In this document: one piece after another, positions 1-32,000 of the stretch | How the letters are laid out: every line of letters begins with the position of its first letter | Numbering within the stretch: position 1 is the first letter of the stretch | DNA from: an uncultured Bacilli bacterium | GTDB taxonomy: Bacteria; Bacillota_I; Bacilli_A; RF39; UBA660 | Reading direction: 5' to 3' | Length of the DNA: 32,000 nucleotides | NCBI GenBank assembly: GCA_947632565.1 | Contig: CANRPT010000001.1 | Location: 1-32,000, forward strand | The notes under the pieces: model-generated | What the model saw: the letters and a program-made list of their open reading frames with translations, nothing else | What the model was told of the DNA's origin: nothing | Databases searched by the model: none | Position numbers and translations under genes: made by a program

Positions 1-335
1 TGTTGATTTTGCTGTGAATTGGATTGTTCTTGACCTTGTTCTTCATTTTGAATTTCAGAATTTTGTCCTTGTGATTGGTTTTTATTTTGTTTTTGAGAAT
101 TTTCTGAAGAACTTTGTCCTTGACTTTGCTGCTCTTGTTCAGAAGATGATGAGCCTTGTTGATTTTGCTGTGAATTGGATTGTTCTTGACCTTGTTCTTC
201 ATTTTGAATTTCAGAATTTTGTCCTTGTGATTGATTTTCATTTTGTTTTTGAGAATCTTCTGAAGAATTTTGTCCTTGACTTTGTTGCTTTTGTTCAGAA
301 GATGATGAGCCTTGTTGATTTTGTTGATTACTCTT
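1..335. repeat. Tandem direct repeat with a 156-bp unit (52 codons, in frame with the minus-strand CDS). There are two full copies (1-156, 157-312) and a short diverging third copy; the array may continue left of the window.
   Basis: I aligned the copies by hand: 150/156 positions are identical. All 6 differences fall in unit positions 78-130, and the first 77 nt are identical. The encoded unit is approximately QGSSSSEQ(K/E)QQSQGQ(N/S)SSE(D/N)SQKQN(E/K)NQSQGQNSEIQNEEQGQEQSNSQQNQ. Confidence 0.9.
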
Positions 336-755
336 CCGATTTTGCCCTTGGCTTTGGTGTTTTTCTTTCAGTAATTTATCATATAATTGTTCTGCATCGT
401 AATTTATTGCTTCTGCAATATCTACGACTCCTTCAACAAGTTTCAAACCATCTCGTTTTAAAAATTGATTTATAACACCATCTGTTGCTGTATTCCAAAC
501 ATCAGGATCTTTACCTTCACTTCTTCTTATATGGTCGAAAGCTATATGACATACTTCGTGAGCAAATGTAAAAGTTTGCTCATCTGGTTTCAGTTTTTTT
601 AAAAAATCCGGATTATAATATATTGTTTGTCCATCAGTACCTGCTACTGCTGGTATTTCTTTATTCTCTTTATAGTTTACATTTGCGACTACACTTCCAA
701 AGAAAGGATATTTTACAAGCATTTTTCTTTTTATAGATTCAATATTAAAGCTCAT
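1..755 (-). CDS. Partial CDS (first 251 codons; the 3' end lies beyond the left window edge). It encodes an HExxH putative metallopeptidase domain (DUF2201_N-like) followed by a Gln/Ser/Asn/Glu-rich low-complexity region.
   Basis: It is absent from the ORF track because it stays open to the window edge. My minus-strand translation from ATG 755..753 reads MSFNIESIKRKMLVKYPFFGSVVANVNYKENKEIPAVAGTDGQTIYYNPDFLKKLKPDEQTFTFAHEVCHIAFDHIRRSEGKDPDVWNTATDGVINQFLKRDGLKLVEGVVDIAEAINYDAEQLYDKLLKEKHQSQGQNRKSNQQNQQGSSSSEQKQQSQGQNSSEDSQKQN... An SD (GAGGA) lies 7 nt upstream. The HEVCH motif, the downstream H/R residues and the WNxAxDxxIN pattern match my memory of the DUF2201_N family, which normally precedes a VWA-like domain and neighbours AAA_5 ATPases. 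Confidence 0.7.
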   Translation of the reverse strand, partial: MSFNIESIKRKMLVKYPFFGSVVANVNYKENKEIPAVAGTDGQTIYYNPDFLKKLKPDEQTFTFAHEVCHIAFDHIRRSEGKDPDVWNTATDGVINQFLKRDGLKLVEGVVDIAEAINYDAEQLYDKLLKEKHQSQGQNRKSNQQNQQGSSSSEQKQQSQGQNSSEDSQKQNENQSQGQNSEIQNEEQGQEQSNSQQNQQGSSSSEQEQQSQGQSSSENSQKQNKNQSQGQNSEIQNEEQGQEQSNSQQNQ

Positions 756-765
756 AATTTATTCC

Positions 766-1161
766 TCAAATATGAGCAACTAATGAATAAATTTCTTCAT
801 TAATTGTTTCTTTACTTATATTTTTAGCAGTTAAAATGATTCTTGTATTTTCTGGTATTTTAAATGTAGAAACTTGTCTATATTCTAATAATTCTTTGAA
901 TTTTAATTGTTCTTCTTTAGAGATGCTATCAATATCCTTTATAACAATTATTTTAGCTTCATTTGTATTCGTTAAATCATAATACCATTTAGGAGCTAGG
1001 AAATCTTCTTTCTCATAATGACCGTTCAATTCTTTTACTTCACAATTTGCTGGTATTATTATAGATTCTGGAATATTGATATTTGATGCAAAATCTATAA
1101 GAACGGGAGTAACATTAACTGAAATATAGCTTTTTAACATATTCATTTTATCATTATTCAT
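766..1161 (-). CDS. 131-aa protein: a P-loop-less, probably catalytically dead paralog of the AAA+ core of the upstream ATPase.
   Basis: Listed ORF. Its ATG overlaps the ATPase stop (ATGA at 1161..1158), and an SD (GGAGGT) lies 8 nt upstream. The segment KIIVIKDIDSISKEEQLKFKELLEYRQVSTFKIPENTRIILTAKNI aligns by eye with LHIVFFDEITNALPSIQGMAFNIILDREVNGMWQLPENARTVAAGNE of the 626-aa protein. There is no GxxxxGK[ST] motif, and Walker B DE is replaced by KD. Confidence 0.75.
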   Translation of the reverse strand: MNNDKMNMLKSYISVNVTPVLIDFASNINIPESIIIPANCEVKELNGHYEKEDFLAPKWYYDLTNTNEAKIIVIKDIDSISKEEQLKFKELLEYRQVSTFKIPENTRIILTAKNISKETINEEIYSLVAHI

Positions 1162-3038
1162 ATTTTTCTACCTCCTAAATTTGCAAGTCTAGCTTCAGCA
1201 ATTAATTCTAATCTAGATTCATCACCATGTGCCCATAGCGAATCAAATATTGCTCCAAACTCCGCTCCTAGATTAGTTACGAAACTTCTTACTTTCTCCA
1301 TATTTTCTTCATCCACTTGAGAAAGCCCCATTGTCGTAGCATATCTTTGGGCAGTATTTAATGATTGTATATCTCTTTCACTATAATATCCATTTATTAC
1401 ATCATCTAATGTTATAACTCGTTGCTTGCAGAATTCTACAAATTCTCTAGTTATATCTTCTCCTACTAAAGCCCTTAACATTTCTGGACTTCCAGTAGCA
1501 TAAAGCATTTTTGATGCCATTTCCCATTTTCTTGGATCGGCATTTGGCTTTTCTCCATCATATTTGCTTCTTAATGTTTCACCATTTTTATAAGCTATAT
1601 AGGAATAAATTGCAGGATGGATATTATGTTCACTTGCCCATTTTAGCCATCCTTCTGTTGTTGTTTTGATATAAACATGAGCAAATCTATTAAATAATGG
1701 TTCAGCTAATTGATTTGCTGATAAAGAATCTTTCATTTCATTTCCGGCAGCGACAGTTCTTGCATTTTCTGGTAATTGCCACATTCCATTTACTTCTCTA
1801 TCTAAAATAATATTAAAGGCCATTCCTTGAATACTAGGCAAAGCATTTGTTATCTCATCAAAGAATACGATATGTAATTTATCTGGTTCCGCTTCACATT
1901 TCGCTTCTAATTTTTTTAACCATGTAGGCTTAACATCAATCATTTCGCCTTTTTCAGAATTATAAACACTTTTACCATTTAAACTTTCAGGTGTTGCATT
2001 TCTCAAATATATAATGACGCTACCGGGGTCAATTTGTTTTACTCTTGCACTTTTTCCTTCACTTGATGCACCATGTAAAAACACAGCTATTCCACTTTCA
2101 ATGGCACCTTTTATAATTTCTTCTTCACTGACTGACTTAAAATTCAATCCATAAGGATTTCTTCTTTTTTTAGCTCCTTTTTGTTTTTCTTCAAAAGCTT
2201 TTTCTTCTGGTGTCACTTGAAGAATTGTGCTTGGTACTATATCTCTTGCAAAATAAGTATTTAAGAAATGATACATCTCTGTATTTTTAAAATTGCCAGC
2301 ATAATTATAATCATTACAAAATCTTAATCCCGATGCAATCAAATTTTTACTTAACATAATTCTAGCATCATTATCAACATACCATTTAAGAGGAGATACT
2401 TCTATCCAAACATTATCTCCATATTTATATTGTTTTCCGTTTGAAAGTATATAGATATTTGTATTTCTATAATATGCTCTTATACATTTTCTTCCATTAT
2501 ATTCATATTCTTCATGTTCTACAGCTTTAAATGGAGAATAATTCTCGTTCCATTTTCTAGAATCCGTTGTATATGTTTTTCCAGTTTTTCTTATAGTACC
2601 AGAAAGATATGCTTGTTCTAATTCAGATTCCATAGATGTACTAACAACATATTGTGGATATTCTCCATACTCTACTTCAAGAAATCCATTCCTTTCCCCC
2701 ACTACGTTCGGGGAGATATCAGAGATAGTAGAGAACGGTAAGGCTGGGCGAACTCCGCCTGACCTCTTACCAACACTAGCACATTCACTATTACCTTCAT
2801 AAGTAACAGTACGGATATCCCCAGCGTCATCAGAGGATGATAAATAATACCACCCCGTACGACCTTTTAAAGAATTATCATAATCTACATGATAATCATC
2901 AGAAACATAAGCTCCCAACAATATAGCAAAATCTGTTATTGCACACATTTCACCAATATTACTTATTAAATCAATTCTATCACTACCAAAAACTTGGTCT
3001 TCATCAAGTAATGTGAATTTTTTCATATCAAAATTCAT
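1158..3038 (-). CDS. 626-aa fusion protein. It has an N-terminal ~285-aa beta-rich module (DUF6273-like GVRPAL motif), a basic linker, a MoxR/AAA_5-like AAA+ ATPase core and a C-terminal helical region.
   Basis: Listed ORF 1158..3050. I prefer ATG 3038 (MNFDMKKF...) because the SD GAGGTG sits at 3047..3042. Walker A is HGASSEGKS (nt ~2049-2075), Walker B is IVFFDEIT, sensor-1 is VAAGNE, followed by LFNRF. The N-terminal part contains GWYYLSSSDDAGDIRTVTYEGNSECASVGKRSGGVRPALPF and WIEVSPLKWYVDNDARIMLSKNLIASGLRF. Confidence 0.8.
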   Translation of the reverse strand: MNFDMKKFTLLDEDQVFGSDRIDLISNIGEMCAITDFAILLGAYVSDDYHVDYDNSLKGRTGWYYLSSSDDAGDIRTVTYEGNSECASVGKRSGGVRPALPFSTISDISPNVVGERNGFLEVEYGEYPQYVVSTSMESELEQAYLSGTIRKTGKTYTTDSRKWNENYSPFKAVEHEEYEYNGRKCIRAYYRNTNIYILSNGKQYKYGDNVWIEVSPLKWYVDNDARIMLSKNLIASGLRFCNDYNYAGNFKNTEMYHFLNTYFARDIVPSTILQVTPEEKAFEEKQKGAKKRRNPYGLNFKSVSEEEIIKGAIESGIAVFLHGASSEGKSARVKQIDPGSVIIYLRNATPESLNGKSVYNSEKGEMIDVKPTWLKKLEAKCEAEPDKLHIVFFDEITNALPSIQGMAFNIILDREVNGMWQLPENARTVAAGNEMKDSLSANQLAEPLFNRFAHVYIKTTTEGWLKWASEHNIHPAIYSYIAYKNGETLRSKYDGEKPNADPRKWEMASKMLYATGSPEMLRALVGEDITREFVEFCKQRVITLDDVINGYYSERDIQSLNTAQRYATTMGLSQVDEENMEKVRSFVTNLGAEFGAIFDSLWAHGDESRLELIAEARLANLGGRKI

Positions 3039-3058
3039 ATTGCACCTCATTCACATGT

Positions 3059-3067
3059 ATTTTACCA
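3059..3067 (-). promoter_or_regulatory. Possible extended -10 promoter (TGgTAAAAT) for the three-gene operon.
   Basis: The minus strand reads ...cttaTGgTAAAATacatgtgaatGAGGTGcaatATG. There is no good -35, and the implied leader is very short. Confidence 0.3.
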
Positions 3068-3230
3068 TAAGTATACAAAAAATAGTATAGATTTACGAAA
3101 TAATGCAAAATTGTTAAAAGAAAAAGTAGATTGTGTTCAAAGACAAAAAAGTGAAATTTAGTCTTACAATTTCTATTTATGTATATTTTATGAAATTTAA
3201 CTTTTCATTTGAGCATTATTATGAATTTAT

Positions 3231-3261
3231 AATAAAAGAGAACTTAATAATGAAGTTCTCT
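3231..3261 (-). terminator. Intrinsic terminator of the rpsF-ssb-rpsR operon.
   Basis: The minus strand reads TAA GAGAACTT cattatt AAGTTCTC TTTTATTAT: an 8-bp stem, 7-nt loop and T-rich tail immediately after the rpsR stop. Confidence 0.75.
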
Positions 3262-3476
3262 TACTTTGTATAAGGTAATAAAGCAATTGCACGAGCACGT
3301 TTGATTTGTTCTGCAATATGTCTTTGATGTTTTGCACATGCTCCTGTAATTCTTCTTGGTAAAATTTTACCTTTATCATTAATATATCTTTTTAAAGTTT
3401 CTACATCTTTATAATTGATATCTTTTCCAGTACACATGTAACATACTTTTTTCTTTTTCTTAAAAAATTCTGCCAT
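3261..3476 (-). CDS. rpsR: 30S ribosomal protein S18.
   Basis: 71 aa. The sequence ...[58 protein letters not shown] is unmistakably S18, and the rpsF-ssb-rpsR synteny supports it. Confidence 0.97.
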
Positions 3477-3493
3477 TTTCTTTTCCTCCTTCT

Positions 3494-3976
3494 TTAGAAT
3501 GGTAATTCATCATCACTAATCTCAATAGAAGATCCGAAATCTGCAAATGGATCATTTGATACATCTGTTGTTGGAGTTGTTTGTGTATCTGCAAAATCAT
3601 ATGGGGTTGGATTATCATTGGTAGATGGTTGACTTCCATTACTTCCACCATTATTGCTTCCTTTTGTACCTAAAAATTGTACATTATCGGCAATTACTTC
3701 TGTTACATATCTTTTTTGTCCATCTTGTCCATCATAACTTCTGGTTTGAATATGTCCATCTATTGCTACTTGACTACCTTTTGAAAGATAATTTTTTACA
3801 TTTTCTGCCTGTTTTCTCCAAACAACAATATTAATAAAATCTGCTTCTCTTTCTCCATTTTGATTCGTAAATGTTCTATCTACTGCTAAACTAAATGATG
3901 CTGATGGGATATTACTACTTGTATATCTTAATTCTGGGTCTCTTGTTAATCTTCCGATTAAAAATACTTTATTCAT
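3494..3976 (-). CDS. ssb: Single-stranded DNA-binding protein.
   Basis: 160 aa. It has the OB-fold N-terminus [19 protein letters not shown], a Gly/Asn/Ser/Pro-rich linker and the acidic C-terminal tip DDELPF. Confidence 0.97.
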
Positions 3977-3989
3977 TTTATTACCTCTC

Positions 3990-4280
3990 TTACTTATCTA
4001 CTCTTACTATTAAATGACGAAGAATATTTTCATTAATTAATGCTAAACGATCAAATTCCTTTGTAGCATTTAAATCTTCGGTTTCTATAGTAAATAAGAA
4101 ATAATAACCTGTCTTATATTTATTAATTTCATAAGCTAAGTCTTTTTGTCCCATCTCTTTTAATTCTAATACGTTCGCATGATTGTTTTCTAAGGCTGTC
4201 TTCATATCTTCTGCTACTTGTTTCATTGTTTGTTCTTCTACATCAGGTTTTACGATGAACATAATTTCATATTTTCTCAT
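3990..4280 (-). CDS. rpsF: 30S ribosomal protein S6.
   Basis: 96 aa, MRKYEIMFIVKPDV..., in the conserved position upstream of ssb. The SD is AAAGGAGGTG. Confidence 0.95.
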   Translation of the reverse strand: MRKYEIMFIVKPDVEEQTMKQVAEDMKTALENNHANVLELKEMGQKDLAYEINKYKTGYYFLFTIETEDLNATKEFDRLALINENILRHLIVRVDK

Positions 4281-4312
4281 TTTCTACACCTCCTTTTGGT
4301 CATTGGCTATTG

Positions 4313-4342
4313 CTAGCAAGGAGTATATTTCATACTCGCTAG
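4313..4342 (-). promoter_or_regulatory. Structured hairpin in the rpsF 5' leader, a candidate autoregulatory element.
   Basis: The minus strand reads CTAGC GAGTAT gaaa ATACTC ctt GCTAG: 6+5 bp with a 3-nt bulge, ~30 nt upstream of the SD. A possible promoter lies just upstream (TTTACA, 17 nt, TATATT; -10 at 4344..4349). Confidence 0.35.
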
Positions 4343-4351
4343 TAATATAGC

Positions 4352-4385
4352 AAAAAAAAAGCATTTTGTAAATGCTTTTTTTATT
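4352..4385 (-). terminator. Intrinsic terminator after the Zn-dehydrogenase gene.
   Basis: The stem is GCATTT/AAATGC, extended by flanking A9 and T9 runs. On the minus strand it is followed by a 9-T tract. Confidence 0.75.
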
Positions 4386-4387
4386 TT

Positions 4388-5413
4388 TTATCGTTTTGGA
4401 TCCACCAATATTTTGACGGCAGAGTCTGTTCCGGATGTTAATCTTTCGTAAGAAGCTTGCACTTGTTCTAATCCAACAATATCATCTACAAATTTGGTTA
4501 CTTCTACTTGTTTAGTTGCGATTAAATCAATACAAGTCTTAAATTCTTCTTTCGTATAACCGATTGCTCCTAATACTTTTAGTTCTTTCATGACAGCCAT
4601 TACGGTATAAATCGAGATATCTTTAGTAGAAACTCCTACTAATACAATTGTTCCTCCTGGTCTTACTAGGGTAAGGGAACTGTTTACTGCTGGAGCATTT
4701 CCTACACATTCAATTACGACATCAAATCCTCCGTTTGTTTTCTCTAAAAGGGTTGGAACGGTATTTTGATCTTTGGCATCATACCATTCATCAGCGATTC
4801 CTAGCGATACAGATTTTTTTCCTCTTTCTGGATTCGTTTCTGTTAAAATAACAGAGCTTGCTCCCTCTTTTTTCGCAAACATGGCAGATACTAATCCAAT
4901 AATTCCTCCACCAATTACTAATACTTTTGCTCCTACTTTAATATCGGCTAAGTGAATTGCATGAAGTCCTACCGCAGTTGGTTCTACCATGGCTCCTTCT
5001 TCAAAAGATACTGTATCTGGTAATTTTAATACCATATCTTGTCTTACTTTTATTTTTTTGGATAATCCTCCTGGATAATCCATCGATAATCCTACTGCAT
5101 GAGTCCAAGTATCCTTACAGTATTGAATATTTCCTGTTTCACAACTATCACATTCTAAGCAAGGAGAAATTGGTAATCCCGTTACTCGATCTCCTACTTG
5201 TAAATCTGTTCTTGTTCCAGGGTGAATTACTGTACCACTAAATTCATGACCCATAATTAATCCAACTGGTTCTCCATTTTCCCAGTAATGAATATCGGAA
5301 CCACAAATTCCACACTTTTCTACTTCAATTAATACATCTTTTTCACTTGGAGTTGGTTCTTCTACCTCTTTGATTTCAAATTCTCTAACTCCTTTGATTG
5401 CTACACTTTTCAT
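4388..5413 (-). CDS. Zinc-dependent medium-chain alcohol/polyol dehydrogenase (sorbitol / threonine / butanediol dehydrogenase-like).
   Basis: 341 aa. It has the catalytic-zinc motifs CGICGSDIHYW and GHEFSGTV, the structural-zinc Cys cluster CLECDSCETGNIQYC and the Rossmann motif VIGGGIIG. Confidence 0.88.
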   Translation of the reverse strand: MKSVAIKGVREFEIKEVEEPTPSEKDVLIEVEKCGICGSDIHYWENGEPVGLIMGHEFSGTVIHPGTRTDLQVGDRVTGLPISPCLECDSCETGNIQYCKDTWTHAVGLSMDYPGGLSKKIKVRQDMVLKLPDTVSFEEGAMVEPTAVGLHAIHLADIKVGAKVLVIGGGIIGLVSAMFAKKEGASSVILTETNPERGKKSVSLGIADEWYDAKDQNTVPTLLEKTNGGFDVVIECVGNAPAVNSSLTLVRPGGTIVLVGVSTKDISIYTVMAVMKELKVLGAIGYTKEEFKTCIDLIATKQVEVTKFVDDIVGLEQVQASYERLTSGTDSAVKILVDPKR

Positions 5414-5497
5414 CTTCTACCTCCTAAGATTATTGTACCATTATTTTCTTTTTTTAACAGTAATAATCTTATTTCCAGGTATTTTTTTTACATTTGT

Positions 5498-7531
5498 TTA
5501 CTTTTGATTATAAATAATTAATTGATGTTGTGCTCTGGTACAGGCTACATAATAGAGGTATTTTTCTTCTTCTTGATATCTATTTTCTAAATCTGTATAA
5601 ATGATGACTGAATCGAATTCTAATCCTTTTGCCGTATAGGCGGGTACGACAATTAAATCTCTGTTAAATTTTTCGGTATTACTTTCTAATAAGCTTAATT
5701 CTTTTATCTCTGGTTTTAATAATTCATAAAGTTTTACTGCTTCTTGATCGGTTTTGGTAATCAATGCAATTGATTTATATTTTTCTTTTAATTGTTTGAT
5801 ATCTTTTTCCAAATTTTCCTTTAAATTATGATGATCTCGGAATAAAACAGGAACATTGTTTTCTTTTCGAATTGCTGTGATGTGTTTTAAATTTAAGATT
5901 TGATTGGTATAGGCAATAATCTCTTGACTAGAACGGTAAGTTTTGGTTAGTTCTAGATATCTGGTATCTTCTGGAAAGATTTCTTTTAATTCTTGTAAGG
6001 ATTCATATTTATAGTATGGATTAATTGTTTGATTAACATCTCCTAAAATCGTAAAAGAAGCATTTTTAAAGATTTCTTTGATAACCAAATACTGTAGCTT
6101 ACTATAATCTTGTGCTTCATCAATTACGATTTGTTTAATACTTCCACGATAAGAAAATCCTTCTAATAATCCTTTTAAATAGATAAATAAACAAGCATCT
6201 TCATATAGAAGTTCTTTCGTATTGATAAAACCATTGATTTCACTATCCGATAAAGGATCCGGATAGTGTTCTTGAAAAAATTTACTATGATAAAAATTTT
6301 TATAGATTTCTTTGAAATCTCTTTTTTGGTTTAATCTGTGATAAAGATCTGCTATGATTTTTTTATAATTTTTGTGTTTTCCATCATAATACGTATTACA
6401 AATTTTATCCGCAATCACAGGAAAGATTTCACAAAACTTTAAATGATTATATCTTTCATGAAGAAAATAATTTAATTCTTCCTTCGTATAAGTAAAATCT
6501 CTTGTTTCATAATCTTCTATAAATCTTACTTCTTTGATCCAAGATTCTATATAATTTTTCATATCTAAAATTGCTTGATTACTTTGTTTATAGGCTGTTA
6601 ATTTTTTGTTTTTATTTTCTTTTTTATAATATCTTTCGATAAATTTGGTGAATTCTTCTACTTTTCGAAATTCTATAATATTACTTTCTAAAAAACCATC
6701 AAAAGTAGTTTGGAGGGTATTATCTTCTCCTAGTTCTGGTAAAACATTCGAGATATATTCTGAAAAAACTTTATTCGGAGAAAAGATTAAAACGTTATTG
6801 GAAGATAGATTTTTGATTTTATACAGTAAGAATGCAATTCGATGAAGAGCAACACTTGTTTTTCCACTACCTGCTATTCCTTGTACAATTAAATTTTTAT
6901 CTTCCGTATTACGAATGACATGATTCTGTTCTTGTTGAATCGTATTTACGATATTTTTCATTTTATCATTGGATTCTTCTAATAATACTTGCTGTAATAC
7001 TTCATCATCGATATTCAAATTGGTATCAAAAATCCCTTGCATTTTTCCATCTTTGATTTGGAATTGCCTTTTTAAACTTAAATTTCCAGATACGATTCCA
7101 TCTGGTGATTCATAACTAGCTGGTCCTACTTCATAATCATAGAAAAGACTGCAAATAGGACTTCTCCAATCATGAATGAGATATTCTAAGTCATCTTCTA
7201 CATGCGTAATTCCAATATAAATTTCTTCTTTTCCTACCTGGTCTTCAAAAATAATTTTTGCGAAATAGGGATTGTTTTGAATGCGAAATAAAGTTTGAAA
7301 GTATTTGCTTTTTCGTTCCATTTGTATTACTTCGCTATCCGATTCTGCCATCATGAAACGCATTTCTGCAGGATCCATATCTTGTTTAGAATCCCAAATT
7401 AGTTCTTTGAATTCTTGAATTTTCTCTTCTTTGTCATAAAATTCTTGTCCTAATTCTGATATTTTATTTCGTATCACTTGAATGGTTCGCTCTAGATGTT
7501 TTTCTTCTAGTTGTTCTTCTTCTTTTTTCAT
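5498..7531 (-). CDS. helD: UvrD-like superfamily-1 helicase of the HelD type (RNA polymerase-associated recycling factor).
   Basis: 677 aa. It has a charged, helical N-terminus, Walker A QGIAGSGKTSVALHRIAFLLY, motifs VIDEAQDY and TKTYRSSQEI, and the C-terminal KGLEFDSVIIY ... YYVACTRAQHQL. Confidence 0.75.
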   Translation of the reverse strand: MKKEEEQLEEKHLERTIQVIRNKISELGQEFYDKEEKIQEFKELIWDSKQDMDPAEMRFMMAESDSEVIQMERKSKYFQTLFRIQNNPYFAKIIFEDQVGKEEIYIGITHVEDDLEYLIHDWRSPICSLFYDYEVGPASYESPDGIVSGNLSLKRQFQIKDGKMQGIFDTNLNIDDEVLQQVLLEESNDKMKNIVNTIQQEQNHVIRNTEDKNLIVQGIAGSGKTSVALHRIAFLLYKIKNLSSNNVLIFSPNKVFSEYISNVLPELGEDNTLQTTFDGFLESNIIEFRKVEEFTKFIERYYKKENKNKKLTAYKQSNQAILDMKNYIESWIKEVRFIEDYETRDFTYTKEELNYFLHERYNHLKFCEIFPVIADKICNTYYDGKHKNYKKIIADLYHRLNQKRDFKEIYKNFYHSKFFQEHYPDPLSDSEINGFINTKELLYEDACLFIYLKGLLEGFSYRGSIKQIVIDEAQDYSKLQYLVIKEIFKNASFTILGDVNQTINPYYKYESLQELKEIFPEDTRYLELTKTYRSSQEIIAYTNQILNLKHITAIRKENNVPVLFRDHHNLKENLEKDIKQLKEKYKSIALITKTDQEAVKLYELLKPEIKELSLLESNTEKFNRDLIVVPAYTAKGLEFDSVIIYTDLENRYQEEEKYLYYVACTRAQHQLIIYNQK

Positions 7532-7603
7532 TTTACCTCCTTAAACGCCAAAAAAACGATCTTTTGCAATCGCCTTCTTTTGGAATTATCTGGGTGTATT
7601 TTT

Positions 7604-7632
7604 ACTATATCATTTCTTTTTCTAGATGTCTA
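7604..7632 (-). promoter_or_regulatory. Sigma-A-type promoter for helD.
   Basis: The minus strand reads TAGACA, 17 nt, TATAGT, about 70 nt upstream of the helD ATG. Confidence 0.5.
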
Positions 7633-7657
7633 TTGTTTTTTTTATTTTGTTTTTCAT

Positions 7658-7680
7658 GAAAAAAGATGACTTTAGTCATC
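7658..7680 (-). terminator. Intrinsic terminator overlapping the stop codon of the BI-1 family gene.
   Basis: The minus strand reads GATGAC taaa GTCATC TTTTTT. Confidence 0.65.
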
Positions 7681-8313
7681 ACTCTTTCCAAATAATCTTA
7701 ATAAATCGATAAAGATATTAATAAAATCTAAATATAATTCAAATGCTCCCAGTACTGCTAAATTATCTTCGGCAAGGTATCCATTTAATCGTTTTATTTT
7801 TTGAATATCATAAGCAATAAATCCTAAAAATACGATAATACTAATGCTAGAAATGATGATATCAAACGTATCATTCTTTAGAAAAATATTTATGATACCA
7901 CAAATAATTACTCCAAATAATATCATTACTAGATAAATCCCAATTTTTCCTAAATCAATTTTTGTGAAATGACCAATCAGAGCAAAAATGAGAAATAAAA
8001 TTGCGGTTATTAAGAATACAAAAAGGATTGACTCTAATTGATAGACAATAAATAGTGAGGAAAACGTTAATCCACTCAAAAAGGTATATGCTAAATAACA
8101 GATTTTGGCAGTCGTTGGTTTCATTTTATGAATTCTAACGGAAAAGAAAATGGCTAATCCAATTTCTATAATCGCTAAAATCCAACAAAATCCATTCGCA
8201 TAAATCATTTCTAATGCATCTTGATTTGTTGTAGTATAGAATCCCGTTAAAAATGTTACTAGTAATCCAATAAATAACCAAAGAAATACTTTGGAATAAA
8301 TTTTATTTTCCAT
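7672..8313 (-). CDS. Bax-inhibitor-1/YccA family integral membrane protein.
   Basis: 213 aa with about 7 hydrophobic segments. The start MENKIYSKVFLWLFIGLLVTFLTGFY and the overall layout are typical of the BI-1 family. Confidence 0.75.
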   Translation of the reverse strand: MENKIYSKVFLWLFIGLLVTFLTGFYTTTNQDALEMIYANGFCWILAIIEIGLAIFFSVRIHKMKPTTAKICYLAYTFLSGLTFSSLFIVYQLESILFVFLITAILFLIFALIGHFTKIDLGKIGIYLVMILFGVIICGIINIFLKNDTFDIIISSISIIVFLGFIAYDIQKIKRLNGYLAEDNLAVLGAFELYLDFINIFIDLLRLFGKSDD

Positions 8314-8731
8314 AATTTTTTCCCCTTTCTATTGAATTTGGTTTTTCGATTGAAATTCCTTTTTGTTGATAATAAGTTAATAGTTCTTGTACATAGTTTC
8401 TATTACTGATTGTATCTGTACTATAGATAGCTTGCCCTATCTCTTCTATTGGGTTTTGTCTTTCTAAATTAGGATTGATAGAGATGGTTTTTTGTAACAA
8501 AGCTGTTTTTATAGCTTCTACTATTTTTTGTTGTTTCTGATCTATTTCTTGATCTGTTTCTAAATAAGAATCTTCTTTTGAATAAGTTGTGATTTCTATT
8601 CTATTTTCAAAAGTTTTTCCTTGATAAGGAATACTACTCATCATCATATAGGCAAAAGTCTCTCCATCTTTTTGCATTTCTGTTTCTAAAAAATTGTTTT
8701 CTTCCTCATATGTTACTTCTATTTTATCCAT
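8303..8731 (-). CDS. Hypothetical acidic protein, 142 aa.
   Basis: Listed ORF. Its stop overlaps the BI-1 gene start by 11 nt, suggesting translational coupling. I recognise no family. Confidence 0.55.
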   Translation of the reverse strand: MDKIEVTYEEENNFLETEMQKDGETFAYMMMSSIPYQGKTFENRIEITTYSKEDSYLETDQEIDQKQQKIVEAIKTALLQKTISINPNLERQNPIEEIGQAIYSTDTISNRNYVQELLTYYQQKGISIEKPNSIERGKNYGK

Positions 8732-8753
8732 TTTATTCTCCTTTTATTTATTT

Positions 8754-9854
8754 TTATACATTAAATCTAAAATAACAAATATCTCCATCTTGCATGATAT
8801 AATCTTTTCCTTCTAATCTAGCTTTTCCTGCTTCTTTTACTTTTAGTTCACTTCCACAGGAAATCAAATCATCATAAGACATTACTTCTGCTCGAATAAA
8901 ACCTTTCTCAAAGTCGGTATGAATAATTCCAGCACAACTTTTCGCATTCATTCCTTTTTGGAAAGTCCATGCTCTTACTTCGTCTTTTCCTACCGTAAAA
9001 TAAGTTGCTAAGCCTAACAAATCGTAAGTTGCTTGAATTAATTGATCTAAACCACTCATTTCGATTTCTAAAGCATTTAGCATTTCTTGATGATCTTCTT
9101 CTTCTAATTGACTTAATTCTTCTTCAATTTTAGCACATACGGTAATTACTTTAGAACCTTCTTTTTCGGCATATTCTTGTACCTGTTTGACAAAAGGATT
9201 CTTTTCTTTTCCAATGTCTTCTTCATTAATATTTGCCATATAGATAATTGGTTTTATGGTTAAAAAGTTATAAGATTTAATTGCTTGTTTTTCTTCTTTT
9301 GTGAAATCTACTGTTCTTAGTGCTTGATTTTGTCCTAAGGCAGTTTTGGCTTTTTGTAGTGCTTCTAATTCTATTAAATCATCTTTTTCTTTGGTAGAAC
9401 GAGATTTCTTTTCTATTTTTTCAATTCGGTTTCCAATCGTTTCTAAATCTGCTAATATTAACTCTAAATTTACTATTTCAATATCACGAATTGGATCTAC
9501 TTTTCCTTCTACATGAATAATATCATCATTTTCAAAACATCTTACTACTTCTACAATCGCATCTGTTTCTCTAATATGCGATAAAAATTTATTTCCTAAT
9601 CCTTCTCCTTGACTTGCTCCTTTTACTAAACCTGCTATATCCGTAAATTCAAAGGCAGTTGGTATCAATCTTTCTGGTTGATACATCTGATTCAATACCT
9701 CTAATCTTTTATCTGGTACTGTTACTACTCCTACATTTGGTTCAATAGTAGCAAATGGATAATTTGCTGCTAAAATACTTTTTTTGGTAATGGCATTGAA
9801 TAGAGTAGATTTTCCTACATTGGGAAGTCCTACAATTCCTGCTGTTAATCCCAT
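8754..9854 (-). CDS. ychF: Ribosome-binding ATPase YchF.
   Basis: 366 aa. It begins MGLTAGIVGLPNVGKSTLFNA and ends ...GKDYIMQDGDICYFRFNV, and it sits in the expected origin-proximal position. Confidence 0.96.
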   Translation of the reverse strand: MGLTAGIVGLPNVGKSTLFNAITKKSILAANYPFATIEPNVGVVTVPDKRLEVLNQMYQPERLIPTAFEFTDIAGLVKGASQGEGLGNKFLSHIRETDAIVEVVRCFENDDIIHVEGKVDPIRDIEIVNLELILADLETIGNRIEKIEKKSRSTKEKDDLIELEALQKAKTALGQNQALRTVDFTKEEKQAIKSYNFLTIKPIIYMANINEEDIGKEKNPFVKQVQEYAEKEGSKVITVCAKIEEELSQLEEEDHQEMLNALEIEMSGLDQLIQATYDLLGLATYFTVGKDEVRAWTFQKGMNAKSCAGIIHTDFEKGFIRAEVMSYDDLISCGSELKVKEAGKARLEGKDYIMQDGDICYFRFNV

Positions 9855-9878
9855 TATATCCCTCTTTTCTTAGTTAGT

Positions 9879-9887
9879 ATTATACCA
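9879..9887 (-). promoter_or_regulatory. Extended -10 promoter (TGgTATAAT) for ychF.
   Basis: The minus strand reads ...ctttcaTGgTATAATactaactaagaaaAGAGGGatataATG. Confidence 0.45.
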
Positions 9888-9921
9888 TGAAAGTTTCGAT
9901 ATGAAAAACTTTTTTATATGG

Positions 9922-9956
9922 AAAAAGATAACTTCTTTCCTTATGGAGTTATCTTT
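9922..9956 (-). terminator. Hairpin after abgT, a probable terminator.
   Basis: It has a 10-bp stem AAAGATAACT/AGTTATCTTT, a 13-nt loop and a short T tract. Confidence 0.5.
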
Positions 9957-11553
9957 ATAATGTTGGATAAGAATGCATTCCTACTGGTAATCCTGTTAGA
10001 TACCACAATAAAATAATTGCTATCCATACAAAACTAATGATGAAACAATATGGGGCAATATAACGTAATGCTTTACCAATTGTGATTGGTCTTCTTTTAT
10101 ATGGATTATAAATATTTAGATATCCTACATAAATCACAAAATAAGTAAGAAGAGGTGTAATTCCTTTGGTCATAGAATCTGCTGCTCTAAAAATAAATTG
10201 AGTAAATTCTGGTGAAATATTTGCTTGCATTAATTTTGGTACTACAACAGGAGCAAGAATTACCCATTTCGAAGTGGTTGTGGTATTTCCTAAACTTATG
10301 ATTTCTACTACTAAAATTACTAAGATAATTAAAGGAATCCCTGTAAAGTCTAGATGATTGATTAAGTTAGCTCCCCAAGCTGTTAAGATGGTATCAATGT
10401 TGGTTTTTCGAAATACGGCAACAAATTGTGTTGCAAAAAATACCATTGGAATTAAAGCAGCTACTTCTACCATGTACTTACTAGAATCTACTAATAATTC
10501 TTTATCATTTTTAATTGTTTTTGCTCCCAATCCATAAGCTAATCCTGTTAAAATAAAGAATAATGATACCATAAAGGTAAAACCATCTTGGAAATAAGAA
10601 TTTGGTCCAAACACTTGACCTAAATAGGTATGTTCTGTCATATCTAAAAGTAGTCCTGAAAAAGGAAGATTTGGAATTAAGGAATAGATAAAAATGAGTC
10701 CAAAGATAAGAGTTGTGATTCCTGCATATTTCATTCCTTTTTTTTCGCGAATCTCAATTTCTAATTTTCTTTGTTCTTCTTCTTCCACAGTTTCTATAAT
10801 TTCTATTTCTTCTGTTTTGGATAAATCATTGGAATCTTTATATCTTCCTAATTTGGGAATGATAATTTTTTCTATAATAATTGTTCCAACAATGGATAGA
10901 ATGATAGAGGTTACTATAATAATAACTAAATTTGATGTTAAGGCTACGTGGTAAGTAGAATCAATTAATCTAGCTGCTAATTCTGATGTAGAAATTAAAT
11001 TTACTTCCATAGAACCAACAAACATGGTAATTCCATATCCAAAAGCTACTCCTGAAAATGCGGCAATAATACCAGCTAATGGATTTCTATTGTTTTTTAA
11101 GAATATTAAGGCCGCAATTGGAATTAAAATAACATAACCGATATCATTAATTAAACTCGATACTGTTGCTAGAAAAATAATGATAAAGGTTATTTTTTTA
11201 TTATCAATTTTTACTAACACTCTTTTGATAAAAGTATCTATAAATCCTGTTGCTTGTGCTATTCCTAATCCAATTAGTGCTACTAATAAGGTACTTAACG
11301 TAGTAAAACTAATAAAGTTTTTTGTAGCATTACTAATCAAATATTTTAATCCTTCAAATCCAAATAAATTTTCAACAGTAACTAGGGTTGTTTCTAATTT
11401 CCCTGTTGTTGCATTGATTGTTTGGTAGGTTGCTTGCATTTGAAATAAAGAACAAATTCCACTTAATACCATCACTAAAAAAGTTAGTAAAATAAAGGCT
11501 GTTATTGGATGTAAGTAAAACTTTTTCAGTTTTAACTTTTTTTTCTCTCTCAT
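9955..11553 (-). CDS. abgT: AbgT family transporter (p-aminobenzoyl-glutamate / antimetabolite efflux family).
   Basis: Listed ORF 9955..11568. I prefer ATG 11553 because the SD AGGAGA lies 6 nt upstream. It is polytopic. The segments FRAADSMTKGITPL and the C-terminal LLWYLTGLPVGMHSYPTL match my memory of E. coli AbgT (FRIADSS..., ...AWYLVGLPIGPGIYPRL). Confidence 0.85.
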   Translation of the reverse strand: MREKKKLKLKKFYLHPITAFILLTFLVMVLSGICSLFQMQATYQTINATTGKLETTLVTVENLFGFEGLKYLISNATKNFISFTTLSTLLVALIGLGIAQATGFIDTFIKRVLVKIDNKKITFIIIFLATVSSLINDIGYVILIPIAALIFLKNNRNPLAGIIAAFSGVAFGYGITMFVGSMEVNLISTSELAARLIDSTYHVALTSNLVIIIVTSIILSIVGTIIIEKIIIPKLGRYKDSNDLSKTEEIEIIETVEEEEQRKLEIEIREKKGMKYAGITTLIFGLIFIYSLIPNLPFSGLLLDMTEHTYLGQVFGPNSYFQDGFTFMVSLFFILTGLAYGLGAKTIKNDKELLVDSSKYMVEVAALIPMVFFATQFVAVFRKTNIDTILTAWGANLINHLDFTGIPLIILVILVVEIISLGNTTTTSKWVILAPVVVPKLMQANISPEFTQFIFRAADSMTKGITPLLTYFVIYVGYLNIYNPYKRRPITIGKALRYIAPYCFIISFVWIAIILLWYLTGLPVGMHSYPTL

Positions 11554-11554
11554 A

Positions 11555-11752
11555 CTACTTCTCCTCATTACTTTCTACTTTTTTTAATTTACGATTAAAT
11601 TCGATTCTGGGAATCATTACTGTTCTTCCACAATTACAACATTTAATTTTAATATCTACTCCTAGTCTCATAATTTCCCACTCATTGCTTCCACAAGGAT
11701 GTTGTTTTTTCATAATCACTTTATCTCCTAATTGATATTGTTTACTTTCCAT
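11555..11752 (-). CDS. DUF951 family small protein (B. subtilis YyzM-like).
   Basis: 65 aa counted from ATG 11752 (SD GAGGTG 4 nt upstream): MESKQYQLGDKVIMKKQHPCGSNEWEIMRLGVDIKIKCCNCGRTVMIPRIEF. It has the CxxC-type pattern and a conserved origin-region location. Confidence 0.8.
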   Translation of the reverse strand: MESKQYQLGDKVIMKKQHPCGSNEWEIMRLGVDIKIKCCNCGRTVMIPRIEFNRKLKKVESNEEK

Positions 11753-12551
11753 TGTGCACCTCAATTTGTGGATATGGAATTTTTATTTTTTCTTTATCCA
11801 ATCTTTCTTTTACTACTTTTCTCATTTTTCTTTCTATTTCTAAATAATGATTTGCTTTCGTTGGAGCTACCATTCTATATTTCACAGAAGAAGAAGATAA
11901 TTCTTGGATTCCTAATAATTCTACTTCTCCTTTTAAATTTGGTAATGTTTTAGTAAGTTCTTCTGCTAAATTGGTTAATACTTTTTCAACTTTTTCATTA
12001 TTTTCTTCATAGCTAACGTCAATATCTACAATCGCTAAATAAGTTTCCATACTATAATTAATGATATCGGTTGCATTTCTATTAGCAATGATTTTTACTT
12101 GTCCTTCATAACTTTTGATTTTTGTGGTTTTTAGTCCTAAAAAGATAACTTCACCCTTAAATCCTGAAATAGAAATAATATCTCCGATTGCATATTGATT
12201 TTCTAAAATAATACTAAAACCTGCTATGATATCTTTGGCTAAATCCTGTAATGCTAATCCTAATACGATTCCAGCTATTCCTAAACTTGCTAAAACAGAA
12301 TTTACATTTACTCCATATACTGTTAAAATGGCTAAGATTAAGAAAATAATAATGATATATTTCACAATATTTTTTAATAATATTTTAAAAGTTTCTGTTT
12401 TTTTATAATTATAACTATTTTTTATTAAATATTTTTGCTTTTTAGTAATGATTTTATCTATAATATTCTTTAAAATATTATTTATTAATAGTGCTAGACA
12501 GATATAAATAATTGGTAAATAGATTTCTTTGATGAGAAATTTTTCTATCAT
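11742..12551 (-). CDS. Small-conductance mechanosensitive channel (MscS family).
   Basis: 269 aa. It has N-terminal TM helices followed by LALQDLAKDIIAGFSIILENQYAIGDIISISGFKGEVIFLGLKTTKIKSYEGQVKIIANR. Confidence 0.85.
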   Translation of the reverse strand: MIEKFLIKEIYLPIIYICLALLINNILKNIIDKIITKKQKYLIKNSYNYKKTETFKILLKNIVKYIIIIFLILAILTVYGVNVNSVLASLGIAGIVLGLALQDLAKDIIAGFSIILENQYAIGDIISISGFKGEVIFLGLKTTKIKSYEGQVKIIANRNATDIINYSMETYLAIVDIDVSYEENNEKVEKVLTNLAEELTKTLPNLKGEVELLGIQELSSSSVKYRMVAPTKANHYLEIERKMRKVVKERLDKEKIKIPYPQIEVHNGK

Positions 12552-12559
12552 ACAATCAC

Positions 12560-13453
12560 CTATTCATTTTCTAAACCAATAATTTCCAGTATTCGATTTA
12601 AATCATTAGGATTTACGAAATGAATTTCTATTTTGTTATTATTGATTTTTACTTTGGTTCCTAGTTTTTCATTTAATTCCTCTTCAATTACTTTATATTC
12701 ATTTCGATTGATTTGATGTCTTACTTGGGTATTTTTCTTTTCCAATGTTGTATCATGAGATAATTCTTCTACTTCGCGAACACTTAGTCCATCTACTACA
12801 ATTTTATTGGCTAGTTCTTTAATTTTTTCTGGGTTTTCCATTTTACTTAAAATTCTAGCATGACTCATAGATAATTTATTGGCCATAATTAAGTCTTTTA
12901 CTTCTTCTGGTAAAGATAATAGTCCTATCATGTTCGTAATATGACTTCTACTTTTTCCTAATCTAGTTGCTAAAGATTCTTGTGTTAGAGATAGTTCTAC
13001 TAATAATTTTTTATAAGCAAGTGCTTCTTCTAATGGGTTTAAATTTTCTCTTTGTAGATTTTCTAATAATGCAATTTCCATCATATCTTGATCTGAAAAA
13101 TCACGAATAATGGCTGGAATTGTTTCTTTTCCTGCCAATTTAGAAGCTTTTACTCTTCTTTCTCCTGCTATGATCTCATATCCTTTGATACTTTTTTTAG
13201 CAATAATTGGTTGAAAAACACCATGTTCTTTGATAGAACTTGCTAATTCTTTTAAGGCTGCTTCATCAAAGTTTTTTCTTGGCTGATAAGGATTACTTCT
13301 TAATTCTGAAAGTGGAATTTCTATGATTTCTTCATTGGTAGAAGAATTTATAATTTTTTCTTCCATCTTTTCATAATCTAGTGGTTCGTTATTAAATAAT
13401 TCTTCTAGGCCTCTTCCTAGAGCTTTTCTTCTAGATGTCTCCATTTCTTTCAA
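12560..13453 (-). CDS. parB: Chromosome partitioning protein ParB/Spo0J.
   Basis: 297 aa. It has the N-terminal RRKALGRGLEELF, the CTP-binding box IIAGERRVKASK and the HTH GKSRSHITNMIGLLSLP...SMSHARIL (ParB-type, not Noc-type, specificity residues). The start is either TTG 13453 or ATG 13444, and the gene overlaps the end of parA. Confidence 0.92.
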   Translation of the reverse strand: MKEMETSRRKALGRGLEELFNNEPLDYEKMEEKIINSSTNEEIIEIPLSELRSNPYQPRKNFDEAALKELASSIKEHGVFQPIIAKKSIKGYEIIAGERRVKASKLAGKETIPAIIRDFSDQDMMEIALLENLQRENLNPLEEALAYKKLLVELSLTQESLATRLGKSRSHITNMIGLLSLPEEVKDLIMANKLSMSHARILSKMENPEKIKELANKIVVDGLSVREVEELSHDTTLEKKNTQVRHQINRNEYKVIEEELNEKLGTKVKINNNKIEIHFVNPNDLNRILEIIGLENE

Positions 13454-14219
13454 TCACTTCCTTTGCTAAATTAATGTAAGCTTCTGTTGCTCTATGTTTC
13501 GGATCATAAGCTATCATTGGTTTTCCATGAGATGGTGCTTCTGTTAATTTGATTAATCTTGGAATTATTGTATTATAAACTCTTTCTTTAAAGAATCTAC
13601 GAATATCTTCTACCACTTCTAATCCTAAAAGTGTTCTTGCATCTAACATGGTAAGTAATACTCCTTCAATATCTAAATTGGGATTTAAATTCTTTTGTGC
13701 TAACATAATGGTATTTAATAATTGAGTAATTCCCTCTAAGGCAAAAAATTCACATTGTACAGGTATAATAACAGAATCGGAAGCTGTTAAAGCATTCGTT
13801 GTAATTAATCCTAAAGAAGGAGGACAATCTATAATAATATAATTAAATAAGTTTTTAATTGGATCTAAATATGTTTTTAGTTGGGCGTTTTTAATAAATC
13901 CTTGATTTTTCATTCCTTTTTCTCTTAATTCTGCTTCTAATCCTGCTAAATTAATAGTTGCTGGTAAAACATAAAGATTTTTTTGTTTTGTTTTTACAAT
14001 CGCTTGTGTTATTTCACATTCTCCAATTAAAACTTCATGAATACTATTTTCAATATCTCCTTTATTGATCCCTACTCCTGTTGTGGTATTTCCTTGTGGA
14101 TCTAAATCTATTAATAACACTTTTTTTCCTAAATATGCTAAGGATGCAGAAAGATTAATGCTTGTTGTTGTTTTTCCTACTCCACCTTTTTGATTTACTA
14201 ATGATATAATCTTTCCCAT
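13431..14219 (-). CDS. parA: Chromosome partitioning ATPase ParA/Soj.
   Basis: 262 aa with the deviant Walker A NQKGGVGKTTT. Confidence 0.95.
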   Translation of the reverse strand: MGKIISLVNQKGGVGKTTTSINLSASLAYLGKKVLLIDLDPQGNTTTGVGINKGDIENSIHEVLIGECEITQAIVKTKQKNLYVLPATINLAGLEAELREKGMKNQGFIKNAQLKTYLDPIKNLFNYIIIDCPPSLGLITTNALTASDSVIIPVQCEFFALEGITQLLNTIMLAQKNLNPNLDIEGVLLTMLDARTLLGLEVVEDIRRFFKERVYNTIIPRLIKLTEAPSHGKPMIAYDPKHRATEAYINLAKEVIERNGDI

Positions 14220-14285
14220 ACTAACACCTTCTCTTTTGTACTCTTCTATTTTAGCAAATTCTATGGAAATAGGAAATGCTTTTCG

Positions 14286-14313
14286 AAAAAAAAAGTAGAA
14301 GTTCTACTTTTTT
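14286..14313 (-). terminator. Intrinsic terminator between noc and parA.
   Basis: The minus strand reads TAAAAAAGTAG aactt CTACTTTTTTTTT, starting at the noc stop codon. Confidence 0.7.
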
Positions 14314-15379
14314 ATTTATTTTTTTCTATTTTGATTATTACTTGATAAGTATTTTCAAAATCCATTTCTTCTACTCTAATTTCAAATCCTTTATTTTGTA
14401 GTTTTGCGGTTACTCCTTTTATTTCATTGATTGCATCTTTTAAAGTATATACTTGTGTTGTTTTTAATAAATCTTCTATTGTTTTAAAATCTGAATGAGG
14501 ATTTATTGATTCTTCTTTTGATTCTGGTTTTTCAATATGGATTTCTTCCACATCTTCTGTCTTTTGTTCTTCTTCATCATCTAAAATATCTAAATCTTCT
14601 TTTGGTGCTGGAATATCAAATAAATCATATTCTTCTACTAGAGATTCTTCTTGATTAGATTTTGGTGTTTGATTGCTTTTTAGTAAAGCGTCCATTTTAT
14701 TTGCTACTTCTATTTTAGGACCTGTTTCATTTATTACTGCTGCAACGTTATCATTTGAAAAGCCAGAAGGCAGAACATTTTCCCCTTTTATAGTTTTAAT
14801 TTCATTATCTAATTCTCTTACTGTCATTCTATTTTCTATTACTTTTTTTAGCATATTTACTTGATCTACACTATTTTCTAAATTTAATAAACTTCTTGCA
14901 TGACGTTCTGAAATTTGATCTTTTAATAGAGCTTCTTGCACTTCATCTGGAAGAGATAACAATCTCATTTTATTTGCAATCGCTGCTTGAGATTTTCCCA
15001 TTGTTTGTCCTAATTCTTCTTGCGTCATAGAATCTAATTCTAATATTTTTTGATAAGTTCTTGCTTCTTCTATTGCGGATAAATCTTTTCTTTGTAGATT
15101 TTCTAAAAGGGCAACTTTAGAAGCTTCTTTATCATCCAAATTACGAATGATAGCTGGTATTTTCGTAAGTCCTGCCATAGCGGTAGCTTTATATCTTCTT
15201 TCTCCAGCTATAATTTCGTATTTATCACCTATTTTTCTCACAATAATTGGTTGGATTACTCCATGTTTTTTAATCGATTCTGATAATTCTTTTAATGCTT
15301 CTTCATGAAAAACTTCTCTTGGTTGAAAACGATTTGGAATAATATCATCTAAGTATAATTCTACTACTTCGCTATCCAT
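14312..15379 (-). CDS. noc: Nucleoid occlusion protein Noc (ParB paralog) with atypical architecture.
   Basis: 355 aa. It has IIPNRFQPR, IIAGERRYKA and the HTH GKSQAAIANKMRLLSLP...ISERHARSL, which carries the Q / ANK / ERHAR signature I remember from B. subtilis Noc (GKGQSTIANKLRLL...ITERHARAL). The C-terminus GFEIRVEEMDFENTYQVIIKIEK resembles the Noc C-terminal domain. The position upstream of parA-parB fits. Confidence 0.85.
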   Translation of the reverse strand: MDSEVVELYLDDIIPNRFQPREVFHEEALKELSESIKKHGVIQPIIVRKIGDKYEIIAGERRYKATAMAGLTKIPAIIRNLDDKEASKVALLENLQRKDLSAIEEARTYQKILELDSMTQEELGQTMGKSQAAIANKMRLLSLPDEVQEALLKDQISERHARSLLNLENSVDQVNMLKKVIENRMTVRELDNEIKTIKGENVLPSGFSNDNVAAVINETGPKIEVANKMDALLKSNQTPKSNQEESLVEEYDLFDIPAPKEDLDILDDEEEQKTEDVEEIHIEKPESKEESINPHSDFKTIEDLLKTTQVYTLKDAINEIKGVTAKLQNKGFEIRVEEMDFENTYQVIIKIEKNK

Positions 15380-15422
15380 AATTTACCCTCTTTTCATTCT
15401 TCTACTCTTTTCTACTATATAC

Positions 15423-15431
15423 ATTATAACA
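15423..15431 (-). promoter_or_regulatory. Extended -10 promoter (TGtTATAAT) for noc.
   Basis: The minus strand reads ...tttaTGtTATAATgtatatag..., about 44 nt upstream of the ATG. Confidence 0.4.
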
Positions 15432-15451
15432 TAAAAATAGAAGGAAACAAG

Positions 15452-15482
15452 AAAAAAAGTCAAAATTTGTGGTTTTGACTTT
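15452..15482 (-). terminator. Intrinsic terminator after the HD-domain gene.
   Basis: The minus strand reads GTCAAAA ccacaaa TTTTGAC TTTTTTT. Confidence 0.75.
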
Positions 15483-15483
15483 C

Positions 15484-16068
15484 CTATTTTCTAATTAATA
15501 GTATTTTGGCTGCTTCATAATGAGGCTCGATAATTTTCTTTCCTTGTTCGGATAATTTATGATAACTTCTTTCTAGTTTATGAAAAACAAAATCTGCTCC
15601 TTCATTAATTCCCATCTGTTTTTCTACATAAACCATACTTAGTAAAGAAGGTACACTATAAAAATGGGCCATTGCATCCGAATCTGCTATGCATATTTCT
15701 TCAGGGGTTGTTTTTTTCACTAATCTACTACCTCTATGATTTAAAATACATTTTTTTATTAAATCAATTTGTTCTTGTTTTAATTGATACTTTTCTAATA
15801 TTTGACCAGCAATTTGTGCTCCTATGATATGGTGTTCTTCGGTATAATCTTTATTTGTTACGCTTGCTACATCATGTAATAAGGCAGCTAGTGCCACTGT
15901 ATAGTAATCTGCATGGTAAAGTTCATGATTTTTTATAGCAATTTGATAGACTAATTCGATATGATGCGTCCAGGCTCCCATTCCATAAGCATTGGTTGGT
16001 TGTTCACATCTTCTGTTGACTTCTTCATAAACTTCTTGAATGATTTGTTCTATTGTATAAGTTTCCAT
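15484..16068 (-). CDS. HD-domain phosphohydrolase.
   Basis: 194 aa with WTHHIELV ... ALLHDVAS (H...HD metal-binding motif). There is no terminator between it and rsmG. Confidence 0.75.
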   Translation of the reverse strand: METYTIEQIIQEVYEEVNRRCEQPTNAYGMGAWTHHIELVYQIAIKNHELYHADYYTVALAALLHDVASVTNKDYTEEHHIIGAQIAGQILEKYQLKQEQIDLIKKCILNHRGSRLVKKTTPEEICIADSDAMAHFYSVPSLLSMVYVEKQMGINEGADFVFHKLERSYHKLSEQGKKIIEPHYEAAKILLIRK

Positions 16069-16103
16069 TTTTAATCTCCTTCCTGATAGAATTGTTTTTG
16101 GAA

Positions 16104-16802
16104 TTAATCTTTTTTTATTTTATCCATTTTTCTTGGATATAGTGGATTTGTCTTTTTTAATTTCTTGATATATATAATGTTTCTTATACTATTTTCTACT
16201 GGTAAAGAAAAAGTTTCTATTTTTTCTATTTGACTATCTAATTTATTTAGGATATCTTTACTATTTTCTAATTCTTCTTCGATATTTGCTTTCATTGCAA
16301 TCAAGTAACCTTGTTCTTTTACCATTGGAATACATAATTCTGATAATACTTTTAAGTTGGCTACCGCTCTAGCAGTTACGATATCAAATTTTTCACGATT
16401 TACTTTGGCATAATCTTCTGCTCTCGTATGAATTGTTTCTATTTCTGTTAATTCTAATTTTTGAATGATATCATTTAGGTAATTGATTCTTTTTTGCAAG
16501 GAATCGATTAACGTAATTTTTAGATTTGGAAAAGCAATTTTTAAAACAATTCCAGGAAATCCTGCCCCTGTTCCTACATCACATAAAGAAAGATTTTGAT
16601 TTAGATCAATTCCTTTTACTAAAGTTAAACTATCATAAAAGTGTTTTAAATAAACATCTTCTTGATTGGTAATTCTAGTTAAATTCATTTTTTCATTCCA
16701 AGTTATTAATAGACGATAGAATTCTTCTAATTGATTTTGTTGCTTTTGATTGAAACATATTCCTAATTTTTTAGTTTCTTCTATAAATAATTCTAAATTC
16801 AT
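16104..16802 (-). CDS. rsmG: 16S rRNA (guanine527-N7)-methyltransferase RsmG (GidB).
   Basis: 232 aa with the SAM motif LCDVGTGAGFPGIVLKI. Its ATG overlaps the mnmG stop (ATGA). Confidence 0.95.
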   Translation of the reverse strand: MNLELFIEETKKLGICFNQKQQNQLEEFYRLLITWNEKMNLTRITNQEDVYLKHFYDSLTLVKGIDLNQNLSLCDVGTGAGFPGIVLKIAFPNLKITLIDSLQKRINYLNDIIQKLELTEIETIHTRAEDYAKVNREKFDIVTARAVANLKVLSELCIPMVKEQGYLIAMKANIEEELENSKDILNKLDSQIEKIETFSLPVENSIRNIIYIKKLKKTNPLYPRKMDKIKKD

Positions 16803-18658
16803 ATTCTTTTTTCCTTTTTTAAATAAACCATTAAGATGGAAATATCTGCTGGGTTTACTCCACTAATACGAGAGGCTTGTCCTATTGTAGTTGGTTTAAT
16901 CATTGATAATTTTTGTCTTGCTTCACTCGCTAAATTATGAATTTCCTCATAATGGATATCTTCTGGTATTTTTATTTTTTCTAAATCCAGCATTTTTTCT
17001 GCTTCTTTATTGGCTTTCACGATATATCCTTCATATTTGGTTTGAATTTCTACTTGTTCTATTACTTCTTTACTAACCTTTATCTCTATCCATTTTTTCA
17101 AAGTTTCTACTGTAATTTCTGGTCTTTTTAATAAATCATATAAAGTAATTCCATCTAATAATTTTGCGGAAGGAATCGATTCTAAGTAAGCATTATTTTC
17201 TTCTGTAGGAGTAATTTTGGTTGCTTTTAAAAGTTCTAGCGTAGATGTTATTTCTTCTTTTTTCTTTAGAAATTTTTGGTATTTTTCTTCTGTTATTAAT
17301 CCGATTTCATGACCATATTCTCTTAATCGTAAATCGGCATTATCATGTCTTAATAATAAGCGATATTCGGCACGAGAAGTTAACATACGATATGGTTCTT
17401 TCGTTCCTTTGGTTACTAAATCATCAATTAAAACTCCAATATAAGCTTCATTTCTTTTTAGAATGAATGGTTCTTGATTGTGAATTTTACGAGATGCATT
17501 GATTCCGGCTATTAGTCCTTGACCTGCAGCTTCTTCATATCCACTTGTACCATTAATTTGTCCAGCGGTAAATAAGTTTTCTATTACTTTTGTTTCTAGA
17601 GATTGTTTTAATTGTAAGGGATCAATGGCATCATATTCAATCGCATAAGCATATTTTAAAATTTTGGCATGTTCTAAACCTGGTAAGCTATGTACCATTT
17701 TTTCCTGAATATCTTCTGGCATACTTGTTGAAAAACCTTGAATATAAATATCGTCATAATAAATACTTTCTGGTTCTAGAAATAATTGATGTCTTTCTTT
17801 ATCTTGAAATCTTACTACTTTATCTTCAATGGATGGGCAGTATCTAGGACCAACTCCTTCTACATATCCCCCATACATACTAGATTTTTCTAAATTATCT
17901 TTAATAATTTGATGAGTTTCTTTCGTTGTATAGATCAAATGGCAGGGAATTTGATCTTCTACTTGATAGCTTGGAAGATTATCAAAAGAAAACGTATATA
18001 ATTCTTTATCTCCTTCTTCTATTTGTGTTTTTGAAAAATCGATACTACTTTTTTCAATTCTTGGTGGTGTTCCTGTTTTTAATCTTTGAATGGTAAAACC
18101 ATATTCTTTTAATTTATCACTTAAAAATTGAGATGGTCTTTCTCCATGTGGTCCACTAGAAGTTTTTTTACTTCCTCTTAGTACAACCGCTTTTAGATAA
18201 GTTCCGGTTGTTAGAATTACTGCTTGAGATTCTATTTTTTGTTGATTTTCTAAAACTACTCCTTTTACTTGTTGATTTTCTATGATTAAATCTTCTACAA
18301 GGGATTCTAAAATATCTAAATTTTTTTCTTTTTCTAATGTTTCTAACATCACTTTTGGATAAGTGATTTTATCTCCTTGAGCACGTAAGGCACGAACAGC
18401 TGGTCCTTTTTTCGTGTTGAGCATTTTGATTTGTAGAAAACTATGATCGATATTATTCGCCATTTCTCCACCTAAGGCATCAATTTCTCTTACGATAATT
18501 CCTTTTGCTGGTCCACCGATAGAAGGATTACATGGCATATCTGCGATATTTTTTTTATTTCCTGTTATTAATAAGGTTTTATTTCCTAGTCTTGCAGAAG
18601 CTAAAGAGGCTTCACATCCGGCATGTCCTCCCCCTACTACAATAATATCGTATTTCAT
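16799..18658 (-). CDS. mnmG: tRNA uridine 5-carboxymethylaminomethyl modification enzyme MnmG (GidA).
   Basis: Listed ORF starts at GTG 18667. I prefer ATG 18658 (MKYDIIVVGGGHAGCEA, the FAD motif) because the SD GAGGAAGTGG lies upstream. Confidence 0.97.
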   Translation of the reverse strand: MKYDIIVVGGGHAGCEASLASARLGNKTLLITGNKKNIADMPCNPSIGGPAKGIIVREIDALGGEMANNIDHSFLQIKMLNTKKGPAVRALRAQGDKITYPKVMLETLEKEKNLDILESLVEDLIIENQQVKGVVLENQQKIESQAVILTTGTYLKAVVLRGSKKTSSGPHGERPSQFLSDKLKEYGFTIQRLKTGTPPRIEKSSIDFSKTQIEEGDKELYTFSFDNLPSYQVEDQIPCHLIYTTKETHQIIKDNLEKSSMYGGYVEGVGPRYCPSIEDKVVRFQDKERHQLFLEPESIYYDDIYIQGFSTSMPEDIQEKMVHSLPGLEHAKILKYAYAIEYDAIDPLQLKQSLETKVIENLFTAGQINGTSGYEEAAGQGLIAGINASRKIHNQEPFILKRNEAYIGVLIDDLVTKGTKEPYRMLTSRAEYRLLLRHDNADLRLREYGHEIGLITEEKYQKFLKKKEEITSTLELLKATKITPTEENNAYLESIPSAKLLDGITLYDLLKRPEITVETLKKWIEIKVSKEVIEQVEIQTKYEGYIVKANKEAEKMLDLEKIKIPEDIHYEEIHNLASEARQKLSMIKPTTIGQASRISGVNPADISILMVYLKKEKRI

Positions 18659-18740
18659 CTTTTCCACTTCCTCTTTTTCTGGATTTTATTATACAATATT
18701 TTTTCATTTTTGATTATTTTTTTTCTTAATATACAAAAAA

Positions 18741-18760
18741 ATTATTTCCCGGGAAATAAT
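18741..18760. promoter_or_regulatory. Perfect 20-bp palindrome ATTATTTCCCGGGAAATAAT containing the Noc-binding-site consensus. It could also act as the terminator hairpin of the ITPase-like gene.
   Basis: The core ATTTCCCGGGAAAT (18744..18757) is identical to the NBS consensus reported for B. subtilis Noc. On the minus strand the palindrome is followed by TTTTTTT. Confidence 0.7.
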
Positions 18761-18802
18761 TTTTGATGTTAAATTATATTTTTTGTATTGGTATTACATT
18801 TT

Positions 18803-19360
18803 TTATTGTTTATTTTTTAAATAATCATACAATTGCATATAAGCGGTGTTATCCCAGAATTTCCATCTTTCTTCATCGGGATAGTTTCCCATTGTTTTAT
18901 CAGATCCTTCTGGAATAAAAATAAAATCCCAACTCCAACCATATTCGCCACTTGGTTCTTTGGCAATGGTTCCCTTCGTTTTTGAAATAAAAGCTACTGG
19001 TTCTTTTCCATATTCGGTATAAGATAATACCTCTAGAAAATAGGCTTCTCTATTTTCTTGGTTCTCCATTAATTTTAAAATACCTTCTATTCCTAAAGTT
19101 TGGTCCACATATTTTGTATAAGCTGCTGGAAAATTATTTAATGCTGGAATGATTAAACCAGAATCATTTTTTAACGTGTTTTCTTTTAAATAATTGCTAG
19201 CATATTGAGAAGAATAATTTGCTACTTCTTCAATTGTATCTGCTTGAATTTCTGGACAATCGATCTTTTTGGCAATGATTTCTACTCCTAATGATTCTAA
19301 ATTTTCTTTGGCTACTTTTACTTTAAAAGAATTTGTCGTTATATAATTTATTTTTAACAT
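18803..19360 (-). CDS. Ham1/ITPA-like non-canonical purine NTP pyrophosphatase.
   Basis: 185 aa. By eye, INYITTNSFKV, KKIDCPEIQADTIEEVA, NDSGLIIPALNNFPAAYTKY and YGWSWDFIFIPEG align with ITPA motifs (TGNxxK, ID.PE.QG, ED..L.F.AL.G.PG.Y.K, FGWDP.F.P). Confidence 0.6.
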   Translation of the reverse strand: MLKINYITTNSFKVKVAKENLESLGVEIIAKKIDCPEIQADTIEEVANYSSQYASNYLKENTLKNDSGLIIPALNNFPAAYTKYVDQTLGIEGILKLMENQENREAYFLEVLSYTEYGKEPVAFISKTKGTIAKEPSGEYGWSWDFIFIPEGSDKTMGNYPDEERWKFWDNTAYMQLYDYLKNKQ

Positions 19361-19381
19361 ATTTTCTTATCCTTTCTATTT

Positions 19382-20737
19382 TTATTTTCCTAAACAAAAT
19401 TGGCTAAATAATTGGTCAATCAATTCTTCTGTATAGGTCTCTCCTATTATTTCTCCTAACTTTTCCCAGGCTCGTTTGATATCGATTTCAACCATGTCTA
19501 CTGGAATTTCTTGTTTGATTCCCTCTTCTACTTCTTCTAGAATTTGATTGGCTTCTTTTGCAAGAGAAATTTGTCTCACATTGGTAAGATAGATATTATC
19601 ATTTTGTTCTAATTCATTCATATGAAATAATTCTATTATTTTTTCTTTTAAAGAATCGATTCCTTCCGATTCTAGTGTATTGGTATAGACAATATTTTGA
19701 TAATTGATTTCTTCTATATTTATTTTTCTTTCTAAATCATTTTTATTTACCACAACAATTGTCTTTTTTTCTTGACAAGCATTTAATATTTTTTTATCTT
19801 CTTCTGTCAATTCTTCATTATGATTCAAAACTAGAATAATTAAATCTGCTTCTTCGATTAATTTTAAACTTTTTTCTACTCCAATTTTTTCTACTACATC
19901 AGATGTTTCTCTAATTCCTGCTGTATCAATGATATTTAAGGCTACTCCTTGTATCGTAATACTTCCTTCTACCGTATCTCTGGTTGTTCCTTCTACTTCT
20001 GTAACAATTGCTTTTTCCTCTTTTAATAAACGATTTAAAATACTACTTTTTCCGACATTTGGTTTTCCAATAATCACTGTTTTAATTCCATTAGTTAGAA
20101 TTTTTCCATTTTCACTTTCCTCTATTATTTTTTGTAACTTCTCTTTGATTTTTTTGATTTCTGGTTTTACTTTTTCATTCGTCATTACAATTGCATCTTC
20201 ATATTCTGGATAATCTATATTGACCTCAATAGAAGCTAAAAGTTCTAGTATTTCTTGTCTTAAAGTTTGAATCATATTTCTAATTTTTCCATTTAATCCT
20301 TGTATTGCGACTTTTCTTTTGGATTCATTTTTAGATTCAATTAAATCCATTACAGATTCGGCTTGTGTTAAATCAATTCTTCCATTTAGAAAAGCTCTTT
20401 TGGTAAATTCTCCTGGTTCTGCTAATCTGGCTCCATGATTTAATACTAATTCTAATACTTTATTGGTGGTAGAAATTCCACCATGACAATTAATTTCTAC
20501 AATATCTTCTGTCGTAAATGTTTTAGGAGATTTCATTACAGTTACTAATACTTCATCGATGATTTCTTCTTTTTCTAGGATATGTCCATAATGAATCGTA
20601 TGGGTTTCTACCTGTTCCAAGTCTTTTCCTTGAAAGATTTGATTTACGATAGAAATGGCATTTTTTCCACTTACTCTAATAATAGAAATTGCACCTACTC
20701 CAAGGGTGGTAGAAATCGCAGCAATTGTATCATTCAT
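19382..20737 (-). CDS. mnmE: tRNA modification GTPase MnmE (TrmE/ThdF).
   Basis: Listed ORF starts at 20761. I prefer ATG 20737 (MNDTIAAIST) because the SD AAGGAGG lies 7 nt upstream. It has the G-domain GKPNVGKSS and the C-terminal FCLGK. Confidence 0.96.
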   Translation of the reverse strand: MNDTIAAISTTLGVGAISIIRVSGKNAISIVNQIFQGKDLEQVETHTIHYGHILEKEEIIDEVLVTVMKSPKTFTTEDIVEINCHGGISTTNKVLELVLNHGARLAEPGEFTKRAFLNGRIDLTQAESVMDLIESKNESKRKVAIQGLNGKIRNMIQTLRQEILELLASIEVNIDYPEYEDAIVMTNEKVKPEIKKIKEKLQKIIEESENGKILTNGIKTVIIGKPNVGKSSILNRLLKEEKAIVTEVEGTTRDTVEGSITIQGVALNIIDTAGIRETSDVVEKIGVEKSLKLIEEADLIILVLNHNEELTEEDKKILNACQEKKTIVVVNKNDLERKINIEEINYQNIVYTNTLESEGIDSLKEKIIELFHMNELEQNDNIYLTNVRQISLAKEANQILEEVEEGIKQEIPVDMVEIDIKRAWEKLGEIIGETYTEELIDQLFSQFCLGK

Positions 20738-20796
20738 AGTAGAACCTCCTTTTGATAGCATTATATTATCACTTTTTTTCCAAAAAGAAAAGAAGA

Positions 20797-21411
20797 TTAT
20801 TCCTCTTCCTTTGGTTTAATTACAACACAACGATTTGGTTCTTCTCCTTCACTTTCTGTCGTTACTTTTTTATTTTCAGAAAGTGCCGTATGAATAATTC
20901 TTCTTTCATAAGAATTCATTGGGTCTAATTTTGCAGCAATTTTAGTATAAGCTACTTCCCTTGCTACCTTTTTTGCTAATCTCTCTAATTTTTGCTCTTT
21001 TGCTAGTTTATATTCTCCAATATCGATTACGATAGGAAAATATTCTCCGATTTCATTTTGAATCATTTGTTTCACAAATAAAGTAATTGCTTCTAACGTT
21101 CTACCATTTTTTCCAATTAAGATAGAATTGTTATCAGATACAATCGTAAAGGTTACATTCTTCTCTCTTTTTTTTACTTCTAAGTTACCAGTTAGTCCCA
21201 TGTTATGAATTAATTCTTTTAAAAATTCTTTTACGGATTCAATTACTTCATCACGAGTTACTACTTCTATTTCTACTTTCTTATTAAATAAACCATTTTT
21301 TACTTCTGTTTCTTTAATATATAAGTTTTCTTCCATTTCTTGCAGTTCTATTTTTGCATTGTTGATTGCTTCTTCTTTGGTCTTTCCACTATATTTTCTT
21401 TTTTCTAACAT
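20797..21411 (-). CDS. jag: Jag/KhpB RNA-binding protein (KH + R3H domains).
   Basis: Listed ORF starts at 21483. I prefer ATG 21411 (MLEKRKYSGKTKEEAI) because the SD AAAGGAG lies 9 nt upstream. The R3H motif is SYERRIIHTAL. Confidence 0.88.
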   Translation of the reverse strand: MLEKRKYSGKTKEEAINNAKIELQEMEENLYIKETEVKNGLFNKKVEIEVVTRDEVIESVKEFLKELIHNMGLTGNLEVKKREKNVTFTIVSDNNSILIGKNGRTLEAITLFVKQMIQNEIGEYFPIVIDIGEYKLAKEQKLERLAKKVAREVAYTKIAAKLDPMNSYERRIIHTALSENKKVTTESEGEEPNRCVVIKPKEEE

Positions 21412-22334
21412 ACTTCTTTGCTCCTTTTTACAATTAGATTTTGAATTACTGTAAATAAATTCGTTGTAATCCAATAAATACATAAAGCGGTTGGCATAAA
21501 GAATCCCATTACAATAATCATAATTGTCATAATTGTTGTCATACTTTTCATTGGATCTTTTTCTGATTGAGCTGTCGTTTTGTTTAAACTAAATGAAAAG
21601 TATGTTGTTAATCCTACTAATAAAATTAAGATTACATAAAGAGCATTTCCTTGTTGTAATAGTCCTACTGATGGTGTGGTACCTAATTGTAGTCCCAGAA
21701 AATTTTCTTCAAATAAAGATGGTACACGATTAATTGCTTCTAAGAAAGCAATAAATAGTGGTAATTGAATAAAGGCATAGATACATCCTGAAATTGGATT
21801 AATATTATACTTTTTATAAATCATTGTCATTTCTTGACTTTTTCTCATAATCGATTCTTGATCTGTTTTATTCGCATACTTTTTTTCTAATCGATCCAAA
21901 TCTGGTTGCGCTTTTTTCAATAATTCTGATTGTAGTGCTGTTTTTTTGGTAATTGGATAAGCAATTAATCGAATGATTAAACTTGTAATAATTAATGCTA
22001 AAGCGGCACTTTTTACATATTTACTAAACCATAAAATAATAAATGCTAATGGTTTTACAAAAATACCATTCCATAATCCTTCATATCCCCCACTTGTTAT
22101 TTTAAAATCACTACATTTTGGATATTTGGATAAATCTACTCCATTCTCTTCATAAGCCTTTATCGTTTCTTTATTTTCTGGCTGACATAAAATATTTTCT
22201 GTTAAACTTTGTCCTGTTTCTGGATTGGTTACAGCTTTATTATCTTTTCCTTTTAAAGTCTTTGTACAACCTGTTGTTAATAATAGAATCAGGAAAAGAA
22301 GAATGAATAACTTTTTTGAATTATTTTCTTTCAT
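21405..22334 (-). CDS. yidC: Membrane protein insertase YidC/SpoIIIJ (lipoprotein type).
   Basis: 309 aa with the lipobox LLLTTGC and the conserved ...YKKYNINPISGC...LPLFIAF... core. Confidence 0.95.
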   Translation of the reverse strand: MKENNSKKLFILLFLILLLTTGCTKTLKGKDNKAVTNPETGQSLTENILCQPENKETIKAYEENGVDLSKYPKCSDFKITSGGYEGLWNGIFVKPLAFIILWFSKYVKSAALALIITSLIIRLIAYPITKKTALQSELLKKAQPDLDRLEKKYANKTDQESIMRKSQEMTMIYKKYNINPISGCIYAFIQLPLFIAFLEAINRVPSLFEENFLGLQLGTTPSVGLLQQGNALYVILILLVGLTTYFSFSLNKTTAQSEKDPMKSMTTIMTIMIIVMGFFMPTALCIYWITTNLFTVIQNLIVKRSKEVC

Positions 22335-22677
22335 TGAACTCTCCTTCTTTATTTTCTTTTTTCATTATCTCTAAGAAGCTTGTTTCTAGTTCTTGATAAC
22401 TTGCCTCTAAACAACTTCTTTTCATTATTATAATATAATCTTGGTTTTTTTGATAGAGTTTTTTATGATTATCAATAATACTTTTTAATCTTCTTTTTAA
22501 TAAATTCCTAACTACCGCTTTATTCGAAATTTTTTTACCTACAGAAATTCCAAAACGATAATAACCGGTTTCTGTCGTTCGTTTATATAATATATAATGT
22601 TTATTTTTTTGAAAAGACCCTTGTTGAATTGCTTTTTCAAAATCTTTGGTCTCTTTCACAATGTTGATTTTTTTCAC
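22321..22677 (-). CDS. rnpA: Ribonuclease P protein component.
   Basis: 118 aa, GTG start with SD GAGGTG. The gene is basic and contains FGISVGKKISNKAVVRNLLKRRLK. It sits in the rpmH-rnpA-yidC synteny. Confidence 0.93.
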   Translation of the reverse strand: MKKINIVKETKDFEKAIQQGSFQKNKHYILYKRTTETGYYRFGISVGKKISNKAVVRNLLKRRLKSIIDNHKKLYQKNQDYIIIMKRSCLEASYQELETSFLEIMKKENKEGEFNERK

Positions 22678-22699
22678 TCTATCACCTCAATCTTTTCCA

Positions 22700-22729
22700 A
22701 AAAAAGCAAAAAACCACTATAAAGTGGTA
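22700..22729 (-). terminator. Short terminator-like hairpin between rpmH and rnpA, a possible partial terminator.
   Basis: The minus strand reads ACCACT ttat AGTGGT TTTTTTGCTTTTTTT, directly after the rpmH stop. Confidence 0.45.
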
Positions 22730-22730
22730 T

Positions 22731-22853
22731 TTATTTTGATAATCTTTTACGACCTTTTGCTCTTCTTTTGTTTAATACTTTACCTTTTACTCTTGAAAAA
22801 AATCCATGTGTTTTCTTCATTTTACGATTATTTGGTTGATAAGTTCTTTTCAT
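22731..22853 (-). CDS. rpmH: 50S ribosomal protein L34 (short, 40-aa form).
   Basis: It is too short for the ORF track. My translation is [40 protein letters not shown]. The SD GGAGGTG lies 6 nt upstream. Confidence 0.9.
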
Positions 22854-22884
22854 AGGTCCCACCTCCAGACATAAAATCTACATT

Positions 22885-22914
22885 ATTATAATAAGAATTT
22901 TGTAGTTTTGTCAA
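22885..22914 (-). promoter_or_regulatory. Sigma-A promoter of rpmH.
   Basis: The minus strand reads TTGACA (22914..22909), 18 nt, TATAAT (22890..22885). Confidence 0.6.
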
Positions 22915-22986
22915 TTAAAAGAAAGAATTTTTTTCAAATTTAAAAGAAAAATTTGTTTTCTAATTTGCTATCTTCTTTATTTCACA

Positions 22987-23153
22987 GTTTCCACAACCCT
23001 GTTAAAAACTTTTTACACATTGTGGAATAACTTTTTTTTATTTTGTGGATAAATTATCAAAAGTCAATGATAACAAGCTAATTTCTTGTGGAAAAAAATG
23101 TGGAGAAGTTGTGGAAGAAAAAAAATTCATTTTTAACTATTTATTTTTCCACA
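22987..23153. promoter_or_regulatory. oriC part 1: DnaA-box cluster upstream of dnaA.
   Basis: There is one perfect box, TGTGGATAA, at 23044..23052. One-mismatch boxes lie at 23087..23095 (TGTGGAAAA), 23099..23107 (TGTGGAGAA) and 23145..23153 (TTTTCCACA). Weaker boxes lie at 22987..22995, 23011..23019, 23021..23029 and 23110..23118. Confidence 0.85.
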
Positions 23154-23208
23154 GAATTAAGTTAGAATAATACTTGCAATTAGAAATTATCTTTAGTCAG
23201 GGGGGATA

Positions 23209-24603
23209 ATGGTGGATGTAAAAACAATCTGGACAAATTTTTTAAATAACATAAAAGCCGAAATGAACCCCTTATCTTTTCAGACTTGGTTTGAAAATGC
23301 TAGTTTATATGAATATAAAGATGGAGTCTGTAAGATTATTGTTCCCATGGCAATGTATAAAAAACATTTAGCTACAAAATATTATGATTTAATTGTTTCT
23401 AATTTAAGTGAAATCTTAGGAGATAATGTTGATATTGAGTTTTATACTCAAGAAGAAATTGAAGAAATGCAAGAAAAAAAAGTAGGGGAGAAAAATTTTC
23501 TTTTACAGGAAAATCAGGAAATTTCTTCTAATTCTTTTTCAAAATTCAATGATTTTGATTCTAATTTAGATAAAAAATATACTTTTGATAATTTTATTGT
23601 AGGAAATACCAATAAATTTGCACAAGCTGCTGCTTTAGAAGTTGCCGAAAGTCCAGGAGTTTTATATAATCCACTTTTTATATATGGAAATAGTGGTTTA
23701 GGAAAAACCCATTTAATGCATGCCATTGGAAATTATATCCGGGAGCATTCCAATAAAAAAGTGTTATATGTATCTAGTGATCAATTTATATCCGATTTTT
23801 TAGGAATTAATAAAAAAGATGAAAATGGAAAAAACATTGATTATATTACTTATTTTAAAAATAAATATCGAAATATTGATGTACTCATTGTGGATGATAT
23901 CCAATTTTTTCAAGGAGCACCACAAACACAAAATGAATTTTTTAATACCTTCACAAAACTTTATGATGAGAATAAACAAATTATTATTTCTTCCGATCGC
24001 TCTCCAGATGATTTAAAACTATTAGAAGACCGTTTGCGTACTAGATTTTGTTGGGGATTAACCGCTGATATATTTCCACCAGATTTTGAATTAAGAGTTG
24101 CTATTATAAAAAAGAAAATTATCGGAGAAGCCATTGATAAAAATATTCCAGATGATGTCATAGAATATATTGCTTCTAATATTGGAAGTGATGTAAGACA
24201 TCTGGAAGGAGCAATTACTAGACTCCTAGCTTATTCCACAATGATGGGTGGTTTAAATATTACTTTAGATTTAGCAGTTGATGTTTTAAAAGATTTTGTC
24301 AACAAAGGATATAGTGAAAAAAATAGTGTGAATCGAATTCAAAGAATTGTAGCAGAGTATTTTCAAGTTGCTGTTGAGGATTTGAAATCAAAAAAAAGAA
24401 GTGCTAATTTAGCATTTCCAAGACAAATTGCCATGTATTTATGTAGAAAACTTACCAATGAATCTTTTCCTCGGATAGCAATTGAATTTGGAGGAAAAGA
24501 TCATACTACCGTTATGTATTCAGTAGAAAAAATTGAAAAAGAAATATTGACTAATAAAGAACTTGCTAATATTATAGATAAATTAAAGAAAGAAATTGTA
24601 TGA
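23209..24603 (+). CDS. dnaA: Chromosomal replication initiator protein DnaA.
   Basis: 464 aa with Walker A GNSGLGKTHLMHA, VLIVDDIQF and the C-terminal HTH ...FGGKDHTTVMYSVEKI. The start is either ATG 23209 or GTG 23212. Confidence 0.98.
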   Translation: MVDVKTIWTNFLNNIKAEMNPLSFQTWFENASLYEYKDGVCKIIVPMAMYKKHLATKYYDLIVSNLSEILGDNVDIEFYTQEEIEEMQEKKVGEKNFLLQENQEISSNSFSKFNDFDSNLDKKYTFDNFIVGNTNKFAQAAALEVAESPGVLYNPLFIYGNSGLGKTHLMHAIGNYIREHSNKKVLYVSSDQFISDFLGINKKDENGKNIDYITYFKNKYRNIDVLIVDDIQFFQGAPQTQNEFFNTFTKLYDENKQIIISSDRSPDDLKLLEDRLRTRFCWGLTADIFPPDFELRVAIIKKKIIGEAIDKNIPDDVIEYIASNIGSDVRHLEGAITRLLAYSTMMGGLNITLDLAVDVLKDFVNKGYSEKNSVNRIQRIVAEYFQVAVEDLKSKKRSANLAFPRQIAMYLCRKLTNESFPRIAIEFGGKDHTTVMYSVEKIEKEILTNKELANIIDKLKKEIV

Positions 24604-24621
24604 TGTGAAAAAGAAAACAAC

Positions 24622-24730
24622 TTTTCCACAGGGAAAAAGAAAAGAAAAATGTGATAGAATAAAGGTAACAAGAGTTATTCACAGTTTCCACAGTAATAAT
24701 AATAATAATAATATAAATAAAAAAGAAAGA
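24622..24730. promoter_or_regulatory. oriC part 2 (incC-like): DnaA boxes, then a (TAA)6 trinucleotide tract, then an AT-rich probable unwinding element.
   Basis: The boxes are TTTTCCACA (24622..24630), TTATTCACA (24675..24683) and the abutting GTTTCCACA (24684..24692). One G follows, then TAA x6 (24694..24711), then TATAAATAAAAAAG. Confidence 0.75.
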
Positions 24731-24740
24731 AGGAATATAT

Positions 24741-25862
24741 ATGAAATTAAAAATTAAAAAGGAAATTTTACTAGATGGATTAAATAAAGTATCCAAAGCA
24801 TTGTCTACGAAAAATTTAGTACCCGTTTTAGCAGGAATTAAATTTGATTTAACGGAGAAAGGTTTACTCTTAACAGCAAGTGATAATGATATTACGATTC
24901 AAGTATTTCTAGATAAAACAGAAGAAATGGAAATTAAAACAGAAGGTAGTATTATTATTCAAGGAAAGTATATTTTAGATATTGTTCGTAAATTACCAGA
25001 CGAATATATTAATATTGAAGTAGTAGATGAATTAAAAATCGTTATTTATACAGATAATAGTGAATTTAATTTAAATGGTATTAATAAAAACGAATATCCT
25101 AATATTAATTTAGATTTAAGTAAAAATCCTTTATCTATTTCTTCTAAAGTATTTAGAAGTGTTATTTCTCAAACATCATTTGCATCTTCTAATGATGAAT
25201 CTAGACCAATTTTAACAGGAATTAATTTTAAAATTGTAGGAAATCAAATGGAATGTAATTCTACAGATTCTTATCGTTTAGCGCGAAGATTACTTGAGTT
25301 ATCCACTCCAGTAGAGGAAAATTATAATATCGTGATTCCAAGTAAAAATTTATTAGAATTTATTAAAATTATGGATGATAGTGAGGAAGCATTATCTTTA
25401 CATATCTTTAATAATAAAATACTAATTCAATATCAAAATATTTTATTTCAATCTAGGTTAATTAGTGGTACTTATCCGAATACTGCTAATTTATTACCAG
25501 ATGAATTTATCTTAGATATCAAAGTAGATGTTAATGAGTTATATAATGTAATTGATAGAGCTAGTATTTTAACTAGTGATAAAGAAAAAAATATTGTTAC
25601 TTTTGAAATTGATGGTAATAAATTATATGTACGTAGTAATTCTGCAGAAATTGGTAGAGTAGAAGAGAAAATGAATATTGAAAAAGAACAAAATGAAAAT
25701 TTAAAAATATCTTTTGTTGCGAAATATATGATGGAAGCATTAAAATCTTTTGAAGATAGTCAAGTAGAAATATCTTTTGTAGGAGAAGTAAAACCTATCA
25801 TTTTAAAATCAGAAAAAGATGAAGGATTAACACAATTAGTATTACCAATTCGAACTTATTAA
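24741..25862 (+). CDS. dnaN: DNA polymerase III beta sliding clamp.
   Basis: 373 aa. It begins MKLKIKKEILLDGLNKVSKA and ends ...QLVLPIRTY, in the conserved position after dnaA. Confidence 0.97.
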   Translation: MKLKIKKEILLDGLNKVSKALSTKNLVPVLAGIKFDLTEKGLLLTASDNDITIQVFLDKTEEMEIKTEGSIIIQGKYILDIVRKLPDEYINIEVVDELKIVIYTDNSEFNLNGINKNEYPNINLDLSKNPLSISSKVFRSVISQTSFASSNDESRPILTGINFKIVGNQMECNSTDSYRLARRLLELSTPVEENYNIVIPSKNLLEFIKIMDDSEEALSLHIFNNKILIQYQNILFQSRLISGTYPNTANLLPDEFILDIKVDVNELYNVIDRASILTSDKEKNIVTFEIDGNKLYVRSNSAEIGRVEEKMNIEKEQNENLKISFVAKYMMEALKSFEDSQVEISFVGEVKPIILKSEKDEGLTQLVLPIRTY

Positions 25863-25868
25863 CAGAAA

Positions 25869-25929
25869 TGTGGATAAAAGAAGAAATTAGCTCTAGTAGC
25901 TAATTTTTTTTCACATATTTTGTGGAAAA
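25869..25929. promoter_or_regulatory. Third DnaA-box group, downstream of dnaN.
   Basis: There is a perfect TGTGGATAA at 25869..25877 and a one-mismatch TGTGGAAAA at 25921..25929. They flank the dnaN terminator. Confidence 0.6.
25884..25912 (+). terminator. Intrinsic terminator of dnaN.
   Basis: AAATTAGCT ctagt AGCTAATTT followed by a T run. Confidence 0.8.
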
Positions 25930-26014
25930 ATATTATTTTTCGGAGTTTTTTTAGCATAATATTTCTTTTTTCTATGATTTCCGACAAAAAGAAACAAATT
26001 ACGACATATTGTTC

Positions 26015-26023
26015 TGTTATAGT
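26015..26023 (+). promoter_or_regulatory. Extended -10 promoter (TGtTATAGT) for the comK-like gene.
   Basis: The sequence is tcTGtTATAGTatc. The predicted transcription start falls at about 26030, the first base of the palindrome. Confidence 0.45.
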
Positions 26024-26029
26024 ATCTGT

Positions 26030-26046
26030 TGCAATTTTAAATTGCA
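26030..26046. promoter_or_regulatory. Perfect 17-bp palindrome TGCAATTTtAAATTGCA, a candidate operator at +1 of the comK-like gene.
   Basis: It has 8-bp arms around a single central T and lies 15 nt upstream of the ATG, abutting the SD AGGGGGA. Confidence 0.5.
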
Positions 26047-26061
26047 TAGGGGGAAAAATAT

Positions 26062-26517
26062 ATGAAAACGTATGAGGTAAATGAAGAAACAATAGCTGTT
26101 ATTGGAATTTCTGAAAAAGAAACAAAAGTAGTGGAAAAGAAAAGAGAATATTTAGTAGAAGATAGTGCTTATGAAGTAATGGATTATTCTTGTCAATATT
26201 TTGGTAGTTCTTATTTAGGAAGAGTAAATGGAAGTAAAAAAATGCTTGGTTATACTTATAAATTACCAATTATTGTAGAAGAGAGTAAAGAAATGATATT
26301 CTTTCCTATTTCTTCTCCAGAAAGTTTACAATGTATTTGGGTTGCTTTAAAATGGTATTCTGATGTATTAGAACGAAAAAATAAGACTTATATTCTCTTA
26401 AAAAATGGGAAAAAAATAGAATGTACTGCTTCTAAAAATTCTATTCAAAATCAAGTCATGAGAGCTTCTCGATTAAATTTGATTTTAAATGAAAGAAAAA
26501 CCGAAAAAAAAGGCTAA
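26062..26517 (+). CDS. comK: ComK-family transcription factor (short, 151 aa).
   Basis: YEVNEETIAVI, SCQYFGSSYLGRVNGS, KLPIIVEES.EMIFFPISSPESLQCIWVA and NGKKIECTASKNSIQNQVMRASRL align by eye with B. subtilis ComK (YEVNGATIAVL, SCRFFGSSYAGRKAG, KPPIMVDPSNQIFLFPTLSSTRPQCGWIS, NGKTMELPISYNSFENQVYRTAWL). Confidence 0.85.
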   Translation: MKTYEVNEETIAVIGISEKETKVVEKKREYLVEDSAYEVMDYSCQYFGSSYLGRVNGSKKMLGYTYKLPIIVEESKEMIFFPISSPESLQCIWVALKWYSDVLERKNKTYILLKNGKKIECTASKNSIQNQVMRASRLNLILNERKTEKKG

Positions 26518-26544
26518 AAAAGAAGAAAAAACTTCTTTTTTTTA
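26516..26544 (+). terminator. Intrinsic terminator after the comK-like gene.
   Basis: AAAAAAGAAG aaaaaa CTTCTTTTTT followed by a T tract. Confidence 0.7.
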
Positions 26545-26564
26545 TGCTTTTTAAGCTCTTCTTG

Positions 26565-26573
26565 TGGTATAAT
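26565..26573 (+). promoter_or_regulatory. Extended -10 promoter (TGgTATAAT) for recF-gyrB-gyrA.
   Basis: The sequence is cttgTGgTATAATgtag, about 70 nt upstream of recF. Confidence 0.5.
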
Positions 26574-26640
26574 GTAGTTGTAGGTATAGGAGTACTAAAT
26601 GGTATAAAAGGTGATTATATGAGTTTTTTTGAGTTTTATT

Positions 26641-27756
26641 ATGTATTTATCCAAAATAGAAGTTCATCATTATCGTAATTATTCCAAAGAAAAAGTAACA
26701 TTGTGTGATAAAGTTAATATTTTTATAGGAGATAATGCTCAAGGAAAAACAAATATATTAGAAAGTATTTATATACTTGCACTTACTAAATCACATCGTG
26801 TTGGGTTTGAAAATAACTTTTTACAACATGGTTATCCATCTTGTAGAATTTATGGATTATTAAGAGATCATCAATCTTTAAAAGAATTAGAGATTCAAAT
26901 TTCTGAGGAGAAGAAGAAAGTTTTTCTTAATCAAAAAGAAATAAGAAAAATTGCTTCTTATATTTCTCAGATGAATGTGATTATGTTTAGTCCTACTGAT
27001 TTAGATATTATTAAAGGTTCTCCACAAATTCGAAGAAATTTATTAAATATTGAAATTAGCCAATTATATCCCTTGTATGTCAATTATTTGAATGAATATA
27101 ACAAAATTTTAAAGACCAGAAATGAATATTTAAGACAAATGAGTATAAATGGGAATACGGATAGTAGATATTTAGAAATTATGAATGAAAAATTAGTGGA
27201 TCGTGGGGTACAAATTTTTTTATATCGAAAAAAGTATTTAGATATGATTAATGATCAAATTTCTAATATTTATGAAAAAATTATGAATAAAAAAGGACTT
27301 CGGGTAGTTTATCAAAATAGTTTAGATTTTGAAAATGATGAAATAGAGCAGATGAAAGCAGTTTTTCTTCATAAATTAGCTAGTAATTTAAAAAGAGAAA
27401 TTTCACAAGGTATGACCTTGTATGGTCCTCATCGAGATGATTTTTTCTTTGCCATTGGTGAAGAAAATATGAAATATTATGCTTCCCAGGGACAGCAAAG
27501 ATTAGCTATTATTTCTTTTAAATTATCAGAAGTAAGCATTTTTCAAAAAGAAAAGGGAAGTAGTCCAATTCTTTTATTAGATGATATTTTTAGTGAATTG
27601 GATATTTCGAAAAGAAATCAATTAATTCATTATATTCCAGAAGATGTACAAACCATTATTACAACAACTGATCTAAAGAATATTCAGAAAAAAATATTAA
27701 ATCGTGCTAAAGTTTTTTTAGTGAAAGATGGAACAATTCAAGAAAAGGTGGAATGA
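26641..27756 (+). CDS. recF: DNA replication and repair protein RecF.
   Basis: Listed ORF starts at TTG 26629. I prefer ATG 26641 ([14 protein letters not shown], a typical RecF N-terminus). Walker A is [12 protein letters not shown], the signature is SQGQQR, and Walker B is [11 protein letters not shown]. Confidence 0.93.
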
Positions 27757-27760
27757 AATT

Positions 27761-29698
27761 ATGAATATAGAAGAAAAAGTTACAGAACATTATGATGCCT
27801 CAGATATTCAAGTATTAGAGGGATTAGAAGCCGTTCGAAAAAGACCAGGTATGTATATTGGTACCACTGATGTAAAAGGATTACATCATTTGGTATGGGA
27901 AATTGTGGATAATGCAATCGATGAAGCTTTAGCTGGATATTGCCATAATATTGAAGTTGTTATTAACCAAGATAATTCTATTACAGTAAAAGATGATGGT
28001 AGAGGAATTCCTGTGGATATCCATCCTAAAACAGGTATTTCCACAGTAGAAACGGTTTATACCGTACTTCATGCCGGTGGTAAATTCGGTGGAGGAGGAT
28101 ATAAAGTATCTGGAGGACTTCATGGAGTTGGAGCTAGTGTTGTAAATGCCTTATCAAAATGGGTAGAAGTAACTGTTTATAAAAATGGAAAAATCTATCA
28201 AATTCGTTTTGAAGATGGAGGACATACCAAAGAGCCATTGCATGTAATTGGAGATTGTAGTGAAGATAGGACTGGAACTACAGTAACCTTTAAACCAGAT
28301 CCTGAAATTTTTGATACTGATATTTATGATTACGAAACATTAAAAACAAGAATTCGTGAATTAGCTTTTTTAAATCGTGGTTTATCTATTAATATTCGTG
28401 ATGATCGTGATTTAGAAGATACTACTGGTGAAACATTTCTTTATGAAGGTGGAATTAGTGAATATGTTAAATTTATTAATCAAGAAAAAACCCCTCTTCA
28501 CGAAGATATTATTCATTTAAGTGGGGAAAAAGATGGAGTATTTTTTGAAGTAGCGATGCAATATAATACTTCCTATAATCCCAACATTTATTCTTTTGTA
28601 AATAACATTAATACCCATGATGGTGGAACTCATGAAGAAGGAGTTAAAAGAGCTTTAACTAGAGTCATTAATAATTATACTAGAAAAGCTAATATTTTAA
28701 AGGAAAAAGATGAAAATTTAAAAGACGATGATGTAAAAGAAGGACTTACAATGATTATTTCTTGTAAGCATCCAAATCCTCAATTTGAAGGACAAACCAA
28801 AGGAAGACTGGGAAATTCTGAAGTTAAAAATTTAGCGGATAGTGTTTTTGCAGAAGGATTTGAAAGATTTTTATTAGAAAATCCAGAAGAGGCTAGAACT
28901 ATTATTAATAAAGCTATTTTGGCTAGAAATGCTAGAATGGCAGCTAAAAAGGCTAGGGAAGCTACTCGTAAAAGTGATTTAGCTACTACTAATTTCTTTG
29001 GTAAATTATCTGATTGTAAGAGTAAAGATCCTACTATTTCAGAAATTTTTATTGTCGAAGGGGATAGTGCAGGGGGATCTGCAAAAAAAGGTAGAGATTC
29101 TATGACTCAAGCTATTTTACCTTTAAGAGGAAAGATTTTGAATGTGGAAAAAGCAAGATTGGATAGGGCACTTGGAAATGAGGAAATCAAAACCATTATT
29201 ACTGCCTTTGGTACAGGAATTGGGGAGTATTTTGATTTATCGAAATTACGATATGATAAAATCATCATTATGACCGATGCTGATGTAGATGGTTCTCATA
29301 TTCGTGTATTATTATTGACCTTATTTTATCGCTTTTTTAGGCCTATTGTGGAAGCAGGTCATGTTTATGCAGCACAACCTCCACTTTTTAGAATTATGCA
29401 TGGAAAAACTAGAAAGTATGTATTAAATGAAGAAGAATTAAACAGCTATTTGAATTCTCTTCCAGAAAATATTCGTTCTAAAGCAGAAATTGCTCGTATG
29501 AAAGGATTAGGGGAGATGGATGCTGATGAATTGAATGAAACAACAATGGATATTGAAAAGAGAGTTTTAAGAAAAATAACGATTGATGATTGTGTAGCTG
29601 CTGATTCCGTATTTGAAAGATTAATGGGAGATGAAGTTGATCCTAGAAGAAAATTCATTGAAGAAAATGCCAGAAAAGTAGCAAATCTTGATATTTAG
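27761..29698 (+). CDS. gyrB: DNA gyrase subunit B.
   Basis: Listed ORF starts at 27728. I prefer ATG 27761 (MNIEEKV...[24 protein letters not shown]) because the SD AAAGGTGGA lies upstream. It has EGDSAGG and the Toprim motif DADVDGSHI. Confidence 0.97.
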
Positions 29699-29709
29699 GT
29701 GGTGAAGTT

Positions 29710-32000
29710 ATGGATAATAGAGACGATTTAGATGAATTGATAAAAAGAGCAGAAGAAGATAGTAAAGATGTGAAAAATACATTTTTAGAAGGTGATTCTG
29801 AGGCTACAGAAGATACTGATGATCATAATGGTGATAGTGGTGATACAAATTTTAGTGGATATTTTCATGAGAGAGATCGATTAGATCATAATAATATTGT
29901 AAATGAAGTTGAAACATCATTTTTGGAGTATTCTGTTAGTGTTATTACTTCACGTGCTTTACCTGATTTGAGAGATGGATTAAAACCAGTTCATAGGAGA
30001 ATTTTATGGTCTATGTATGAATCTGGATATACACCAGATAAACCTCATCGAAAATGTGCAACAACGGTTGGATACGTTATGGGTCATTATCATCCTCATG
30101 GAGATTCTTCTATTTATGAAGCAATGGTACGTTTAGCCCAAGATTTTAATCAAAGATATATGTTAATTGATGGGCATGGAAATTTTGGTAATATTGAAGG
30201 AGATGGCGCAGCAGCAATGCGTTATACAGAATCTAGACTTGCTAAAATTTCTTTGGAATTATTAAGAGATATCAATAAAGATACTGTTGATATGGATGAT
30301 AATTTTGATGTTACCATGAAAGAACCAAAGGTTTTACCATCTAGATTTCCTAATTTATTAGTTAATGGATCTATGGGAATTGCAGTAGGAATGGCTACTA
30401 ATATTCCACCACATAATTTGGGAGAAGTAATTGATGGATGTGTTGCTTATATTGATAATCCTGATATTGATACAGTAGGTTTAATGGAATATATTAAAGG
30501 TCCTGATTTTCCTACTGGTGGTATTATCTTAGGTAATTCTGGAATTCGTAAAGCTTATGAGACCGGTAGGGGGTCTATAACAATTCGTAGTAAAGCAACT
30601 ATTGAAGATTGTGGTAGTCATAGCAACATTATTATTGATGAAGTTCCTTATGGTGTAAATACGATGGAACTTAAAAATAAGGTTGCAGAACTTGTTCATA
30701 ATAAGATTATTGAAGGAATTTCTGATTATCATACCGATTTAAAAGAGGGAGTTAAAATAACCATTACATTAAAGAAAGATGCTAATCCTCAAGTTGTCTT
30801 AAATAATTTATATAAGCATACTAATTTCCAAGTTAATTATGGAATTATCTTTTTAGTATTGGATGGTCAAACTCCAAGAACTTTAGGATTAAAGGATATT
30901 ATTGCTAAGTATATTGAACATCAGAAGGAAGTTATTGTTCGTAGAACGAGATATGATTTAGCTAGAGCAGAAGAAAGAGTTCATATATTAGAAGGTTTAA
31001 GAATTGCTTTAGATAATATTGATGAAGTTGTTCGTATTATTCGTGCTGCTGATAGTGATGAAGAAGCTAGAGCTAATTTAATGTCTAGATTTGATTTGGA
31101 TGAAATTCAAGCTAATAGTATTTTGGAAATGAGATTACGTCGTTTAACTGGATTAGAACGTGGTAAAGTGGAATCTGAATTAAGTGATTTACAGTTAAAG
31201 ATTGCTGATTACAAAGATATTTTAGCTACTCCTCAAAGAGTTTTGGATATTATTAAGGAAGAAATGCTAGAAATTAAGAAGAGATATGCAGATGATCGTC
31301 GTACTAAAATTGATATGACGGCTGTGGATTATATTGAAGATGAATCATTAATTCCTGTGGAAAATATGCTTATTACTCTTACTAATAAGGGATATATTAA
31401 ACGTGTTGGTGTAGATGAATATAGAACGCAAAATCGTGGTGGTGTTGGTATTAAAGGAATGACAACTAATGAAGAAGATTTTGTGGAAAAAATGATTAAT
31501 ATGGAAACTCATGATTATATTTTATTCTTTAGTAATAGGGGAAAAGTATATCGAATGAAAGGGTATGAGGTTCCAGAGTTTAGCAGACAAAGTAAAGGTT
31601 TGCCAATTGTTAATTTATTACCTGTGGAAAAAGATGAAAAGATTAATTCTATTGTATCTTTAAGTGCTAAAAATGATGAATATAAATATTTATTCTTTAT
31701 TACACGTGATGGTATTGTGAAACGTACTGATTTATCAGAATTTGATAATATTAGAACTAGTGGAAAAATAGCTATTACTTTAAAAGAAGATGATGAATTA
31801 ATTTCTGTTCGCAAAACTACTGGGGAAAACGAGATTATTATTGGTGCTTCTAATGGTAGAATGGTTCGATTTGTGGAAAACGAGGTTCGTATTATGGGAC
31901 GTACTGCTTCTGGTGTTAGAGGTATTGATTTAGGAAATGCTAAAGTAGTTGGTGGAGAAGTTATTACTGAAAATGAACAAGTTTTGATTGTTACAGAAAA
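29710..32000 (+). CDS. gyrA: DNA gyrase subunit A, partial (runs off the right edge), with an acidic N-terminal extension.
   Basis: It is absent from the ORF track because there is no stop in the window. The SD AGGTGGTG lies 5 nt upstream of ATG 29710. My translation is MDNRDDLDELIKRAEEDSKDVKNTFLEGDSEATEDTDDHNGDSGDTNFSGYFHERDRLDHNNIVNEVETSFLEYSVSVITSRALPDLRDGLKPVHRRILWSM...HPHGDSSIYEAMVRLAQDF...AAAMRYTESRL. Confidence 0.95.
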   Translation, partial: MDNRDDLDELIKRAEEDSKDVKNTFLEGDSEATEDTDDHNGDSGDTNFSGYFHERDRLDHNNIVNEVETSFLEYSVSVITSRALPDLRDGLKPVHRRILWSMYESGYTPDKPHRKCATTVGYVMGHYHPHGDSSIYEAMVRLAQDFNQRYMLIDGHGNFGNIEGDGAAAMRYTESRLAKISLELLRDINKDTVDMDDNFDVTMKEPKVLPSRFPNLLVNGSMGIAVGMATNIPPHNLGEVIDGCVAYIDNPDIDTVGLMEYIKGPDFPTGGIILGNSGIRKAYETGRGSITIRSKATIEDCGSHSNIIIDEVPYGVNTMELKNKVAELVHNKIIEGISDYHTDLKEGVKITITLKKDANPQVVLNNLYKHTNFQVNYGIIFLVLDGQTPRTLGLKDIIAKYIEHQKEVIVRRTRYDLARAEERVHILEGLRIALDNIDEVVRIIRAADSDEEARANLMSRFDLDEIQANSILEMRLRRLTGLERGKVESELSDLQLKIADYKDILATPQRVLDIIKEEMLEIKKRYADDRRTKIDMTAVDYIEDESLIPVENMLITLTNKGYIKRVGVDEYRTQNRGGVGIKGMTTNEEDFVEKMINMETHDYILFFSNRGKVYRMKGYEVPEFSRQSKGLPIVNLLPVEKDEKINSIVSLSAKNDEYKYLFFITRDGIVKRTDLSEFDNIRTSGKIAITLKEDDELISVRKTTGENEIIIGASNGRMVRFVENEVRIMGRTASGVRGIDLGNAKVVGGEVITENEQVLIVTE

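Follow-up and report, generated by a model that had tools for sequence, protein, structure and literature searches.

We analysed a 32,000-nucleotide stretch of DNA from an uncultured Bacilli bacterium (hereafter, the window), and we propose with moderate confidence that three genes at its start, here called A, B and C, would encode a cytoplasmic machine in which a ligand sensor is coupled to an AAA+ motor and to a protease tethered to a vWA domain, most likely a conflict or defence module. The analysis established the gene structure, the domain identities, the intactness of the motifs, the paralogy of B, the targeting of A by a diversity-generating retroelement (DGR) in relatives and the accessory status of the block, whereas the contacts among the proteins, the ligand, the substrate of the protease and the defence role are inferred. 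The first-pass annotation, made from the window alone, had suggested an ATP-driven sensor coupled to a protease effector; the suggestion was strengthened by the finding that the N-terminal module of A is targeted by a DGR in many relatives, a link that lies outside the window and was beyond the reach of a sequence-only reading. A hypermutated binding domain in related gut bacteria suggests an intracellular sensor engaged in an arms race. No described system with this exact architecture had been named earlier, and we found no account of it in the literature that could be searched.

Architecture of the three-gene block

The open reading frames agreed with the earlier description of three tightly packed, co-directional minus-strand genes downstream of the rpsR terminator, with the ATG of B overlapping the TGA of A (ATGA) and C starting 10 nt past the B stop codon (Table 1). 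The terminator was present, although its coordinates are 3262..3236 rather than 3231..3261 as first given. The spacer, described as 170 nt long with a candidate promoter, was also found, but it separates the terminator from the A ATG by ~197 nt, and a simple consensus scan revealed no sigma-70 promoter in it. An alternative ATG at 3050 would extend A to 630 aa; the start at 3038 is favoured because homologs begin at MNF.

Table 1. Features of the A-B-C block in the window.
Feature	Coordinates	Strand	Description	Basis
Intrinsic terminator of rpsF-ssb-rpsR	3236..3262	-	10-bp stem, then T-run; upstream limit of block
AT-rich spacer 5' of gene A	3039..3235	-	AGGTG ribosome-binding site at 3047..3043
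Gene A	1158..3038	-	626 aa; beta-rich DUF6273-like (C-type-lectin-like) N-terminal module, basic linker, MoxR-like/N4 gp24-like AAA+ ATPase, helical C-terminal region	ORF
Predicted N-terminal binding module of A	2229..3038	-	aa ~1-270	AF2 model, homolog alignment
Variable-repeat (VR) equivalent of A	2739..2813	-	codons ~76-100, ending in GVRPAL	relatives' VR maps to same codons
Short GC-rich hairpin	2695..2714	-	5 bp, ~10-nt loop; ~35 nt downstream of VR-equivalent
AAA+ alpha/beta core of A	1659..2126	-		motifs and Foldseek
Walker A	2072..2049	-	GASSEGKS	sequence reading
Walker B	1871..1848	-	IVFFDEIT	sequence reading
Gene B	766..1161	-	131 aa; stand-alone AAA+ core, paralog of A, without P-loop and Walker B glutamate
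Gene C, 5' part	1..755	-	codons 1-251 of about 641; zincin-like peptidase domain DUF2201_N; motifs HEVCH (560..546) and WNTATD
Low-complexity linker of C	1..365	-	Q/S/E/N-rich; 156-nt tandem repeat

We found 2920 homologs of A, the best 120 of which were full length. The N-terminal module was modelled by AF2 with pLDDT >90 over residues ~8-270 except for one loop; it is far more variable among homologs than the ATPase half, and in some of them the alignment showed it duplicated or present as a second copy at the C-terminus. DUF6273, a C-type-lectin-like domain targeted by DGRs (PMC10743442), matched residues 5-101 in A homologs, two of them above the gathering score. The sensor-like domain proposed earlier is DUF6273-like at the family level, but the window protein on its own gave no DUF6273 match at the Pfam threshold. 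A Foldseek search, in which ATPase matches dominated the output, did not confirm a lectin fold for this module.

The motifs of the ATPase core had been read as intact, and this was borne out: Walker A, Walker B, sensor-1 (AAGN) and NRF were invariant or nearly so in 68 A homologs, the ATPase half being almost invariant across the family. The protein also matched PHROG 1297 'ATPase' at 7e-47. The core had been assigned to the MoxR/AAA_5 clade. A MoxR-like AAA+ fold is supported by Foldseek matches of the model to MoxR (2r44), NorQ, MCM and phage gp24-like ATPases, but AAA_5 itself was below threshold (14.8 bits against Pfam's 22) and was a weak match in 28 of the 68 homologs.

Gene B matched no Pfam family. 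Profile-profile alignment (hhalign) placed residues 10-133 of B collinear with residues 308-455 of A (E 8.8e-5, probability 60%), and the AF2 model (pLDDT 89) matched the AAA+ cores of NorQ, CbbQ, RFC and Lon in Foldseek with TMq of 0.6-0.69. As judged from profile and model, B duplicates the A motor core but is catalytically dead, as the annotation had held. The B family comprises 277 representative clusters; of the 150 listed, nearly all have a length of ~120-140 aa. Clostridia-type loci have no B.

The peptidase assignment of C also stood, with DUF2201_N detected in the window part at E 5e-37. C leaves the window within its Q/S/E-rich repeat, and the locus was read beyond the edge in a near-identical 22-kb contig (L001), in which the full C protein showed DUF2201_N at 2e-36 and DUF2201 at 4e-13. 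There, the repeat linker (156 nt, about 3.7 copies by Tandem Repeats Finder) leads, within the same gene, into a DUF2201 vWA domain whose MIDAS motif is intact; rpmE comes next, and there is no unrelated gene fusion. The few differences between the window and this contig over the 900 nt compared all lie inside the repeat, and among relatives the linker differs widely in length (C, 393 to 761 aa). HExxH, WNxATD and DxSxS were kept in the great majority of 59 C-family ORFs, among them a gp25 homolog from an N4-like phage. From a hydropathy scan, the sole basis for this assignment, A, B and C are predicted to be cytoplasmic, each having no hydrophobic segment and no signal-like N-terminus.

DGR targeting in relatives and a proposed mechanism

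The position occupied by the spacer in the window is, in relatives, the site of a DGR cassette of accessory protein (Avd), template repeat (TR) and reverse transcriptase (RT), or of its fragments. Directly upstream of A, 15 or more of the 75 related species-level genomes carry an intact cassette. DGR status could be judged at 59 loci: 15 had intact cassettes, two RT only, eight RT fragments and 34 none, with the truncated RT remnants forming a series. In L079/L014, where Avd-TR-RT lies immediately 5' of A, the TR/VR pair spans 80 nt and all mismatches (12/12) fall at TR adenines; clean or near-clean adenine-biased pairs were present in at least 14 species genomes. The TR of relatives matches A codons ~76-100, with mismatches almost only at TR adenines, and its six AAY codons would allow about 3e13 theoretical variants. 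Consistent with this, near-identical A genes (98.7-98.9% at the nucleotide level) differ mostly in nt 246-293, which hold 16 of the 20 differences between L020 and L028. These TR/VR comparisons show that the A binding loop is hypermutated by an adjacent DGR in many relatives. The sensor gene is also often found in tandem arrays, of up to five copies.

We propose that in A a lectin-like module for ligand binding is mounted on a MoxR-like AAA+ motor, which probably forms a ring by analogy with its clade. In C, a long disordered linker joins the peptidase to the vWA domain, whose MIDAS would be the docking site for this motor, as is usual with MoxR-type motors. B would most likely join the A assembly in a structural or regulatory capacity, comparable to that of the inactive AAA+ module in BchD. 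The N-terminal module of A would bind a specific intracellular protein or glycan; A would then remodel, driven by ATP and through the vWA domain, so as to activate the C peptidase or present its substrate, and the output would be proteolysis. We infer that the ligand is most likely a component of a fast-evolving invader (phage or mobile element). Such a ligand, and with it a defence role, is likely because of the DGR hypermutation, the tandem sensor copies and the gain and loss of the block among close relatives.

Relation to phage pairs and other MoxR-vWA systems

The nearest homologs of the pair formed by ATPase and peptidase are phage pairs of the N4 gene 24/25 type. In tblastn, the ATPase half of A matched 707 phage records, with 23-30% identity and E values reaching about 1e-16. 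Both N4 partners are homologous to the A ATPase half and C, in the same order of ATPase then peptidase-vWA; in Schitoviridae the ATPase directly precedes a DUF2201_N-DUF2201 protein, and genes 24 and 25 are core to these N4-like phages, the gene 25 type of product being labelled 'putative metallopeptidase/vWFA'. A Pokken gp25-like protein matched C at 2e-14 and shares DUF2201_N and DUF2201, HExxH, WNxAxD and DxSGS. However, the gene 24-type ATPases are about 350 aa long and lack the N-terminal binding module, the phage loci inspected contained neither a B-like gene nor a long repeat linker, and the cellular family is chromosomal and partly DGR-targeted.

This kinship makes it possible, though we think it unlikely, that the block is a domesticated phage-type chaperone-protease pair with a non-immune role, which assembles, matures or processes a cellular or prophage structure, the lectin-like module picking the client and the DGR tuning the choice. 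A virion-assembly and processing role was proposed for the MoxR and metallopeptidase-vWA pair of jumbo phages (Iyer et al. 2021), and NorQD and CbbQO are maturation chaperones, NorQ being a top structural match. Against this, only one of 2.9 million viral contigs held a close relative, and it lay beside host-like genes; no conserved client gene was linked to the block across the 75 loci; and binding-loop hypermutation, tandem arrays and presence/absence polymorphism would be unusual for a dedicated assembly factor. The occurrence of the pair as core genes of N4-like phages, and also in jumbo phages, counts against immunity, and the ancestral activity may be unrelated to it.

Returning to the proposed conflict module, precedent is offered by vWA-MoxR modules described as conflict systems (Kaur et al. 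2020, PMC7159879), to which the annotation had pointed, and by the DGR-diversified CLec sensors of MoxR/vWA (VMAP-type) conflict systems in multicellular bacteria (Dore et al. 2024, PMC10907252). The VMAP-type systems resemble the relatives' loci in that a DGR-written lectin-fold domain shares an operon with genes for a MoxR-type ATPase, a vWA protein and a peptidase, and resemble A-B-C in their predicted cytoplasmic location and their sensor-NTPase-effector logic. In contrast, their lectin domain is C-terminal, carried by the vWA protein or by another target protein, and their MoxR ATPase is a separate gene, whereas the lectin-like module of A is fused to the ATPase N-terminus, with the VR near the 5' end. 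Moreover, A-B-C lacks a VMAP, iSTAND, FtsH or beta-propeller component, its peptidase is a zincin fused to a vWA domain rather than a trypsin or caspase, its hosts are small-genome gut Bacilli and Clostridia rather than multicellular Proteobacteria or cyanobacteria, and the window copy has no DGR. A-B-C does not belong to any of the four ternary vWA-MoxR systems that Kaur et al. described.

In CPR bacteria and DPANN archaea, some DGR targets are described as combining CLec with an AAA ATPase (Paul et al. 2017, as cited in PMC10907252). Compared by that description only, they share with the present family a lectin-fold variable domain, an AAA ATPase and reduced host genomes; their DGRs form separate RT clades (PMC10907252).

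NorQ-NorD, CbbQ-CbbO and RavA-ViaA belong to the same AAA+ structural clade, with an adjoining gene for a MIDAS-bearing vWA partner, and NorQ and CbbQ ranked near the top in the structure searches with A and with B. Sequence similarity was too low for any PDB entry to be matched, and the AAA_5 score was below Pfam's threshold. The classical pairs differ in having no fused peptidase or ligand-binding domain and in maturing a defined enzyme encoded nearby. In the Mg-chelatase BchI/BchD, the active AAA+ subunit has a partner in which an inactive AAA+ module is joined by an acidic or low-complexity linker to a vWA/MIDAS domain. The succession of B and C would repeat the BchD order (inactive AAA+, linker, vWA), an analogy at the fold level, although here the dead AAA+ stands alone as a protein of 131 aa and the linker is preceded by an inserted metallopeptidase domain.

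The window copy and its genomic setting

The VR-equivalent of the window is the most variable stretch of A and a local GC peak (0.38-0.39 versus about 0.3 elsewhere). Compared with the 89% identical relative L005, 16 of 70 differences fell within aa 70-100. The window sequence could be aligned to the relatives' TRs, which revealed homology but no clean adenine bias. The downstream hairpin was paired in 87% of cells across 40 sequences, and 13 cells were altered on both sides versus 4.2 in shuffles (0/500 shuffles), with changes such as CCCC/GGGG to CCTC/GAGG. This covariation is suggestive of a hairpin that may be a retained DGR target-site element.

Neither tblastn nor blastn detected RT, Avd or TR in the window; the copy there is therefore a fixed-specificity version. 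This absence, together with the same lack in the 22-kb contig and the truncated RT series in relatives, might indicate a decaying relic, in which the sensor became useless once the DGR was lost and the genes began to drift towards pseudogenes. We consider this improbable, as the three reading frames are intact with all catalytic motifs present, two independent assemblies encode the very same A protein, and the ATPase half is so strongly conserved. In addition, A-(B)-C is retained in 34 related genomes that have no DGR, an argument that the trio can work when diversification has ceased; since these form the majority of the judgeable loci and the window copy is of the same kind, diversification is not needed for function.

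A genome-collection scan located relatives at 239 places in about 185,000 species-level genomes. At the 75 related loci the recurring genes were A (75), C (71), B (60), RT (19) and Avd (15), while all other neighbours varied; the block is a self-contained module. In a ~90% identical relative (L090), rpsR is joined directly to the rpmE leader without the 4.5-kb block, and homology stops inside the terminator, at the stop codon of rpsR (window ~3261). The MAG of L005 has different content after rpsR. Because of this empty site and the variable genomic position, the block is accessory, gained and lost among close relatives, in line with the non-housekeeping nature claimed for it earlier and at odds with a trio universally kept beside rpsR. 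The same two observations effectively refute a housekeeping role tied to the ribosome or translation, which its origin-proximal place between rpsF-ssb-rpsR and rpmE, its flank-like base composition and the presence of rpsF-ssb-rpsR about 3 kb upstream in two other genomes might have suggested; most of the 75 loci have neither rpsR nor rpmE nearby, and 239 places are few for such a role.

PADLOC models, proposed earlier as a check for a defence system, gave no match to A, B or C, and the neighbours were housekeeping genes with no defence islands. Both observations count against a defence reading, as do the lack of a DGR in the window and at most judgeable loci, the lectin fold that the structure search did not confirm, the cytoplasmic prediction from hydropathy only, and the scores of the window A protein below the DUF6273 and AAA_5 thresholds.

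Organization of the operon and its products

The operon encodes three proteins: an intact AAA+ motor that carries a putative ligand-binding module, a dead paralog of the motor core, and a peptidase joined by a linker to a vWA domain that has a MIDAS. The three tightly packed minus-strand genes, A (sensor-ATPase), B (P-loop-less paralog) and C (peptidase-vWA), are located downstream of rpsF-ssb-rpsR and its terminator, with an AT-rich spacer of approximately 197 nt between the terminator and A. Reading of the ORFs and of the sequence showed that the three-gene block recognized in the first-pass annotation was real; every motif quoted there was found in place, and its overall reading of the block was supported. 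A vWA domain had been considered as a possible continuation beyond the window edge. In L001, a near-identical contig of another assembly, C was complete and contained a vWA-like DUF2201 domain, and it was followed by rpmE and rpiB. The overlapping 900 nt of the window and L001 showed a few base differences, all of which were inside the C repeat. An Rfam search of the window found no family.

Coordinates of features in the window and in related loci (window positions unless a locus is named)
Feature	Position or loci	Strand	Remarks
rpsR terminator	3262..3236		10-bp stem and T-run
Right-hand boundary of the block in the window	about 3261
Gene A	3038..1158	-	626 aa; AGGTG ribosome-binding site just 5'; start MNF as in homologs
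N-terminal module of A	2229..3038		aa 1-270
VR-equivalent in A	2813..2739		DIRTVTYEGNSECASVGKRSGGVRPAL
Gene B	1161..766	-	131 aa; ATG overlaps the A stop as ATGA
Gene C	start 755	-	10 nt past the B stop; leaves the window within a Q/S/E-rich repeat
C linker repeat	1..365; L001:12716-13294		156-nt tandem repeat, about 3.7 copies
ORF antisense to the C linker repeat	14..475	+	153 aa
Whole block in L001	L001:9779-14289		4.5 kb
Inverted repeat in rpmE leader	L001:14330-14420 (outside the window); L090:590-640		CTATGGCAA...TTTGCCATGG
TR in L079	6618-6697		80 nt, between Avd and RT
TR-matching segment of A in L079	8234-8313		A codons 78-105
Other adenine-biased TR/VR pairs	L008, L018, L020, L021, L029, L037, L043, L045, L049, L070, L072, L073, L076		clean or nearly clean bias
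ORF just upstream of Avd	L014:5322-5810; homologs in L018, L020, L029, L037, L045		162-177 aa; no Pfam family; 6 DGR loci
5'-truncated RT remnants	L007, L017, L024, L025, L028, L030, L036, L052, L060		upstream of A; graded series, no TR
A-like starts in L041	4539, 6426, 10161, 12052, 15844		tandem array
Other loci with tandem A genes	L002, L004, L013, L038, L044, L046, L047, L048, L054, L069, L070
A and C of Zhenpiania hominis BX12	L061 (NZ_JACRYT010000016.1), 2335-5339		A 602 aa overlaps C 399 aa

Gene A had been assigned to the AAA_5/MoxR-type ATPases, and the catalytic motifs and the gene neighborhood agreed with this assignment. In particular, GASSEGKS (Walker A), IVFFDEIT (Walker B), AAGN (sensor-1) and NRF were invariant or nearly so among 68 homologs, the whole ATPase half was highly conserved, and a vWA partner with a MIDAS is encoded beside the ATPase, as C ends in a DUF2201 vWA-like domain. 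Against Pfam AAA_5, A scored 14.8 bits, below the cut-off of 22; AAA_5 was likewise weak and sub-threshold in 28 of the 68 homologs, and a phage gp24-like homolog barely reached the cut-off (22.1 bits). The C-terminal half of A matched PHROG 1297 'ATPase' (7e-47). The ATPase part of the AlphaFold model was of moderate confidence, with pLDDT values of 55-84 in the better-modelled stretches and below 50 at residues 436-539 or so. Foldseek matched this multidomain model, with low TM scores, to MoxR 2r44 (5e-7), NorQ (about 3e-6) and also MCM in the PDB, whereas the BFVD matches were phage ATPases annotated as 'gp24-like', dynein-related or MoxR-like. No relative in the PDB was found by sequence with any of four queries: the A family profile, the ATPase half of A, a short C and the gp24-like protein from phage.

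The N-terminal module of approximately 270 residues was modelled with pLDDT values above 90 and was far more variable than the ATPase half in the homolog alignment. Some homologs carried the module twice, either in tandem at the N-terminus or with the extra copy at the C-terminus. No Pfam family, DUF6273 included, matched the module of the window protein. In some A homologs, residues 5-101 matched profile positions of approximately 77-168 of 172, which form the C-terminal half of DUF6273; its gathering score was exceeded by two A homologs, and Fib_succ_major was matched by one. DUF6273 is a C-type-lectin-like domain and a target of diversity-generating retroelements (DGRs) (PMC10743442). The output of the structure searches with the full-length A model was dominated by ATPase matches in both the PDB and BFVD and did not confirm the lectin fold of the module. 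Possibly, the module is DUF6273 in circularly permuted form; the motifs YGEYPQ, W.EVSP.KW and LSK further along it resemble the N-terminal half of that domain. Tandem duplications of the module, as seen in the homologs P0059 and P0099, would be the intermediate expected under such a permutation.

No Pfam family was found for B. Upon profile-profile comparison, residues 10-133 of B were collinear with residues 308-455 of A (E 8.8e-5, probability 60%), and the two proteins had in common the blocks LNGH/LNGK and PKW/KPTW, the Walker-B strand, the sensor-1 strand and the final ...AH. B lacks a P-loop, the Walker-B glutamate and the arginine, and its model (pLDDT 89) gave TM scores of 0.6-0.69 to the AAA+ cores of NorQ, CbbQ, RFC, Lon and sigma-54 activators. 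The profile alignment, the missing catalytic residues and the match to the AAA+ core fold indicated that the earlier description of B as a dead AAA paralog was right. B-like proteins formed a small separate family of 277 representative clusters, and nearly all of the 150 listed were approximately 120-140 aa long.

Gene C was confirmed as a DUF2201_N peptidase of the HExxH type (E 5e-37; 126-128 bits), with the motifs HEVCH and WNTATD. The full-length protein from L001 (641 aa) consists of DUF2201_N, approximately 3.7 copies of a 52-aa repeat and a DUF2201 vWA-like domain (4e-13, 50 bits); both domains were above threshold, the peptidase preceding the vWA domain, and the MIDAS motif DTSDS was read as DxSxS. 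Among 59 family ORFs, which were picked by the patterns HE..H and W[ND].A.D and all of which therefore carry both motifs, HExxH, WNxATD and the MIDAS-type DxSxS were kept in the great majority. The plus-strand ORF within C is a mere antisense of the linker repeat. No hydrophobic segment or signal-like N-terminus was found in A, B or C, from which we infer that the machine is cytoplasmic.

Distribution of the family and a retroelement in relatives

Among relatives, one loop of the binding module is hypermutated, the sensor gene is multiplied in tandem, and the block is gained and lost. Searches with A retrieved 2920 proteins at E<=1e-3, the best 120 of which were all full length with 64-100% identity, and a scan of one genome per species revealed relatives at 239 places. 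We fetched 75 loci, mainly from gut 'Bacilli'/'Tenericutes' MAGs of rabbit, mouse and human, together with a Clostridia branch. Upon clustering of the flanking ORFs, the recurrent genes were A (75 loci, 103 copies), C (71), B (60), a reverse transcriptase (RT; 19) and a protein like the accessory protein Avd (15); no further conserved partner recurred, and the other neighbors varied by locus. This result bore out the self-contained module proposed in the first-pass annotation.

In Clostridia-type loci, A (about 600 aa) overlapped a C of about 400 aa that lacked the long linker, and B was missing, which indicated that A and C form the minimal unit and that B was added in the Bacilli branch. The locus of the cultured Zhenpiania hominis BX12 contained no B, long linker or retroelement and had an amino-acid permease gene upstream; this organism could be used as an experimental handle. 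Several loci carried 2-5 tandem A genes per one or two B/C sets, and such arrays look like a small receptor repertoire. Assembly artefacts may account for the identical A copies of L047 and L048.

In L079 (= L014), whose A homolog is 65% identical, genes for a bAvd-like protein and an RVT_1 RT lie directly upstream of A. The template repeat (TR) of this locus matched its variable repeat (VR) within A with 85% identity, and 12 of the 12 mismatches were at TR adenines, which is the signature of a DGR. Read in frame, the TR contains six AAY codons, allowing about 3e13 protein variants. Adenine-biased TR/VR pairs were present in at least 14 relatives, for example with 12/12, 14/14 and 10/10 mismatches at adenines. 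Additionally, pairs of A genes that were 98.7-98.9% identical over 1900 nt differed mostly at nt 246-293 (16 of 20 differences between L020 and L028, 12 of 24 between L020 and L021, and 14 of 28 between L029 and L037), which indicated that diversification is active now or was so recently. The short ORF encoded just upstream of Avd could be an extra component of the DGR cassette. Approximately 35 nt past the VR, we observed a short GC hairpin in which 87% of the alignment cells were paired and 13 cells were changed on both sides, compared with 4.2 in shuffles; in the change from CCCC/GGGG to CCTC/GAGG, a Pro-to-Ser replacement was paired with a synonymous Arg change. Conservation of this hairpin with compensatory change is suggestive only.

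Concerning DGR status, 15 of the 75 loci had an intact Avd and RT, 2 had a full RT, 8 had only 5'-truncated RT fragments without a template, and 34 were free of any trace over 2.2 kb or more upstream, the other 16 being not judgeable. In two loci with RT fragments, L025 and L036, rpsF-ssb-rpsR was located about 3 kb upstream of A. The retroelement has been repeatedly lost while A-B-C was retained. The contigs of assemblies L004, L005, L011, L026 and L032 end approximately 150 nt upstream of A, a break that a repeated element at this place, for example a TR/VR pair or tandem A copies, would explain.

Neither the window nor the 22 kb of L001 contained an RT, Avd or TR, including a TR for the window A gene. 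The segment equivalent to the VR was nevertheless the most variable part of A among the closest relatives, accounting for 16 of the 70 differences to an 89%-identical homolog, and it formed a local GC peak. It was homologous to the TRs of 14 relatives (47-64% identity), with mismatches at all four bases and no adenine bias. The segment may be a 'fossil' of DGR mutagenesis, or a remote DGR may serve it even now.

Related systems and a candidate function

The ATPase-peptidase core of the operon is the widespread pair of the phage N4 gene 24/25 type. The ATPase half of A matched 707 phage records with 23-30% identity. In the N4-like phage Pokken, a gp24-like ATPase is directly followed by a DUF2201_N-DUF2201 'putative metallopeptidase', which aligned with C over both domains (2e-14), and the N4 gene 24/25 pair is homologous to the pair formed by A and C. 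In N4, gene 24 is listed as 'unknown' and gene 25 as 'vWFA domain'; both count among the 14 genes of the N4-like core and belong to the middle transcripts (PMC4193335). For the MoxR and metallopeptidase-vWA pair of jumbo phages, a role in virion assembly has been proposed (PMC7824862).

Kaur et al. described four vWA-MoxR ternary conflict systems, in which the third component is VMAP, an inactive STAND, FtsH or a beta-propeller (PMC7159879). Compared by the published definitions, none of these was present here, where the third gene encodes a 131-aa dead AAA+ core. Dore et al. reported that DGRs diversify the C-type-lectin domains of putative sensors in such systems of multicellular bacteria, and that DGR targets combining a lectin with an AAA ATPase are common in CPR and DPANN (PMC10907252). 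The A-B-C family follows the same logic in a different build: the lectin-like module is on the N-terminus of the ATPase itself, the zincin effector and the vWA domain share one polypeptide, a dead AAA+ paralog is present in addition, and the hosts are small-genome gut Firmicutes. The order of B and C recalls, by analogy only, Mg-chelatase BchD, which has a dead AAA+ module, a low-complexity linker and a vWA/MIDAS domain. BchD works with the active BchI. Literature searches on DUF2201, DUF6273, vWA-MoxR and DGRs with MoxR or AAA ATPases found no description of the A-B-C family, in line with the earlier remark that no described system of exactly this architecture was known. An NCBIfam search gave no meaningful match. 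Among the models of known or candidate anti-phage defense systems in PADLOC-DB 2.0, A, B and the window part of C had no significant match, and the only hits (E 0.07-0.9) came from the low-complexity linker.

By the mechanism we propose, A would form a MoxR-type ring that B joins or caps, and C would dock through its vWA domain. Binding of a ligand by the N-terminal module of A, followed by ATP hydrolysis, would then activate the peptidase of C or deliver a substrate to it. A hypermutated binding surface in the cytoplasm implies a fast-changing intracellular ligand, and the most economical such ligand is a phage or mobile-element protein, so that a role of A-B-C in conflict or defense is favored and is, in our judgment, slightly the better bet. 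The main rival is that A-B-C took over from the phage pair a chaperone-protease role unrelated to immunity. This rival agrees with the homology of A and C to the N4 gene pair; we consider it unlikely, though still to be reckoned with. Decay of A-B-C after loss of the DGR would suit the absence of RT, Avd and TR around the window copy, but it fits the data poorly and is improbable; the motifs of A, B and C are all intact, and the A protein is identical between two independent assemblies.

A broader form of the conflict reading, by which small-genome gut Firmicutes possess an anticipatory immune system inside the cell with A-B-C as its receptor-effector arm, is tentative and, taken as a whole, rather doubtful. 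It would comprise a lectin-fold receptor that is fused to an AAA+ motor and rewritten, with a choice of about 1e13 variants, by a dedicated retroelement in approximately one third of lineages, and that recognizes invader proteins and triggers a vWA-tethered metalloprotease. Lineages of the window type would have lost the diversifier and kept a 'germline-fixed' receptor, and the system would have arisen by capture of the phage N4 gene 24/25 module.

The family bears on the roles of DGRs in gut bacteria beyond surface adhesins and phage tail fibers, and on the function of the widespread pair of MoxR-like ATPase and DUF2201 peptidase-vWA protein that is core to N4-like phages. The two questions are linked, as this ATPase is fused to a binding domain that the DGR rewrites directly, within a protein predicted to be cytoplasmic. 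If the defense reading is true, hypermutated intracellular sensors are not confined to multicellular Proteobacteria and cyanobacteria but occur in reduced-genome gut Firmicutes too, and the vWA-tethered zincin is a new effector. Loci with active, decayed or no DGR, and occupied versus empty sites, form a natural series, which together with the two-gene version in Zhenpiania hominis BX12 makes it possible to test the sensor hypothesis and also what the phage pair does.

Presence and absence of the block after rpsR

We looked up the contigs encoding exactly the RpsR protein of the window and found it in several contexts. In L090 (ENA ERZ27249546 NODE_72721), the DNA of which is about 90% identical, 47 nt separate rpsR from the rpmE leader and gene, and the whole block is absent, so that this locus represents the empty site. 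The block is therefore not a universal neighbor of rpsR. A housekeeping role linked to rpsR was rejected because the empty site and the varied genomic contexts fit it poorly, and it is very improbable despite the position of the block behind rpsF-ssb-rpsR.

In L085, from the MAG of the 89%-identical homolog, the DNA past rpsR was unrelated and contained small ORFs and a fragment of an Ig-like surface protein; the junction between rpsR and rpmE looks like a hot spot of variable content. The base composition of the block matched that of its flanks save for the GC peak at the VR-equivalent, and a recent foreign insertion was accordingly rejected as far as composition can reveal one. No match was found in a plasmid search. 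Among 2.9 million viral contigs of IMG/VR, a close relative was present on one, where RT-A-B-C adjoined host-like genes on the border of prophage tail genes; a phage-borne family was rejected on account of this single contig and its setting. The empty site, the variable DNA after rpsR, the composition and the plasmid and virus results together indicated that the block is a chromosomal accessory island at a variable junction. In the rpmE leader, an inverted repeat was conserved between the 90%-identical relatives, and it may be a regulatory element for L31.
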